The notes under the pieces are model-generated. The model was not told where the DNA came from. It did no database searches and saw only the letters and a list, made by a program, of their open reading frames with translations. The translations under genes and the position numbers were made by a program. From Myxococcota bacterium (GTDB taxonomy: Bacteria; Myxococcota_A; Polyangia; Nannocystales; Nannocystaceae), in assembly GCA_039028615.1 (NCBI GenBank), contig JBCCHT010000054.1:1-64000 (forward strand): DNA of 64,000 nucleotides, given 5' to 3'. Positions 1 to 64,000 of this stretch are shown piece after piece; the stretch's first letter is position 1, and each line of letters starts with the position of its first letter.

Positions 1-191
1 CGAGCACGTCCGGGGTAGGCGTCCGCCGTCAACAGGGCCCCCCACCCCCCAACGAAGCCGATCCCCCCGTTCCCCAACCCCCCCGCGGTCCAACCAAGAA
101 CCGCTCCGCCCTTTCCAACGTCCCCGCCCCATCCAAGAACCGCCAACTCCGCCCCCTTGCACCCCCCGAACCGAGCGTTACGCTCCCCCCC

Positions 192-896
192 GTGGAACCC
201 ATCCGAGTCGACATCTGGTCCGACGTAGCCTGCCCCTGGTGCTGGGTCGGCAAACGCCACCTAGAAGAGGCCCTCACCGACCTCCCCTTCACCGTCGACA
301 TCACCTGGCGCTCCTTCGAACTCGACCCCAGCACCCCCAAGTCCGTCCCCGAAGGCACCGACCTCGTCCAACGCCTCGCCGATAAATACGGCACCTCTCG
401 CGCTGGCGCCCAAGCCATGATCGACCGCATGGACTCCGTCGGCACCGACAACGGCCTCGACTTCCGCTTCGACAAGGTCAAGCCCGGCAACACCTTCGAC
501 GCCCACCGCCTCCTCCACTTCGCCTCCACCAAGGGCAAGCAAGACGCCCTCAAGGAGCGCCTCTTCCTCGCCTACATGCACGAGGGCAAGCTCGTCTCCG
601 ACCACGAGACCCTCGTCCAGCTCGCGGTCGAAGTCGGCCTCGATGCCGACCAAGCTCAGGCCGTCCTGAGCAGCAACGACTTCCACGCCGAGGTCCGGGC
701 CGAGCAAGCCCAAGCCATGGAGCTGGGCATCCGCGGCGTGCCCTTCTTCGTCGTGCAGGGCCGCTACGGGCTGTCCGGGGCCCAGCCGGCCGAGCTCATC
801 CGCCAGGCGATCGAGCAGGCCCACCAAGAGGCCTCTCCCCTGCAGAACGTCGGGGCCGACGCAGATGCGTGCGGCCCCGATGGTTGTGCCATCTAG
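192..896 (+). CDS. DsbA-family oxidoreductase (FrnE-like)
   Basis: N-terminal DIWSDVACPWC (CxxC), NTFDAHRL, GVPFF cis-Pro motif and C-terminal CGPDGC tail typical of FrnE-type DsbA proteins; GTG start. Confidence 0.9.
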   Translation: MEPIRVDIWSDVACPWCWVGKRHLEEALTDLPFTVDITWRSFELDPSTPKSVPEGTDLVQRLADKYGTSRAGAQAMIDRMDSVGTDNGLDFRFDKVKPGNTFDAHRLLHFASTKGKQDALKERLFLAYMHEGKLVSDHETLVQLAVEVGLDADQAQAVLSSNDFHAEVRAEQAQAMELGIRGVPFFVVQGRYGLSGAQPAELIRQAIEQAHQEASPLQNVGADADACGPDGCAI

Positions 897-905
897 CGCG
901 GGGAC

Positions 906-1457
906 TCAGGCGGTGGTGGTGCCTTCGTCGGTGTCTTCACCGCCGCTGTCGTCGCCCGTGCCCGTCGACTCGCCGGGCAAGACGCAGTAGCCACGATCGG
1001 TGCACTCGGCCTCCGGATCGCAGCACGCGGTGGCATCGAGGCACCAGCGCAGCTCGTCCATGAGCACGACGCACTCGGTCACGCACTCGTTGGGGCCTTT
1101 GCCCTCGGGACCCCACTCGGGCATGAAGGGCGCGACGCACAGCTCCCCGCGATCGCAATCGGCGGAGACCTGACACTCGTCGGGGATGCCGACGGTGGCG
1201 GGCCCGTCGTCGCTACTTTCGTCGGGTGTCGCCGCGGCGGTGGTGTCGGCCGGCGGCGGCGTGGGAGGAGGCGTGGGCGTGCCGGTCGTGGACAGGTCGG
1301 TGTCGTTGCACTCGGGGTTGCCGAAGACCGAGTTGCCACAGCCAGTGGTCCCCGAGTCGCCCGCGGGGGAAGGCTCGCTGTCGTCGCTGCACGCAGCGAG
1401 ACCCAGCACGAGCACGGCGATTCCGAAGGTGCTTCGCATGACGTCCGCGCCGATCAT
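906..1457 (-). CDS. Cys-rich lipoprotein, paralog of 1454-1987
   Basis: Lipobox LGLAAC, Pro/Thr linker, Cys-rich module CVAPF...CVVLMDELRWCLDATACC; ATGA overlap with upstream gene; alternative start 1439. Confidence 0.75.
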   Translation of the reverse strand: MIGADVMRSTFGIAVLVLGLAACSDDSEPSPAGDSGTTGCGNSVFGNPECNDTDLSTTGTPTPPPTPPPADTTAAATPDESSDDGPATVGIPDECQVSADCDRGELCVAPFMPEWGPEGKGPNECVTECVVLMDELRWCLDATACCDPEAECTDRGYCVLPGESTGTGDDSGGEDTDEGTTTA

Positions 1458-1987
1458 CGCATGCCCGTGGAGCTGGACCCAGCCCCAGACTCGGAGCCGC
1501 TGTCGGAGCCCCCCGTGCTGGTGCCGTCGCTGCTGCCCCCGGAGCCCGAATCCGAGCCCGAGCCGGTCCCGGTGTCGCCCGAGTCACTGCCCGCGGTGCC
1601 CGACTCGTCGACGCCGTCTTCGAGCACGCATAGACCACGGCGACAGATTGCGCCCTCGGTACAGCACGCCGCGGCGTCGAGACACCACGCCTGCTCGTCC
1701 ATGAGATCGATGCACTGGTCGCTGCACGCGAAGTCCCCGACCTCGCCGTCGTCGTAGGGCGCGACGCAGTGCACCCCGGCCGCACAGTCATCGGGCTCGA
1801 GGCAGGGTGAACCAGCCGGGTTGCCCCCCGTGTCGTTGGGGCAAGGGCCGGCCGAGGTCCCCGCCGAGCAGTTCCCCGGTGGCGTGGGCTCGTCGATGAA
1901 GTCTTCGGTGTCGGCCCCGAAGGCGGAGTCGGACGAACCGCACCCCCCCACGAGCATCATCGCCACCACCGCTAGTCCAAGTCTCAT
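1454..1987 (-). CDS. Cys-rich lipoprotein, paralog of 906-1457
   Basis: Start trimmed to MRLGLAVVAMMLVGGC (signal + lipobox); module CVAPY...CIDLMDEQAWCLDAAACC; Gly/Ser-rich tail. Confidence 0.75.
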   Translation of the reverse strand: MRLGLAVVAMMLVGGCGSSDSAFGADTEDFIDEPTPPGNCSAGTSAGPCPNDTGGNPAGSPCLEPDDCAAGVHCVAPYDDGEVGDFACSDQCIDLMDEQAWCLDAAACCTEGAICRRGLCVLEDGVDESGTAGSDSGDTGTGSGSDSGSGGSSDGTSTGGSDSGSESGAGSSSTGMR

Positions 1988-2136
1988 GTCGACACCATAG
2001 CGCACGGATCGCAGACCTTCCCGTCGCCATGTCGCAATGCCGCACCGCATGACATCGGTGTCATGGTGGGAGGCGCGAAGGGGCGAGCGAGTCGGAGCAT
2101 AACGCCTGCGCCGCCATCGTCCCGCGAAAAATAACT

Positions 2137-2152
2137 TTTCAACCATTTGAAA
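2137..2152. promoter_or_regulatory. Palindromic AT-rich site TTTCAA-N4-TTGAAA (IHF-like or TF operator) in a divergent intergenic region
   Basis: Perfect 6-bp inverted repeat inside an AT-rich patch (~2127-2176); each strand is one mismatch from IHF consensus WATCAANNNNTTR. Confidence 0.35.
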
Positions 2153-2345
2153 TCATTGGTCAAAAAACTTCCATTGCGCTCGATCGAAGCGAGGTCGAGC
2201 GGCACTACCGTGGTGCGAGGCCAATCGATTCCGACGCTCGATTCTCTGTCGCGTCCCAAGATCGTTGCCCCCGCCGGACCCCCTTCACACTACGCTGTTG
2301 TTCGTCACTTTGCTGGCCTTGCTTTCTTCTGGAGTTCCGACGCTC

Positions 2346-3974
2346 ATGACTTCTCGCCTCAGCTCCCGCACGCACGACTTGCGACCCACGCGAGCTCTGC
2401 TGCACCCCCTGTGGCTCGGTAGCCTGGCCGTGCTCGTCCTCAACGATCACGTGCTCAAAGGCGCCTCCGCGCTTCCCTCCGTGGTCACCGGAAAGCTCAG
2501 TGACTTCGTCGGGCTGATCGTTGCCCCCGTGCTGTTGGCCGCGGTGCTCCGCGTCCGTACTCGCCGCGGCTGGCTGCTGTCGCAGGTCGCCGTCGGAGCG
2601 GGCTTCTCCGCCATCCAGCTGTCGGCCGTCGCCGCCGAGCAGTGGAGCGCGGCCATGGCCGCCATCGGTTTCCCCTGGGTCATCACTCGCGACATCACCG
2701 ACCTGGTGGCCCTGCCCGCCCTCGCGCTGGGCTACTGGGCCCTGCGCGGCGCCATGGAGCGCCCGGTGGTCGGCGCGGGTCGCCGCACCGCCGAGCTCAC
2801 GGCCGCGGGCGTGGGCCTCGTGTGCTGTGCCGCCACCTCGCGCCCGCCCGACGGCGAGCCCTTCCCCGACGACTGGCGCCCCGAGCTGTGGACCGATGTG
2901 TACGTGCACAACGGCGGCGCCGACTCGGTCGTCGTGCGAATCCGTCCCCTGTCCGAGACCGTCGACGTCGACTGCAACGCGGTCGCCGAAGACCCCGGTC
3001 GCCTGCTCACCGAGCCCCTCTTCGGCGAGCTGCAGTCCTTCCGCCTCGACCCCGACCAGAACTTCGGCCTGCGGGTGAACAGCGAGTGGGAGGAGCCCAG
3101 CAGCTCCATCACCGGGTGCCACGTCTACCAGCTCGACGTCGATGGCCTCCCGCCCGCCGTGGTGTTCTGGGACGAGGGCAGCGTGCCCATGCACACCGTG
3201 CCGGGCACCGGCTACGAAGAAGGCGAAGCCCGCGGCGGCATCGAGCTGATGCCCTCCGAAGACCCCGATCGCCTGGGTACCTTCGAGCACCTCGGCATGG
3301 ACGAAGTCCTGCACGTCGTGCCGCCCGCCACCGCCCCGGCCGGGGGTGCCTGCGCCCCGCAGAGCGACGCCGCCCGCCTCGAGTGGAGTGACCCGCCCGT
3401 CGGCACCTGGGACGTCGCCGCCGTGGAGCGCGGGGCCGACGGCTGCTTCGCCCTCGACCTGGGCGTTCGCGAGCTCGACGGCGAGATCACCAACCCGCGA
3501 CGCTGGTACATGTGCGCGCCCCTGTCCACCCTGGGCATCGAGGCCGACCGTCGCATTCGCGTCAGCCTGCTCACCGCGGGTGGCTTCTTCGACGGCATCT
3601 CCATCGTCTCCGAGGACGGCGATCCCACCCTCCCGCAGATCGAGATGTGGGCGGTGCGAGGCGAAGGCTTCCCCGAGTTCCACGGGCTCAACGTCGCCGC
3701 CGTGCCCGAGTTCGAGTGTGGCCACGCGGTCGCCGAGAGCTGCGGCACGGTCACCCGGGCCACCGCCGTCACCGCGGGCGGAGGGTCCTTCGGAGCCGTG
3801 CAGCTGAACCCCGGCGAGAGCCAGGACCTCGTCGGTGACGAGGGCACCATGACCGTCGTCGTCGCTCACTCCGAGGAGCGCAGCGCCCTCGACTCCGCCT
3901 GCGCCGAAGGCCCCGACACCCTGGGGCTCGACCTCGAGGTCGTCGCCCTCTACACCAAGCCCGCTTCCGAGTGA
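2346..3974 (+). CDS. Membrane protein with N-terminal TM domain and large Cys-containing extracytoplasmic domain
   Basis: TM segments with LVLNDHVLKG and GKLSDFVGL motifs followed by a beta-rich domain; ATG 2346 chosen within ORF 2265-3974. Confidence 0.7.
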   Translation: MTSRLSSRTHDLRPTRALLHPLWLGSLAVLVLNDHVLKGASALPSVVTGKLSDFVGLIVAPVLLAAVLRVRTRRGWLLSQVAVGAGFSAIQLSAVAAEQWSAAMAAIGFPWVITRDITDLVALPALALGYWALRGAMERPVVGAGRRTAELTAAGVGLVCCAATSRPPDGEPFPDDWRPELWTDVYVHNGGADSVVVRIRPLSETVDVDCNAVAEDPGRLLTEPLFGELQSFRLDPDQNFGLRVNSEWEEPSSSITGCHVYQLDVDGLPPAVVFWDEGSVPMHTVPGTGYEEGEARGGIELMPSEDPDRLGTFEHLGMDEVLHVVPPATAPAGGACAPQSDAARLEWSDPPVGTWDVAAVERGADGCFALDLGVRELDGEITNPRRWYMCAPLSTLGIEADRRIRVSLLTAGGFFDGISIVSEDGDPTLPQIEMWAVRGEGFPEFHGLNVAAVPEFECGHAVAESCGTVTRATAVTAGGGSFGAVQLNPGESQDLVGDEGTMTVVVAHSEERSALDSACAEGPDTLGLDLEVVALYTKPASE

Positions 3975-4016
3975 GCCTCACCCCCCTTGGCTTTATCCAC
4001 GAATAGGAACTTCATC

Positions 4017-5585
4017 ATGAAACGCTTCACTCGAACCGCTCGCACCCTCGCTGGCCTGGGCCTGCTCGCCACCAGCCTCGCCACCGGCTGCTTCGCCGCG
4101 ACGAACGACTCGGCCGATGCCGCGGCCGGGGGCTTCGAAGGCGGCGACGGAGGAGCCGGCGTGGCTCAGGGCGGCGCCCAAGACTTCGGCCAGTTCCGCG
4201 CCATCCTCGACGCGGGCGACCTGCCGGGCCCCGAGACCCTCGACGACGTCGGCTTCTTCAACGAGCACAAGATCGAGCTGCCCCCCGCCGACTGCGGCGA
4301 GGACATCTGCCTGCACGGCGAGCTCGGGGTCATGGGCAACATGATCAACGGCTCCAACTGCACCCTGGTCATGCTCGGCATGAACACGCCGATCAACCCC
4401 GCCGAGCAGCCACGCCTGCCCCTGAACCTGGCCATCGCGGTCGACACCAGCGGCTCGATGCAGGGCGACAGCATCGACTATCTCCGCGAGGGCCTGTTCC
4501 GCATGCTCGACGATCTCGGCCCCGACGACCGGATCTCGCTCATCGGCTTCAACGACGGGTCCACCGTGCTGGTCGAGTCCGTCTCGGGCGACGACCCCGA
4601 CCTCACCCTCGCCATCGGCTCGCTGCAGGCGGGCGGCCGCACCAACATCTACGACGGTCTGCGCACCGCCTACGAGGTGGTCGAGGCCCACGCCGACCCC
4701 GAGCTGCAAAACCGGGTCATCCTGCTCTCCGACGGCGAGGCCACCGTCGGCATCCAGAGCACCAGCCGCCTGGTCGAGATGTCCTCCGCCTACAACTCCG
4801 AGGGCTACGGCCTGTCCACCATCGGCATGGGCGTCGACTTCAACCCCGAGCTCATGCGCGACCTGGCCGAGAAAGGCGCGGGCTCGTTTTACTTCCTCGA
4901 GGATCCCTCCGCCGTCGAAGAGGTCTTCGAAGAGGAGGTCAACACCTTCCTCGTGCCGCTCGCCAAGGACGTCGAGATCAGCCTGGCCGTCGACTCGGGC
5001 TACACGCTGCGGGCCATCTACGGCACCAAGCAGGCCGAGACCTGGGGCAACGTGGGCCAGATCTCCATCCCCTCGCTGCAGATCGCTCACCGCGTGAGCG
5101 TCGAGGACGTCGAGGGTGGCCGTCGCGGCGGCGGCGGAGCCATGATCGCCGAGCTCGTGCCCCGCGATCCCTCGCAGGTCGAAGAAGAGGGCACCGTCGG
5201 CACCATCACCATGAGCTGGGACGACCCGGGCACCGACGAGACGCGCAACACCAGCGTCAAGATCGGCACTCCGCTCCAGCCGGGTGACACCCCCGAGACG
5301 GGCCACTTCAGCAGCAACGGCGTCGAGAAGAGCTTCGTGATGCTCAACATCTACGCCGGGTTCGAGATGGCCGCGGTGCGCTCGTCCTACGGCGACCTGG
5401 CCGGAGCCCGCGGGGTCTTGGTGCCGCTGGCCGAGCAGGTCGACGCGTGGCTGGTCGACAACCCCGACATCGACATCGAGGACGACCTCTCGTACATCCG
5501 CAAGTTCATCGACAACCTCGATGCCCACGGAGCCAACTTCGAGCCCGAGTCGCCCAACCCGCCCAACCCCTGGCCGCAGGACTAA
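4017..5585 (+). CDS. vWA-domain lipoprotein (YfbK-like)
   Basis: Lipobox LATGC; MIDAS DTSGS, GGRTNIYDGL and ILLSDG motifs. Confidence 0.85.
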   Translation: MKRFTRTARTLAGLGLLATSLATGCFAATNDSADAAAGGFEGGDGGAGVAQGGAQDFGQFRAILDAGDLPGPETLDDVGFFNEHKIELPPADCGEDICLHGELGVMGNMINGSNCTLVMLGMNTPINPAEQPRLPLNLAIAVDTSGSMQGDSIDYLREGLFRMLDDLGPDDRISLIGFNDGSTVLVESVSGDDPDLTLAIGSLQAGGRTNIYDGLRTAYEVVEAHADPELQNRVILLSDGEATVGIQSTSRLVEMSSAYNSEGYGLSTIGMGVDFNPELMRDLAEKGAGSFYFLEDPSAVEEVFEEEVNTFLVPLAKDVEISLAVDSGYTLRAIYGTKQAETWGNVGQISIPSLQIAHRVSVEDVEGGRRGGGGAMIAELVPRDPSQVEEEGTVGTITMSWDDPGTDETRNTSVKIGTPLQPGDTPETGHFSSNGVEKSFVMLNIYAGFEMAAVRSSYGDLAGARGVLVPLAEQVDAWLVDNPDIDIEDDLSYIRKFIDNLDAHGANFEPESPNPPNPWPQD

Positions 5586-5648
5586 AGGGGCGCCGGCTCT
5601 CAGGATTTCAGCTCAGGAAAGCCAGTCCAAGCAAAGCAAGCAAGCAGC

Positions 5649-5685
5649 GAGCCCGCTACACCAACCGGTGTAGCGGGCTCTTTTT
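5649..5685 (+). terminator. Rho-independent terminator
   Basis: 14-bp perfect stem GAGCCCGCTACACC/GGTGTAGCGGGCTC, 4-nt loop, followed by TTTTT; lies between convergent genes. Confidence 0.85.
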
Positions 5686-5701
5686 CGTGGTGCGGATGCG
5701 A

Positions 5702-5998
5702 TCAGGCGCCGCAGGAGCCTTCGCCCTCGCCACCCTCGGCGGAGCAGGAGCCCTCGCCCTCGCCACCCTCGGCGGAGCAGGAGCCCTCGGCGTCGCCGCC
5801 CTCGGCGTCGCCCTCACCGCCACAGTGGCCTTCCTCGGTGTGGCCTTCGCCGCACTTGGCCTCGCCAGCCGCCTCTTCGGTGGCCCCGGCGGCGTCGCCC
5901 GGAACCTCGGTGGCGGGAGCTTGCTTGCCACACCCGGTCATCACCAGGGTGCCCGAACCGAGAATTGCCAGCGTCGCTGCGATGTCTTTGATGTTCAT
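5702..5998 (-). CDS. Small lipoprotein with EGxC[GS] repeats; HvfA/oxazolin-like RiPP precursor candidate
   Basis: 98 aa MNIKDIAATLAILGSGTLVMTGC... with AGAGGG RBS; motifs EAKCG, EGHCG, EGSCS, EGSCS, EGSCG; 33-bp DNA repeats. Confidence 0.7.
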   Translation of the reverse strand: MNIKDIAATLAILGSGTLVMTGCGKQAPATEVPGDAAGATEEAAGEAKCGEGHTEEGHCGGEGDAEGGDAEGSCSAEGGEGEGSCSAEGGEGEGSCGA

Positions 5999-6173
5999 GA
6001 TGCCCTCTGCTCTCTTCTTCGTTTTCGTGGTGGTCCCCGCGTTTGCTCGCTGGCGTGCGGCCGTGGCGGGAGCCCACAGCTTGGCCGACAACCGCGGTCT
6101 CTGTCTAGGAACTCTCGCTCGGGGCCCCCGAAACCGGGCAGCAGTGGTATCAAGCGGCGCGGCATTGTCGGTC

Positions 6174-7277
<1,104 letters not shown>

Positions 7278-7292
7278 GGCAACCGTCCGTGC

Positions 7293-8198
7293 TCACTCGG
7301 GGACGAACATCGGATCGTTGGTGACCACGACACGGCCGACGGCCATCGACTCGCGGAACGTGAACTCCACCGTGTGGTCGCCCGCGTCCCACATCGGCGC
7401 CCACGGATCTTCGATGTAGTTGCACAGCGGCTCGTTCTGGTCGCGCCAGTTGAGCTGCGCCCATCCCCAGCCGTCACCGCTCGGAGAGCAGTCCGCCTCG
7501 AAGATGGCCAGCGGATCGGGCTCCCCGTCGATCTGCACGAAGTACGAGTCGGCGTCGTCCTGCTCCCAGAACCGAACCCACAGATAGAAGGTGTCGTCGC
7601 ACGGGATGACCGGGGTGAAGAGCACCGAGCCTCCGGTGCGCCCCGTCTCGTCGTGGACGGCGATCTCTCCCTCGCCGAGCTCGCTCAACATCAGCGACCA
7701 CGCTCCGGTGATGATCGCGTCCGTGGGCAGCATCTCGAACTCGACCTGGCCCACGCACGCGCCCACCGGGCCCGCGTCCTCGCCGGTCGTGGGCGGATCG
7801 CCGCAATCGGCTCCACACGAGCGCACCGCTTGGACCACGCAGGTGTCGTCCCACGCCTGATCGCAACACTCCGGGCTCTGCTCACACACGCACGCGAGCA
7901 CCCCCTCGTCGTCACAGCCGGGGCTGGCGTGCGCTTCGCAGCAGCTGAGGTCGTCCGCCTCGGTGGTGCCGCTCGAGCTCGTGCTCGACTCGCCGCCGTC
8001 CGAGGACGAGGACGAGGTCATCGGCTCGGCCCCGCTCGTGGTGCCCGGCCCCGGCAGCGTCGGATCGAAGGGCTCGGTCGTGCTCGAGCCCGAGCTCGAC
8101 CCCTGTTCACCCGCATACGGAGGCGGAAAACCGACGCACGCGGACGCGCTCAGGACCACCGCCCCGAGCCACCCCCGCCCGTGTCGGCCCCGGCTCAT
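7293..8198 (-). CDS. Cys-rich lipoprotein paralog 1 of 3 (Cys module + beta-sandwich domain)
   Basis: LSASAC lipobox, Ser/Thr linker, CCEAHASPGC...CVC...CC...WD..C module, C-terminal domain ending TNDPMFVP; ATGA overlap with upstream paralog. Confidence 0.8.
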   Translation of the reverse strand: MSRGRHGRGWLGAVVLSASACVGFPPPYAGEQGSSSGSSTTEPFDPTLPGPGTTSGAEPMTSSSSSDGGESSTSSSGTTEADDLSCCEAHASPGCDDEGVLACVCEQSPECCDQAWDDTCVVQAVRSCGADCGDPPTTGEDAGPVGACVGQVEFEMLPTDAIITGAWSLMLSELGEGEIAVHDETGRTGGSVLFTPVIPCDDTFYLWVRFWEQDDADSYFVQIDGEPDPLAIFEADCSPSGDGWGWAQLNWRDQNEPLCNYIEDPWAPMWDAGDHTVEFTFRESMAVGRVVVTNDPMFVPE

Positions 8199-9130
8199 GG
8201 CACGAAACCCGGATCGTTGGTGATCAGGATGCGCCCCATGGCATTGATCTCGCGATACGCGAACTCGACCGAGTGGATCCCGGCCTCCCACTGCGGCGTC
8301 CAGGGGTCTTCGACGTAGGTGCAGGGCGGGTCGGCGGGGTCGTGCCAGTTCAGCTCCGCCCACAGATAGGACTCGCCTTCGTCGCTGCAGTCGGCCTCGA
8401 AGACGGCGGGAGGACGCGGCGTCCCGTCCACGGAGACGAAGTAGGAGTCGGCCCCCTGGAAGTTCAGCCCACGCACCCAGATGTGCCAGGTGTCGTCGCA
8501 GGGGATGTCCGGCTCGAAGAGCACCGAGCCGGCGACGGACATGTTGGGATCGGGGAGGATCGCGATCTCGCCCTCACCGATGCTGCTCATCCCCAGGCCC
8601 CACGCCCCGCTCAGGGTCGCGTCGGAGGGGAACATCTCGAACTGCACGATATCGACGCAGTCATTGCCCACCTCGCCGGAGCTGCTCTCCGCCTCGCCCG
8701 TGGAGCCCGGCGGCTCTTCGCAGACGGCCCCGCACTCGCCCAGGGCCAGCTCCACGCACGTGTCGTCCCACTCGAACGCGCAGCACGACGCCTCGACGGC
8801 ACAGACGCAATCCACCACCTCGGGCTGGTCGCAGCCGGGGCTATCGTGGACATCGCAGCAGCTCGTGCTGCCGCCGCTGGTCGTATCGCCGCCCGAGGTC
8901 GTATCCGAGGGACCGGTAGTGAAGGTGGGATCGCCCGTGACCTCGCCCCCCGTCATCCCCCCGGTATTCGTACCCGGGTTGGGGGCAGTGGGGTTCGGCG
9001 GCACGCTGCCCGAAGTGCTGGTCCCGGACTCGTCACCGCCGATGTCGGTCTCGACCTCGCTGATCGGCCCCCCCGTACAAGCCGAGCCCCAAAGAGCAAT
9101 GGAAGCGACGAGAGCGAAACGGTGGTCCAT
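8195..9130 (-). CDS. Cys-rich lipoprotein paralog 2 of 3
   Basis: WGSAC lipobox; same Cys module and C-terminal domain (IPCDDTWHIWVR...TNDPGFVP); alternative start 9139. Confidence 0.8.
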   Translation of the reverse strand: MDHRFALVASIALWGSACTGGPISEVETDIGGDESGTSTSGSVPPNPTAPNPGTNTGGMTGGEVTGDPTFTTGPSDTTSGGDTTSGGSTSCCDVHDSPGCDQPEVVDCVCAVEASCCAFEWDDTCVELALGECGAVCEEPPGSTGEAESSSGEVGNDCVDIVQFEMFPSDATLSGAWGLGMSSIGEGEIAILPDPNMSVAGSVLFEPDIPCDDTWHIWVRGLNFQGADSYFVSVDGTPRPPAVFEADCSDEGESYLWAELNWHDPADPPCTYVEDPWTPQWEAGIHSVEFAYREINAMGRILITNDPGFVP

Positions 9131-9208
9131 GGCAAACATCCAGCGGTGAGCGAAGGCGCGGCCGAAGCCCAAGTGCTCCGGCCGCGAGAGACACGACCCG
9201 GCGGGCCG

Positions 9209-10168
9209 CTAGGGCACCAGGGTGGGATCGTTGGTCAGCAAGATCCGACCCATCGCGAGCGACTCGCGGAACGAGAACTCGATCTCGTGCGTGCCCGCGT
9301 CCCAGGTCGGGGCCCACGGGTCTTCCACGTAGTCGCAGGCGCCCGCTCCCTGGTCGCGCCAGTTCAGCACCGCCCAGTCGTAGCCATCACCACCCGGCCC
9401 GCAGTCGCCTTCGAAGATCGCCTCCGGGTTCGGCTCGCCGTCGAGCGTCGCGAAGTACGAGTCCGCGTCGCCGTCCTCCCAGTAACGCACCCAGATGTAC
9501 CAAGTGTCGGCACAGGGGATGTCGGGCTCGAACAGGACCGAGCCGCCGCCCCCTCCTCCGCCACCGCCCTGGTACACGGAGATCTCACCCTCGCCGACCA
9601 TGCTCATCGTCTGGATCCACGCGCCGGAGTGCGTGGCCTCGGAGGGCAGCATCTCGAAGGTCTCGATGTCCTCACACTCGCCCTTGGGCGGCGGGGGATC
9701 GTCGGTGTCGGTCGGGTCGTCGCCCGTCGACTCGCCACCGGGGTCTTCGCAGACCGCCTCGCACTTGCCCATCGCCAGGTCCACGCAGACCTGCGCCCAC
9801 TCGAACGCACAGCACGAAGCCTCTTGCGCGCACACACAGTCGACCACGTCGGGCTCGTCGCAGCCGGGCTCGGGGCTCGTCGCGCAGCAGCCCGTGCCCC
9901 CGGGGCCTCCGCCCGTCGTGTCGTCTGGACCAGTGGTGAGCGAGGGCCCCGTCGTCGGCTCCCCCGTCCCGTCGCTGGTCATGGCGCCGGTGTCGTCACC
10001 GGGGTTGGTCGGATTCGGGTTCGGATTCGTGGGATCGGGGCTCGAAGTCGAGCCGGTATCCGTGCCTTCGCTGTCCCCCTCACTCTCCGTCGCCGGTCGG
10101 CTGGTACACGCCGCCGCCGCCAGGGCGAGGGCTCCAAGAACAATCCAGGGTCGATGTCGTAGCGTCAT
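9209..10168 (-). CDS. Cys-rich lipoprotein paralog 3 of 3
   Basis: LAAAAC lipobox; same modules (IPCADTWYIWVR...TNDPTLVP). Confidence 0.8.
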   Translation of the reverse strand: MTLRHRPWIVLGALALAAAACTSRPATESEGDSEGTDTGSTSSPDPTNPNPNPTNPGDDTGAMTSDGTGEPTTGPSLTTGPDDTTGGGPGGTGCCATSPEPGCDEPDVVDCVCAQEASCCAFEWAQVCVDLAMGKCEAVCEDPGGESTGDDPTDTDDPPPPKGECEDIETFEMLPSEATHSGAWIQTMSMVGEGEISVYQGGGGGGGGGSVLFEPDIPCADTWYIWVRYWEDGDADSYFATLDGEPNPEAIFEGDCGPGGDGYDWAVLNWRDQGAGACDYVEDPWAPTWDAGTHEIEFSFRESLAMGRILLTNDPTLVP

Positions 10169-10398
10169 GTGCAATCCCCCAGACGATTTGTACCAGGCCA
10201 GTGACGGCCCGCGGGGGCCGTTTTCGTGGCTTCACGGCCTTTGAAGGGGGTCTGGCGCAACACTCGTGGCGACAGGATCAATGGTTGTCCACGGCCGCCG
10301 AAAAGGCGGTGCGCGAAGTGTCGGCAAGCTGACAGTTCATGCAAACCGCGGGCGCGGTGCCGTGCAACGGCTCGCACATCCCCGAACGACTCGAGGCC

Positions 10399-13089
10399 CT
10401 ACTCCGCCGTCGCGTCGAGCGGCGCGGGCGACTCGGGGTCGAGCGCGTACAGCAGCTGCTCCGGGGTCTCTGCACTGCGAATGCGCTCGAGCAGATCGGA
10501 CTCCATCACCGCCCCCGCGATCGCAGCCAGCAGGCGCAGGTGCGAGGCGCGATCGGACGGCGGCCCGAGCAGGCAGAAGCACACGTCGACCATGCCGTCC
10601 TCCGACTCGCCGTACTGGATCGGGCTCGTCAGGGTCATCACGCCCATGAAGGTGCGCTCCAGGCCGGGCACGGTGGCATGCGGGATGGCCATGCCGTGGC
10701 CCATGGCCGTGCTCTGCAACGACTCGCGCTCGAGCAGTTCGCGCTCGATGGCGGCCGCGGACATGTGCGGCACCGCCCCGGCCATCATCGTGGCGAGCTC
10801 GGAGAACAAGCGGTCCTTCTTGAGCACACCCCGATGGGCGGCGAGGGCCTCGGGGGCCACGAAGTCGAAGAGCACCGAGCCCGTGCCGCCCTCCTCCGTC
10901 GACCTCAAGATCGCCCGGTGGAACTCGGCGCGCGGTGTCTTGAGGCGAAGCACGGCGCAGTGGGCCTGCTCCATGATCTTCTCCTCGCGCGCGGCGAAGA
11001 ACATCGAGCGCAAAGGCTTTTCGGGCGGCGCCCCGAGGACGACCAGGTCGTAGCGAGCGGATGCCTTGACCAGATCGGCCACGTCGTCGTCCCCGGGCAG
11101 CACGGTCAGGCTGTTGTCGCTGCTGCACAGCGCCCGCATCTGCTCGGCGTAGGCGGTGGCGACCTCGGTGTCCCCGCCGTGCGTGGCGGCATGATTGACG
11201 AACCCGATGTCCGCCCGGAACAGCGAGGCCAAGTCGTCGGCGGTGTGGGCCACCAGCGCGTCGTGGGGCCCCGGCTCGGCCACCACCATCACGTGGCGAT
11301 AGGTCCGAATGCCCGCGTCGCGGAACACGGCGAGGTTGCAGGGCAGGCGGTTGACCAGCCACTCCATGGGGTCGCGGACGATCCGCCCCCGCATGTTGCG
11401 CTCGCGCCAGGCCATCACCACCCAGCGGGAGTCCAGCAGGTTGGCGCGCTCGTACAGGGTGCGGCGAACGTCGCGGGTGACCAGCAGGTCGAAGCTCGCC
11501 TTGATCTTGCGCTCGCGCGCCAGCGCCAAGACCCGGCGCTCGAGCGAGGCGATGCGATCGTCGGGCTCGAGCGCATCGCTGAGCTCCATCTGCTCGGGGA
11601 CCTCCCGCAGCGCCAGCACCTCGACGTGGCCGCCCGCCCCGGCCAGGGTCATGCCGATCTGCACCAAGGCCTCGGGGGAGGGCTCGGTGCCGAACAGCGC
11701 CACGATGACGCGCCCCTGGTCGATGGTGGAGTAGGCCCCGGTTCGCGCCGGGTCGCGCACCAGGTCCTTGCGGCGGAGGATCTGCCGCAGGATGCCCAGG
11801 CGGCTCGATCGTGTGCGCCCGTAGAACATGTACAGCGCAAAGCCCAAGCCGGAGATCACCACCAGGCCGACCAGCGCCACCGAGCCCATCGCCACCAAGA
11901 TGGCCAGGCCGGTCACGACGCCGATGATGGGCATCACGGGATACAGCGGCACGCGGAAGCGCGGCTCGTACCACTGCGCCTTGCTCTCGCGGAACACGAT
12001 CAGCGCCACGTTGACGGTGACGAAGGCCGCGATCATGAAGGCGCTGGCCAGCTTGGCGATCTTCACCACGTCGAAGAGCAGGACGATGGTGGCCATGGAC
12101 CCGCCGGTCAGGGCGATGGCCCAGTGCGGCGTCATGTAGCGCCGATGCACCCGCTGGAAGACGTCGGGGGCCAGCTTGTCGCGGGCCATGGCGAAGGGAA
12201 AGCGCGAGGCGGCGAGCAGGCCCGCGTTGGCCATGGAGACCAGGGCCGCGAACGCGGTGGCCACGATGATCGGCACGCCCACCGACCCCACGACCTCGTT
12301 GGCCAGGGTGGCGATGGGCGTGGTGTCCCCGGTCAGCTCGGCGGGCGAGAAGATCCCCGCGAGCACCCAGGCCACCAGCGTGTAGACCAGCGCGATGACG
12401 GACAGCGAGATGACGATGCCCAGCGGGATGTTGCGGGCCTCGTCGCGGACCTCCTCGGCGATGGCCGCGATCTTGGTGACCCCCGCGTAGGAGATGAACA
12501 CCAGGCCGACGGTGGCGAGCAGGCCGCTCATGCCGTTGGCCAGCCAGGGCGGATCGCCGGGGCGGGCGTGCAGGATGTGGAGGCGCTCGATCTGCGGCGC
12601 GCCCACGAACACCAGGCCGATCAGGACGATCAAGCAGCCGCCGACGACGAAGGTCTGCACCTTGCCCACCTTGCGGACGCCGACGATGTTGAGCGCGACG
12701 ACCCCGACCAGCAGACCCATGGCCACGGGGGCGGTGGGGATGTCGAGCACGAGGTCGAGGTAGGAGCCGAGCACGGCGAGGGCGAACGAGCTCTTGAGCA
12801 GCAGCGACAGCCACAGGCCCAAGCCCGCGATCGTCCCCGCCATCGGTCCCATCGCACGCTCGACGAACAGGTAGCTGCCGCCCGCGGAGGGAATGGCGGT
12901 CGACAGCTCGGCCTTGGTCATCGCCGAGGGGATCACCAGCAGCGCCGACAGCAGGTAGGCCAGCCACAGCGACGCGCCGGTCATGCCGGCCGCGACCGCG
13001 GGCAACAAGAAGATCTCGCCGCCGAGCATGGCGCCGACCGAAATCGCGACCACGCTCAACAGGCCCAGCGAGCGCTCGAGTTCCTTCAC
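10399..13089 (-). CDS. APC-family amino acid permease fused to USP-like domains and a C-terminal PTS EIIA domain
   Basis: ~12 TM segments with GAMLGGEIF and YAGVTKIAAIAEEV; USP-like middle region; ERESLQSTAMGHGMAIPH EIIA(Ntr/Fru)-type phospho-His motif; GTG start 13089 inferred. Confidence 0.85.
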   Translation of the reverse strand: MKELERSLGLLSVVAISVGAMLGGEIFLLPAVAAGMTGASLWLAYLLSALLVIPSAMTKAELSTAIPSAGGSYLFVERAMGPMAGTIAGLGLWLSLLLKSSFALAVLGSYLDLVLDIPTAPVAMGLLVGVVALNIVGVRKVGKVQTFVVGGCLIVLIGLVFVGAPQIERLHILHARPGDPPWLANGMSGLLATVGLVFISYAGVTKIAAIAEEVRDEARNIPLGIVISLSVIALVYTLVAWVLAGIFSPAELTGDTTPIATLANEVVGSVGVPIIVATAFAALVSMANAGLLAASRFPFAMARDKLAPDVFQRVHRRYMTPHWAIALTGGSMATIVLLFDVVKIAKLASAFMIAAFVTVNVALIVFRESKAQWYEPRFRVPLYPVMPIIGVVTGLAILVAMGSVALVGLVVISGLGFALYMFYGRTRSSRLGILRQILRRKDLVRDPARTGAYSTIDQGRVIVALFGTEPSPEALVQIGMTLAGAGGHVEVLALREVPEQMELSDALEPDDRIASLERRVLALARERKIKASFDLLVTRDVRRTLYERANLLDSRWVVMAWRERNMRGRIVRDPMEWLVNRLPCNLAVFRDAGIRTYRHVMVVAEPGPHDALVAHTADDLASLFRADIGFVNHAATHGGDTEVATAYAEQMRALCSSDNSLTVLPGDDDVADLVKASARYDLVVLGAPPEKPLRSMFFAAREEKIMEQAHCAVLRLKTPRAEFHRAILRSTEEGGTGSVLFDFVAPEALAAHRGVLKKDRLFSELATMMAGAVPHMSAAAIERELLERESLQSTAMGHGMAIPHATVPGLERTFMGVMTLTSPIQYGESEDGMVDVCFCLLGPPSDRASHLRLLAAIAGAVMESDLLERIRSAETPEQLLYALDPESPAPLDATAE

Positions 13090-13220
13090 GCGTCCCCTCG
13101 CGGTGCTCCCGGGTGCTGCTGCATCCGCCCCGATGATAGCCACGGCAGGGGTTCCACGACGAGAGGGCGTTCACTGGGCTCGTCGAGTGTCGGACTTGCG
13201 CGTACCATGCGAACGGTCCG

Positions 13221-14558
13221 ATGTGTTCCATGCTCCGACTCCCCGTGTCGACCTTCGCCGAACGCCGACAACGCGTTCTCGACCAGCTTCCTCCCGGGGG
13301 GGCAATGTTGCTGCCGACCCACGGTGAGCTGACCCGGTCGAACACCACGAGCTTCCCGTTTCGCCCGAATTCCGACTTCTACTACCTGTGTGGCTTTCCC
13401 GAGCCCGACGCCTGGCTGCTGCTCAAGCGTGACGGGGTGGACCCAGGCACCCATATGTTCGTGCTGCCGCGGGACCGCGAGCGCGAGACCTGGACCGGCC
13501 GCCGCTTCGGGGAGCGGGGCGCCCGGGAGGATTTCGGGGCCGACCACGCCTGGTCGGTGGCCCAGCTCGACGAGCAGCTCGGACGCCTGCTCGAGGACGT
13601 CGACGTCCTGTACTTCGCCTTCGGTCGCCACCCCGCCAAGGAGCGGCGCCTGCACCGGGTGCTCTCGCGAGTCCGGGTCGGCCGCAAGCCGGGCCTGGGT
13701 CCGTCGACGTTGCGCGACCCCGACCCGATGCTGTCGGAGATGCGCCTGATCAAGAGCGACGTGGAGCTGCAGGTCATGCAGACCGGCGTCGAGATCTCCA
13801 CCGAGGCGCACCTCGCCGCCATGCGAGAGGTTCGAGCCGGTCGCTGGGAGTACGAGATCCAGGCGCTGGTGGAGTACACCTTCCGCCGTCGCGGCGGGTG
13901 GGGCTGGGCCTATCCCAGCATCGTGGCCGCGGGCGACAACGCCTGCATCCTCCACTATGTGAACAACGAGTCGCAGTTCCAAGACGGTCAGCTGATGCTG
14001 ATCGATGCGGGCGCGGAGATCGACGGCTACGCCACCGACATCACCCGCACCACGCCCGTGGGCGCGCGCTACGAGGGCGCGCAGCGAGACGCCTACGACT
14101 TGGTGCTCCGCGTGCAGAAAAAGGCGATCGACGCGGTCCGCCCCGGCGGCTCCATCAACGCGATCCACGAGCAAGTGCTACGCGACCTGACCCAGGGCAT
14201 GGTCGACCTGGGCGTGCTTTCGGGCGACGTCGAGGAGCTCATCGCCGAGAAGAAGCACGAGGCGTACTACCCCCATCGCACCTCCCACTGGCTGGGCGTC
14301 GACGTGCACGACGTCGGCCGTTACTGCGTGCGCGAGGGCGGGGACAAGCTCTTCGAGCCGGGGCAGGTGCTCACCGTGGAGCCGGGGCTGTACTTCCCGC
14401 CCGACGACGAGACGCTGCCCAAGGGCTTCGCAGGGGTCGGCATCCGCATCGAGGACGACGTGCTCGTTACCGCGGGCGACCCCGACGTGCTCACGCACAC
14501 CGTGCCCAAGACGATGGACGAGATCGAAGCGATCCGCCGCGACGCGCTGGGTACCTAA
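13221..14558 (+). CDS. pepP: Xaa-Pro aminopeptidase
   Basis: FRPNSDFYYLCGF N-domain; M24 ligands IDAGAE, DITRT, HWLGVDVHD, TVEPG, GIRIEDD. Confidence 0.93.
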   Translation: MCSMLRLPVSTFAERRQRVLDQLPPGGAMLLPTHGELTRSNTTSFPFRPNSDFYYLCGFPEPDAWLLLKRDGVDPGTHMFVLPRDRERETWTGRRFGERGAREDFGADHAWSVAQLDEQLGRLLEDVDVLYFAFGRHPAKERRLHRVLSRVRVGRKPGLGPSTLRDPDPMLSEMRLIKSDVELQVMQTGVEISTEAHLAAMREVRAGRWEYEIQALVEYTFRRRGGWGWAYPSIVAAGDNACILHYVNNESQFQDGQLMLIDAGAEIDGYATDITRTTPVGARYEGAQRDAYDLVLRVQKKAIDAVRPGGSINAIHEQVLRDLTQGMVDLGVLSGDVEELIAEKKHEAYYPHRTSHWLGVDVHDVGRYCVREGGDKLFEPGQVLTVEPGLYFPPDDETLPKGFAGVGIRIEDDVLVTAGDPDVLTHTVPKTMDEIEAIRRDALGT

Positions 14559-14561
14559 CGC

Positions 14562-15296
14562 TCATTTCGAGGGCGCGAGGCTCTCGACGGCCACCCGTGA
14601 GCCGATCTCGGGCGACAGGCGGAACCGATAGCCGGCGCCGCGCAGCGTCTCGATATAGGCCGAGGCGCCGCCGAGCTTCTTGCGAAGCCGCTGGATGTGC
14701 GTGTCGACGGTCCGCGTCGGCAGGTAGGGGTCGTGACCCCAGACATCGTTGAGCAGAGTCTCCCGGCTCTGCACCCGACCGCGACGCGCCAGCAGCAGCG
14801 ACAGCAGCCGCAGCTCCAGCGCGGTCAAGATGACCTCCTGATCGTCGACCCAGACCTGGTGCGCGAGGCTGTCGACGCGCAGTCGACCAAAGCGCAGCTC
14901 GTTGGGCACGACCTCGGGACGATCGGCACGTCGAATGACCGCCTTGAGTCGGAGGACCAGCTCCCTCAGGCTGAAGGGCTTGGTGACATAGTCGTCGGCT
15001 CCGACCTCGAATCCCACCACGCGATCGATCTCGTCGCCGCGCGCGGTGAGCATGACGATCGGAATGGCACTGGTGCGCTCGCGAGCCCGAAGCTCGCGGC
15101 AGACCTCGGTTCCCGACAGGTCCGGGAGCATCAAGTCGAGAAGGACCAGATCGGGGGTCGGCGACTGAGCCGCGAGTTCGAGCGCACTGCGACCGTTGTA
15201 GGCCGACTGCGTCTGCCACCCCTCTTGCTCCAGAGTGTACGCAATGGTCGCAACTAGATCGGCCTCGTCGTCGACGATCAGTATCCTCGTTCCCAT
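14562..15296 (-). CDS. OmpR-family response regulator, PhoB/PhoP-like
   Basis: ILIVDD, LDLMLP, GADDYVTKPF receiver; RTVDTHIQRLRKKLG and ETLRGAGYRF winged helix; no kinase in the window. Confidence 0.88.
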   Translation of the reverse strand: MGTRILIVDDEADLVATIAYTLEQEGWQTQSAYNGRSALELAAQSPTPDLVLLDLMLPDLSGTEVCRELRARERTSAIPIVMLTARGDEIDRVVGFEVGADDYVTKPFSLRELVLRLKAVIRRADRPEVVPNELRFGRLRVDSLAHQVWVDDQEVILTALELRLLSLLLARRGRVQSRETLLNDVWGHDPYLPTRTVDTHIQRLRKKLGGASAYIETLRGAGYRFRLSPEIGSRVAVESLAPSK

Positions 15297-15402
15297 CGAG
15301 GTGCCAAGCGTGCCGCCCCCATGTGACACCGACGTCACGACAGAGAAAAATCAGAGCGGCGCCCAGGCAACAGTCGTCCGACTGCGGGCCACCGCTCGAA
15401 CG

Positions 15403-15435
15403 TTTCAGGAGTGTGTCATCGGTGTTTCATCTTCG
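15403..15435 (+). promoter_or_regulatory. Putative pho box (three 11-bp direct repeat units)
   Basis: TTTCAGGAGTG / TGTCATCGGTG / TTTCATCTTCG in exact 11-bp register upstream of tonB; a further TTGTCAC at 15463-15469. Confidence 0.55.
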
Positions 15436-15529
15436 GTGGCGCTTTCGCCCCGTCGCCGACGCTTGTCACAAAGCTGGGACGAACGAGACACGCCACGGAC
15501 ATCCATCGGTTCCATAGTCCCCCCGCCTC

Positions 15530-16357
15530 ATGTTGGGTGGATTCGATCCTCGCTCCGGGGAACTCTTCCTTCACCGCAAACGCGGCCAAGCCGTCGTTTG
15601 GGGGACGTTCATCTTGCTGACCACCGGGGTGACCGCGTGGCTCGTTTATCCACCTAAGAAGGAAGAGGTGGTCGAGGTTCAGCTCGAGCCCGAGATCCAG
15701 GATTTCGCGATCGAGGAAGAGCCCGAGCCCGAGCCCGAGCCACCTCCCCCGCCGCCGCCGAATACCAAGGTCAAGGTCGTCAAGAACCCGAAGCCTCGGG
15801 CGAAGCCCAAGCCGCCCAAGAAGAAGGTCACCGAGGTCGCCCAAGAGACCGACGTCGAGAAGACGGTCGAGGTCGGGGCGGGCGGTGGCCAAGCAGGCGG
15901 CAGCGGCATCGACAATACGCCCAAGAAGCCCAAGGTCCTCGACAAGCCGAAGCCCAAGGCTCCGCCCGCGCCGAAGCCCAAGCCGAAGCCCAAGGCCAAG
16001 AAGGCGCCCCTCGATCCGACCAAGCCCGTCGATCGACCGGAGAACGCCACCGCGCCCAAGCCCGTCGCGGGCAACGCCCAGCCCGTGTACCCCAAGGAGC
16101 TGCGCGACAAGGGCATCACCGGCAAGGTGGTCATCAAGCTTCACGTGCACCGCGACGGTTCGGTTCGCGGCGCCAAGATCCTTCGCAAGAGCAACAACGC
16201 CGCGACCGAAGAAGAGAAGAGCCGCGCAAACAAGCTGCTCCTGTCGGCGGTCGTCAAGGCGGTCAAGACCTGGAAGTTCCAGCCCGCAAAGCTGGGCGGC
16301 CAAGCAATCACCGTGTGGCACACGGTGACCATTCCCTTCACTCTCACGGCCGGCTAG
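15530..16357 (+). CDS. tonB: Energy transducer TonB
   Basis: N-terminal TM helix, EP/KP-rich spacer, C-terminal PVYP...G.VVIKLHV...WKFQPA domain. Confidence 0.9.
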   Translation: MLGGFDPRSGELFLHRKRGQAVVWGTFILLTTGVTAWLVYPPKKEEVVEVQLEPEIQDFAIEEEPEPEPEPPPPPPPNTKVKVVKNPKPRAKPKPPKKKVTEVAQETDVEKTVEVGAGGGQAGGSGIDNTPKKPKVLDKPKPKAPPAPKPKPKPKAKKAPLDPTKPVDRPENATAPKPVAGNAQPVYPKELRDKGITGKVVIKLHVHRDGSVRGAKILRKSNNAATEEEKSRANKLLLSAVVKAVKTWKFQPAKLGGQAITVWHTVTIPFTLTAG

Positions 16358-16381
16358 CGGTCACCACACAACAAAGTCGTC

Positions 16382-17068
16382 ATGGAACTTTCACTCGTCG
16401 AAATCTGGGGGTCGATGGGCTTCCTGTCCCGCCTGGTCGCCATCGGTCTGGTCGTGATGGGAGTCGCCAGCCTCTACGTGGCCATCGAGCGCTTCTTGGT
16501 GATCGGTAAGGCACGAACCGCGTCGCAGGTCTTTGCCGCGAAGGCCAAGCCCCTGCTCGAGGATCGGGACTTCGACACCTTGCTCGACCTGACCCGCGGC
16601 AAGGAGTTCGAGAAGACTCCGCTGCCCCGCCTGCTTCGCTTCGGCCTCGAGTCCTTCATGGCCAACAAGAAGGACACCGCCGTCGGCCCCGCCGAGATGG
16701 CTCGCCGCGAGCTGACCCGCCGCCTGCAGGAGCTCGACTCCGAGATCCGCCGCGGCATGGGCATCCTCGCCTCGACCGGCTCCACCGCGCCCTTCATCGG
16801 CCTGTTCGGTACGGTCATCGGTATCATCACCGCCTTCCAGGGCATCGCCGCCGCCGGCGGTGGTGGTCTCGAGGCGGTCTCGGCCGGTATCGCTGAGGCG
16901 CTCATCGTCACCGCGGTCGGCCTGGTCGTCGCCATCATGGCGGTGCTGGTGTTCAACTACCTCACCGCGCGCTTCGACAAGTTCGAGATGAACATGCAGC
17001 ACGCCGCCAGCGAGCTGGTGGACTACCTAGAGGGAGCCGAGGGTGGGAGCGCAGCTGCAAAGCGGTAA
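16382..17068 (+). CDS. exbB: MotA/TolQ/ExbB proton channel
   Basis: STAPFIGLFGTVIGII and GIAEALIVTAVGLVVAI motifs. Confidence 0.9.
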   Translation: MELSLVEIWGSMGFLSRLVAIGLVVMGVASLYVAIERFLVIGKARTASQVFAAKAKPLLEDRDFDTLLDLTRGKEFEKTPLPRLLRFGLESFMANKKDTAVGPAEMARRELTRRLQELDSEIRRGMGILASTGSTAPFIGLFGTVIGIITAFQGIAAAGGGGLEAVSAGIAEALIVTAVGLVVAIMAVLVFNYLTARFDKFEMNMQHAASELVDYLEGAEGGSAAAKR

Positions 17069-17498
17069 GGGCGGGGGGGTCACCCCCAACATCAACGTCA
17101 CGCCGCTCGTCGACGTGGTGTTGGTGCTGCTCATCATCTTCATGTTGGTCATCCCCAACGTGCAGAACGAGGGCAAGCCCATCGAGATGGTCAAGGTCGA
17201 CGCGGCCGACACCCTCTCGGACGACCAAGAGCCCATCATCGTCACCATCGATCGCGACGAGGGTTATCTGGTCGGAGCCGACACCATGGGGAGCATGACC
17301 GAGGCCAGCAACGCCGTCTTGGCGCTGGCCGCCGACAATCCCCGCCAGCGCGTGCTGCTGCGGGCCGACGCCCTGCTGCCCTACAAGCCGGTCCGCGAGC
17401 TCTTCGCCAGCCTGCGCGAGGGTGGCCTGCTCAACGTCGCAATCGCAGTCGGTGTCGCCCGCAACGCCGAGGGCCTGCCCTCGGGCGAGGAGAGCTGA
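17043..17498 (+). CDS. exbD: ExbD/TolR biopolymer transport protein
   Basis: INVTPLVDVVLVLLIIFM and LRAD motifs; GTG start overlapping exbB. Confidence 0.9.
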   Translation: MGAQLQSGKGGGVTPNINVTPLVDVVLVLLIIFMLVIPNVQNEGKPIEMVKVDAADTLSDDQEPIIVTIDRDEGYLVGADTMGSMTEASNAVLALAADNPRQRVLLRADALLPYKPVRELFASLREGGLLNVAIAVGVARNAEGLPSGEES

Positions 17499-17501
17499 GC
17501 C

Positions 17502-17933
17502 ATGGGCATGAGTGTAGGTGGCCGCAAGAAGGGCCGAGTGGCCCCCGAGATGAACGTGACCCCGCTGGTCGACGTCGTCCTGGTGCTGCTCATCATCTTC
17601 ATGATCCTCGCTCCGGTCATCACCGAGGCCTTCACGGTTCGCTTGCCGCCCAAGGACGACGACAAGCAAGAAGAGCTCGACGAGGTCAACGACCCCAACA
17701 AGCCGCTGGTGCTCACCGTCACGGATGAGAACACCTACGAGGTCAACTCGGTCGAGATCGACACGGAAGAGCTGTCCGGGCGCCTGCACCGGATGTTCAA
17801 CGCTCGTCCAGACAACGTCCTGTACCTCGACGGGGAAGACGATGCTGCGGTGGGGGCCGTGATTCGAGGCATCGACATGGCTCGTCAGGGCGGGGCTTCG
17901 CCCGTGGTGATCATCACCAAAAAACTCGAGTGA
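17502..17933 (+). CDS. exbD: ExbD/TolR biopolymer transport protein (second copy)
   Basis: MNVTPLVDVVLVLLIIFM motif. Confidence 0.9.
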   Translation: MGMSVGGRKKGRVAPEMNVTPLVDVVLVLLIIFMILAPVITEAFTVRLPPKDDDKQEELDEVNDPNKPLVLTVTDENTYEVNSVEIDTEELSGRLHRMFNARPDNVLYLDGEDDAAVGAVIRGIDMARQGGASPVVIITKKLE

Positions 17934-17999
17934 ACGGAAGGCGGTGTCGGGCCGCCGTTCGTTCCACTTCGTGTTCGCTACCGAAAGAAGAAGAAAACC

Positions 18000-20900
18000 A
18001 TGAACGTGCGACGTCGACGGACCGCACTGACCTTGGCGGTGCTTGGCCTGTGGGGAACGAGTTCCCAGGCCGAGGCCGCCGAGAGCGAAACTTCCCCCCT
18101 GCCGCTCGGCTTCCGCCTGAGCGACCCGACCGCAGGAGCATCACCCTCCGCCGAAGCGACCCAGCCTCCGGCCGAGGACGCACCGCCCGCGGGCGAGGCC
18201 GCCCCGAAGCCCCCCGCCGAAGGCACCGAGCCTCCCGCCGAGGGCGACGGCTTTGACTTCGCCGACGAGAGTGCCGATGCCCCCGCCGAGGGTGACGCGC
18301 CCGCCGAGGACGACGGCTTCGCCTTCGCCGACGAGAGCGACGAGGAACCCATCGACGAGGGCACGGTGGTCATGCCGGCCGCCCCCGCCGACGACGACGC
18401 GGCCGAGCCCGCCGACGACGAGGGCGACTGGACCTTCGAGATCGAGGACGTCTCCGAGGACGAGGGCGCCATCGAAGAAGAGGTGAAGGCCGCGACCGTC
18501 GAGGCCAAGGGCGCCAAGGTCGGCACCGTGTCCGGCCGCATGCGCGACTCGGTCAGCGGCGACCCGATCATCGGCGGCGTCGTCGAGGTCATCGGCAAGA
18601 AGTACAAGACCAAGACCGACGCCAACGGCGAGTTCTCGCTGGACGTGCCCGAGGGTATCTACGAGATCCGGCTGCGCAGCGACACCGCGCAGCCGCTTCG
18701 CGTGGCCAACGTGGAGGTGCGCCCGGGCGAGACGGTCGAGCTCAAGCGCGACCTCGAGCCCCTCGAGGGCGCGGGCCAGGTGCTCAAGGTCGAGGCCGAG
18801 ATGAACACCGAGAGCGCGGGAGCCCGGCTGCTCCAGCGCAAGGAGTCGACCTCCGCCCGCGACCTGATGAGCCGCGACGAGATCACCGACTCCGGTGGTG
18901 GCTCGACCTCCGCCGTCGCTCGCCGCATCGTGGGCAGCAGCGTGGTGGGTGGCCGCTTCCTGTTCATCCGTGGTCTCGGGCACCGCTACGGCAACACGCT
19001 CTTCGACGGCGCCCGCGTGCCGAGCCCGGAGCCCGAGCTCCGCACCGTACCGCTCGACATCTTCCCCTCCGGGGCGCTGTCGGCCATCAACATCCAAAAG
19101 ACCTTCAGCCCCGACGTGCCCGCCGACTTCACCGGTGGTTCGACGCAGCTGGAGAGCCGCGAAGTCCCCGAGGAGTTCATCTTCGAGGTGTCCGCCGACC
19201 TGGGGGCCAACACCGCCACGACCGGGCGCCAGATGGTGACCGGCGCCGGGTTCTTCGGCGCGGACGCCTTCGGCTTCGGCAACCGCCCGCGGGCCATCCC
19301 CGACGCCCTGCCCACCAACCTCCCGGTCGGACCCTCGGTCCTCGACGAGAACCTCACCCCGGCCTGGACCCCGGCCGACACCGAGCGCTTCGGCGAGTCG
19401 CTCAACGACGACACCCGCATTCGTCGGGGCGCCAAGGCTCCGCCCAACTTCGGGCTCAAGGCCACGACCGGCTACGGCTTCGAATACGGCGAAGACGGGG
19501 GCAAGTTCGGCTTCCTCGTCTCGGCCGGCTACAAGAACAAGCACAGCACCATTCGCCAGCAGTCGCGTCAGTACGGCCTCGGCGAAGACGGCAACCTCGA
19601 CACCGCCACGCCCAACGTCGACTTCGACGGCTTCCGCACCACCTTCAACGTGGCGTGGTCGGGCATCGGCCTGGTCAAGTGGAAGATCAACAAGCAGCAC
19701 AAGCTCGAGACCTTGGTGCTCTACTCGCGCGACGCCGACGACGAGACGCGCGAGTTCCTCGGTGACGCCCGTACCGTCGGGCCCGACCCGATCATCAACA
19801 CTCGCTTACGCTACGTGATGCGCTCGGTCTTGCTGACGCGGCTCGGCGGCAAGCACAAGTTCCCCAAGGCCAACGGACTCACGCTCGACTGGTTCGGCTC
19901 CTACGCACAAGCGCAGCGAGACGACCCGTCGATGCGCGACATGGTGTTCTCCACCAACAACAACGGGCTCACCACGCTCGACATCACCAACGGCGGCGGC
20001 AAGCAGCTGTTCCTGGACCTCACCGACCACACCCAGAGCGGTGCGACCAACCTGACCCTGCCCTTCAAGCAGTGGGGCCAGCTCGACGCCAAGTTCAAGA
20101 CCGGCGTGTGGCTCGAGGGCAAGCAGCGGACCTTCTTCGCGCGCCGCTTCGCGGTCGGCACCGTCACCGGGGCCATGGCGCCCTCGGGCACGGGCGACGT
20201 GTTCAGCCCCGAGACCATCGGCGGCGGGCAGTCCCCCGACGAGCCCTTCTTCTACCGGGAGACCACCCGCGACAACGACAACTACGAGGCGCAGCAGGAG
20301 ATCTACGCCACCTACGCGCAGATCGACCTGCCCTTCGTGCGATGGTTCAAGATCGCCGGTGGCGCGCGCTTCGAGGCGAGCTTCATCGACGTCAGCCCCT
20401 TCGACATCTTCGCGCGCGCGCAGGGTGAGACGGGCATCGACCCCGAGCAGGAAGCCTCACTCACCGGCTACGACGTGCTGCCCTCGGCGTCGTTCATCTT
20501 CTCGCCCACCGACAAGATGAACGTCCGCCTGGTCGGCGCGCAGACCCTCGCTCGCCCCGAGTTCCGCGAGCTGGCGCCCTTCGAGTTCACCGACTTCGTG
20601 GGTGGCTCCACCGTCATCGGTAACCCGGCCCTGACCTCGTCGAAGATCTGGAACGCCGACCTTCGCTGGGAGTACTTCCCCAGCGCGGCCGAGGTGGTCG
20701 CGTTCTCGGTCTTCTACAAGTACTTCGACTCACCCATCGAGCGAACCGCGGGTCCTCGTATCCCGCGCCTGGTCAGCTTCCGCAACGCCCTGCGGGCGCA
20801 GAACGTGGGCGTCGAGCTCGAGGCCCGCAAGAACCTCGAGTTCATGGGCAAGGCCCTCAGCGGATTCTCGCTCGGCACCAACTTTGCCTACGTGTTCTCG

Positions 20901-21317
20901 CGGGTCGAGCTGGGCGAGGTCTGCAACCCGGACCTCGACCCGACCTGCGAGACCGCGGTGCCCGACGTCTCGACCTCGCGAGAGCGACCGCTGCAGGGCC
21001 AGTCCCCCTTCGTGGTCAACGCCTACCTCGACTATAGCGATGACGACAGCGGCACCTCCGCGCGCTTGCTCTACAACGCATTCGGACGCCGCATTTTCGA
21101 GGTGGGTGGTCTGGGTCTCCCCGACACCTACGAAGAAGCGGTGCACGGCGTCGACTTCGTCCTCGGACAAGAGGTTTACGACGGCCTGACGTTGTCCGCG
21201 GGGGTGGAGAACATCCTCAACTTCCCCCGGCGATTTACGCAGGGCAACGAGCGTGCCGTCACCAACCTGTGGTGGCCGGGCACGACCTTCACCCTGGGTC
21301 TGTCCTACAAGATCTGA
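18000..21317 (+). CDS. TonB-dependent receptor with acidic N-terminal extension and carboxypeptidase-regulatory-like domain
   Basis: Signal peptide; plug FIRGLGHRYGNTLFDG...VPLDIFP; barrel strands; terminal LGLSYKI. Confidence 0.9.
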   Translation: MNVRRRRTALTLAVLGLWGTSSQAEAAESETSPLPLGFRLSDPTAGASPSAEATQPPAEDAPPAGEAAPKPPAEGTEPPAEGDGFDFADESADAPAEGDAPAEDDGFAFADESDEEPIDEGTVVMPAAPADDDAAEPADDEGDWTFEIEDVSEDEGAIEEEVKAATVEAKGAKVGTVSGRMRDSVSGDPIIGGVVEVIGKKYKTKTDANGEFSLDVPEGIYEIRLRSDTAQPLRVANVEVRPGETVELKRDLEPLEGAGQVLKVEAEMNTESAGARLLQRKESTSARDLMSRDEITDSGGGSTSAVARRIVGSSVVGGRFLFIRGLGHRYGNTLFDGARVPSPEPELRTVPLDIFPSGALSAINIQKTFSPDVPADFTGGSTQLESREVPEEFIFEVSADLGANTATTGRQMVTGAGFFGADAFGFGNRPRAIPDALPTNLPVGPSVLDENLTPAWTPADTERFGESLNDDTRIRRGAKAPPNFGLKATTGYGFEYGEDGGKFGFLVSAGYKNKHSTIRQQSRQYGLGEDGNLDTATPNVDFDGFRTTFNVAWSGIGLVKWKINKQHKLETLVLYSRDADDETREFLGDARTVGPDPIINTRLRYVMRSVLLTRLGGKHKFPKANGLTLDWFGSYAQAQRDDPSMRDMVFSTNNNGLTTLDITNGGGKQLFLDLTDHTQSGATNLTLPFKQWGQLDAKFKTGVWLEGKQRTFFARRFAVGTVTGAMAPSGTGDVFSPETIGGGQSPDEPFFYRETTRDNDNYEAQQEIYATYAQIDLPFVRWFKIAGGARFEASFIDVSPFDIFARAQGETGIDPEQEASLTGYDVLPSASFIFSPTDKMNVRLVGAQTLARPEFRELAPFEFTDFVGGSTVIGNPALTSSKIWNADLRWEYFPSAAEVVAFSVFYKYFDSPIERTAGPRIPRLVSFRNALRAQNVGVELEARKNLEFMGKALSGFSLGTNFAYVFSRVELGEVCNPDLDPTCETAVPDVSTSRERPLQGQSPFVVNAYLDYSDDDSGTSARLLYNAFGRRIFEVGGLGLPDTYEEAVHGVDFVLGQEVYDGLTLSAGVENILNFPRRFTQGNERAVTNLWWPGTTFTLGLSYKI

Positions 21318-21448
21318 CCCGCCGGGCGCCTGATTCGTGACACAGAGTTGTTGTGGGTGATGCAGGGCCGTCACGCGAAGTCGCAATAACGCTCCCGACC
21401 ACAGCGGGCCCGCATCGCCGGGCCCGGTCACACAAGGAAAGATTCGAC

Positions 21449-22810
21449 ATGAAACGCCTCATTGGCTTGCAAGCCGTGCTTGCGCTTCCCCTTGCTCTGA
21501 CCGCCTGCCCCAGCGACGACACGAGCGAGGACGACACCTCGAACGCCGCCACCGAGGGCTCGGATGACGCCGGCGACGCCACCGACGGTGAGGACGAGTC
21601 GGGTGGTACCCCCGCTGGCTGCGCCGGACCCTCCGATGCCGACGCCCGCGTCGAGGTGCCCCTGGCGATCGACGGCGACACCACCTGGACCTGCGACCAG
21701 GTCTACGTGCTGACCGGCATCAGCTTCGTCAACTCCGGCACCCTCACCATCGAGGCCGGCACCACCGTCCTCGGCGGCGCGGGCTCGGCCCTCGTCATCG
21801 ACAAGGGCGGCCGCATCGACACGCAGGGCACCGCGGACGCGCCCGTCGTCATGACCTCCATCAACGTGGGCAACAACGCGGCTCGCGGCGACTGGGGTGG
21901 CCTGGCGCTCATCGGTACCGCCCCCACCAACGTGGGCGAGGGCGTGGCCGAGGGCTTTGCCGACGATCCCCCCACCTACGGTGGTGACGACGCCGCGCAC
22001 GACTGCGGCAACCTCAGCTACACCCGCGTCGAGTGGGCCGGTAACGAGATCTCCCCGGGCAACGAGCTCAACGGGATCACCTTCTACGCCTGCGGCACCG
22101 GGACCACCGTCGACCACGTGCAGGTCCACATGGGCCTCGACGACGGCATCGAGATGTTCGGCGGCAGCTTCAGCGCCAGCAACATCGTGGTGACCGGCGC
22201 GGCCGATGACAGCATCGACTGCGACCAGGGCTTCACCGGTTCGCTGTCCGACGTGTTCATCCACCAGGACCCCGCCATCGGCGACAACTGCCTCGAGTGG
22301 TCCAACCAGGGTAACGACTTCGCCGCGACCCCGCTCAACAGCCCGAGCATCACCAACATGACTTGCATCGGGTCGGGCCCCAACGGCGACAAGAGCAAGG
22401 GCGTCACCATCAAGGAGGGCACCCAGGCTCGCATCCGTAACTCGTTGTTCGCCAACCTGACCAACGACTCGATCGTCCTGCAGAACCAGGCCACCCAGTC
22501 CCAGGCCGAGGGCGGCAACATCAACTTCGGCGGCACGCACTTCTGCGACGGCGGTACCTACATCGTCGACACCGACGACGAAGATCCCGATCCCGCCGGC
22601 TGGACCACCGAGGACTTCGGCGCGTGGGTCGTGGGCGACGGCGGTGGCATCGACGGCACCGCCTGTGGCCTCGGCTCCACCGACTGGGGCGGCGCCAATG
22701 TGCAGCCCGCCGCCGACGGAGCCCCCCAGGGCGACAGCGGCTACGCCGGAGCGGTCGACCCCGCGGGCGACGACTGGACCCAGGAGAGCTGGATCAACTA
22801 CGGCGTCTAA
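21449..22810 (+). CDS. TBDR-associated beta-helix-like lipoprotein (resembles Caulobacter phosphate-starvation lipoprotein ElpS)
   Basis: Lipobox LTAC; GDWGGL, YGGDD, RVEWAG, NELNGIT and DDGIEMFGG motifs; family assignment from recall, not searched. Confidence 0.7.
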   Translation: MKRLIGLQAVLALPLALTACPSDDTSEDDTSNAATEGSDDAGDATDGEDESGGTPAGCAGPSDADARVEVPLAIDGDTTWTCDQVYVLTGISFVNSGTLTIEAGTTVLGGAGSALVIDKGGRIDTQGTADAPVVMTSINVGNNAARGDWGGLALIGTAPTNVGEGVAEGFADDPPTYGGDDAAHDCGNLSYTRVEWAGNEISPGNELNGITFYACGTGTTVDHVQVHMGLDDGIEMFGGSFSASNIVVTGAADDSIDCDQGFTGSLSDVFIHQDPAIGDNCLEWSNQGNDFAATPLNSPSITNMTCIGSGPNGDKSKGVTIKEGTQARIRNSLFANLTNDSIVLQNQATQSQAEGGNINFGGTHFCDGGTYIVDTDDEDPDPAGWTTEDFGAWVVGDGGGIDGTACGLGSTDWGGANVQPAADGAPQGDSGYAGAVDPAGDDWTQESWINYGV

Positions 22811-22839
22811 TCGCCGACCGTAGCCCCTTCCAGCCGCGA

Positions 22840-22877
22840 CGCCAGGTGCGAGGTCCCGCGGGGCCTTTCACCTGGCG
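22840..22877 (+). terminator. Stem-loop at end of TBDR operon
   Basis: CGCCAGGTG..AGGTCCC / GGGGCCT..CACCTGGCG inverted repeat 30 bp after the stop; weak U-tract. Confidence 0.55.
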
Positions 22878-22911
22878 CGTTCGTTTCGAACGCGCTGCTA
22901 CCCTGCGGCCC

Positions 22912-25452
22912 GTGGCTCCCGCGCTGCCCATCGATGCCCTGCTGCCGCAGATCGAGGCCGCGCTGCGAGCGGGCCCCAACCTGGTGATCCAGGCCGATCC
23001 GGGCGCGGGCAAGACCACCCGCGTGCCCCCCGAGATGCTCGAGCGCGGGCTGGTGGGCAACGGAGAGCTGATCGTCGCGCAGCCGCGGCGACTCGCCGCC
23101 CGCATGGCCGCACACCGAGTCGCGTCACTGCTCGGCGAACCGGTGGGCAAGCGCGTGGGCTATCAGGTCCGCTTCGAATCCCGGGTGAGCGACGCAACGA
23201 GGATCCGCTTCGTCACCGAGGGTCTGCTGGTCCGACGACTCCGCGACGATCCCGAGCTACGCGGGGTGGCGGCCGTGGTGCTCGACGAGTTTCACGAGCG
23301 CCACGTGGACACCGACCTCGCGCTGACGCTGCTGCGTCGGCTGCAACGGACCTCGCGGCCCGAGCTGCGCATCGTGGTGATGTCGGCGACGCTCGACCCG
23401 GGGCCGGTCTCCGCGTTTCTCGATGCGCCCGCGTTGCGCTCGCCGGGGCGGAGCCATCCGGTGGAGATCGAGCACCGCACGATGCGGGGCGACCGAGAGC
23501 TCGGCGCTCGGGTGGGTGATGCTCTGCGACATCTCGGGCAGACCGGGCTCGATGGGAGCGTGCTGGTGTTTCTGCCGGGGGCGCGGGAGATCCGTCAGAG
23601 CGCGCAATCGTGCCGAGGCATCGCCGAGGGCCTGGGTTTGGAGATGGTGACCCTACACGGCGACCTGTCGGCGGCCGAGCAGGACCGGGCCGTCTCGGTG
23701 GGCGCGCGACCGCGGCTCATCTTGGCCACCAACATCGCGGAGACCTCGATCACCATCGAGGGCATCGCAGCGGTGATCGACAGCGGCCTGGTGCGACGGC
23801 CCAGCCACGATCCCTGGTCGGGGCTGCCCACGCTGACCCTGGCCAAGATCTCCCGGGCCTCGGCCGAGCAGCGTGCGGGTCGGGCGGGTCGGACCCGCGC
23901 CGGTCGCTGCGTGCGGCTCTATGCTCAGCACGATCTCGAGCGCCGTCCCGCGTTCGACGAGCCCGAGCTGCGTCGACTCGATCTGGCCTCCGCCATGCTC
24001 GATCTGCGGGCGCATGGCCTGAAAAGCGCGGACGATCTCGAGTGGCTCGACGTCCCGCCCACCGCATCAGTCGAGGCCGCGGAGACCCTGTTGCGGAGGC
24101 TCGATGCCGTCGACGACGAAGGCGAGGTCACCACGACCGGTCGCGAGATGCTGCGATATCCCGCTCATCCGCGCCTGGCCCGATTGCTCGTAGAAGCCCG
24201 CCAACGGGGTATTGCGGGCCATGGAGCGGCCGCGGCTGCGTTGCTGAGCGAGCGACCGCTGCGACGACACGACGCCAAGAGCACCGCCGCGGACGACTCG
24301 GCCGTCGCTGATGTGTGGGCGGAGATCCAGCTGCTCGATCGAGCGGGCCGAGGCGGCGCGGGTGCCCATCGAGCGGGCGTGGACGCCGGGGCGCTGCACC
24401 AAGTCCAACGCGTGCGACGGCAGCTCGGCGAGCGCGTGGGTCGAACGAAGGCCAAGAGCAAGACCCCCGAAGATGACCTGTGCATGGCGCTGTTGGTCGC
24501 GTTCCCCGATCGAGTCGCCCGCGTCGAGGTCCGTCGCGGTGCCCCCGATCGCCTGGTGATGGCGGGCGGCGGCGAGGCGGAGCTGTCCGCGGGATCGGTG
24601 GTGCACGGTGCCGAGCTGGTGGTCGCGGTCGCGGCCGAGCACCGCCAAGACCCCGGGCGCCGTAGTGCCCGAACCCTGGTCCGCAGCGCCGCGACGATCG
24701 AGCCGGAGTGGCTGCTCGAGCTCGACGACGGCGCGCTCGTCGAGGACACCCGCGTGCACTTCGACCCCAAGGCCGAGCGCGTCGAGGCGTTCGCGGAGAC
24801 CCGCTACGAAGGGCTGGTCATCGACTCGACCCCGCTGCAGCGAGTGCCCGCCGAAGCGGCCGCGATGCTATTCGAGGCGGCGCGCGCCAAGGGGCCACGA
24901 GCCTTCGCGCGCAACCCCGAAGCCTTCGACGCCTGGATGACCCGGGCCTCGTTCGTCGCGCAGCATCGCCCCGAGCTCGCCGTGCCGACCCCCGCCGACC
25001 TCGAGCGCGTGCTCCAGGCGATGTGCGAGGGACAGCGAAGCTTCGCCGCCCTGCGCAAGGCCGACCTGCTCGCGCGGGTCCAGGCCGACATGCCGCCCGA
25101 AGACCTCGCCGCCCTCGCTCGCCTCGCCCCCGACAAGGTGAAGCTGGCCGGAGGGCGGAACCTACGGGTGAACTACGAGATCGACCGACCCCCGTGGGTG
25201 CAGTCGCGCTTGCAGGACTTCTTCGGCTCGACCGAAGGCCCGACCGTCGTTCAGGGCCGAGTCCCGCTCGTTTTGCACCTGCTGGCGCCCAACCAACGTG
25301 CGGTCCAGGTCACCACCGACCTGGCCGGATTCTGGACCCGCCACTATCCCGAGCTCCGCAAGGCGCTCATGCGGCGCTACCCGAAACACGCGTGGCCCGA
25401 AGATCCGCGCACCGCGAGCCCGCCTGCGCCTCGCCCTCGTCGACGTCGCTGA
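22912..25452 (+). CDS. hrpB: ATP-dependent RNA helicase HrpB
   Basis: GAGKTT, DEFHER, MSAT, ATNIAETSITI, QRAGRAGR; C-terminal LLAPNQRAVQVTTDLAGFW...RYPKHAWPEDP; GTG start inferred. Confidence 0.93.
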   Translation: MAPALPIDALLPQIEAALRAGPNLVIQADPGAGKTTRVPPEMLERGLVGNGELIVAQPRRLAARMAAHRVASLLGEPVGKRVGYQVRFESRVSDATRIRFVTEGLLVRRLRDDPELRGVAAVVLDEFHERHVDTDLALTLLRRLQRTSRPELRIVVMSATLDPGPVSAFLDAPALRSPGRSHPVEIEHRTMRGDRELGARVGDALRHLGQTGLDGSVLVFLPGAREIRQSAQSCRGIAEGLGLEMVTLHGDLSAAEQDRAVSVGARPRLILATNIAETSITIEGIAAVIDSGLVRRPSHDPWSGLPTLTLAKISRASAEQRAGRAGRTRAGRCVRLYAQHDLERRPAFDEPELRRLDLASAMLDLRAHGLKSADDLEWLDVPPTASVEAAETLLRRLDAVDDEGEVTTTGREMLRYPAHPRLARLLVEARQRGIAGHGAAAAALLSERPLRRHDAKSTAADDSAVADVWAEIQLLDRAGRGGAGAHRAGVDAGALHQVQRVRRQLGERVGRTKAKSKTPEDDLCMALLVAFPDRVARVEVRRGAPDRLVMAGGGEAELSAGSVVHGAELVVAVAAEHRQDPGRRSARTLVRSAATIEPEWLLELDDGALVEDTRVHFDPKAERVEAFAETRYEGLVIDSTPLQRVPAEAAAMLFEAARAKGPRAFARNPEAFDAWMTRASFVAQHRPELAVPTPADLERVLQAMCEGQRSFAALRKADLLARVQADMPPEDLAALARLAPDKVKLAGGRNLRVNYEIDRPPWVQSRLQDFFGSTEGPTVVQGRVPLVLHLLAPNQRAVQVTTDLAGFWTRHYPELRKALMRRYPKHAWPEDPRTASPPAPRPRRRR

Positions 25453-25496
25453 TCGTTTCGCCGGGCCGTTCCTGTACCCTGTCATGAGGCTTGCCC

Positions 25497-26039
25497 ATGA
25501 CTACGGATACGAACGTCACCAACTTGCTCTTCCTGCTCTCGCTCGCCCCGCTCGGCACGGGCTGCATCATCACCACGTCGGACGACGATGGCTCCAACGA
25601 TGACGCGGCGGATACCGACAACAACGCCACGACGGCCGCGACCAGCGAGACCGGCGATCCTCCGAGCGACACCACGGGCGCCGCCACCGACGACGGTGCG
25701 ACCGTTGGAACCGCGGTCGCGACCACCGGGCTCGACACGGGCAGCGGCGACGGCCCGGCCACTGGCGACACCACCGAGGGCAGCAACCCCGGTGAGCTGT
25801 GCATGACCTACGCCGACCATCTGTCCTACGACTGCATCGGCGACGCCAAGGCCTACGACTCCTATTACTACCTGTGCAACGCCCGCTACGACGTCGCGCT
25901 CGAGGCCGGGGCCGATTGCCTGACCGCCGTCGAAGACGTCACCGCGTGCCTGTCCACCGTCGACTGCAAAGAGTGGTTCGCCGACGAGGCATGCCTGAAG
26001 GAAATCGCCGCGGTCCAAAAGGCCTGTCCTGCGGACTAG
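25497..26039 (+). CDS. Cys-rich secreted protein or lipoprotein
   Basis: LGTGC lipobox-like, Thr/Asp-rich linker, C-terminal 8-Cys domain. Confidence 0.7.
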   Translation: MTTDTNVTNLLFLLSLAPLGTGCIITTSDDDGSNDDAADTDNNATTAATSETGDPPSDTTGAATDDGATVGTAVATTGLDTGSGDGPATGDTTEGSNPGELCMTYADHLSYDCIGDAKAYDSYYYLCNARYDVALEAGADCLTAVEDVTACLSTVDCKEWFADEACLKEIAAVQKACPAD

Positions 26040-26221
26040 AACTCATCTCGTAAACCCTCGTCGGGTGAGATGAGCTCTAAGCGTGCGCTGGCTCCGAAGC
26101 GCCCCGCGGCTGTGGCGCTCGGCCCTTCGCGACCGCGAATCGTCCGTTTTCGCCGCGCTCGTGGTCGCGTGACGGTACGCCTGGCTTGACAACGCACGCC
26201 GAACCGGGAAAACCGGGAGTC

Positions 26222-27919
26222 ATGCTCGAGCTCGGCGTTGCGAAGTCGGAGATCACTACCTACGAGCCACGCCTGGGCATGATGGGCTGGGCCATGCTCC
26301 ACAACTTCGTGGAGAGCGTGGCCACCCCCCTGCACGCGCGGGCCTTCGTGATGGTGGACCCCGCCGAGCAGCGCACCGTGGTGCTGGTGTGCTGCGAGCT
26401 GGCGCTCATCAGCCATGCGCTCCGCCAGCGGGTCATCGAGCGCCTCCGCGACTCGATCCCCGAGGCGAAGCTGGGTGAGGCCGAGCTGATGCTCATGGCC
26501 ACCCATACCCATAGCGGCCCGGGTGGCTTCACCCACTATCCCTTCTACAACATCACCATCCCGGGCTTTTCCTCCAAGGTGCTCGAGGACCTCGCCACGG
26601 GGATCGCCACTGCGGTGGAGACGGCCTGGCGCGGGCGAGCCCCCGGCCACGTGCGCTACGCGGAAGGAGCCTTTGCTCCCGAGATCCCCGTCGCCTGGAA
26701 TCGCAGCATCGAGGCCTACAACCGCAACCCCGGCGTGACGCGGGTGACCAGCACCGAGCGCCACCTCGCCCTCGATCGCACCATGCGACTTTTGCGGTTC
26801 GAGGCCGAGGACGGCACTCCGCTCGGGTGCATCAACTGGTTCGCCGTGCACGGGACCTCGGTGCATAGCGACAACACGGCCCTGCACTTCGACAACAAGG
26901 GCTACGCCGCGCAGCAGGTCGAGCAAGAGTTGGGCCGCCGCGGGCACGAAGGCTACGTCGCCGCGTTTGCCCAGGGCGCCACGGGAGACGTCACGCCCAA
27001 CAACAACAAGCACCCCGGCAAGCCGTGGATGCGCGGGCGCTATGCCGACGACGACGCGAGCGCACGCTTTTCGGGCGAGCTCCAGTCCACGCAGGCCATC
27101 GCCCTGCTCGACCAGTCGCAGGACTCCGAGCCGCTGCCGGCCACGCTCGCCAGTGCCCACGCCTTCGAGGACTTCTCGAAGATCGAGGTCGACCCGCGCT
27201 ACGTCGAGGGTCGCGAGGGGCTGCGCACCGCCCCGGCCGAGATCGGCCTGGCCATGTTCTTCGGCACCGAGGAAGGGCCCGGCCTGCCCCGGTCGCTGCG
27301 CTTCGTGCAGGGCATCGCCTCGGCCGTACGCAAGCGCTGGCGTCGGTTCGCGCCGCGGCAGACCTGGGCCGAGCACGCCGAGACCCAAGCCGAGAAGGTC
27401 CCACTGGTCGAGAGCGGACGGCGGCGCATCCTCGGCGTCTCGCGACTGTCCGCCCTGCCCCTGCCGTGGAACATCCACCCCGCGCTGCGCCTGGTCGGCG
27501 CGCTCGATGACGGCGTGGACGATCCCAAGCCCTGGACCCCGGCCATCTTGCCCGTGCACCTGGCCGTCATCGGCGGGGTCGCGATCGCGGCGGCGCCGGC
27601 CGAGCTCACCACCACCGCGGGTCGACTGCTGCGGGGCTCCATCGGCGAGCGTCTCGCCAGCATGGGCGTCACCAAGACCGTGCTGGCCGGCTACGCCAAC
27701 GCCTACTCCGGGTACCTGACCACCCCCGAGGAGTACGAGCTGCAGGACTACGAGGGCGCCAGCACGCACTTCGGCAAGTGGACCCTCGGGGGCTATCAGA
27801 CCGTCTTCGATCGCCTCGCCCGCGGGCTCGTCGAGCCCGGCGTCGCGGTCATGCGCCGCACCGTCCTGCCCCCGAAGTTCGGCCGCGAAGAGCTCGCGGT
27901 GCGCAGCTTCTCCGGCTGA
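26222..27919 (+). CDS. Neutral/alkaline ceramidase
   Basis: ATHTHSGP, WFAVHGTS, GDVTPN, AELTT, GYANAYSGY and YEGASTHFG motifs. Confidence 0.9.
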   Translation: MLELGVAKSEITTYEPRLGMMGWAMLHNFVESVATPLHARAFVMVDPAEQRTVVLVCCELALISHALRQRVIERLRDSIPEAKLGEAELMLMATHTHSGPGGFTHYPFYNITIPGFSSKVLEDLATGIATAVETAWRGRAPGHVRYAEGAFAPEIPVAWNRSIEAYNRNPGVTRVTSTERHLALDRTMRLLRFEAEDGTPLGCINWFAVHGTSVHSDNTALHFDNKGYAAQQVEQELGRRGHEGYVAAFAQGATGDVTPNNNKHPGKPWMRGRYADDDASARFSGELQSTQAIALLDQSQDSEPLPATLASAHAFEDFSKIEVDPRYVEGREGLRTAPAEIGLAMFFGTEEGPGLPRSLRFVQGIASAVRKRWRRFAPRQTWAEHAETQAEKVPLVESGRRRILGVSRLSALPLPWNIHPALRLVGALDDGVDDPKPWTPAILPVHLAVIGGVAIAAAPAELTTTAGRLLRGSIGERLASMGVTKTVLAGYANAYSGYLTTPEEYELQDYEGASTHFGKWTLGGYQTVFDRLARGLVEPGVAVMRRTVLPPKFGREELAVRSFSG

Positions 27920-27925
27920 CCCACC

Positions 27926-30484
27926 CTAGCGTCGACGGCGTCGGCCGACCGCGCCGAGCACCAACAGCGCCAGGCCGGCCCCCGACCAGGGCGAGCCCGT
28001 GCCCGAGCGGCAGCTGCATCCGCCACCGCCTACACCGCCCACACCGCCGACGCCGGTCTCGCTGCCCGAGCCGCTGCCGCTGCTGGAGCCGTCGTCGTCA
28101 CCGAGCCCGCCGGTCGTCGATTCGTCGGCGCCGCTGGTGCTGGTGCTCTCGTCGCCGTTGCCCGTGTCCGGGTCGGGGACGTTGATGGTGCAGTCGTTGG
28201 CGCACTCGTCGGTGTCGTCGTCGTTCCCGTCGTCGCACTCCTCGGTGCCTTCCCAGACGATCCCGTCACCGCAGCTGGCCGCGGCGCAGGTGTCGAGGCA
28301 TGCGTCGGTGTTGTCGTCGTTCCCGTCGTCGCACTCCTCGGAGCCCTTGCGGACGAAGCCGTCCCCGCACTCGGCGAACTCGCAGTTCGACAGGCAGGTG
28401 TCGGTGTCGTCGTCGTTGCCGTCGTCGCAGTTCTCGAACTTGTAGTTGATGAAGCCGTCCCCGCAGACGCCAGCGATGCAGGTGTTGAGGCACTCGTCGG
28501 TGTTGTCGTCGTTGCCGTCGTCGCACTCCTCGATGCCAACGTTGACGAAGCCGTCTCCGCAGCTCGCAGGGGCGCAGTTGGACAGGCACTCGTCCTCGTC
28601 GCTGAGGTTGCCGTCGTCGCACAGCTCGACGCCGTCGTGCACGAAGCCGTCCCCGCAGCTGGCGGGCACGCAGGTGTCGAGGCAGTCGTTGGTGTTGTCG
28701 AGGTCGCCGTCGTCGCAGGCCTCCATGCCCGCCCACACGAAGCCATCGCCGCAGCTGGCCGCCTCGCAGGTGCTCAGGCATTCGTCGGTGTCGTCGGCGT
28801 TCGCGTCGTCGCAGGCCTCCAACCCGGCCCACACGAGCCCGTCGCCACAGCTGGCCGCCTCGCAGGTGCTCAGGCATTCGTCGGTGTCGTCGGCGTTCGC
28901 GTCGTCGCAGGCTTCCACCCCGGCCCACACGAAGCCGTCGCCGCAGCTGGCGAGCTGGCAGGTGGAGCCGATGCATCCGTCGGTGTCGTCGAGGTTGCCG
29001 TCGTCGCAGGCCTCCATCGCGGGGTAGAGCACCCCGTCGCCGCACACGGGCGCGGTGCAGTCGTTGCGGCAGCCGTCGCTGTCGATGGCGTTGCCGTCGT
29101 CGCAGTCCTCGCCGATGTCGAGCACCCCGTCGCCGCAGGGCGTCGCCTGGCAGGTCGGGCTGCACTCGTCACCGTCTTCGAGGTTGCCGTCGTCGCAGGC
29201 CTCGCCTGCATCCACGATGCCGTCGCCACAGCACGTCGCATGCACGCGGATCATCGCCTCGATCGGGCCGCTGGGTGTGCCCAGCAGAACCTCGATGTAG
29301 ATCGAGCCATCGTCCCCGAGCGCCCGCCCGGGCGTGCCCGAGGTCGGCAGGATGTCGTTGACGAAGAGCCCGTCGCCGATGGTGTCGCCGTCGATGTCGA
29401 GCTCGTCCCCGATGGAGATCACCGCCTGGCTCGTGGGCGGCATGGCCTCGGGGTTACAGGAGAAGAACACCGTCTCCTGGCCCGCGCCGTAGCTCCACGC
29501 GTGGGCCAGCCGCCCGTGCCCGTCGATGGCCAAGAAGCGCACGTTGGCGGGTGTGGTCAGCTCGAGCCCGGCGATCGTCTCCCCCTCGCTCACGATGATG
29601 TCGCCGCCGTACGCGACGAAGTCATCCGTCTCCGGGACGAGGTTGGTGTCACCCGAGAACGCGTACTGCCCCGCGTCGTTGATGGTGACCAGCTCGAAGT
29701 TGCTCCACGCCTCGAGCCCGAGGATCACGTCCCCTTCGCGGGCCACCAGCGCCCCGTCGACGTAGACGAAGTCGTCGTCGAGCGGGTCCCCCGTGTCCAT
29801 GTGCAGCACGGAGATCAGGTGCTGCTCGTCGCGCGAGACCTGGTAGTCGAAGTCGATGCCGCTGGGGCTGGCGATGGTGAAGCCGCCGATGTCGTCCCCG
29901 GAGGAGAGCACCACCTCGGCCGTGCTCCCGGGGGCCGTACCGCGACGCATCAGCACCCGCTGCTGAGTCGCGCCCGCGCCCGTGTCGTCGATCCCCGAGA
30001 CCCACCAGACCGTCCCGTTCGCCGCCATCGTGGGGCGCGAGTGGAACGTGGACAAAAACCCCTCGGGCTGGCCCGCGGCCGGCTGCCCCTCGAGCGCGAA
30101 CACCCCCTGGTCGGTGTAGAGCCCGTCGACGCCATCGATGGTGGGCCGATAGACGAACGCCCCTGCGCCGTTGGTCCCCATGGAGACCTCGGCGTCACCG
30201 AGCACCACCGCCATCTCATTGCTGCCCAGCCAGATCACCTGGTCGTCGCGCCAGACGAACTGGTCGTCGTCGTCGAGCGCTCCCGTGAACGCGACGGTGC
30301 CGTCCGCCTCCACGAAGGGCGCCCGGATGTTCGCCACCACGGCGGTCGTTCCCGGCACCGCGTCTCCCTGCTGCAAGACCACGTCTCCCGGCACCACGGC
30401 AGCCGAGGCGATCGAGGGCACGAGCACCCACGCGAAGGAGAGGACCGAGCGAACCAAGGAGGACGCAGAAGGAAAGCAAGCCAT
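27926..30484 (-). CDS. Surface protein with myxococcal Cys-rich (DUF4215-like) repeats and MYXO-CTERM sorting signal
   Basis: Signal peptide; N-terminal beta-propeller-like domain; 11 CGDG...CDDGN repeats; GGCSC + TM + RRRRR C-terminus. Confidence 0.88.
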   Translation of the reverse strand: MACFPSASSLVRSVLSFAWVLVPSIASAAVVPGDVVLQQGDAVPGTTAVVANIRAPFVEADGTVAFTGALDDDDQFVWRDDQVIWLGSNEMAVVLGDAEVSMGTNGAGAFVYRPTIDGVDGLYTDQGVFALEGQPAAGQPEGFLSTFHSRPTMAANGTVWWVSGIDDTGAGATQQRVLMRRGTAPGSTAEVVLSSGDDIGGFTIASPSGIDFDYQVSRDEQHLISVLHMDTGDPLDDDFVYVDGALVAREGDVILGLEAWSNFELVTINDAGQYAFSGDTNLVPETDDFVAYGGDIIVSEGETIAGLELTTPANVRFLAIDGHGRLAHAWSYGAGQETVFFSCNPEAMPPTSQAVISIGDELDIDGDTIGDGLFVNDILPTSGTPGRALGDDGSIYIEVLLGTPSGPIEAMIRVHATCCGDGIVDAGEACDDGNLEDGDECSPTCQATPCGDGVLDIGEDCDDGNAIDSDGCRNDCTAPVCGDGVLYPAMEACDDGNLDDTDGCIGSTCQLASCGDGFVWAGVEACDDANADDTDECLSTCEAASCGDGLVWAGLEACDDANADDTDECLSTCEAASCGDGFVWAGMEACDDGDLDNTNDCLDTCVPASCGDGFVHDGVELCDDGNLSDEDECLSNCAPASCGDGFVNVGIEECDDGNDDNTDECLNTCIAGVCGDGFINYKFENCDDGNDDDTDTCLSNCEFAECGDGFVRKGSEECDDGNDDNTDACLDTCAAASCGDGIVWEGTEECDDGNDDDTDECANDCTINVPDPDTGNGDESTSTSGADESTTGGLGDDDGSSSGSGSGSETGVGGVGGVGGGGCSCRSGTGSPWSGAGLALLVLGAVGRRRRR
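28190..29232 (-). repeat. Intragenic tandem Cys-rich repeats (~96-bp units, 11 copies)
   Basis: Near-identical DNA at 28759 and 28855 (period 96); encodes CGDG..EACDDxNxDDTDECLxTC. Confidence 0.85.
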
Positions 30485-30521
30485 GACCTCGCCGATGATA
30501 TCGGCAAGCGGGCGGCCGCGA

Positions 30522-31994
30522 TCACCCCACGTCGACGTAGAGACGGCCGAGGTAGACGCCTTCTGGGCCAAAGAGCGAAACGCGACGGCGTCCGGCCTCG
30601 GGGAAGCGGCAGGTGAGGTTTTCGCGCTCGTCGTCGGTCTCGCACCGCAGGCCGCCGGGGTCGCCTTCTGCGCGCACCACGCCGGACAAACGGAAGTGGT
30701 GCGGGTTCGCGAAGCGCAGCTCGAGCGACTCCCCCGCCCGCACGGAGTGGCGGGCGCGGCGGGGATTGACCAGCTCCAGATCGAGCGCGGCAAACTCCGG
30801 CTGGAGATGCGGCTGGCGCAAGAAATCGCCCGGCGACAGCGGCTCCGCGAGCAGCTGCCACTTGGGATCGTCGGGCATGTGCGTGGCCACGAACACCTCG
30901 GGCGGCGTCAGGAAGTAGCCCGCGCCGTAGCTCTTCTTGAAGGTCGTGCCGTCGACGTGGCCCGCGTCCCAGGTGGCATCGAGCAGGTACCACTGCCCAC
31001 CCAGCGCCACCGCGTTCCAGGCGTGCCCGCGGCCGGCGAAGTAGCCGTCGCCGTCGCGGGCATCACCGACGACCACCACCATCTCGACCTCGGCGACGTC
31101 GGCCATCGCCTTGAGCAGCGTGGCGTAGCCAGCGCAGACGGCCGTGCGGCGCTCGAAGACGGTCTCGGCGTCTTGCGGCGGGAAGTGCCCGGCGGCGAGG
31201 GCCGGGGCGTCGTAGGCCACGCGATCGGCCACGTAGTCGTGCAGGGCTTTGACGCGCTGCACCGGGTCGGGCTCTCGATCGGCCAGGTACCGGGCCACGC
31301 TGTCGAAGGAGGTCTCCACCTCGGCGGGCAGCTCGGACACCGCGGGATGCAGCGTGGGCGCGAAGGGCCAGCCCTCGTCGCTGAGCAGATCCGACGGCGA
31401 CACCGCCTTCTCGGTCGTGCGCACGGGCGCCTGACGACGGCTTCGACCCGGCTGCGGGGTCTGGACCGGTGTGTCCGTCTTGGTGAGCGAGGGGTCGATC
31501 AGCTCCTCGTAGGCGTTTTCGTGGGTCGCCTCGTGGAGCCAGCGCATGCGCTCCGCGGTGCTGAACAGCGAGCTGCGGGCCGAGGTCGCCCACGACGCGT
31601 CGGAGCCCTGCAGCATCCAGTCGCCGCGGGTGCTCAGGGCCTCGTAGACGCTGCCGGGAAAGCCCGCGAGCAAGCCCCCCACGAACACGAGGTTGATCGC
31701 CAGCGTGCGCAGGACCAGGCGGTCGAACCCGGTGAGCACCCGGGGTCGCGTCTCGCCGCGTCGGCGGCGTCGCCAGCTCGCAAACAGGTCCCATCCCAAG
31801 GGCAGCAGCGGGAAGCACAGCGCGCCCGCGACCAGGCTCGCCCACAGCGGCCCGTCGTGGTGGGCGGCCAACGACGAGGCGATCCACACCCCCGCAAGCG
31901 GCAGGAGCACGGCGGTGCCCGCGAACGCCAGCTTGAGCAGGGCCCCGAGGCCCCACCACGTCCATCCCAACCCGCTGCGTCCACCCGTCGTCAT
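30522..31994 (-). CDS. Membrane-anchored transglutaminase-like cysteine protease (KY/CYK3-like)
   Basis: Three N-terminal TMs; catalytic triad in VCAGYA, GHAWN and LLDATWD. Confidence 0.85.
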   Translation of the reverse strand: MTTGGRSGLGWTWWGLGALLKLAFAGTAVLLPLAGVWIASSLAAHHDGPLWASLVAGALCFPLLPLGWDLFASWRRRRRGETRPRVLTGFDRLVLRTLAINLVFVGGLLAGFPGSVYEALSTRGDWMLQGSDASWATSARSSLFSTAERMRWLHEATHENAYEELIDPSLTKTDTPVQTPQPGRSRRQAPVRTTEKAVSPSDLLSDEGWPFAPTLHPAVSELPAEVETSFDSVARYLADREPDPVQRVKALHDYVADRVAYDAPALAAGHFPPQDAETVFERRTAVCAGYATLLKAMADVAEVEMVVVVGDARDGDGYFAGRGHAWNAVALGGQWYLLDATWDAGHVDGTTFKKSYGAGYFLTPPEVFVATHMPDDPKWQLLAEPLSPGDFLRQPHLQPEFAALDLELVNPRRARHSVRAGESLELRFANPHHFRLSGVVRAEGDPGGLRCETDDERENLTCRFPEAGRRRVSLFGPEGVYLGRLYVDVG

Positions 31995-32167
31995 GCTGCT
32001 GCGCGAACTATCGATCGCACCCGATGCTTCCACACACGGGACAATTGAACCACCGTGCTAGAAGGTTGGCTCCATGAGCCGGGCCTCCCGCTGCCCTCGC
32101 CCCCCCATTTGCCAGGGCTCGATTGGCCGGCCTATGTAACCCGCGAGCGAAAGAGCTCCAGCACCCC

Positions 32168-34315
32168 ATGCGCAAGACGATCATCACCCTCGCTGCCGTT
32201 CTGCCTCTCGCCCTCGCTTCGTGCACCAAGCCGAGCGACGGCGGCACGGTCGAGCCGGGAGCGACTCAGGAGAACAACGTGCTCTTGGCCCAATGGACTG
32301 GCCCTCATGGGGGCGTACCCGCGTTCGACAAGATGGACCTCAGCCAGCTCGAGCCCGCGATGGAGGCCGCGATGGCCGAGCACCTCGCGGAGCTCGACGC
32401 GATCGCCAAAAACCCCGAGCCCGCGACCTTCGACAACACCATCGTGGCGATGGAGCGCGCGGGTTCGGCCATGCGGCGCGTGGGGACCTACTTCGGGATC
32501 TGGAGCAGCAACCTCAGCACCCCGGAATTCCGAGAGATCGGCGAGCGCCTCGCACCGCGTCGCTCCGAGTACCAGTCGAAGATCACGCAGAACGCCGCGC
32601 TCTTCGACCGAGTTCGGGCCGTCTACGAGTCCGAGGACACCAAGTCGCGCAGCCCGGCCGAGCAACGGCTCGTTAAGCTCGTGTACGAGCGCTTCTCCCG
32701 GTCGGGCGCGACCCTCGAGGGCGAGGCCAAGGCCCGCTACGCCGAGATCCAGCGCCGCCTCGCCGAGCTGCACACCGCCTTCGGCAACAACGTGCTCGCC
32801 GACGAGGAGGGCTACGTGCTGTACCTCGACGAGACCCAGCTCGCGGGGCTGCCCGACTCGCTCAAGGCCGCGGCCGCGGCTGCGGCCACCGCCCGGGGCA
32901 AAGAGGGCAAGTACGCGATCACCAACACCCGGTCCTCGATGGACCCCTTCTTGACCTACTCGCAAGATCGCGAGCTGCGGGAGAAGGTCTGGACCACCTA
33001 CTACAACCGCGGCGACAACGGGGACGCGCACGACAACAACGCGATCATCGCGGAGATCCTCAAGCTTCGGCACGAGCGGGTGCAGCTGCTCGGCTACGAC
33101 AACTACGCCCAGTGGCGCCTCGAAAACCGCATGGCGCAGACGCCCGAGCGAGCGCTCGACCTCATGCAGTCGGTGTGGCCCGCCGCCGTGGCCCGGGCCC
33201 GCAACGAGATCGACGACATGCAGGCGCTGGCCAACCGCGACAAGGCCGGCATCACCATCGCACCCTGGGACTATCGGCTCTACGCCGACCAGGTTCGCAA
33301 GGAGCGCTACGCCCTCGACTCGGACGAGGTCAAGCAGTACCTCCAGCTCGACAAGCTGCGCGAGGCCATGTTCATGGTCGCGGGCAAGCTCTTCGGCTTC
33401 CAGTTCACCCCCGTGCCCGAGGGCTCCATCCCCGTGTTCCACCCCGACGTGAAGGTCTGGGAGGTCACCGACGAGGACAGCGGCAAGCACATCGGGCTGT
33501 GGTACCTCGATCCCTTCGCTCGGCCCGGCAAGCGCTCGGGCGCGTGGGCCTCGAGCTACCGCGGGCACACCACCTTCGACGGCGAGCAGACCGTGCTGTC
33601 GTCGAACAACTCCAACTTCATCCAGGGTGCGCCCGGCGAGCCCGTGCTGATCTCCTGGGACGACGCCCAGACCTTCTTCCACGAGTTCGGCCACGCGCTG
33701 CACGCCCTGTCCTCCAACGTGGACTACCGCAGCCTCAACGGGGGCGTGCGCGACTACACGGAGTTCCAGTCGCAGCTGCTCGAGCGCTGGCTGTCGACCC
33801 CCGAGGTCATCAACGGCTACCTTGTGCACCACGAGACGGGTGAGCCCATGCCGCCCGAGCTGGTGGCCAAGATCAAGAAGGCCGCCACCTTCAACCAGGG
33901 CTTCGGCACCACCGAGTACCTGGCCTCGGCGATCATCGACCTGAAGCTGCACACCACCGACCCCAGCGGCATCGACCCCGATCGCTTCGAGCGGGAGACC
34001 CTCGAGGCCATGGGCCTGCCCCCGCAGATCGTCATGCGTCACCGGACCCCGCACTTCGGTCACGTGTTCTCGGGCGAGGGCTACTCCGCGGGCTACTACG
34101 GCTATATGTGGGCCGACGTGCTCACCTCCGACGCCTCCGAGGCCTTCGCCGAGGCTCCGGGCGGCTTCTACGACGAGGCGCTCGCGGCCAAGCTGGTCGA
34201 GCACCTGTTCGCCCCGCGCAACGCCGTCGACCCGGCCGAGGCCTACCGGGCCTTCCGCGGTCGCGACCCGAAGATCGACGCCCTCATGCGCGACCGCGGC
34301 TTCCCGGTCCCGTGA
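32168..34315 (+). CDS. M3-family metallopeptidase (peptidyl-dipeptidase Dcp-like) lipoprotein
   Basis: Lipobox LASC; KRSGAW, HEFGHALH zinc motif, EFQSQ, HVFSGEGYSAGYYGY. Confidence 0.92.
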   Translation: MRKTIITLAAVLPLALASCTKPSDGGTVEPGATQENNVLLAQWTGPHGGVPAFDKMDLSQLEPAMEAAMAEHLAELDAIAKNPEPATFDNTIVAMERAGSAMRRVGTYFGIWSSNLSTPEFREIGERLAPRRSEYQSKITQNAALFDRVRAVYESEDTKSRSPAEQRLVKLVYERFSRSGATLEGEAKARYAEIQRRLAELHTAFGNNVLADEEGYVLYLDETQLAGLPDSLKAAAAAAATARGKEGKYAITNTRSSMDPFLTYSQDRELREKVWTTYYNRGDNGDAHDNNAIIAEILKLRHERVQLLGYDNYAQWRLENRMAQTPERALDLMQSVWPAAVARARNEIDDMQALANRDKAGITIAPWDYRLYADQVRKERYALDSDEVKQYLQLDKLREAMFMVAGKLFGFQFTPVPEGSIPVFHPDVKVWEVTDEDSGKHIGLWYLDPFARPGKRSGAWASSYRGHTTFDGEQTVLSSNNSNFIQGAPGEPVLISWDDAQTFFHEFGHALHALSSNVDYRSLNGGVRDYTEFQSQLLERWLSTPEVINGYLVHHETGEPMPPELVAKIKKAATFNQGFGTTEYLASAIIDLKLHTTDPSGIDPDRFERETLEAMGLPPQIVMRHRTPHFGHVFSGEGYSAGYYGYMWADVLTSDASEAFAEAPGGFYDEALAAKLVEHLFAPRNAVDPAEAYRAFRGRDPKIDALMRDRGFPVP

Positions 34316-35172
34316 GCTCGACGGTCTACATCGTGGGCGCCACCTCGATCCTGGGGTGGTCGCTCACGCGCGTGGGCCTGCAGGATCATCCGGGGCAGAT
34401 CGTCCCCACCTGCAGCGCGCACAATCGGCACCCGCGGACCGAGTCCTGGCTGCGGCTCAACGTCGAAGACCGCGATGCCTGGGCGCCGCTTTTCGGGGAG
34501 CACCCGGTCGACACACTGATCTATGCAGCCGGGGTCTGCGACGTCGACCGCTGCGAAGAGAAGCCGGACTTTGCCTGGTCGATCAACGTGGGCGGGGTGG
34601 AGGCCATGCTGCGGGCGCTGCCCTCGACGACGCGGCTTTTGTATTGCTCCTCGGATCACGTGTTCGGGGGACGGGACGCGCCCTATCTCGAGAGCGATGC
34701 GCCCGCCCCCATCTCGGCCTATGGGCGTACGCGGGCGGAGGCGGAGGCGCGGGTGCTCGAGCACGACTCGCGGCACCTGGTGGTGCGGCTCGGCCTGACC
34801 ATCGGGCCCTCGCTGGCGGGGCGCACCGGGCACCTCGATTGGCTGCGCTATCGCCATGAGCACGGGCTGCCGATGACGCTGATCGAGGACGAGTGGCGCT
34901 CGGCGGTGTGGGCCGAGCCGGCGGTGCGGAGGATCTTTGCGCTGGCGCGATCGGAGCGCGCGGGGGTCCAGCATCTCGCGGCGCGAGCCCTGCCACGGCC
35001 CGAGCTGGCGCGACGGTTGGCGCGGCGGTTGGGAATCGAGCCGGAGTTTCGAGTGCAGCGACGCGCTCAGCAGATCACGCCGCACCTGGGGAAGATCGAG
35101 CTGGGCTCGATGTTCGACGACCCGCTCGCGGCGCCCCTGCCCGGGCCGGGGCTCGAAGCCGCCGACGGCTGA
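34312..35172 (+). CDS. RmlD-like extended SDR (sugar-nucleotide-binding protein)
   Basis: IVGATSILG (degenerate Gly motif), SSDHVFGG, YGRTR (Lys of YxxxK replaced by Arg); GTGA overlap with peptidase stop. Confidence 0.75.
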   Translation: MSSTVYIVGATSILGWSLTRVGLQDHPGQIVPTCSAHNRHPRTESWLRLNVEDRDAWAPLFGEHPVDTLIYAAGVCDVDRCEEKPDFAWSINVGGVEAMLRALPSTTRLLYCSSDHVFGGRDAPYLESDAPAPISAYGRTRAEAEARVLEHDSRHLVVRLGLTIGPSLAGRTGHLDWLRYRHEHGLPMTLIEDEWRSAVWAEPAVRRIFALARSERAGVQHLAARALPRPELARRLARRLGIEPEFRVQRRAQQITPHLGKIELGSMFDDPLAAPLPGPGLEAADG

Positions 35173-35184
35173 GCGAGCCTTCGT

Positions 35185-35685
35185 CTACAGCTCTTTGGGC
35201 CGCACGACCGTGTGCAGCGTCCAGTCGGGGCGCTGGGTGGCCGCGGCCCAGCTGTCGGCTTCGACCTCGAGCAACGCGGCATTGCAGGTGGTCATGCGGA
35301 CGCGCACCCCGGACAGCTCGGTGATCACGTCCTCCCAGCCCGGGTTGTGGCCGATGACCATGGCCGTGCCCACCTCGGCGGGAAGATCGGTCAACTCCTG
35401 GCGAACCTCGGGCGGACCGGCGAGATACAGCGACCGGGTGAAGCGCAGCCGCGGCTGGCCGCCGAAGGTCTCGCGCATGCACGTCCAGGTCTGGCGTGTG
35501 CGCTCGGCATCGCTGCACACCACGGCATCGGGCACCCAGCCCAGCTCCACCAGGCGGGCGGCGACCAAGGGGGCGCTACGAAGCCCGCGGGGATTGAGAG
35601 GCCGATCGTGATCGGTAGGCGCATCCGAGAACTGGTCGCTCTTGGCGTGCCGCAGCACGACCAGCCGACGAGGCATCGATCCCAT
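35185..35685 (-). CDS. sixA: Phosphohistidine phosphatase SixA
   Basis: LRHAKS, DHDRPL, RTRQT and IGHNPG motifs. Confidence 0.85.
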   Translation of the reverse strand: MGSMPRRLVVLRHAKSDQFSDAPTDHDRPLNPRGLRSAPLVAARLVELGWVPDAVVCSDAERTRQTWTCMRETFGGQPRLRFTRSLYLAGPPEVRQELTDLPAEVGTAMVIGHNPGWEDVITELSGVRVRMTTCNAALLEVEADSWAAATQRPDWTLHTVVRPKEL

Positions 35686-35698
35686 GCCACCAATAGTG

Positions 35699-38600
35699 CT
35701 ACGGCGCCGCGATCTCCACCACCTCGAGCTTGCCGAGTGAAATCAGAGCCAATGCATCGAGCACGGACATCTCGAGATGGCCTGATGTCGCGGTCTTGCG
35801 TCCCCACGTGGGATCGATTTCATGCCATGTCACACCGTCGTGAAATCCGACCCACGCGTGGGCGACCATCTCGTCGTCGGAGGCCGCCATGCCGCTGCGC
35901 ATCTCGGCCGGAATGTCGAGGGCCCGCAGCAGGGTCACGGTGAGCCCGGCGTACTCGGTGCAATCGCCTCGGCCCGCCTCGAGGATCTCCACCCCGCTGA
36001 GCACCCGCGGCGTGACCTCGTAGGAGATCCGTTCGTGCACCCACTGCGAGACCAGCTCCGCCGCGTCGACGGCCGAGGTGCCCTCGGGGACGATCGAACG
36101 GGCGAGCTCGACGATGCGCGCGTCTTCGCTGCTGTACTCGTCGGTGGCCTTGGTCAGGCGCGCGAGCTCGTCCTTGCCCAGCGGCACGGGGGCAGCGGAA
36201 GCCGCGACGGGCTCGACGGTGAGCCGCACCCGGGTGGGCCCGAGCACCTCGACCGCGGTCCGCGGAGAGTCGACCAGGGTGCCGCGCGCAAAGGCCTCGG
36301 CGTCCGGCACCTCGAAGGTGTAGCGGAGCTTGCCCTCGAGTTCCTCGAAACGAACCCGCCGGGGCAGCGACGCCGCATTGCGGACCTCTTTGGTGGCGAG
36401 CCAGTCGTCGATGACCCGGCTGTGATCACCCGCCTCGCGCAGCCGCACGCCCACGTGGCCCTCGATCACCGCGAGCCCGGTGGCGAGGATCCAGTCGGCC
36501 TCGACCTCCAGCTCGGTGAAGATGTTGAAGATTGGTGCCACCCCGCGCATGACCATCTTCTCCTCGAGCGGCAAGCCGGCCAAGCCCGGGAGGCGCTCGG
36601 CGATGGCCGCCCCGTCGAAGGAGCCGTAGCCGACCCGCAGCTGCTCGCGCGACGCGGCCGGGGGCGGAGGACCATTGGCGGCCTGATCGACGAGCGTGCA
36701 GTCGCCCACGAACAGGAAGTCGGCCCGCTCGCGATAACAAAGGCCTCCGTGACGACGGGCTTCGCTCTTGCCCGGCGGCGTCTTGGCCTTGCGCAGGGCC
36801 TTGCGAAGCGGCGCATCCAGGGGCGTGACCCCGACCCAGCGCCGCCACAGGTGGTCGCCGTCTTCGAGGTACCAGCCGAACGCCACGCCGCGGGCCTGGG
36901 CGAACAAGGGGAGCGGAGGCACCCGAGTCGCGTCGGAGCCCGTGGCCTTCAGAGGGTCGACCTCGATGGCGGTCTCGCTGAAGCGGCCGAGCCCGTGGGC
37001 CACGGTGGTCAGTGCGCCCGGAGGCAGCTGGGACAGCGCGGGGCCGATGTCGTTGACCCCCGTCGCCTCTTCAAGTGCCGCCGCGTACCGGAAGTGAAGG
37101 CCACTCTCGTCGAGGACCACCTCGATGGACGCCCCGCCGGGTGCCAGAGACCAGGCGTCACCGACCGCCACCGCCTGCAGAGCCGCGCCTTCTTTCCACT
37201 TGGCGGTCAGGCGCTGGAACTCGGGTGAATCGGCCAGCGCGGGGCCCGGCACGCGACGCAAGACCCGACGCATGTCGCGATCGGTCGCGAACACCCACAG
37301 ACGATCGCCCGTGAACAGGTAGCGCTCGGAGTCGATGCCGATGCGCGAAGTCTTGCCGTCGACGATCGAGTAGACCTCGATGGGCATCCCGTTGCGCTCG
37401 ATGGTCCGACGCGTGCGCTCGATGGCGTTGGGGGCCACGACCTCCGCTTCATCGTCGTCCTCGACGCCCAACGAAGCGATGAAGTGACCGGGCTCGTCAT
37501 CGTCGTCGTCGCCCTCGTCGCTTTCGTCCTCGTCGTCTTCGTCGGGATAGACCACGAAGTGCAGCACGGCCGGCAACACGCTCATGACCACGGGCACGAT
37601 CCCCGCGGTCGTCGCCAGGGTGAGCGGCAGCGAGACACCGGCATCTTCGTCGTACTTGCGCTGGCCGAGCACGGTGAGCAGCGCGTCGCGATCGGTGACC
37701 CGGGCAGAGCACACCCAGCCCCCGCCTTTGGCCGCACGAGCGCACTCGATGGGCTCGGACACGTCGAGGCCGCCCGTCTGCGACAGCGCGGCGAAGCCCC
37801 CCGCCCGTAGCCCCATCGCGGTCAGGTCGGAGATTCGCTGATCGACCGCCTCGTTTTCCGAGGTCAGGCGACCCGCCACGTCGGCGACCGTGCTGGCAAA
37901 CAGGCCCGGCGCGGCGAGGCGAGCGAAGATCCAGTCTTCACCGGGAAGCAGCTCCGCGAGCTCGGCCTCGCGCAGCTCGGCTTCCTCCCGGCGCTCGAAG
38001 CCGTACAGCTCGTTGCGAGACACCCACCGAAGGGCTCGATCGCTCGGCTCGGCGACGTCGACCCCGGCCTGGACCTTCGTCGCTTGGTCGTGGTCGGCGG
38101 CAATCCCTTGCAGCGTCTCGCGGAAGGTCTCGAGGAGCTCGACGTCGTCGTCGTCCTCGACGCGACCGGGCAGGGCCAACAGCAGCGGCTGGTCGTCGGC
38201 ATCCATGAACCACGCCAGGGCCACCGCGACCGACCGCATGTCTCGGCGTGCGCGAGCGGTGCTGGGCGACGGGGCCGACTCGAGGTAGCGCCGCAGCCTC
38301 AGCCGGTCGTTGGTCCGACCCCATCCCGCCATGACGCTGGCCGCCTCGGCGACGAGCTCGGACCCCTCGGCCATCGCGACCTCGAGGACCTCATCGGTGG
38401 CCAGCTCGGGGCGCAGCCGCACCCCGGCCCAGGCCAGCCGCCGGTCACGGGCATCCTTGCTGGCGAGCAACCGTGCCGCCAGCGTCCGTCCGTGTGACAG
38501 GGGCAACGCGCCGAGCACCTCGACCAGGCCCCGCGGGGGCTTGTCGGTGTGGATCAAGTAGTCGGGGGCCGCAATGGCGTGCTTGGCGGGGGTGCTCAGC

Positions 38601-41600
38601 AGCGTGCGGACGTCGGCATCCGCCCGGCTGGCGTGGGTCTGAACCGCCTGCACCCCAAACTCGTGCGCCCGCGGGTCTTCATCGAGCAATGCGACCAGGG
38701 CCAGGCGCCGCGACGCGGCCTCGCGGGGGCCCGTGCACTCGAGCAGGGCGAGCCTCGCGTCGGCGTCGGGCATGCCGAGCCACAGGTCGATGAGCAGCTC
38801 GGCCCGCTGGTGGTCGTGCTTCAGCGCGGCCAGGGTCTCGGGCACGGGGCACACGCCCGGCTCTCGTACCGTGGCTTGCTCGCGGCGGGCCCTCAGGCGC
38901 CAACCGTCGACCAGCTTCGCTCCCGCCGTGCGCAGCGATCGGGCCGCGAACGCCGACCGCACGCCATCGAGCGGCCGGAAGCCATCGCGGAACATCGCCA
39001 GCACGGGCCGCAGCCGATCGAACTGTGCCGGGGTGGCAGCCATCACCAATGTGAAGACCCGGCCGCCGCTGGGCAGCACCCACGCGACCAAGACCTCCTC
39101 GGGGCTGGTGAACATCGCCTGGGTCGCGGGCAGGCCCACCAGCGTCGTCTCGCGCATCCACTGGAGGGTGCGACCGCTCCCCGCGAGCTGCTCGAGCAGA
39201 TCGGCGGCACAGATCTCACCCTGGCATCGGGAGTCGCGGGGGTTGGTGAGCACCAAGACCCGCCCGCCCTCGCCGTCGCGGTAGCGCAGCGGCGAGATGT
39301 CGGACGGCTTCCAGGAGCCGGGCACGAAGATCTCGGCCGCTCGGTCCTCGGCGGTCACCCGCATGGGCGCGAACGCGGCGATCTGAGCCGAGGTGACCTG
39401 GGCGACGCGTGCGTCGTAGCGCGCCGGGTCTCGGGTCCACGCGGGGATCTCCGTGCGCGCCCCGGTCACGAACTCGGACGCATCGACGTACCGCAGCAGG
39501 TCGTCCCCAGGGTTTGCGGCGTCGGCCGCCTCGAACATCGCCTTGGCCTCATCGAGGCGCTCGGCGTCGGCCAACAGGGGAATCACGGTGGCGGCCGCGA
39601 GCGGATCGGTGGATCCCTCGGCCAGGCCCCCGGCGATGGGCAATGCGCGGTGATTTTCGCCCAGCTCGCGATAGACCTGGATCCGAGCGAGGGCCACGAG
39701 GCTCGACTCGGGAAACTCTCCGTGCAGACGCTTGGCTGCGGTGGGGTCGTTGGAATCGAACAACGCCGCGACCTGGGCGATGCCCTCGGTGGTGATCCGC
39801 CCCGCGTGGAGGTCGGCCTCGGCCCAGCGCGCCCGATGGTAGCGCTCGTCGGCTTCGATGAGCTGCGCGCGATTGGATGCGCCCTCCTCCTCGTCGATCA
39901 TGGTGCGGGCGGCCTCGGCGTAGTGCCGCGCCATCGTGGGGCGCCCCTCGAGCAGCGCATACCAGCTCCGCCGCTGCTGCCGTACGCGGAGGTTCTGTGT
40001 GGCGTGGGTCTGAAGGCCACGAATGTGAGCCCCACGCCACGTCACCTGCTCGACGGCGTGGAAGCGGCCGGCATCTTCGTTGAGCCCGAATGCAAAAGCC
40101 TGCAACCAGTGATCGGCCGATTCCTCGTGCCGCCCCTGCCGACCCAGCCACACCGCGTAGTTGTGGTGCCACGGCTGGCTCAGGGTGCTGGTGAGCGCCA
40201 TCTCGGGCTCGTCGATGAAGCTCGCTCGGTGGGCGCCCGAAGCCACTGCCGCTCGCAACCGCCGGTCGCCCGCGGCTTCGTCGTCGTCGTTGAGCCCCAG
40301 GTAGATCTGATTGACGGCCACGCTGGCCGACGACGGGTGGGACGCAAAGGCCTTCTCGCACGCGTCGTACGCGGGGCCTTCGTCGTCCGCAGCGGTCAAC
40401 TCGTTGCACGCGAAGATCTGCAGCAGGGTGCCGGCCGGAGGCTCGGCGATGATCGCAACGACGCGAGCGTCCGCGTCCGGTGCGTCGTTGTCGTTGGCCC
40501 AGCGCCACAGGTCCCAGGCGAGCTGGTCGTCGATCTCCCCCGCTTGCCGCGCCCGCAGCAACAGCACCAGCGAGTCGCCGTCGCTGAGCGGACGATAGCG
40601 ACGCTCGGGATCACGCTGCCGCGCGAGCGCCAGACCGGACAGCGACCGATCGGCCACCAGCGCCGCCCACAGCTGCCGACGAAGCGCCCATCGGTGCCGC
40701 ACGCCCGCGGTCTGCTGCAGCTCGAAGGTGGCCACGGCCCACTGCTTGGCCTCTTCGAGGCTCTCCGCTTCGCGGATGTTCTTCTCGCCCCACGCAACGG
40801 CCCGCGACGCGAGGTTGGGAAACTGCCGAAGCATGGATGCACCGACCTGCCAGGCGTCTTGTTCGGTGCCGTTGATCCCACGCAGCGCTTGCTGGACCGC
40901 GGCAAAGGACGACAGCGTGCCGTCGCGAACGCCACGGCGCAGATCTTCGTGCAGGTAGTCGTAGGGCGGCGCTCGCTCGGCGATGAAGGCCATCGCGGCC
41001 TCGGGCGGCGGTGCACCTTCACGGGCGAACGTGGCCAGCAGCTCCCGGTACAGCGTCGTGTCGTCGGGACTCCAGCGCAGCCCGTGCGTCAGGAAGCCGC
41101 GCTCGACCTCGGGCAGCCCGGCGTCGCGCGCAATCCGGGCCTGAAGCAGGGCCAACGAGGCCCCATGCCGATCGACCGCGAGCAAGCGCTGCTGGAGCGC
41201 CTCGAGCCGAGGATCGCCTGCCAAGTGAGCGGCCAAGGCCGCCTGCGCCAGACCGTCGACCATGACTTCGTCGGGAAGCTCGTCGAGCAGAGGCATCAGC
41301 CACTCGAGCGCACGTTGGTGCTGCGCCCGACGCCCCGCCGTCATGCCCCAGACGTAGTGCTCCAGACGCGAGACCGGAGGTTCGTCGTCCTCGGTGTTCT
41401 CGGGCGCGTCCGGGTCGTGGGTGAACACAGGCGCATACCACCGGTTGGCCTCGTCGAAGGTCACCGAGCCCGACTCGACGTCGTCGATCACCAGCCAGGC
41501 CCACGTACGCTCGCTCGGCGCCATGAGCTCGCCGCTGGTCTCGAGCAGCGATCGCGCGTCGTCGTAGCGCCCCTGTGCCAACCGGAACCGGAACAGCGCC

Positions 41601-43120
41601 GCCAACACCTCGGGCGACGCCTCGGTCACCGTGCCCACGTACTGCTCGAGCACGGGGCCGATGGCGTGGTAGTCCGCCGTCGTCAGCTGGTCGATGTCGG
41701 ACAGCAACGACGGATGAAAATGCCGCGTGCGACCGGCGAGCACGATCCCGCCCTGCCCGGGCCACGGCAACACCTCGTCGCACGCCTCGCCGACGCGCCC
41801 TCGCTCGCGACAGATCCCCTCCCATGCCTGCTGCCACTGCCGCGACGTGCCGAAGTGCTCGCGGGCCCACTGGCGCGCCGCGTCGGACACCTCTTCGTCG
41901 AAGATCGTCGCCCACTGCATCTTCCGCATCACGGGGCTCTGCCGCTGCTCGGCGAGGCGACGACGAGCGTCCGTCACCAGCCCCTGGAGGGCGGGGTAGT
42001 CGGGCTGGGCGAACACCAGCAGCCAATGGTCCACGCTGACCGAAGCGACCTGCTGCTCGGCGTGCCAGTGCTCGAACTCGGCCGTCGCCCCGCGCCGCAC
42101 GGCGCTCATCGCCACCAGCTGATCGCGAACCCGGGCCACCTCGGCATCGCCCGCCGCGGACAGCGGCTCCAGCACGGCCAGCGCATCGCCCACGAGCCCG
42201 GCGCGGACCCACTCGGACGCCAGCGCCAGGCGAAGCGCGTGCGACTTGGGCTTTGCGCGCAGGCGCACGCTCAGCCGAGCCATGCGCGACTGATTGACGT
42301 AGGTCTGCGCCAGATCGACGGTGAACAGATCTTCGAAGAGCAAAGGATCGTCGGACAGGGTGCCCGCCGCCCGCTCGTCGACCGCGAGCGCGACGATGGC
42401 CGCCCCCAGATGCCACGGGTCGGCCTCGAGCACCGCCGCGCTGCGATGACGCAGCTCCTCGGGCGCCGCACCGTGCTCGACCGCGTGCCGCAGCGCGCCG
42501 ACGTGGACCTGGGGAAACCGTGGATCGGGCGGCAGTGCGTCCAGGCCCAGCTCCATCGCCCCGTCGGGCACCAACGGCCAAAAGCTGGCGATGGCCTGGC
42601 GCGCCGCGAGGTCGTCCCCGACCTGCTCGAGCAGCCGCGCGTAGTCCCACGTCATGGGACCGTCGTCCATGTCTGTGAGCGCCCGGCGAAGCGCCCGCTG
42701 GTGCCGCTGCGGGTTGGGGTGCGCCATGATCCCGCGGACCATCAGCTCGGGGTCGTCGGCTCGCTTGGCCCAGCGCATCGCATCCTTGGCGGCACGGGTC
42801 AGCTCGCGTCGTGACTGCTTCTGCGCCTCGGCGTCGCCGTACAGCCGGCTGAACCACCACGCCGACTCCGCCCGCCGCAGGTGCAGGGCCATCGCCTCCG
42901 CCGCCCGGTAGGGACGGCCCAGGTCCCACTCGGCCCGCGCCAGCGCCCGCGCATGCTCGAGCGGATCGTCGTCGGCGTCGGGCACCTGGAGCGCGGCCCG
43001 AGCCTCGAGCTGACCCGATCGCAGAGGCGTGAGCGCGCCCTGCCGAGCCGACGCACACCCCACCGCAATGAAGGGCAGGGCCAAGAAGATCACCAAGGCA
43101 AATCGAAACGAGCGAAGCAT
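35699..43120 (-). CDS. Giant (2473 aa) lipoprotein with TPR/HEAT-like solenoid and C-terminal transglutaminase domain
   Basis: Lipobox IAVGC; long Ala/Leu/Arg helical repeats; C-terminal GDCTEYA, AHAW and IDPTW triad. Confidence 0.85.
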   Translation of the reverse strand: MLRSFRFALVIFLALPFIAVGCASARQGALTPLRSGQLEARAALQVPDADDDPLEHARALARAEWDLGRPYRAAEAMALHLRRAESAWWFSRLYGDAEAQKQSRRELTRAAKDAMRWAKRADDPELMVRGIMAHPNPQRHQRALRRALTDMDDGPMTWDYARLLEQVGDDLAARQAIASFWPLVPDGAMELGLDALPPDPRFPQVHVGALRHAVEHGAAPEELRHRSAAVLEADPWHLGAAIVALAVDERAAGTLSDDPLLFEDLFTVDLAQTYVNQSRMARLSVRLRAKPKSHALRLALASEWVRAGLVGDALAVLEPLSAAGDAEVARVRDQLVAMSAVRRGATAEFEHWHAEQQVASVSVDHWLLVFAQPDYPALQGLVTDARRRLAEQRQSPVMRKMQWATIFDEEVSDAARQWAREHFGTSRQWQQAWEGICRERGRVGEACDEVLPWPGQGGIVLAGRTRHFHPSLLSDIDQLTTADYHAIGPVLEQYVGTVTEASPEVLAALFRFRLAQGRYDDARSLLETSGELMAPSERTWAWLVIDDVESGSVTFDEANRWYAPVFTHDPDAPENTEDDEPPVSRLEHYVWGMTAGRRAQHQRALEWLMPLLDELPDEVMVDGLAQAALAAHLAGDPRLEALQQRLLAVDRHGASLALLQARIARDAGLPEVERGFLTHGLRWSPDDTTLYRELLATFAREGAPPPEAAMAFIAERAPPYDYLHEDLRRGVRDGTLSSFAAVQQALRGINGTEQDAWQVGASMLRQFPNLASRAVAWGEKNIREAESLEEAKQWAVATFELQQTAGVRHRWALRRQLWAALVADRSLSGLALARQRDPERRYRPLSDGDSLVLLLRARQAGEIDDQLAWDLWRWANDNDAPDADARVVAIIAEPPAGTLLQIFACNELTAADDEGPAYDACEKAFASHPSSASVAVNQIYLGLNDDDEAAGDRRLRAAVASGAHRASFIDEPEMALTSTLSQPWHHNYAVWLGRQGRHEESADHWLQAFAFGLNEDAGRFHAVEQVTWRGAHIRGLQTHATQNLRVRQQRRSWYALLEGRPTMARHYAEAARTMIDEEEGASNRAQLIEADERYHRARWAEADLHAGRITTEGIAQVAALFDSNDPTAAKRLHGEFPESSLVALARIQVYRELGENHRALPIAGGLAEGSTDPLAAATVIPLLADAERLDEAKAMFEAADAANPGDDLLRYVDASEFVTGARTEIPAWTRDPARYDARVAQVTSAQIAAFAPMRVTAEDRAAEIFVPGSWKPSDISPLRYRDGEGGRVLVLTNPRDSRCQGEICAADLLEQLAGSGRTLQWMRETTLVGLPATQAMFTSPEEVLVAWVLPSGGRVFTLVMAATPAQFDRLRPVLAMFRDGFRPLDGVRSAFAARSLRTAGAKLVDGWRLRARREQATVREPGVCPVPETLAALKHDHQRAELLIDLWLGMPDADARLALLECTGPREAASRRLALVALLDEDPRAHEFGVQAVQTHASRADADVRTLLSTPAKHAIAAPDYLIHTDKPPRGLVEVLGALPLSHGRTLAARLLASKDARDRRLAWAGVRLRPELATDEVLEVAMAEGSELVAEAASVMAGWGRTNDRLRLRRYLESAPSPSTARARRDMRSVAVALAWFMDADDQPLLLALPGRVEDDDDVELLETFRETLQGIAADHDQATKVQAGVDVAEPSDRALRWVSRNELYGFERREEAELREAELAELLPGEDWIFARLAAPGLFASTVADVAGRLTSENEAVDQRISDLTAMGLRAGGFAALSQTGGLDVSEPIECARAAKGGGWVCSARVTDRDALLTVLGQRKYDEDAGVSLPLTLATTAGIVPVVMSVLPAVLHFVVYPDEDDEDESDEGDDDDDEPGHFIASLGVEDDDEAEVVAPNAIERTRRTIERNGMPIEVYSIVDGKTSRIGIDSERYLFTGDRLWVFATDRDMRRVLRRVPGPALADSPEFQRLTAKWKEGAALQAVAVGDAWSLAPGGASIEVVLDESGLHFRYAAALEEATGVNDIGPALSQLPPGALTTVAHGLGRFSETAIEVDPLKATGSDATRVPPLPLFAQARGVAFGWYLEDGDHLWRRWVGVTPLDAPLRKALRKAKTPPGKSEARRHGGLCYRERADFLFVGDCTLVDQAANGPPPPAASREQLRVGYGSFDGAAIAERLPGLAGLPLEEKMVMRGVAPIFNIFTELEVEADWILATGLAVIEGHVGVRLREAGDHSRVIDDWLATKEVRNAASLPRRVRFEELEGKLRYTFEVPDAEAFARGTLVDSPRTAVEVLGPTRVRLTVEPVAASAAPVPLGKDELARLTKATDEYSSEDARIVELARSIVPEGTSAVDAAELVSQWVHERISYEVTPRVLSGVEILEAGRGDCTEYAGLTVTLLRALDIPAEMRSGMAASDDEMVAHAWVGFHDGVTWHEIDPTWGRKTATSGHLEMSVLDALALISLGKLEVVEIAAP

Positions 43121-43266
43121 CGAGGGGGGGTCCAGTTATCGCATTCGTGCCGTGGGGGCGCACGTGGTCCGAATGAGGCCCACCGGTCGGCACGGCCGGT
43201 CGAGGGGAAGCCCTCCCCACCCATAGGCCCCGAGCCCTTCAAATTGGACACCATCGTTTCGGTAGA

Positions 43267-45336
43267 GTGCACCGAGTCATCCCGTTGACCGCTCGGCCCC
43301 AGCTCCATCCTCGCGCCCGACGGTGCATCGTCTTGCGCGGTGCCAGGTCGGACACGAAACAGGCGGCCGAAGCCGTGCTTGCCGACCTCGATCCCGCCCG
43401 CGTCGTGTGGATTGGCCTCAACGACGAGAGTGCCCCTGCGCCGACCCACGAGCCCCGCCGCGTTCGCACGCTGCTCGGCCAGTCCTTCGATGCCGTGGTG
43501 CTGGATGGACACGACGGCCTGGACCCCGACGTGCTCGGCCAGTGCCAGGGCTTGGTGTGGGGCGGCGGCGGGCTCGTGCTGCGCCTGCCTCCCGCCACCG
43601 AGCTCCCCCGACCACAGACCCGCGCCCACCTGGCCGCTCACCCCTACCGAGCCGCGGACGTCGGCGTTCGGTTTCATCATCTCGTCGAGCGAGCCCTGCA
43701 GCGAGCCCCCACGGCCGAAGTCGTCACCGTACCGTCCTCACCCCCGCCCGAGCCCTTGGGCCCTCCACCGCGGCACATCGAAGGCACCGACGATCAGCGT
43801 CGCGTCGTCGATGCCCTGCACCACGCCTGGTCGTCCCCCGAGCCCACCCGCACCGTAGTGCTGGCCGACCGTGGCCGCGGCAAGTCCAGCGCCCTGGGAC
43901 TCGCCCTCGCCAGCCTCGCCGACTACCCCCAGCGCACCATCGCCGTCACCGCAGCCCACCCCGACGCCGCGGCCGAAGTCTTCCGCTTCGCCCCCGACAC
44001 CCACGCCCAGTTCGTCCCTCTGTCCAAACTCGTCGGTGGCGACGTCTCCCCCGATCTCATCGTGGTGGACGAGGCCGCGCAGCTCCCCGTCCCCATGCTG
44101 CGGCGCCTGGTCGAAGTGCACCCGCGAGCCCACCTCGCCTTTGCCACCACCACCCACGGCTACGAAGGCACTGGCCGCGGCTTCGTGCTCCGCTTCCTGA
44201 CCTGGCTCGAGACCCGCGAGCCCCCCGTCCAACGCCTCTCGCTCCGCACCCCCATTCGCTGGAGCGACGACGACCCCCTCGAGCGCCTCGTCTTCGACGC
44301 CCTGCTGCTCGATGCCGACCTCGCCCCCTTGCCCGCCGACCTGCTCCGGGCCCCCGACGCCGAGCTACGAACCGAACGACTCGACCGCAACGCCCTGCTC
44401 ACCGACGAACCGAGCCTCCGCGAACTCTTCGGCCTCCTCGTCCACGCCCACTATCGAACCACCCCCACCGACCTCCACCGCCTGCTCGACGCCCCCAACC
44501 TCGCCGTGCACGTCGTGCGCTGGCGCGACCACATCGTCGCCGCCACCATCGTCGCCGAAGAGGGCGCCCTGTCCCCCGCGCAATGCCAATCCATGGCCCG
44601 CGGCCAGATCCGCATCCGGGCCCACGCCTTGCCCGACGCCCTCGTCGCCCACCTCGGCCACCCCGAAGCCGGCGAGCTGCCCATGCTCCGCAGCGTCCGC
44701 ATCGCCACCCACCCCAAGCTACGACGCCAGCGACTCGCCACCCGCCTCGTCGAGCACGTCCACGCCCAGGCCACCCCCGCCCTGTTCGGCACCCTCTTCG
44801 GCGCCACCCCCTCGCTGCTCGCCTTCCGCCGCTCGCTCGGCTACCGACTCGTCCGCATCAGCGCCTCCCGAGGCGCCCGAACCGGCGAGCCCTCCGTCCT
44901 CATGCTCCGCCCCACCACCCCCCGAGCCGAGGCCCTCGTAAACACCCTCCGAGCCGAGCTCGCCCGCGACCTCCCCCGCCAGCTCGAGCTCATGCAAGCC
45001 GACCGAGAAACCCTCCTCGACCCCGCCCTCATCACCGCCCTCCACCACGACCTCCCCACCCCCGCCCCCTTGTCCCCCCAACAATGCGATGCCCTCGTCC
45101 GCACCTACGCCCCCGGCCCCCGCACCTTCGAATCCATCGCCCTCGCCCTCCAACAGTTCATCAAAGCCAACCCCCACCGCCTCACCCGCCTCCCCCCCTC
45201 CGACCAAGCCCTCATCCAATCCCGAGTCCTCGCCGCCCAAAGCTGGCACCACGCCACCCAATCCGCCGCCCTCCCCAGCATCCCCGCCGCCATGCGAGCC
45301 CTCCGCCGAGCCACCCGCCACCTCCTCGACCCCTAG
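43267..45336 (+). CDS. tmcA: tRNA(Met) cytidine acetyltransferase TmcA
   Basis: ADRGRGKSSALG, VDEAAQ, TTTHGYEGTGRGF, AHYRTTPTDL and GNAT SVRIATHP...RRQ motifs. Confidence 0.92.
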   Translation: MHRVIPLTARPQLHPRARRCIVLRGARSDTKQAAEAVLADLDPARVVWIGLNDESAPAPTHEPRRVRTLLGQSFDAVVLDGHDGLDPDVLGQCQGLVWGGGGLVLRLPPATELPRPQTRAHLAAHPYRAADVGVRFHHLVERALQRAPTAEVVTVPSSPPPEPLGPPPRHIEGTDDQRRVVDALHHAWSSPEPTRTVVLADRGRGKSSALGLALASLADYPQRTIAVTAAHPDAAAEVFRFAPDTHAQFVPLSKLVGGDVSPDLIVVDEAAQLPVPMLRRLVEVHPRAHLAFATTTHGYEGTGRGFVLRFLTWLETREPPVQRLSLRTPIRWSDDDPLERLVFDALLLDADLAPLPADLLRAPDAELRTERLDRNALLTDEPSLRELFGLLVHAHYRTTPTDLHRLLDAPNLAVHVVRWRDHIVAATIVAEEGALSPAQCQSMARGQIRIRAHALPDALVAHLGHPEAGELPMLRSVRIATHPKLRRQRLATRLVEHVHAQATPALFGTLFGATPSLLAFRRSLGYRLVRISASRGARTGEPSVLMLRPTTPRAEALVNTLRAELARDLPRQLELMQADRETLLDPALITALHHDLPTPAPLSPQQCDALVRTYAPGPRTFESIALALQQFIKANPHRLTRLPPSDQALIQSRVLAAQSWHHATQSAALPSIPAAMRALRRATRHLLDP

Positions 45337-45425
45337 GATCCCCTCCCCACAACGCCCAACCCAAGAGCGCCCACAAAAAACGGAGCTCCAACTCTCCCGT
45401 TAGCAACCCCCGGCAAACCTCAACC

Positions 45426-45871
45426 GAAAACGCCTGCCCGCAGCTCCCCCCATTGCCCTTCCCCAGATCGGACGGGCCCGCGCAGCACGGCAGGGGCCCA
45501 CTCGCGCGCAGCGGCGACTAATAGCCCCTACAAGCACCCAGCTCCAGCATCGCCGACGAGCACGAGTGGGAAGGAGGCCGAGCGTCAGCAGGCGCCCGTC
45601 CGTCCCCGCCCGAAGCTCATACAACCTCTCGACCCAGAGCCCACAACCAAAACCGCCCGCCCGCAGCTCCCCCCACTGCCCTTCCCCAGATCGGACGGGC
45701 CCGCGCAGCACGGCAGGGGCCCACTCGCGCGCAGCGGCGACTATGAGCCCCTACAAGCACCCAGCTACAACATCGCCGACGAGCACGAGTGGGAAGGAGG
45801 CCGAGCGTCAGCAGGCGCCCGTCCGTCCCCGCCCGAAGCTCATACAACCTCTCGACCCAGAGCCCACAACC
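45426..45871. repeat. Non-coding tandem duplication, 2 x 223 bp, each with a ~134-nt imperfect hairpin
   Basis: Copies 45426-45648 and 45649-45871 differ at 8 positions; period not a multiple of 3; nested inverted repeats CGGACGGGC/GCCCGTCCG, CCCACTCG/CGAGTGGG, CGGCGA/TCGCCG. Confidence 0.9.
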
Positions 45872-46002
45872 TAATGCACCACCCACCCAAAGCTCATAAC
45901 CCAAACGACGAAACCATCTCCCCGAGAACCCCACCCAACCAAAAGAGAAGCCGACCGCCCAAAGACGCCCGGCCCCCTTTCAGTCAACCCCGAGCCCCGC
46001 CC

Positions 46003-46995
46003 TCACTGCTCCACACACATAAAGTAGAGCCCAAACCAATTCGCCCCACAACTCCGCGTATTGAGCTCGAGAAAATCCTCGACCCCCGTCCCCCGACCAT
46101 ACGTCGCCGTAGCCCCCGAACTCGCCGAACTCCACCCAATACAAATGTTGTCCCCCAAGTTCGTCCAATCATCCGCCATCCCAGTAATCGTATCGAGGAT
46201 CGGACAAGTCATCCCACACACCATGTCCTCGACCGGATTCTCCAACGGCATCGGCGCCCCCGCCCGAACCCCGAGCAGCGCCGTCCCATCGGTGATCCAC
46301 ACGATCTCCCCGTCGTCGTTCGTATAGGCGGTGTACGGCTGCAAGACCCAGTCGTTCTGCCCATCACCCACCCACGGCGTCAACGAAGCCCGCCGCACGC
46401 TCGCGAACGAGAACATCGCCGCATACCCATCCGGGCAGGTGCTATCGGCATACGCGACCGGGTCGGTCCCGAAGTTCCCGTTCGGCAACGCATTGCCGAA
46501 GGTGATGTGCCGCTCTTCGATGACCCCCGAGCAGTCCGGCGCACACGCCCCCAGCGCGAGGGCATTGGCATTCCCTTCGTCGCAGCCCTCGGCCGGCCCC
46601 GGGTCCCCGTCGCCGCACACGTTGAGCTCACAGTTCGCGTTACAGGCCTGGCCGGGCCCGTTGTTCTCGCCGTCGTCGCAGATCTCCTGGAGCTCGGCAT
46701 CGATGACACCGTCGCCACAGAAGGGATCCGGCTCACCCGTGCTCGTGTCGGCGCTCGACGTCTCGATGTCGCCCGTGGGCTCGCCCGAGGTCTGCGAGCC
46801 CGTGCCCGGCTCGCCGCCCGTGGTCGGCCCCGGAGGCGTGGCATCGGTGGCAACGGGGTCGGCCGAGTCGCTGCTTCCCCCGGTACCGCTACTCGCCGCT
46901 ACGTCGGTCTCTCCCTCCGCATCGTCGGGGTTGAAGCACGCCGCAGGCGCGAGAGACAGAGCAACAAGGGCGGTACGACGTAGGGAAGTAAGCAT
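46003..46995 (-). CDS. Lipoprotein with Cys-rich repeats and a DUF1554 (Leptospira Len/endostatin-like) domain
   Basis: APAAC lipobox, Thr/Gly linker, two CGDG repeats, then ADSTC...RRAS...GDGQNDWVLQP.TAY...MCVEQ. Confidence 0.75.
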   Translation of the reverse strand: MLTSLRRTALVALSLAPAACFNPDDAEGETDVAASSGTGGSSDSADPVATDATPPGPTTGGEPGTGSQTSGEPTGDIETSSADTSTGEPDPFCGDGVIDAELQEICDDGENNGPGQACNANCELNVCGDGDPGPAEGCDEGNANALALGACAPDCSGVIEERHITFGNALPNGNFGTDPVAYADSTCPDGYAAMFSFASVRRASLTPWVGDGQNDWVLQPYTAYTNDDGEIVWITDGTALLGVRAGAPMPLENPVEDMVCGMTCPILDTITGMADDWTNLGDNICIGWSSASSGATATYGRGTGVEDFLELNTRSCGANWFGLYFMCVEQ

Positions 46996-47623
46996 GAGAA
47001 CGAATACGGAGTAGCACGAGCCCGACCACCGCTCTAGTACGATCGTGCTACGAACCGTCCCCCAATACACGGGATGTCTCACCGACGGCGCATGCGGTCA
47101 TCGAGACTCCCACGGCCCACCAAACAGCGATCGAAGGACACGCAGGACACGAACACGGATCGATGACCGACATGGTCAATTCATGCGCAAACGATGCCCC
47201 ATGGCCGTTTGACGCCGACGCCTCCACTCGCGATCGCGCACCGTCTGCCCGGCCCGCGCACACGTCGTCACGCCCTTCGAAACGCGAGCGCGACCGCCCG
47301 ACGACTTCGAATGGCCGCGGTGTTTCGACGCGAACGATCGAGGCATTCTGCCGCGCCCGAACACGAACCGCCGTCGGTCTCCGTGCAGTGTCACAGTGCA
47401 GGTGAAGCCGAGCGATCCAACTCGACCGAGCGATGCCGCTCGACTCCACGCCAACGACGACGCACCTCGGAGCTTTGCTCCATTGTCTCCACGAAGGCTC
47501 GCCCCGCGGCTGAACGAACAAAACGCCAGACCGCGACACCTATGAGACGCCGCGGGGCGCCCATGCACGAAATCCACGTCGCATCGATTGACGATCACCA
47601 GCCCGCCGTGAAACGGTCGCACG

Positions 47624-48166
47624 GTGTTTGGCTTGATTGTTTGGATGACGGCAGTGGCGATGAACGTCTCGGCGCCGTCGAAGTGCGAAGTGGAGGTGGC
47701 CGGGATGCCGGTGTCCGTCATGGGCCACCACGACCTGATGGCGGGCTACCATCAATACCCGGTCGAACGACGCGTCCAGGTGGAGTTGGATTCGGACGCA
47801 AAGTGGCTGCGGGTGAGAGGGCCTCGTTACGCGGGCTCGCGACGGGTCGAGCCGGGCGAGTGCCGCCCGGGGGCAGTGCTGCGCGTGGACGTGAAGCCCA
47901 AGCCCGCTCGCATCGACTTCCCGTGTGCGCCCCCCGATCTCACCGTCGCGTGCACCCACTGTCCCGGGCTGTCGGAGCCGCGCATCTTCACGGCCAAGGA
48001 CTTTCCTCCGCTGCGGATGTCGTCGTTCAGCGAGACGGTGGAGGTGGTGTTCCGTGCCCCCGGCTACCGCAAACAAACCCGAACCTTCCGCGTGCATCCG
48101 GGGCACAACAAAGTCGAGGTCTCGCTCGAGCCCCTGCCCGGCACGGAACCCACGCACGGGCACTAG
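47624..48166 (+). CDS. Hypothetical secreted beta-rich protein (PEGA-like C-terminus)
   Basis: Hydrophobic N-terminus; VVFRAPGYRKQTRTFRVHPG..VEVSLEP resembles PEGA; start uncertain. Confidence 0.55.
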   Translation: MFGLIVWMTAVAMNVSAPSKCEVEVAGMPVSVMGHHDLMAGYHQYPVERRVQVELDSDAKWLRVRGPRYAGSRRVEPGECRPGAVLRVDVKPKPARIDFPCAPPDLTVACTHCPGLSEPRIFTAKDFPPLRMSSFSETVEVVFRAPGYRKQTRTFRVHPGHNKVEVSLEPLPGTEPTHGH

Positions 48167-48380
48167 CCGCCAGCCTGATGCGTACGTAGCGCGACGCCCG
48201 AATCGTTCGCGACGGAGACGCCCGCGAAGCGCCTGGGTGCGAGCGCCCGAACGCAGTCCACGACACGCCGAGCCACGCGTTGCCGTCTCGGCCCGTGGAC
48301 CCGTCATCGACCCGCGTCGCTGCCCGCCCAGTCCGGCTTGCTCCGAGCGGAATGAGGTCGTTAGGCTGGAGCCCATCGTG

Positions 48381-49925
48381 ATGGATCGAGCGTGGTGGGT
48401 CAGCGGGCTGTGGCTGGCGCTGGCAGTCGCAGGGGCGTGCAGCGATTCGACGCTGCCCACGAGTGGCAATGGCAGCAGCGAAGGCGGCTCGACCGACGCG
48501 GCGCCGCCCATCTCGGAGTCCACCGGGTCGACGGCACCGCATGGCGCCGACGAGACCAGCACGGGCGAGCCCCCGGTCCCCAGCGCCTGCACGGCCGGGG
48601 TGGCGATCGCTGGCGTCGAGCAGCCTCCTGGCGATCCAGCGGCCGGCTACGAGGCGCTGCTCACCGAGGGCTACGTCACCTGCGGAATTCCCTATCCCCT
48701 CTTCGGCCTGGCGGCGCCCCTGCTCGGAGGGTTCGGCACGGGGGAGCCGCTTCCCGGTCGCACGGGCCTCAACGCCGAGGTGCCCTACAACTGGACGGTC
48801 CACACCACGGACGCGGGTGCCGACATCGTCTCGCTCAATTGCCTCGAGTGTCACGCGGGCGAGTTCAACGGCGAGCTGATCGTGGGCCTGGGCAAGGCCG
48901 ACGCCGACTACACCGAGAACATCGCGGGGGCGCTGGCGCAGATCCCCATCGTCCCGATTCCCATCCCCGGCCTCGAAGAGCTCACCCGCATGGCGGCGCG
49001 CTACCAGGTGGTCGGCGACGACATCCGCATGCTCACCGTGGGCACCAACCCGGCCGACCGCCTGGCCGTCGTGCTGGGTTCGCATCGGGACGCCGAGACC
49101 CTGGCCTGGCAGGACGAGCCACATACCCCGGTCCCCCAGGTCGTGCTGCCGGTGGACACGCCGCCATGGTGGCACGTGAAAAAAAAGCACGGATTGTTCT
49201 TCAACGGCATGGCCCGAGGGGACCACCGCGCAACGATGCTTTTTGCCACGTCGCTGTGTACGGACACCGTCGAAGAGGCCTCCGAGATCCTCTCCTACTT
49301 CGACGACATTCGGGCCTATCTCGCCACGATCGAGGCCCCCAGCTACCCCTTCGAGATCGACGCGGCGCTGGCCGACCAAGGGCAAACCATCTTCGCCCGG
49401 GACTGTGCATGTTGCCACGGTACCTATGACGCAGATCCCGCGAGTGAGACCTATCCCAATCTTTTACTGCCGCTCGACGTGATCGGCACCGATCCTCTGC
49501 TAGCCCAAGAGTCGGACGTGCAACCCTTCGCCGATTGGTTCAACGACTCTTGGTACGGCCAAGTCGGCCAGCTGACCCCTGGCGAGCCCTTCCCCGGCTA
49601 CGTGGCCCCGCCGCTCGACGGCATCTGGGCCACCGCGCCGTACCTGCACAACGCGTCCGTACCCAACCTCGAGCTGGTGCTCGACAGCAGCCAACGTCCC
49701 CGGTACTGGCGCCGGGACGACTACGACAGCACCAACTTCGACCCCCACACCGTGGGCTGGCCCCATACCGAACTACCGTACGGCCAACGAGACGCCCCCG
49801 CCGACGTGCGCAAGCACGTCTACGACACCACCCGCCTGGGGCACTGGAACACGGGCCACACCTTCGGTGACCACCTCGACGACTCAGAGCGACGAGCCGT
49901 ACTCGAGTACCTCAAGACGCTCTGA
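48381..49925 (+). CDS. Di-heme cytochrome c lipoprotein, RoxA/cytochrome c peroxidase-like family
   Basis: VAGAC lipobox; CLECH and CACCH heme motifs; PPWW, YVAPPLDGIWATAPYLHNASVP, GHWNTGH and LEYLKTL. Confidence 0.85.
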   Translation: MDRAWWVSGLWLALAVAGACSDSTLPTSGNGSSEGGSTDAAPPISESTGSTAPHGADETSTGEPPVPSACTAGVAIAGVEQPPGDPAAGYEALLTEGYVTCGIPYPLFGLAAPLLGGFGTGEPLPGRTGLNAEVPYNWTVHTTDAGADIVSLNCLECHAGEFNGELIVGLGKADADYTENIAGALAQIPIVPIPIPGLEELTRMAARYQVVGDDIRMLTVGTNPADRLAVVLGSHRDAETLAWQDEPHTPVPQVVLPVDTPPWWHVKKKHGLFFNGMARGDHRATMLFATSLCTDTVEEASEILSYFDDIRAYLATIEAPSYPFEIDAALADQGQTIFARDCACCHGTYDADPASETYPNLLLPLDVIGTDPLLAQESDVQPFADWFNDSWYGQVGQLTPGEPFPGYVAPPLDGIWATAPYLHNASVPNLELVLDSSQRPRYWRRDDYDSTNFDPHTVGWPHTELPYGQRDAPADVRKHVYDTTRLGHWNTGHTFGDHLDDSERRAVLEYLKTL

Positions 49926-50027
49926 TGCGAGGCCGCCGCCCGGCCGCCTCGCTCGCTTCCCCCGAAAGACCGACAATTGAACGACGCCGCACTCGACGTG
50001 CACGCCACCGTGCCCGCTCACCTCCGT

Positions 50028-50447
50028 ATGGGACTGTCGCATCGCCGAACCGTTCAAGTGACCTGGGGCGACTGTGATAGCGCCGGGATCATCTTCTACC
50101 CCCGCTACTACGAGATGTTCGACGCGAGCACCCACGCCATGCTCGGCGCGGTCGGCTTGGCGCACCGTCAGCTCAAGGAGCGCTTCGGCGTGGTCGGGCT
50201 GTCGCTGGTGGAGTCCAAGGCCACCTTCCTCGCCCCCGCCACCTTCGACGACGTGCTCGAGGCCCACTGCCTGATCAGCCGCATCGGGCGAAGCAGCCTC
50301 ACCGTCGATCACCAGATCCTCAAAGACGGTCACGAAGTCGTCCGTGGCTACGAGGTCCGCGTGTGGGCCCGCGAGACCGCCCCGGGACAGATCGAGGCCG
50401 TTCCGCTGCCGCTCGAGGTCCGCAACCTGCTCCATGCGGATGGCTGA
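50028..50447 (+). CDS. Acyl-CoA thioesterase (4-hydroxybenzoyl-CoA thioesterase-type hotdog fold)
   Basis: WGDCDSAGIIFYPRY motif and IGRSSL. Confidence 0.85.
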   Translation: MGLSHRRTVQVTWGDCDSAGIIFYPRYYEMFDASTHAMLGAVGLAHRQLKERFGVVGLSLVESKATFLAPATFDDVLEAHCLISRIGRSSLTVDHQILKDGHEVVRGYEVRVWARETAPGQIEAVPLPLEVRNLLHADG

Positions 50448-51186
50448 GACCAGTCGACAGCCCGTCGCTTCGTCGCGACGGGTCGTCCTCGGCACGCTGA
50501 GTGCGTCCGCCCGGAGCCGCCTCGAAGACGAGCTCCACGAGCTGTGGAGCGAGTTCTTCGTCGGGCTCTCGCGCGAGCAATTCGTGGCGACCCACCTGTT
50601 CGACGACACGCGGCTCCAGCTCGTCTACGGCCGCGACGGCGAGCTGGCCGGCTTCGCCAACATCAACGCCAGCCTGCTGCAGGACGAGGGCAAGACCCAC
50701 CTCGTGATGCACTGCGGGGCCTTCACCCGCCTGCGCTACGACGCTGTCCGGACCTTGATCTTCCGCGGGGCCCGAGAGTTCCTGCGGCTGAGACTCCGCC
50801 ACCCGCGGACACCCATGGCCTACGTCGGCGTCATGACCAGCCCGGTCGCGTATCGACTCTTCGGCTGGGCCGGGGTCGACGTGTACCCGGCACCCAATGC
50901 CGTCGCGCCGCCGCACGTCGAGCGGTTGCTGGGTGCGCTGGCCGAGCGCCGCCGCATCCCCGTGGACCCGGACGATCCGTGGCTCGCCGAGTTCGCGGTC
51001 AAGCAGCGCGATCCCACCGGCCTGAAGGAGTCCCGCTGTGTCCGTCGCGGCAATCGGCACGTGGATTTTTTCGTGCAGCGAGCGCCCCAGTGGCACCAAG
51101 GCTGGTCGCTGCTCGCCTGGATGCCGCTGACGACGGTCAACGTCGTGGGTGGCCTGCTGCGGTTGATCTTCAAGAAGCGCCGATGA
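50440..51186 (+). CDS. Hypothetical protein, possible GNAT-like fold; paralog of 57785-58600
   Basis: Overlaps thioesterase stop; shares DEL...FxG...TRLQxxY...G..AG and F....P....G..LL..xPL with 57785-58600. Confidence 0.65.
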   Translation: MAETSRQPVASSRRVVLGTLSASARSRLEDELHELWSEFFVGLSREQFVATHLFDDTRLQLVYGRDGELAGFANINASLLQDEGKTHLVMHCGAFTRLRYDAVRTLIFRGAREFLRLRLRHPRTPMAYVGVMTSPVAYRLFGWAGVDVYPAPNAVAPPHVERLLGALAERRRIPVDPDDPWLAEFAVKQRDPTGLKESRCVRRGNRHVDFFVQRAPQWHQGWSLLAWMPLTTVNVVGGLLRLIFKKRR

Positions 51187-51240
51187 GCGTCCGTCGCTTC
51201 CGCTGGCAATTGGCCACGGGACGGTGCACCATCGAAACCT

Positions 51241-52655
51241 ATGTTGCTTAGATTAGGATGGGTTGGATGCGCGCTGGCCATGGCCGGCTGCAACGCGACG
51301 GACCCGTGTGGGCCGGGGGGCATCGCGTCCTCGACGACGTGGGCGAGGGGCGCGTCACCGTCCATGTCGATCGCTTCGACGACCACGCGCTCGTCGAGCT
51401 GACCCACCACGACGACGAGGGACCGCAGACATGGTCGGCCTTCATGACCGCGACCTGCGGCAGCGAGCCGATCGAGCTCGTCGCCCCCACCGATCGGCAC
51501 ACCCAAGTTCGCATGATCGAGCAATGGGTGACCGTGCTCGACAAAGAGGACGATCGCATCGAGGTGGTCACCGACTTCGGCGCGGGCCCACGCCACGAGA
51601 TTGCCACCGAGGTGATCGGCTGCCCGATCCCGCTTCACGATGGCATGGCCTTCGAGCGCAGCGACGGCACGGTGTGGTTTCACCCCGCGCCCGGCGATCC
51701 GACGGCCACGCCCGAGCCGCTCCTCGAGGGCTCGTACGTCGCCGAGACCGCCGGATTCACCGACCTCGATGCCTGCCAGCGCCTCAGCTCCGACATCGCT
51801 CGCGACGGGGAAAGCAATGGTCTGCTCGTGCTCACCGCCGAGCGCTCGATCGTCCGCGTCTCGCCGGACGAGCCCGGCCCCACGCCCGTCCTCGCTGGCC
51901 CCGTGAGGTCGTTCGAGGTGCTCTCCAACCCTCGCTACATCGCCTGGCGGCGGGAGGCCGATGACCATCGCTTGATCCATGACCGCGACACGGGCTTCGA
52001 CCTCGACCTCGGGCAGGAAATCCACCCCTCGGGAGCCCGCGGGAGGTTCACCAGCCTCCCCGGCGAACGCTGGGTGACGTACTACCCACCCTATCACAAC
52101 GCCGGCCATGTCGACACGGTGCTGATCGACCTCGAGAGCGTCGACCTAGAGCACGACCAACTCCCGAGTGTCGGTCTCGCCGCTCAATTCCATGGTTCGC
52201 TGACGCCGACGCGCCTGATGATCTCCCAGTGGGGCCAGGCCGCCATCTACGACACCGAGTCGAACGAAGAGCAGTGGCTCGACATGCCGCCGCCGGGCAC
52301 CGGGCGCACCGAGGCGGGCTGGGTCGGGCACGAGTTCGATTTGTGGTCGGAAACGGTGACGGTGCACCTGTTACCGAGCGACGGTGGGCCCGTCGAGATC
52401 TTGGGGGAGGACCTGGACTTCCGCTTCAGCGTCACCGACCACGCAACCCTCGTCGGGCACGCGATCGCCGACGATGACCCACACGGGCCGCTGATGCTCC
52501 ACCCGCGAAACGGCGCGCCCACGGTCATCGCCGAGCGCGTGGTCGACTACCAGCTCCTGCGCAAGTCGGACACGCCGAGCGGTGAACACGAAGAGCTATT
52601 CTACGTGATGAGCGAGGGCGAACGCGCCGGGCTTTGGCGCTACGAGCTACCTTAG
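51241..52655 (+). pseudogene. Frameshifted lipoprotein paralog 1 of 3 (beta-propeller-like)
   Basis: ATG 51241 gives MLLRLGWVGCALAMAGCN, matching paralog 2, but stops at 51402; the body is in another frame (ORF 51258-52655); the shift maps to GGGCCGGGGGG at 51310-51320. Confidence 0.75.
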
Positions 52656-52695
52656 CGCTGGCAATTGGCCACCGGACGGTGCACCATCGAAGGAT

Positions 52696-54111
52696 ATGTT
52701 GCTTAGATTAAGTTGGATTGGTTGCGCGCTGGCATTGGCCGGCTGCAACACGACACCGCCCTGTGAACAGGTGCTCCCCGATCGCGTGCTCGAAGACGTC
52801 GGCGAAGGGCTGACCGGCTTCCATGTCGATCGCCTCGAAGGCCGCGCGCTCGTCGAGCTCACGCATCGCGTCGGTATCGACCCGCCGACCTGGTCGGCCT
52901 TCATGACCAACAGCTGCGGCGGCGAGACCATCGAGGTGGTGGCCGCCACCGATCGAGACACGGAGGTCCGCATGGTCGGGCCGTGGGTGACCGTGCTCGA
53001 CGAGCAGGACAAGCGCATCGAGATCGTCACCGACTTCGGCGCGGGACCCCGCCACGAGCTCGGGACCGGGGTCATCGGCTGCCCGATCCCGATCGCCGAC
53101 GGGCTGGCCTTCGAGCGGAACGACGGCACGGTGTGGTTTCAGCCCAACCCGTCCGATCCCGGCTCCGCGCCCCAGCTGCTCCTGGAGGGGTCGGCGGTCA
53201 GCGATCCCGACGGCTCCACCGGCCTCGACGGCTGCCCTTTCCACGACGCGGACCTCTTTCGCGACGGGGACAGCGATGGCCTGCTCGTGCTGACCGACGA
53301 AGGCTCGATCGTCCGCGTCTCGCCCGACGGCGCCCCCGAGCCGGTCGTCGAAGGGCCCGTCCAATCGTTCGAGGCGCTGTCCAACCCGCGCTACGTCGCC
53401 TGGCTTCGAGATGGCGACCACCACCGCTTGATCCGCGACCGCGACACGGGCTTCGATCGCGACCTTTGGCGAGAAATCGACCCCGAGTGGGGCTCCGGGC
53501 GGTTCACCAGCCTCCCGGGCGACCGCTGGGTGACCTTCCACGGACCCTTTCACAACCCCAGTCACATCAACACGGTGCTCATCGATCTCGAGAACGTCGA
53601 CCTCGAGAACGACCGCCTGAAAACCTTCAACCACGCGGTCGACTTTCACGGCTCGCTGAGCCCGACGCAGCTGGTGATCTCGCTGTGGAGCGAGACCGGC
53701 ATCTACGACACCGAGACCAAGCAGACCCAGTGGTTCGACATGGTGCCGCCCGAGCACGGGCGCGTGGAGGCGGGCTGGGTCGCCAGCGACGTGAGCCCCT
53801 ACGAGCAGGTGTTCACGATGCTGCTGCTGCCCAGCGACGGCGGCCCGGTGGAGGTCTTGGGTGAAGACCTGGGTCGCCGCTTCGAAGTCACCGACGATGG
53901 GACCCTCATCCACCACGAGACCACGGACACGGACCCTCACCCGCCGCTGACCCTCCGGCCGCGGCAGGGCGAGCCGGGAGTGCTCGCCGAGGACGTGGTC
54001 CAGTTCCAGCTGCTCCGCACCGCCGATACGCCGAGTGGAGAGCACGAAGAACTCTTCTACGCGATCACCGAGGGTGAAGACGCCGGGCTGTGGCGCCACG
54101 AGCTGCCGTAG
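52696..54111 (+). CDS. Lipoprotein paralog 2 of 3 (beta-propeller-like)
   Basis: LALAGC lipobox; shares DGTVWF, LSNPRY, PSDGGPVE and GLWRHELP with neighbours. Confidence 0.8.
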   Translation: MLLRLSWIGCALALAGCNTTPPCEQVLPDRVLEDVGEGLTGFHVDRLEGRALVELTHRVGIDPPTWSAFMTNSCGGETIEVVAATDRDTEVRMVGPWVTVLDEQDKRIEIVTDFGAGPRHELGTGVIGCPIPIADGLAFERNDGTVWFQPNPSDPGSAPQLLLEGSAVSDPDGSTGLDGCPFHDADLFRDGDSDGLLVLTDEGSIVRVSPDGAPEPVVEGPVQSFEALSNPRYVAWLRDGDHHRLIRDRDTGFDRDLWREIDPEWGSGRFTSLPGDRWVTFHGPFHNPSHINTVLIDLENVDLENDRLKTFNHAVDFHGSLSPTQLVISLWSETGIYDTETKQTQWFDMVPPEHGRVEAGWVASDVSPYEQVFTMLLLPSDGGPVEVLGEDLGRRFEVTDDGTLIHHETTDTDPHPPLTLRPRQGEPGVLAEDVVQFQLLRTADTPSGEHEELFYAITEGEDAGLWRHELP

Positions 54112-54121
54112 GACGAGAACG

Positions 54122-55546
54122 ATGCAGCGCCTCAGCCCCCATGGCATGGCCTGGCTCGGGCTCGCTTCGGTCCTGTGCATGACAGCCTCGACCGGCTGTC
54201 GCGAGCCCGTGTGCGGACAGCGAATTCCCGTGCGCATCGTCGAGGACCCGGGCGGACGGGTCTCCGACCTTCGCGTCGATCGATTCGGAGATCAGGTACT
54301 CGCCGAGTTTTCAGCCTACGACGGGGAACGAAGCCGCCGGTCGGCGGTTGTGACCGACGTCTGTGGTGGACCGCCCGTGCAGCTGTTCGCCCCGGTGGAG
54401 GCCGAGTCGCAGGCCCGCCTCGTCGACGGCCACGTGCTCGTGCTCGACCAGCCCTCACGGCGCATCGAGTTCGTCGCCGACGCGGGCCTCGGCGAGCGAC
54501 ACGAGGTGTTCACCGACGTGACCGGCTGCATCGCTCCGGTCGCGGGGGGCCTGGCCGCGGAGCGTGTTGACGGCACGGTGTGGTTTCACCCCGATCCCTC
54601 CGACCCCGACGCTCAACCGCTGAGGATCTTCGCGGAGGCCATGCCCGATGCGGACGAGACCCTGGCGGACCTCGAGCCCTGCCAAAGCTCGGGGGTCGTA
54701 GCCGATGGCAACGGCGTCATCGTCCTGGCCGCGGATGGCTCCGTCGTTCACGTCTCGGTGCACGACCGCTCACGCCACACGCTGATCGAGGGACCCGTCG
54801 ACTCGTTCGATGTGCTGTCCAACCCGCGCTTCATCGCCTGGCTCCGCTCCGAGGACGGCGACCGGCTGATTCGCGACCGACAGACCGGGGACGACCGCCG
54901 ACTGGGCCGACAGATCGACCCCTCGCAGGGCGACGGGCACTTCTTCCACTTCCCCAACGACCGCTGGGTGTGCTTCGTGGCGCGGGCGCACACGGAATAC
55001 GACACCGATACTCGATGCGTGGATCTACAGACCAATGAGCTGGCGTCCTACCGCTTCGCCACGCACCCCTTCTACGGGTCTCTGAACGCCAACGTGCTCC
55101 TGTTCGGTGGTGGCGCGGGGCCGATCCGCTGGAACCGAGTCACCGACGACGACGTCACCCGGCTCAACTTCGACCCGCTGCCTCATACCTTCGGGCGTGC
55201 CCATGACGGCTTGCTCGGTCGGTCCCGCGACCCCGCCACCGACGAGCGGATGCTGACCCTGATGCCCACCGACGGCGGACCCATCCGGGTGCTGTCGCGA
55301 GAACCGGCCACGACATTTCGCCGCACTCGCAACGACACGATCATCAGCGTCGTCCGCAATGACGAGCCCGGCTCGGACGGAACGCTGATGCTCCAGACTC
55401 CGTCGGGCGAACGGCGACCGCTGGCCGAGCACGTGGAGCCGTACCTCTCCGTGCCCGGCTACCAGACCCCGGACGAAATCGACGAGCTGCTGTATGCCGT
55501 CACCGAGGGTGACGACGCCGGGATCTGGCGCTACGTCCTGCCCTGA
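54122..55546 (+). CDS. Lipoprotein paralog 3 of 3 (beta-propeller-like)
   Basis: ASTGC lipobox; DGTVWFHP, LSNPRF, PTDGGP and GIWRYVLP. Confidence 0.8.
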   Translation: MQRLSPHGMAWLGLASVLCMTASTGCREPVCGQRIPVRIVEDPGGRVSDLRVDRFGDQVLAEFSAYDGERSRRSAVVTDVCGGPPVQLFAPVEAESQARLVDGHVLVLDQPSRRIEFVADAGLGERHEVFTDVTGCIAPVAGGLAAERVDGTVWFHPDPSDPDAQPLRIFAEAMPDADETLADLEPCQSSGVVADGNGVIVLAADGSVVHVSVHDRSRHTLIEGPVDSFDVLSNPRFIAWLRSEDGDRLIRDRQTGDDRRLGRQIDPSQGDGHFFHFPNDRWVCFVARAHTEYDTDTRCVDLQTNELASYRFATHPFYGSLNANVLLFGGGAGPIRWNRVTDDDVTRLNFDPLPHTFGRAHDGLLGRSRDPATDERMLTLMPTDGGPIRVLSREPATTFRRTRNDTIISVVRNDEPGSDGTLMLQTPSGERRPLAEHVEPYLSVPGYQTPDEIDELLYAVTEGDDAGIWRYVLP

Positions 55547-55803
55547 TCGCCACGGATCCTGGGCGAGATCTGACCGCAAAGGTGCCCTTGAGGGCCTTTG
55601 AACGGCTGATTGCGCCCGCACGAAAAAACCGTCGTTGCAATCGATTTCGGTCGCAATCCCTGGAGCGTCGGCGGGAACCCCCCCATCGAAGGGCGCCACG
55701 AACGCCCCGATGCACCCGGGTCCCCGGCGCACGGAAGACACGTCCGTCTGCTCGTTCGTCGTGGGGCATCGGCGAAACCTCCACACGACCCCACGAGCAA
55801 GCC

Positions 55804-56694
55804 ATGGACCTCCTGCTTTCCCTCTTGCACGACACCAGTCGTTCCTTTGCCCTCTCGATCCCCGCCGCCCCGGCCCCCGTCGACCGCGAGATGACGGTGG
55901 CGTACCTGCTGTTCCGCATCGCCGACACCTTCGAGGACGCGACCGCCACCCCGGTGCAGGAGCGCGTGCAGGGCCTGCAGGCCTTCGCCCACGCCCTCGA
56001 CAACCCCGAGTGCCCCAAGGCTCGCGCCGCCCTGCGAGCCCACGCCGAGACCCTCGACGAGCCCAACCCCGCCTATCGCCGACTCATGGGGCACTGCGAC
56101 GAGGTCCTCGATGGCCTGCTCTCCCTGCGACCCGGAGCGCAGCGCATCGTGGCCGACCACTCGCGTCGCACCGCAGTGGGCTGCATCGACTGGATCCGCC
56201 GCACCGACACGGCCGGGGTCCTGCGTCTGCACTCGATGGAGGAGCTGCGGGCCTACTGCTACACGGTCGCGGGCATCCCCGGGCAAATGCTCTGCGAGCT
56301 GTTCCTGCTCGAGCAGCCCGGCCTGGCCTCGGTCGCCCCCCAGATGCGTGCCCGCGCGGTGACCTTCGGCGAGGCGATGCAGCTGGTCAACATCCTCAAG
56401 GACTGCGCCGCCGATGCCGAAGAGGACCGCGTGTTCCTGCCCCGCTCGGTGACGATGACCGAGGCGCTGGCGCTGGCCCGGGCCGACCTCGCCGTGGCCC
56501 GCGAGTACGTCGACCTGCTGCGTCAGCCCGGCGTGCCCGCGGGCGTGGTGGCCTTCCATCAGATCACCTCCGACCTCGCCGCGGCCGCGCTCGACGTGAC
56601 CGAGGCCAAGGGACCCGGGGCCAAGATCTCCCGCTCGGGCGTGGCCCGGATCCTCGAGCACGCGGGCGTCAGCGCGGCACGGGTGCAGGCATGA
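55804..56694 (+). CDS. Squalene/phytoene synthase family (squalene-synthase-like)
   Basis: TSRSFAL, YLLFRIADTFED, YCYTVAG and FGEAMQLVNILKDCAAD...RVFLP motifs. Confidence 0.85.
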   Translation: MDLLLSLLHDTSRSFALSIPAAPAPVDREMTVAYLLFRIADTFEDATATPVQERVQGLQAFAHALDNPECPKARAALRAHAETLDEPNPAYRRLMGHCDEVLDGLLSLRPGAQRIVADHSRRTAVGCIDWIRRTDTAGVLRLHSMEELRAYCYTVAGIPGQMLCELFLLEQPGLASVAPQMRARAVTFGEAMQLVNILKDCAADAEEDRVFLPRSVTMTEALALARADLAVAREYVDLLRQPGVPAGVVAFHQITSDLAAAALDVTEAKGPGAKISRSGVARILEHAGVSAARVQA

Positions 56695-57788
56695 ACCCCT
56701 CGACGACCTCGGGCCGGGCTGCCCTTCGCCGCGGCGATCCGCTGGCCGACGCCGCCCTCGACGCCCTGCTGACTCGCACCGAGGGTCGTCCGCCCGGCGA
56801 TCTGCTGGCCGCGGTGGAGGCCGAGGCCAAGGCGGGTGACCGCGCCTGCCGGGCCTTCGTCGATGCCGTCTCGGAGCTGCCGTCGTGGGTCGAGCCCGCC
56901 CTCATCGAGCACGGCCGCACCCTCGCCCTGTCGCTGGCCCTGCCCACCGGGGTGGTGCTGCTGCTCGGTGGTCTCACCGAGGTCTACGCGGTGCCAGCCG
57001 TCGCGCGGGTGCTCACCGCCACCGGTCGCCTCAAGACCATGACCTGGCGACGCATGCTCGAGACCGGCCGCTTCATTCGCGACGTGCACGGTCGCGGGGG
57101 CATGCGGGCGGGCGGCGATGGCTTCCGCGCCGTGGTCCGCGTGCGCCTCATCCACGCCATGGTCCGCCGCCGCCTCGGCGCCGCCGTGCCCGACGAGGTG
57201 CTCATCGACCAGCCCGAGATGGCCTTCACCCTGTGCGCCCACAGCCACGTCGTGCGCCGCGGCCTGGCCACCTTGGGGTTCCGCCTCACCGACCACGAAC
57301 AGCGCGCGCACCAGCACCTGTGGCGCTTGGTCGGGCACCTGATGGGCATCGATCCCGAGCGGCTCGCCCCCGATCCCGCCGCCGAAGCGAAGCTCTACCG
57401 GCGCCTTCGCGAGTCCCTGCACGAAGGCGACCAGTCCCGGGCTCGCGACCTCGTGCATCACAGCGTGGGCAGCGTGGCCGCCGAAGCCCACCTACCCCCG
57501 ACGCTCGTGGGCACCATGGTCCATCGCCTCGTCGGCTCGCCGCTCGCCGAGCAGCTCGAGGTGCCCACGCGTCGCAGCTGGGATCGAGTGCTCGGCGGCC
57601 TCGTGGGTGTGACCCGGGTCTTCGATGCCGGCCGTCGCCTGCTCCCCGCCTTCACCCGGGCCCTCGCCGCCCTGGGGCACACCTTCGCCGACCTCGTCGT
57701 CGCGGCCGACCCCGGCATCGCCGAGCCCACCGCCGTCGCCACCGCCCGCGACTGCGCCCGCCTTCGACCCGAGGCCATGAACCGATGA
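56691..57788 (+). CDS. MpaB/Lcp-family (latex-clearing protein-like) heme oxygenase
   Basis: GDPLAD, LPSWV, RRMLET, VRLIHAMVR (heme His), IDQPEMAFTL and HLWRLVGHLMG; ATGA overlap with synthase. Confidence 0.85.
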   Translation: MNPSTTSGRAALRRGDPLADAALDALLTRTEGRPPGDLLAAVEAEAKAGDRACRAFVDAVSELPSWVEPALIEHGRTLALSLALPTGVVLLLGGLTEVYAVPAVARVLTATGRLKTMTWRRMLETGRFIRDVHGRGGMRAGGDGFRAVVRVRLIHAMVRRRLGAAVPDEVLIDQPEMAFTLCAHSHVVRRGLATLGFRLTDHEQRAHQHLWRLVGHLMGIDPERLAPDPAAEAKLYRRLRESLHEGDQSRARDLVHHSVGSVAAEAHLPPTLVGTMVHRLVGSPLAEQLEVPTRRSWDRVLGGLVGVTRVFDAGRRLLPAFTRALAALGHTFADLVVAADPGIAEPTAVATARDCARLRPEAMNR

Positions 57789-58600
57789 ACGACCCCGCGC
57801 CCACCGTCGTGCGGGGCCCGAGCATCGACCCCGCCGCGCTCGACCCCGTCGCCCGCACCGCCCTCGCCGACGAGCTGTTCGCCGTCCACCGCCAGATCTT
57901 CGATGGCGTCGATGCCGACGCCTTGCGTCGCTATGTGCTCGAGTCCGAGGGCGCCGATACCCGGCTGCAGATGTTCTACGACGACCAGGGCAGTGCCGCC
58001 GGCTACGTCGCGGTGCACGGCTTCCTGCAGGAGGTCGACGGTCGCTCCACCCTCATCGCCCGCTGCGAAGTCGGGGTCGCGCGACGCTTCCGCGGGCAGG
58101 CCTCGTTCGTGCCCTTCGTGCTCGTCCAGGCCGTCCGCCTGTGGCTGCGCAACCTCGGCCGCCCCAAGCTGGTGTTCGCCTGCCCCGTGCACCCTTCGTC
58201 GTTCTGGGGCCTCACCCGGCGCAGCCCCTGCTCGTGGCCGCGCCCCGGGGTCGACACGCCGCCCGCCATCACCGAGACCATGCACGCGCTGGCCGATCGC
58301 TTCGGGCTCGTGCAGACCGACGCCGACCGCCCCGGCGTGCGCGACGTCGGGTGGATCACTCGCATGACCGACGCCGACCGACAGCACTGGGCCGCCCACC
58401 AAGCGCCCGAGGTGGAATTTTATCGCGCGGAAAACCCCCACTACGAGCAAGGCCAGGGCCTGCTGCTGCTGCTCCCCCTGGACCTGCGGCAGATGGTCGT
58501 CGGCGGCTACAACCACGTGGCCGAGCGAGCACGTCGCTGGTGGTCGAAACGCCGCCAGCGAAGTGCCGCCCAGACCCGACCGCATGGGGCCGAGCCGTAG
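57785..58600 (+). CDS. Hypothetical protein, possible GNAT-like fold; paralog of 50440-51186
   Basis: ATGA overlap with oxygenase; VARRFRGQ resembles an acyl-CoA-binding motif A. Confidence 0.65.
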   Translation: MNDPAPTVVRGPSIDPAALDPVARTALADELFAVHRQIFDGVDADALRRYVLESEGADTRLQMFYDDQGSAAGYVAVHGFLQEVDGRSTLIARCEVGVARRFRGQASFVPFVLVQAVRLWLRNLGRPKLVFACPVHPSSFWGLTRRSPCSWPRPGVDTPPAITETMHALADRFGLVQTDADRPGVRDVGWITRMTDADRQHWAAHQAPEVEFYRAENPHYEQGQGLLLLLPLDLRQMVVGGYNHVAERARRWWSKRRQRSAAQTRPHGAEP

Positions 58601-58603
58601 CCG

Positions 58604-59524
58604 TCAGTGCTGCGTGCGGAACTGCCGAAGCGTCCGCTCGCCCCGTGCGTCGTAGGGCTTGGTCGTCGTCTGCCCGCGCACGTGGGTGTTCCGAGGCTGA
58701 CGCCAGCGCACCACCTTGTGCTGTACCGCGCTCCAGAACCGAGCCCGGGCCGCGAGCGAGAGCATGGTGCCGCGGTGGATCTCCCGCTGCGCCTTCTCGG
58801 TCGTGGCATAAAGCGCCAGCGCCTCTTCGAGCCACAGGCCGTGGTCCTCGTCCTGCTCCATGTGCAGGGTGAAGTAGAGGATCTCGTCCTCCTCGAAGCC
58901 GGCCGTCCGAAGGCCCCGCACGATCGACGGGAACATGTTGGGAATGCTCCACTCGTGGCCAGGACCCATCGCGCCCAGGCCCACGAGGAAGGGCTCCTCC
59001 AGGCAGATGCGCTGGTGCTCCTCGATGAACCCGGTGACGTCGTGGTGCAGCGGGGTCTCGAGCAGGATGTCGTCGCTGCCCCCGGCCGCGATGGCGTACT
59101 CGCGATACAGGGTGGTGTGGTCCTTGCCCTCGGAGCCCTCGCCGTACTCGTCGACCAGCACCTTGGCGATCCACTGCTTCGCGTCGCTGTCGGGCGCGTT
59201 GAACAGCAGCATCTCGAGGTACGTGGTGAACATGCCCACCAGCGGGTAGTGCTGGGTGGCGAGCACGAGGTAGTCCTCGCGGGTGAACGGCACGTGCGAC
59301 AGGCGGCCGAGCAAGGGGTGGTTGACCCCGGGGTGGCGCTCGATCAACCGCCGCAGGTTGGCCAGGAACACGCGGGGATCGTCGTCGTAGACGGCCTCGC
59401 CGCCCTCGGCCCAGGCAAACTCGCCCTCTTGGTGGCCGCTGCGGCGCCCGAACAACCCGCGCTTGGGCGTGGGCACCCGCGTCGGCAATTTCGACAGTGC
59501 GTTGCTCATGTCAGTCGTTCCCAC
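58604..59524 (-). CDS. Heme-oxygenase-like diiron enzyme (CADD/PqqC-like iron-containing redox enzyme)
   Basis: DEYG...KDH, GHE and YFTLHMEQDEDH diiron ligand pattern; alternative ATG 59509. Confidence 0.85.
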   Translation of the reverse strand: MGTTDMSNALSKLPTRVPTPKRGLFGRRSGHQEGEFAWAEGGEAVYDDDPRVFLANLRRLIERHPGVNHPLLGRLSHVPFTREDYLVLATQHYPLVGMFTTYLEMLLFNAPDSDAKQWIAKVLVDEYGEGSEGKDHTTLYREYAIAAGGSDDILLETPLHHDVTGFIEEHQRICLEEPFLVGLGAMGPGHEWSIPNMFPSIVRGLRTAGFEEDEILYFTLHMEQDEDHGLWLEEALALYATTEKAQREIHRGTMLSLAARARFWSAVQHKVVRWRQPRNTHVRGQTTTKPYDARGERTLRQFRTQH

Positions 59525-61085
59525 TCGCCAGGCGCGACGGCACGGAGGCGGACTCGGAGTTGGCGGCCGGGGTCTTGCGGATCTGGACCAGCTTGGGGGC
59601 CGTGGGCGCGACGACCTTCTCGGGTAGCGCGGCCGCGGGCGCGGCCACGTCGCTGTCGATGATGCCGACCTCGTCGCGAAGGTGCGAGCCGGGATCGCGC
59701 AAGATCGGGTAGTAGGCCTGTCGCTTGCGACGCCATCGCAGGGTGGACTTGACCATCTGCAGGAAGAACCCGGGGCGCTTGCGCAGCACGGGCATCAAGC
59801 CCTTGAACACCGACGGCCAGGTGTCGTCCCGCTGGCGCGCCAGCTTGGTGTAGAAGCGCTCGCGCGAGATCTTGGTCGGCAGCACGACGTGCAGCAGATC
59901 GAATAGCCGCGTGTCCTTGGTCAGCAGCTCGTCGTAGCGCTCGCGGTAGAGCTGCGTCCCCGGCAGCGGGGTCAGGATGGTGACGATGGGCAGCAGGATG
60001 CCCAGCTCGTTGATGTGCGAGTAGAGGGTGTCGAAATCCTCTTCGGTGAACTCGGGCCGCACCATGAAGATGCCCGTGGCCGCGATGCCCAGCTCGTGCA
60101 GGATCTCGGCCGCCTTGCGGTTCTTCTCCACCGTGTTGCGCTTGAGCAGCGCCTTGAGTCCGTCCTCGTCGTTGGACTCGTAGCCCGACAGCACCATGAT
60201 GAGCCCCGCGTCGCGCAGGCGCTTCATGAGCTCGGGGTTGTCGGCGATGAAGTCGGTGCGCCCCTGGGTCAGGAAGTACTTCTTGATCCCCCGCTTTTCG
60301 ATCTCGTCGCAGAGCTTCTCGAGCCGACCGCGGTTGGTCAGGAAGTTGTCATCGAGGAAGAAGACGCACTTTTCCTTGGTCTGCTCGAGTCGATCGCAGA
60401 TCGCCTCGGCGCTGAGGAACCGGGTCTTGCGCTCGTAGAACTCCCAGATCGCACAGAAGTTGCAGTCGAAGCTGCACCCGCGCGAGGTGGCCATGGACGC
60501 CATGGGCCCGGCCACGAGGAAGAAGTAAGACTCGCTGTACTTGTCGATCAGGTGCCGGGCCGGGGCCGGGTACGAGTCGAGCTTGCGGGCCTGCGTGCGC
60601 TTGTTGGTGGTGTTCCACTTCGGCGTGCTGCGATGGTGCAGGCCGTCGATGTGGTGCAGCTCCGTGAAGCCGCCGCCCTGCTCGAGGTGCTCGATCACCT
60701 CGCGGAAGGTGTCTTCACCTTCGCCCAGGCACACCGCGTCGACGCAGTCGACCTCGAACTCGTGGGGGGACAGCGTGGGGTGATGCCCACCGACCATCGT
60801 GAAGACCCCGGGCCCGAGCGTGTTCTTGGCGGTCTGGAGCACCGCCTTGGCCTGATAGCAGTCGGTCGTCATCGCGGTGACGCCGACGAACTGCGGCTCG
60901 AACTCGAGAAGAGCACGATTGAGCGCGAACTCTCCCTCGAGACGCATGTCGAGGATACGAACCTCGTGCTCGGGGATCATCGCGGCGAGCTGGGTCAGAG
61001 CCACCGGTTCCGACAGCCAGATCATGTTTTCGAGTCCGAGACGCCCGGGCTCGAAGGGGGCCGGTTGTATGAGCAAGACGCGCAC
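59511..61085 (-). CDS. Cobalamin-dependent radical SAM enzyme (class B methyltransferase-like)
   Basis: B12-binding domain (VGGHHPT, GEGE); SRGCSFDCNFC CxxxCxxC; DDNF and TPLPGT; GGAGG RBS before GTG. Confidence 0.92.
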   Translation of the reverse strand: MRVLLIQPAPFEPGRLGLENMIWLSEPVALTQLAAMIPEHEVRILDMRLEGEFALNRALLEFEPQFVGVTAMTTDCYQAKAVLQTAKNTLGPGVFTMVGGHHPTLSPHEFEVDCVDAVCLGEGEDTFREVIEHLEQGGGFTELHHIDGLHHRSTPKWNTTNKRTQARKLDSYPAPARHLIDKYSESYFFLVAGPMASMATSRGCSFDCNFCAIWEFYERKTRFLSAEAICDRLEQTKEKCVFFLDDNFLTNRGRLEKLCDEIEKRGIKKYFLTQGRTDFIADNPELMKRLRDAGLIMVLSGYESNDEDGLKALLKRNTVEKNRKAAEILHELGIAATGIFMVRPEFTEEDFDTLYSHINELGILLPIVTILTPLPGTQLYRERYDELLTKDTRLFDLLHVVLPTKISRERFYTKLARQRDDTWPSVFKGLMPVLRKRPGFFLQMVKSTLRWRRKRQAYYPILRDPGSHLRDEVGIIDSDVAAPAAALPEKVVAPTAPKLVQIRKTPAANSESASVPSRLASGND

Positions 61086-61494
61086 TAGTCAGCTACCTCC
61101 GAAGGTTCAATGCCCAACCGATATAGTCGACGGGCCTCACGGCCGTCCAACAGATCGTGGATAGGCGGCCCAAATCAGCGAATAATCGGTGGATGCTCCC
61201 GAGCGCCGTGCAAGGGCTCGAGCGGTCGAACGCAGCTGAATCCGCCATGACGCGTCGGGGTGACATTCGCTGCGAAGCCGAGATTGGGACGCTTCTCGTC
61301 GGCGTTGCGCCATTGAACGAACCGTAGACTGCATCGCAGTTTCAGCCTCCGTGTGCTCCACTGCCCCCCGTGCCCCGGGACGATCGTGACGCGCCGGCCG
61401 AATTCCTTCGACGACGGGGAAACGACCACGAGCCGGGGTTTGCTGGCCCCAGGCGAAGGTTCGACTACGGTGAACCCGTGCAGGCGAGACCGCG

Positions 61495-62649
61495 ATGAGT
61501 GCTCGGCGTTGGCTCCGACGGGTGGCGGTGGCGGCGGTGGTGCTCGGCGGCATCTCGGTCGCCCTCGGCTCGTACGTGCACTCCGATCTTCACCCCGGGC
61601 CTGTCCCCGAGATGGAGCCCGTGGCCGGCGTCGGCACGCTCTCGGCCCAGCAGTGCCGCGCCTGCCACCCCGACGTCTACTCCGAGTGGGCGGAGAGTCG
61701 GCACTCGCAGTCGCTCAGCGACCCGCTGTATCGGGCCGAGTTCAACCATAGCCGCCTGCCCTTCCTGTGCGAGCGCTGCCACGCCCCCCTGAAGGAGCAA
61801 CGCGAAGACCTCACCTACGGCCTGTGGCTGGTGTGGCCCAAGCTCGTGCCCATCACCTGGCCCAACGATCGCTTCGACCCGCTGCTACGCGAGGAGGGAG
61901 TCACCTGCGTCGCCTGCCACCAGCGCGAGGGTTCGATCATGGGTCCGCGAGGCGTCGACGCGGTGCACCCCGCCAAAAAGGCCGACATGCGCGGCCCCTC
62001 GGGCTGCCAGGACTGCCACGTATTGTCCTTCGACGTGCTCGGCAAGCTCGAGCGACCGGTCATGGACACGGTGGCCGAGTGGGAAGACTACCGGGAACGG
62101 GGCGGAGACAAGGTCTGCGCCGACTGTCACATGCCGCCCACCGATCCCCGGCCCGTGGCGATCGGAGGCGTCGAGCAGGCCGCCACCAACCACCGCGTGC
62201 GCGGGCCCTGGGACCTCGACTTCGTCCAGACCGGCATCATCATCCGACGCGCCGAGATCGAGGCCACAGGCGGCACCGCGACGGTCGTCATCGGCAACGA
62301 GACGGGGCATCGGCTGCCCACCGCCGAGCCAGCCCGCTACATCGAGCTACGCCTGCAGGCCACCGACGCGCAGGGCACAGTGATCGCCACCGCCTCGGAG
62401 CGAATCGAGCGTGCCGTCGATCAAGCGAAGCTCGTGCCGCTGGGACCCGACTCGACCATCGAGCCCCTGGGTGAGCGCGAGGTCCAGCTGAGCCTCGGCG
62501 CCGACGAGCTCGCGGGCGCGCAGTCGCTGCACCTCACCGTCGACTTCTACCTGTGGGATCCCGCGGCCGACGTCTCGACCGAAGCGGGGCTCAGTGCCGA
62601 GCAGCTTCGGCATCGACTCGTCGATCAGCGCGCCGAGCGGGGCGGCTAA
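61495..62649 (+). CDS. Membrane-anchored pentaheme cytochrome c (c554/c552-like)
   Basis: Five CxxCH motifs: CRACH, CERCH, CVACH, CQDCH, CADCH; GHRLPT; N-terminal TM. Confidence 0.88.
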   Translation: MSARRWLRRVAVAAVVLGGISVALGSYVHSDLHPGPVPEMEPVAGVGTLSAQQCRACHPDVYSEWAESRHSQSLSDPLYRAEFNHSRLPFLCERCHAPLKEQREDLTYGLWLVWPKLVPITWPNDRFDPLLREEGVTCVACHQREGSIMGPRGVDAVHPAKKADMRGPSGCQDCHVLSFDVLGKLERPVMDTVAEWEDYRERGGDKVCADCHMPPTDPRPVAIGGVEQAATNHRVRGPWDLDFVQTGIIIRRAEIEATGGTATVVIGNETGHRLPTAEPARYIELRLQATDAQGTVIATASERIERAVDQAKLVPLGPDSTIEPLGEREVQLSLGADELAGAQSLHLTVDFYLWDPAADVSTEAGLSAEQLRHRLVDQRAERGG

Positions 62650-64000
62650 CGGCGAGACTTGCCCGGGCCCTGAAGCCACGCCTCGATCTCCGCGGCGAGG
62701 GTCTCGTCGTCGCCGTCATTGCGCAGCTCGTCGAGGGCCGCCCGGGCCAGCCGACGGGCGCGAGCGGGCTGCGTTCGCGCTCCGGCGAGGGCTCGCGCCA
62801 GCGCGAACCGAGCCTGGACCCGAGGCGTACCGTCGTTGGCCTCGCCGATGCTCACCGCTCGCTCCAGGACCTCGAGGGCCGCCTCGGGCTCGCCGCGATC
62901 GAGATGGACGAACCCGAGGGCGAGCGCCCGATCCGCGATGAACACGTGCTCGGGGCCCAGTGCGGCCTCGACGATCGCCAGGGCCCGACGCTGATACTCG
63001 AGCGCCTCGGCCCAGCGCTCTTGCTCGCGGTAGACGTCGCCGATCATCCCGAGCACCTCGGCGAAATCGGGGTGCTCCGACCCGTGCGCCTTCTCGGCGA
63101 TCGTCAGCGCCCGATGATAGTGCACGAGCGCCTCGCCGTAGCGCTGCCGCGCCACACACACGCTGCCGATGTTGCCCAGCACGATGCCCATGTGCGGGTG
63201 CTCCGGGCCCAGCCCGTGCTCGAAGATCTCCGCCGCCCGCTCGAACAACAGCTGAGCCTCGTCGTACTCGCCCTGACGACGAAGAATGTTGCCGATGTTG
63301 TTCAACGAGGCGCCGATCGACGGGTGGTTCGGGGGGAAGACGTGCTCCCGCACCTCCAGCGCACGGCGGTAGTAGCTCAGACCGCGCTCGGGCTCTCCGC
63401 GGCTGAGGTAGTCGATGCCCACGGCGTTGAGCGACTGGGCGACATCGGGGTGGTACTGGCCATGGGCGCGCTCGCGTGCGGCCAGGGCCCGATGATGAGC
63501 CTCCAGGGCTTCGTCGTAGCGCCCCTGGTCGTTGAGCAGGTTCCCCAGGTTGAAGCGCGTGCGCGCGACGTCGACGTGGTCGGGCCCGAACGCGGGCTCC
63601 GTGATGGACAAGACCTTGCGGTACACCCCCTCCGCCCGCTCGTACTTCGCTTGCATCACGAGGGCGACCGCCACGTTGTTCAGCGTGGACGCGACGTCGG
63701 GATGCTCGGCGCCGAGCTCCTTTTCCTTGATCGCCACTGCCCGCTCGAAGGCCTCCAGCGCCTCGTCGGCTCGTCCGAGGTTCTTGTGGGCGATGCCCAT
63801 GTTGTTGACGAGCGTCGCGATCTGGGGAAACTCGGGATCCCCCAGGCGCTCGCGGATCTCCAGCGCCTGCTCGTACAGCTCGAGCGCTCGTTCGTGCTCA
63901 CCACGACCGCCATGCAGCAACCCCGTGTTGTTGAGCAGCCGCGCGTGGGCACGCTCGTCTCCCAGTCGATCGATGTCGGCCGTGGCGTGTTTGACCCACT
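62646..64000 (-). CDS. TPR (kinesin-light-chain-type) repeat protein, 3' part; possibly the C-terminus of a Ser/Thr kinase
   Basis: 42-aa repeats (LG.EHPDVASTLNN); frame is open to the window edge. Confidence 0.85.
   Translation of the reverse strand, partial: WVKHATADIDRLGDERAHARLLNNTGLLHGGRGEHERALELYEQALEIRERLGDPEFPQIATLVNNMGIAHKNLGRADEALEAFERAVAIKEKELGAEHPDVASTLNNVAVALVMQAKYERAEGVYRKVLSITEPAFGPDHVDVARTRFNLGNLLNDQGRYDEALEAHHRALAARERAHGQYHPDVAQSLNAVGIDYLSRGEPERGLSYYRRALEVREHVFPPNHPSIGASLNNIGNILRRQGEYDEAQLLFERAAEIFEHGLGPEHPHMGIVLGNIGSVCVARQRYGEALVHYHRALTIAEKAHGSEHPDFAEVLGMIGDVYREQERWAEALEYQRRALAIVEAALGPEHVFIADRALALGFVHLDRGEPEAALEVLERAVSIGEANDGTPRVQARFALARALAGARTQPARARRLARAALDELRNDGDDETLAAEIEAWLQGPGKSRR

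Follow-up and report, generated by a model that had tools for sequence, protein, structure and literature searches.

What could remove G from one strand of a chromosome over about 3 kb, whichever strand is coding? The question is raised by contig JBCCHT010000054.1 of a Myxococcota bacterium (Nannocystaceae, GCA_039028615.1), of which positions 1 to 64,000 of the forward strand were analysed (64,000 nucleotides, hereafter the window). A sequence-only reading had reported a local G-depletion of the + strand around a hairpin repeat, and this depletion was confirmed. Positions 45181-45240 contained 35 C, 7 G, 10 A and 8 T, and the GC skew in 500-nt bins from 43501 to 46500 was -0.22, -0.34, -0.34, -0.53, -0.30 and -0.30, with a value of about -0.05 for the remainder of the window. 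The 1-kb interval at 44501 (GC skew -0.43) ranked third among 48,740 such intervals in the genome (genome sd 0.066). The skew fades with distance as described, with the refinement that the fade is asymmetric, taking about 2 kb on the left of the repeat and less than 1 kb on the right (Table 1).

Table 1. Features around the skewed stretch of the window. Gene calls are our own predictions, with starts as predicted. X denotes the G-poor strand of the flanks, here the + strand.
Feature	Position	Strand	Remarks
tmcA-like tRNA(Met) cytidine acetyltransferase gene	43267..45336	+	689 aa, predicted start; Pfam TmcA_N, NAT10_TcmA_helicase, GNAT_acetyltr_2; codon gradient towards the 3' end
Halo, long arm	43600..45465	+	5' side of the hairpin on X; 200-nt skew -0.23 to -0.64 from 43601
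223-nt tandem unit, copy 1	45418..45640	+	
Imperfect hairpin core, copy 1	45466..45605	+	Family F2 subfamily B; covariance-model match; covariation
223-nt tandem unit, copy 2	45641..45863	+	96% identical to copy 1 (9 differences)
Imperfect hairpin core, copy 2	45689..45828	+	Covariance-model match
Halo, short arm	45829..46500	+	3' side of the hairpin on X; 200-nt skews -0.46, -0.44, -0.29, -0.13
DUF1554 gene, convergent	46003..47082	-	Pfam DUF1554; start probably near 46995; 3' end shifted to G/T

Recoding of the flanking genes

Both open reading frames are intact, and both are recoded towards the repeat. Counts at the four-fold degenerate third positions of tmcA were G13/C26 over the first 70 codons, and the two final blocks had G0/C44 and G0/C36; its NNR codons, mostly ending in G at first, stood at A11:G4 over the last 130 codons. 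Towards the 3' end of the DUF1554 gene, the four-fold sites moved from G11/C12 to G20/C4 and the NNY codons from C7:T2 to C4:T11. As tmcA on the + strand loses G and the convergent gene on the - strand gains G and T, the sign of the skew is independent of the coding strand, in agreement with the earlier claim. Five tmcA orthologues without the hairpin were flat and displayed no codon gradient. At 174 conserved sites in the C-terminal part of tmcA, amino-acid changes were G-losing in 21 cases and G-gaining in 2, and the same count in the controls gave 7:9, 6:2, 2:4 and 2:4. The 21 versus 2 amino-acid changes speak for mutation pressure and not codon choice behind the recoding of tmcA.

The sequence itself was supported by single-run public contigs (Logan, run X1, depth about 20), which matched 42500-45483 with 1 difference and 45842-47500 with 0 differences; for two other halos, 3 more unitigs of 3.2-4.4 kb matched with 0 differences. 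Run X1 is probably the source sample of the assembly, so that this agreement rules out an assembly slip and is not an independent confirmation.

The hairpin element

Each 223-nt unit harbours a covarying hairpin of about 140 nt, present in some 94 copies in the genome. The repeated part is the 140-220-nt element only, since 43700-45330 and 45901-46400 gave self-matches alone. The hairpin core shows no G-depletion, and it is kept and covaries while the flanking DNA erodes. A GYAG tetranucleotide (GTAG or GCAG) is present in the 5' arm only, and the two arms do not represent a duplicated REP. Regarding folding of the two complementary strands, single-sequence energies favour Y, the strand opposite to X, and the substitutions favour X (G.T 21 vs A.C 7). 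Short tandem duplications adjoin 16 of 91 hairpin clusters, compared with 53 of 1483 control gene ends, and many contigs of the assembly end at the element.

Rfam covariance models gave 0 matches in 45200-46100 at E up to 1, and a sigma-70 promoter and terminator scan found none. A covariance-model search of 150 other genomes of the phylum under strict filters returned no copies. Pattern scanning found 8 loci in genome contigs (1 without covariance-model support), 11 loci in metagenome contigs, among which the insertion sequence L105 was the sole real copy, and 0 loci in viral contigs. A weak model match on contig C20, within a coding gene, was put down to chance.

Orientation, shape and spectrum of the halo

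Genome-wide, X was set by the direction of the hairpin. Skew peaks had been expected to co-locate with the repeat, and 25 of 44 did sit on copies of this hairpin family in matching orientation; sequence no more than 2 kb from an element makes up 2.2% of the genome. G was under expectation downstream at 71 of 85 clusters and upstream at 19 of 20 lone clusters, and the same deficit was found in 1 of 194 convergent gene pairs without the element. All lone, non-edge clusters were negative, both downstream (17/17) and upstream (16/16). The upstream log2 C/G shift was 2.1-2.7 within 750 nt and had faded by 2-2.5 kb; the downstream shift was 2.3-3.4 within 500 nt and was gone by 750-1000 nt. The lone-copy profiles came down to background at about 2-2.2 kb upstream and 0.75-0.9 kb downstream, with linear fits ending at 2.18 and 0.88 kb. 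Where oppositely oriented copies have overlapping halos, the shifts cancel or reverse additively. Together with the orthologue and sequence-support checks, the peaks support the earlier proposal of a strand-specific mutational footprint nucleated at the element.

The polarity holds on either coding strand and for either fork direction. A replication-type GC skew follows the fork in sign and flips at origin and terminus; here X coincided with the G-poor strand of the background at 38 of 75 clusters (rho -0.04, p 0.74), and a dnaA-like gene is located on contig C18, away from the skewed stretch. An origin or terminus, which had already been argued against, is thereby excluded.

The spectrum was obtained from a fitted equilibrium composition model with 10 background settings and not from observed mutations. 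Around the hairpins the loss from X is about sixfold for G, which goes to both A and C, and threefold for T: a model with G>A x6, G>C x6 and T>C x3.2 on X fell short of the saturated one by no more than 3-4 lnL units in all 10 settings. A transitions-only model was 39-337 lnL units worse. T>A (x3-7) could be fitted as a fourth term with no gain in fit, and replacing G>C by G>T (x11-47) or by A>C cost only 3-76 lnL units. The same composition as from raised forward rates would also result from lower reverse rates or from biased fixation. Halos were without TC or CpG context preference, and a methyl-CpG or TC-specific deaminase was dropped for want of sequence context. Recent duplicates were uninformative as a direct reading of the spectrum, as were copies of the element: the unpolarised differences between duplicates in halos gave G/C 42/301 vs 477/1765 elsewhere, i.e. 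no excess. Alignments to the L105 ends, made for polarisation, were noisy and were left out of the rate estimates. Under the fitted model, error-prone synthesis or bypass of abasic sites accounts for the composition better than plain deamination does.

Relation to IS1182 ends and dependence on age

The intact IS1182-family elements L105 and L170 carry a pair of such hairpins, pointing outward, one within each CTAG-ended end. The L105 transposase scored 382.5 bits against the IS1182 model NF033551 (NCBIfam; cut-off 270), and terminal CTAG remnants were found in L203 and L190. The hairpins of the window are 73-74% identical over 143-155 nt to those in both ends of L105 (blastn), and further copies in the genome are up to 89% identical to these ends. 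Among chromosomal copies in congeners, 50-60 nt of IS-end sequence is still present past the hairpin (G004), and divergent hairpin pairs enclosing 0.2-4 kb of other DNA are common. The window copy is itself no IS1182 element, as it has neither a transposase gene, none being found within the window, nor CTAG-ended terminal repeats. CTAG occurred within 250 nt downstream of chromosomal clusters at 9/45 and 3/20, about the chance frequency. The L105-type transposase was absent from searches of this genome (G000) and of G002, G003 and G005 (genomes 72-97% complete), and G004 contained it only as a 30% piece. By homology, the window repeat is classed as an orphaned IS1182-type end hairpin. A first test of IS1182 had been negative, the family's weak matches in five genomes being without the hairpin; unlike L105 and L170, most IS1182 relatives have no such hairpin.

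The halo appears with age, being absent around young copies and present at old orphan copies. Intact L105 had no codon gradient, and intact IS copies were without a halo. In another genus, 6 of 17 copies at least 88% like the intact end were negative upstream, compared with 22 of 27 older ones (p 0.004). The halo in that genus was weak (mean skew -0.07), and in three congeners 24 of 30 copies were negative downstream, with the same polarity.

Alternative explanations of the footprint

Damage to Y is a possible but somewhat unlikely cause. Y would be single-stranded beside the hairpin, in a gap, as a displaced strand or in an R-loop, its C and A would be deaminated and excised, and A or C placed opposite would let Y gain T and G. 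The fitted rates are lesion-like, in that C on Y is hit about two times harder than A and the two exits from each base rise to a similar extent (on X, G>A 5.7, G>C 6.5, T>C 3.1 and T>A 3-7); moreover, at 77 of 90 clusters the nearest downstream gene lies on Y and is directed into the element, so that Y would be the non-template strand. However, plain deamination, i.e. transitions only, is the model that lost 39-337 lnL units, no TC or CpG preference accompanies the change, convergent gene pairs without the element show no effect, and halos are strong where both neighbours lie on X (8 vs 33 and 4 vs 23 G at C1:32395, 2 vs 19 at C8:2262). Alternatively, a hairpin on X might stall the copying polymerase and leave a daughter-strand gap 5' of the hairpin, to be filled by DnaE2 or DinB with the same polarity and no nick. 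Such a geometry is unaffected by fork direction, tandem duplications adjoin the hairpins, DnaE2 scored above its family cut-off in 5/5 genomes and an IMS-family polymerase was present in 5/5, and a repriming gap is comparable in length to the long arm of the halo. We still consider gap filling unlikely: the strongest shift is on the 3' side, ahead of the stall, and Y folds as well as or better than X, so that the effects of a bare hairpin on the two strands should offset each other. The accessible part of a Caulobacter paper gives no matching spectrum for DnaE2 or DinB (PMC7198004).

It is more doubtful that an IS1182 transposase or a TnpA-REP-type HUH nuclease acting in trans keeps nicking the hairpins, which would still be copied, and that the halo is the scar of repair. 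The conservation and covariation of hairpins amid eroding flanks and the GYAG in the 5' arm fit such an enzyme, and mirror halos surround each of the two TnpA-REP-like genes in this genome (on C13, four-fold G46/C1 on the left and G3/C37 on the right). Its distribution is against it: in genomes 72-97% complete, the L105-type transposase is missing from the four named above and the TnpA-REP-like gene was not found in the hairpin-bearing G002 and G004, whereas relatives of the latter gene occur in G003, where no hairpin was found. There were 0 hairpin matches beside the fetched Y1 or Y2 genes, and the lack of halos around intact IS copies also counts against nicking. A TnpA-REP/RAYT partner was rejected, as the two genes here are flanked by their own single-locus repeats and not by the hairpin, with a mismatched distribution; an IS91-type Y2 transposase was likewise rejected, none being found in G000 and no hairpin lying beside those of four congeners. 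Selection against G and T on X near the hairpin, for an unstructured C/A-rich RNA or ssDNA of the Rho-utilisation kind, is very improbable. Equal multipliers on every exit from G do resemble a penalty on a state and not a bias of single changes, but the effect covers 3 kb, both coding strands and the amino acids of a conserved enzyme, and overlapping opposite copies combine additively. A sequencing or assembly artefact deserves hardly any credence: this is a metagenome assembly in which many contigs break at the element, yet frames are open, silent sites are altered first, public-run contigs agree, and the polarity is repeated in other genomes, including the 24 of 30 copies in the three congeners.

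Proposed repeated low-fidelity re-synthesis

Tentatively, we favour a footprint left by a low-fidelity polymerase that repeatedly re-synthesises the complement of the folded strand; the enzyme is most likely the host Pol I, an identity that we infer. X would be the strand that folds. Patches of new Y would start up to 0.9 kb 3' of the hairpin, pass through it in the 5' to 3' direction and reach a length of up to about 2 kb. The trigger may be an RNA primer or an R-loop, a structure-specific nuclease of the host or a transposase in trans. The nascent strand would collect C>T, A>G, C>G and A>T errors, so that Y would drift to G/T and X to C/A, and long residence would bring silent sites to a new equilibrium and spill into amino acids.

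In the parts available of a ColE1 study with an error-prone Pol I (Allen et al. 2011, PMC3167613), nascent-strand errors were C>T 140:29, A>G 32:9, A>T 18:7 and C>G 6:2, the last rare and non-significant, and the footprint faded over at least 1.3 kb. Under the equilibrium model, the halo on Y matches these partial ColE1 data in its directions and in its length above 1 kb. The host Pol I has H/A, Q and H at the positions of Klenow D/E, D and D, and none of the 30 aligned family members kept all four proofreading residues. The host enzyme is thus predicted to lack proofreading, a state that is family-wide and common in bacteria and so permits the Pol I model without singling it out. Several points stand against re-synthesis: it does not explain a synthesis start up to 0.9 kb ahead of the hairpin, recent duplicates in halos lack a G/C excess, folding energies and substitutions disagree on the strand that folds, and the halo of the other genus is weak.

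More tentatively still, the IS-derived hairpin may be a cis-acting directional mutator, which without an enzyme of its own would have one strand re-synthesised at low fidelity over about 3 kb and recode its neighbours as far as their amino acids. This host process, if also started at REP loci, at parS and in PKS genes, might be the missing source of the skew in GRINS, and the hairpin could serve as a portable tool for strand-polar mutagenesis. The skew described here has a defined 140-nt anchor, direction, length and spectrum, recurs at about 100 sites as well as in related genomes, and comes with the age of a copy; the cause of GRINS-like skew thereby becomes testable. If the reading is true, genes next to a leftover transposon end mutate at a higher rate and with a bias, and this bears on codon-usage, dN/dS, horizontal-transfer and origin-finding analyses that assume a replication-derived skew.

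Comparison with known systems

GRINS and the ColE1 Pol I footprint are the nearest known systems. In the literature covered, mostly main texts outside subscription journals, we found no account of repeat-anchored one-strand halos, and for the IS1182 family none of such hairpins or halos. According to the accessible text on GRINS (PMC8256042), these are kb-scale tracts with one strand rich in G+T and the other in C+A, strongest at third positions and in intact genes, shifting Gly/Val against Pro/Thr/His. They are defined as duplicated coding regions (>500 bp, >80%) spread by gene conversion and often overlap transposases; single-copy skewed regions exist too, and the cause is given there as unknown, with error-prone replication as a guess. 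As far as that text goes, the halo shares the one-strand C+A versus G+T skew, its strength at third positions, the shift of Gly/Val against Pro/Thr/His and the intact genes, and its values of 0.37 and 0.23 over 43700-46400 are as in GRINS. GC and TA skew in GRINS typically, though not necessarily, show a positive correlation by window; here r was 0.17 for the whole stretch and -0.42 over 44900-46300, with both skews of one sign. In contrast to GRINS as portrayed there, the flanks are single-copy, no second region in the cluster or genome matching them at >80% identity, and it is a non-coding hairpin that anchors the skew and sets its orientation, the polar shape being fixed.

Judged from the passages available on REP/REPIN-RAYT and TIRtron-TIRYT systems (PMC3733652, PMC6006769, PMC3116915, bioRxiv 10.1101/2021.07.10.451892), the element resembles these extragenic imperfect palindromes in its variable loop, its GYAG motif and its occurrence as singles, tandem arrays and inverted pairs, mostly at 3' ends of genes, and the TnpA-REP-like loci of this genome have the same kind of halo. 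Compositional halos were not described in the passages of those papers that mention skew. The element differs from what these passages report in its length of about 140 nt with conserved asymmetric internal loops, REP palindromes being 20-40 nt with a terminal GTAG-type tag and often paired as inverted dimers, and in flanking no cognate Y1 gene, its tie being to a DDE transposase. With the ColE1 Pol I footprint, as far as that study was available, it shares an excess of C>T, A>G, A>T and C>G on one strand, which in ColE1 starts at a fixed site and takes more than 1.3 kb to fade; whereas the ColE1 footprint belongs to a plasmid origin and an engineered polymerase under laboratory conditions, the halo is chromosomal and natural, is repeated at about 100 sites and includes a short arm on the other side.

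Halos around the hairpin repeat

The loss of G, and also of T, from one strand around the hairpin repeat of the window, here termed the halo, is real, general in this genome (G000; 12.3 Mb, 68% GC, 94 contigs, the window being contig C54) and reproducible in relatives. The base counts, the codon shifts in both flanking genes and the fade with distance were found on recounting as the sequence-only reading had described them, and the absolute GC skew of the 1-kb window at 44501 ranked third among 48,740 genome-wide. Strand X is the one on which the window copies read (+ in the window), and Y is its opposite. Contigs of the public sequencing run X1, which is probably the source sample of the genome, differed from the stretch at one position in about 4.6 kb and from two other halos at none; an artefact is extremely improbable. 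The run with the stretch is a marine metagenome, and the named records with the same element are Myxococcota.

A core of ~140 nt inside the 223-nt unit folds into a single long imperfect hairpin (z only −1.5 for the lone sequence). An iterated profile of this family, F2, matched the genome 99 times at E<1e-3 and 94 times at E<1e-8, the latter in 71 clusters and comprising subfamily A (67 copies) and subfamily B (27 copies, including those of the window). An alignment of 37 hand-chosen copies (four genomes and one metagenome contig) showed change on both sides at 18 of 27 pairs and pairing in 95% of cells, versus 29-46% in slid controls, figures which are no probability as the copies are kin. 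The internal loops are conserved and asymmetric, and the terminal loop is variable. The folded strand is probably X; across three families, the pairs left by substitutions on X were G.T 21 times and A.C 7 times, and single-sequence folding energies favour Y. Rfam held no match for the element. Skew peaks without other explanation yielded two further families, F3 with 20 copies and F6 with 15. They were oriented by the skew itself, which makes their counts circular, and compared by eye they carry the internal-loop motifs of F2 on the same strand. No halo surrounds a 167-nt symmetric repeat whose terminal repeats are perfect (470 G versus 453 expected, six full copies). Some divergent hairpin pairs enclose passenger DNA, often tandemly duplicated and non-coding; by eye, the passengers presumably include a macrodomain-plus-TIR-like protein, an endonuclease/phosphatase-like protein and an IS256-like fragment.

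That the skew goes with the element was borne out genome-wide. F2 is held in matching orientation by 25 of the 44 peaks (|skew|>0.25), and F2, F3 or F6 by 31, with 2.2% of the genome lying at most 2 kb from an element. The 13 other peaks, of which two are parS flanks and one is a TnpA-REP-like locus, may hold further or decayed anchors. Read on X, four-fold sites carried fewer G than expected on the downstream side of 71 of 85 clusters and, among lone clusters, on the upstream side of 19 of 20; of 194 convergent gene pairs without an element, 1 had a like deficit. Most exceptions arise because the two halos of close divergent pairs sum and cancel in part. In 17 lone clusters, chosen to avoid contig ends, the upstream log2 C/G shift was 2.1-2.7 within 750 nt, 1.2 at 1-1.5 kb and 0.25 at 2-2.5 kb; downstream it was 2.3-3.4 within 500 nt and 0.9 at 500-750 nt, with none farther out. 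Linear fits reach zero at 2.18 kb upstream and 0.88 kb downstream. Fork direction had no effect: at 38 of 75 clusters X coincided with the strand that is G-poor in the background (rho −0.04). In 77 of 90 clusters the nearest downstream gene reads towards the element.

Seven of the 40 relatives searched have tmcA, and six orthologues were aligned, one split copy being left out. Along the gene of the window four-fold G falls by segment from 28 to 19, 14, 6 and 0. Five orthologues without the element show no gradient (26-62 per segment), in keeping with the earlier attribution of the codon shift to the element; the sixth, in genome G008, is G-poor throughout because it sits in a 50-kb skewed region of a different kind, its own G having been lost to C and not to A. 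At sites conserved in three congeners, G-losing versus G-gaining amino-acid changes numbered 21 versus 2 in the C-terminal part of tmcA (174 sites) and 20 versus 8 in the N-terminal part (205 sites). The control ratios were 7:9, 6:2, 2:4 and 2:4, and the 21:2 excess over them shows that the pressure reaches the protein. The element was found in four of five congeners, and one of 67 further genomes of the family gave a weak match (L105 query, see below); 24 of 30 congener copies examined were G-poor downstream.

Coordinates of the features discussed in the text
Feature	Location	Remarks
Truncated hairpin copy of the same family	window 1-40 (+)	contig start; first 500 nt are its downstream halo, skew −0.36
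tmcA	window 43267..45336 (+)
Base difference	window 45112	C in genome, A in X1 Logan contig; sole difference in ~3 kb of tmcA
F2 tandem units	window 45418-45640, 45641-45863 (+)	223 nt each
DUF1554 gene	window 46003..47082 (-)	convergent
Second, shorter family-A DNA polymerase frame	G000:C1:619944-621953	670 aa between stops, additional to polA; candidate low-fidelity enzyme
TGTTTCACGTGAAACA site cluster	G000:C18:17000-20500 (L010); L168:8500-11000; L169:8000-13500	on mirror skew flip; 3/3 genomes with site
TnpA-REP-like genes	G000:C13:39400-42400 (L016); G000:C8:230700-232800	67% identical; NF047646 below cut-off
167-nt miniature element	G000:C9:260864-261030	and five more full copies; near-perfect terminal repeats, inner hairpin, no halo
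Divergent hairpin pairs with passengers	L004 (G000:C18:62490-63870); G000:C8:572-2262; G000:C50:91696-92753
Strong one-strand peaks without F2/F3/F6	G000:C30:65250-67000; C49:85250-87000; C11:155250-157000; C28:50500-52000
Skewed region of G008	L073:4500 to L074:20000 (G008:C22:769500-825000)	>50 kb, GC skew −0.1 to −0.4; begins directly after CRISPR-like array

Descent from IS1182 ends

The metagenome contig L105 represents a complete IS1182-family element (scoring 382.5 bits against a cut-off of 270), whose terminal repeats end in CTAG and which has one outward-pointing subfamily-B hairpin inside each end. A second intact IS1182-family element (L170), from a different genus of the same bacterial family, has a related hairpin pair, and L174 and L180 are decayed hairpin-bearing cases. 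In genome G004 the chromosomal copies still continue past the hairpin for 50-60 nt into one or the other IS end, the terminal repeat itself being eroded, and the CTAG end is still present in the copies at L203 and L190. Judged by these likenesses, the repeat of the window is an orphan of such IS1182-family ends. Among 19 more distant IS1182 relatives the hairpin was matched in L125 only, weakly (E 0.011), and seven identical IS1182 copies in genome G456 (63% identity) are without it, which counts against a general link between IS1182 and the hairpin.

The transposase gene of L105 shows no codon gradient, and the flanks of L170 show no halo. Five genomes of the genus g17 yielded 118 matches, and 44 distinct copies with enough flank were examined. 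Those that resembled the intact end at 88% or more were upstream-negative in 6 of 17 cases and four kept the terminal repeat, versus 22 of 27 and none among the older copies (p 0.004, for kin copies that are not independent, the effect in g17 being weak). The halo builds up with time.

Substitution spectrum and mechanism

Within the strong zone the counts were A106:G103 for NNR codons on X (background 16:84), T147:C116 for NNY codons on Y (background 17:83) and C721 G97 A62 T19 for four-fold sites on X. A mutation-selection equilibrium model requires on X a sixfold G>A, a sixfold G>C and a threefold T>C, which on Y read C>T, C>G and A>G. A transitions-only model was 39-337 lnL units worse, and a third term of G>T or A>C lowered the fit by 3-76 units. 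The G/C excess was not directly visible in recent duplicates. Short tandem duplications were enriched near the hairpins, at 16 of 91 clusters versus 53 of 1483 controls, which were imperfectly matched.

A substitution process anchored at the element and polar in strand very probably operates; its mechanism we infer. Error-prone Pol I acting on ColE1 makes strands in which C>T, A>G, A>T and C>G outnumber the complementary changes, a footprint that declines over 1.3 kb or more (PMC3167613). The substitution directions on Y are the same, and the long arm of the halo is Y 5'->3' from the hairpin. The Pol I of this genome is without the acidic residues present in the three exonuclease motifs of Klenow, where they are catalytic, and none of 30 aligned Pol I sequences of the family keeps the full set. 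Because of these directions, this polarity and this Pol I, we tentatively prefer a low-fidelity re-synthesis in which Y would be made again and again from a start near the hairpin. Damage to an exposed Y with bypass of abasic sites is a rather doubtful alternative, and no TC or CpG context preference was seen. Gap filling by a translesion polymerase behind a hairpin-stalled polymerase, for which DnaE2 and DinB-like genes are present, is unlikely.

A transposase or HUH nuclease acting in trans is quite unlikely; no L105-type transposase was found in G000. Mirror halos at two TnpA-REP-like loci and at a parS-like cluster, where no hairpin sequence is shared, suggest that host machinery suffices. 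Those at the parS-like cluster, seen in three of three genomes with the site, suggest that protein-bound sites besides hairpins can cause such halos. Selection is very unlikely; the halo is present for genes on either strand, including loci with both neighbours on X.

The TGTTTCACGTGAAACA motif, which we take to be the parS consensus, clusters ~11 kb from a dnaA-like gene, the entering strand being G/T-rich and the leaving strand C/A-rich; no paper on a skew flip at parS-like sites was found in the literature. Single-locus inverted repeats and strong outward halos lie on either side of both TnpA-REP-like genes, and at one such locus the end of a trpS-like gene has four-fold G46/C1.

Comparison with known systems

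A literature search, covering main texts outside the subscription journals, found no description of such halos. The window element descends from IS1182 ends but is not itself an IS. Nor is it a member of REPIN-RAYT, since it flanked no cognate Y1 gene among those examined. The ColE1 Pol I footprint is alike in spectrum and length; a primer at the halos here is hypothetical. The GRINS tracts, with G+T versus C+A skew, are alike in composition; the skewed DNA here is single-copy and so falls outside their definition (PMC8256042). What is new here is a skew of the GRINS type with a defined non-coding anchor.
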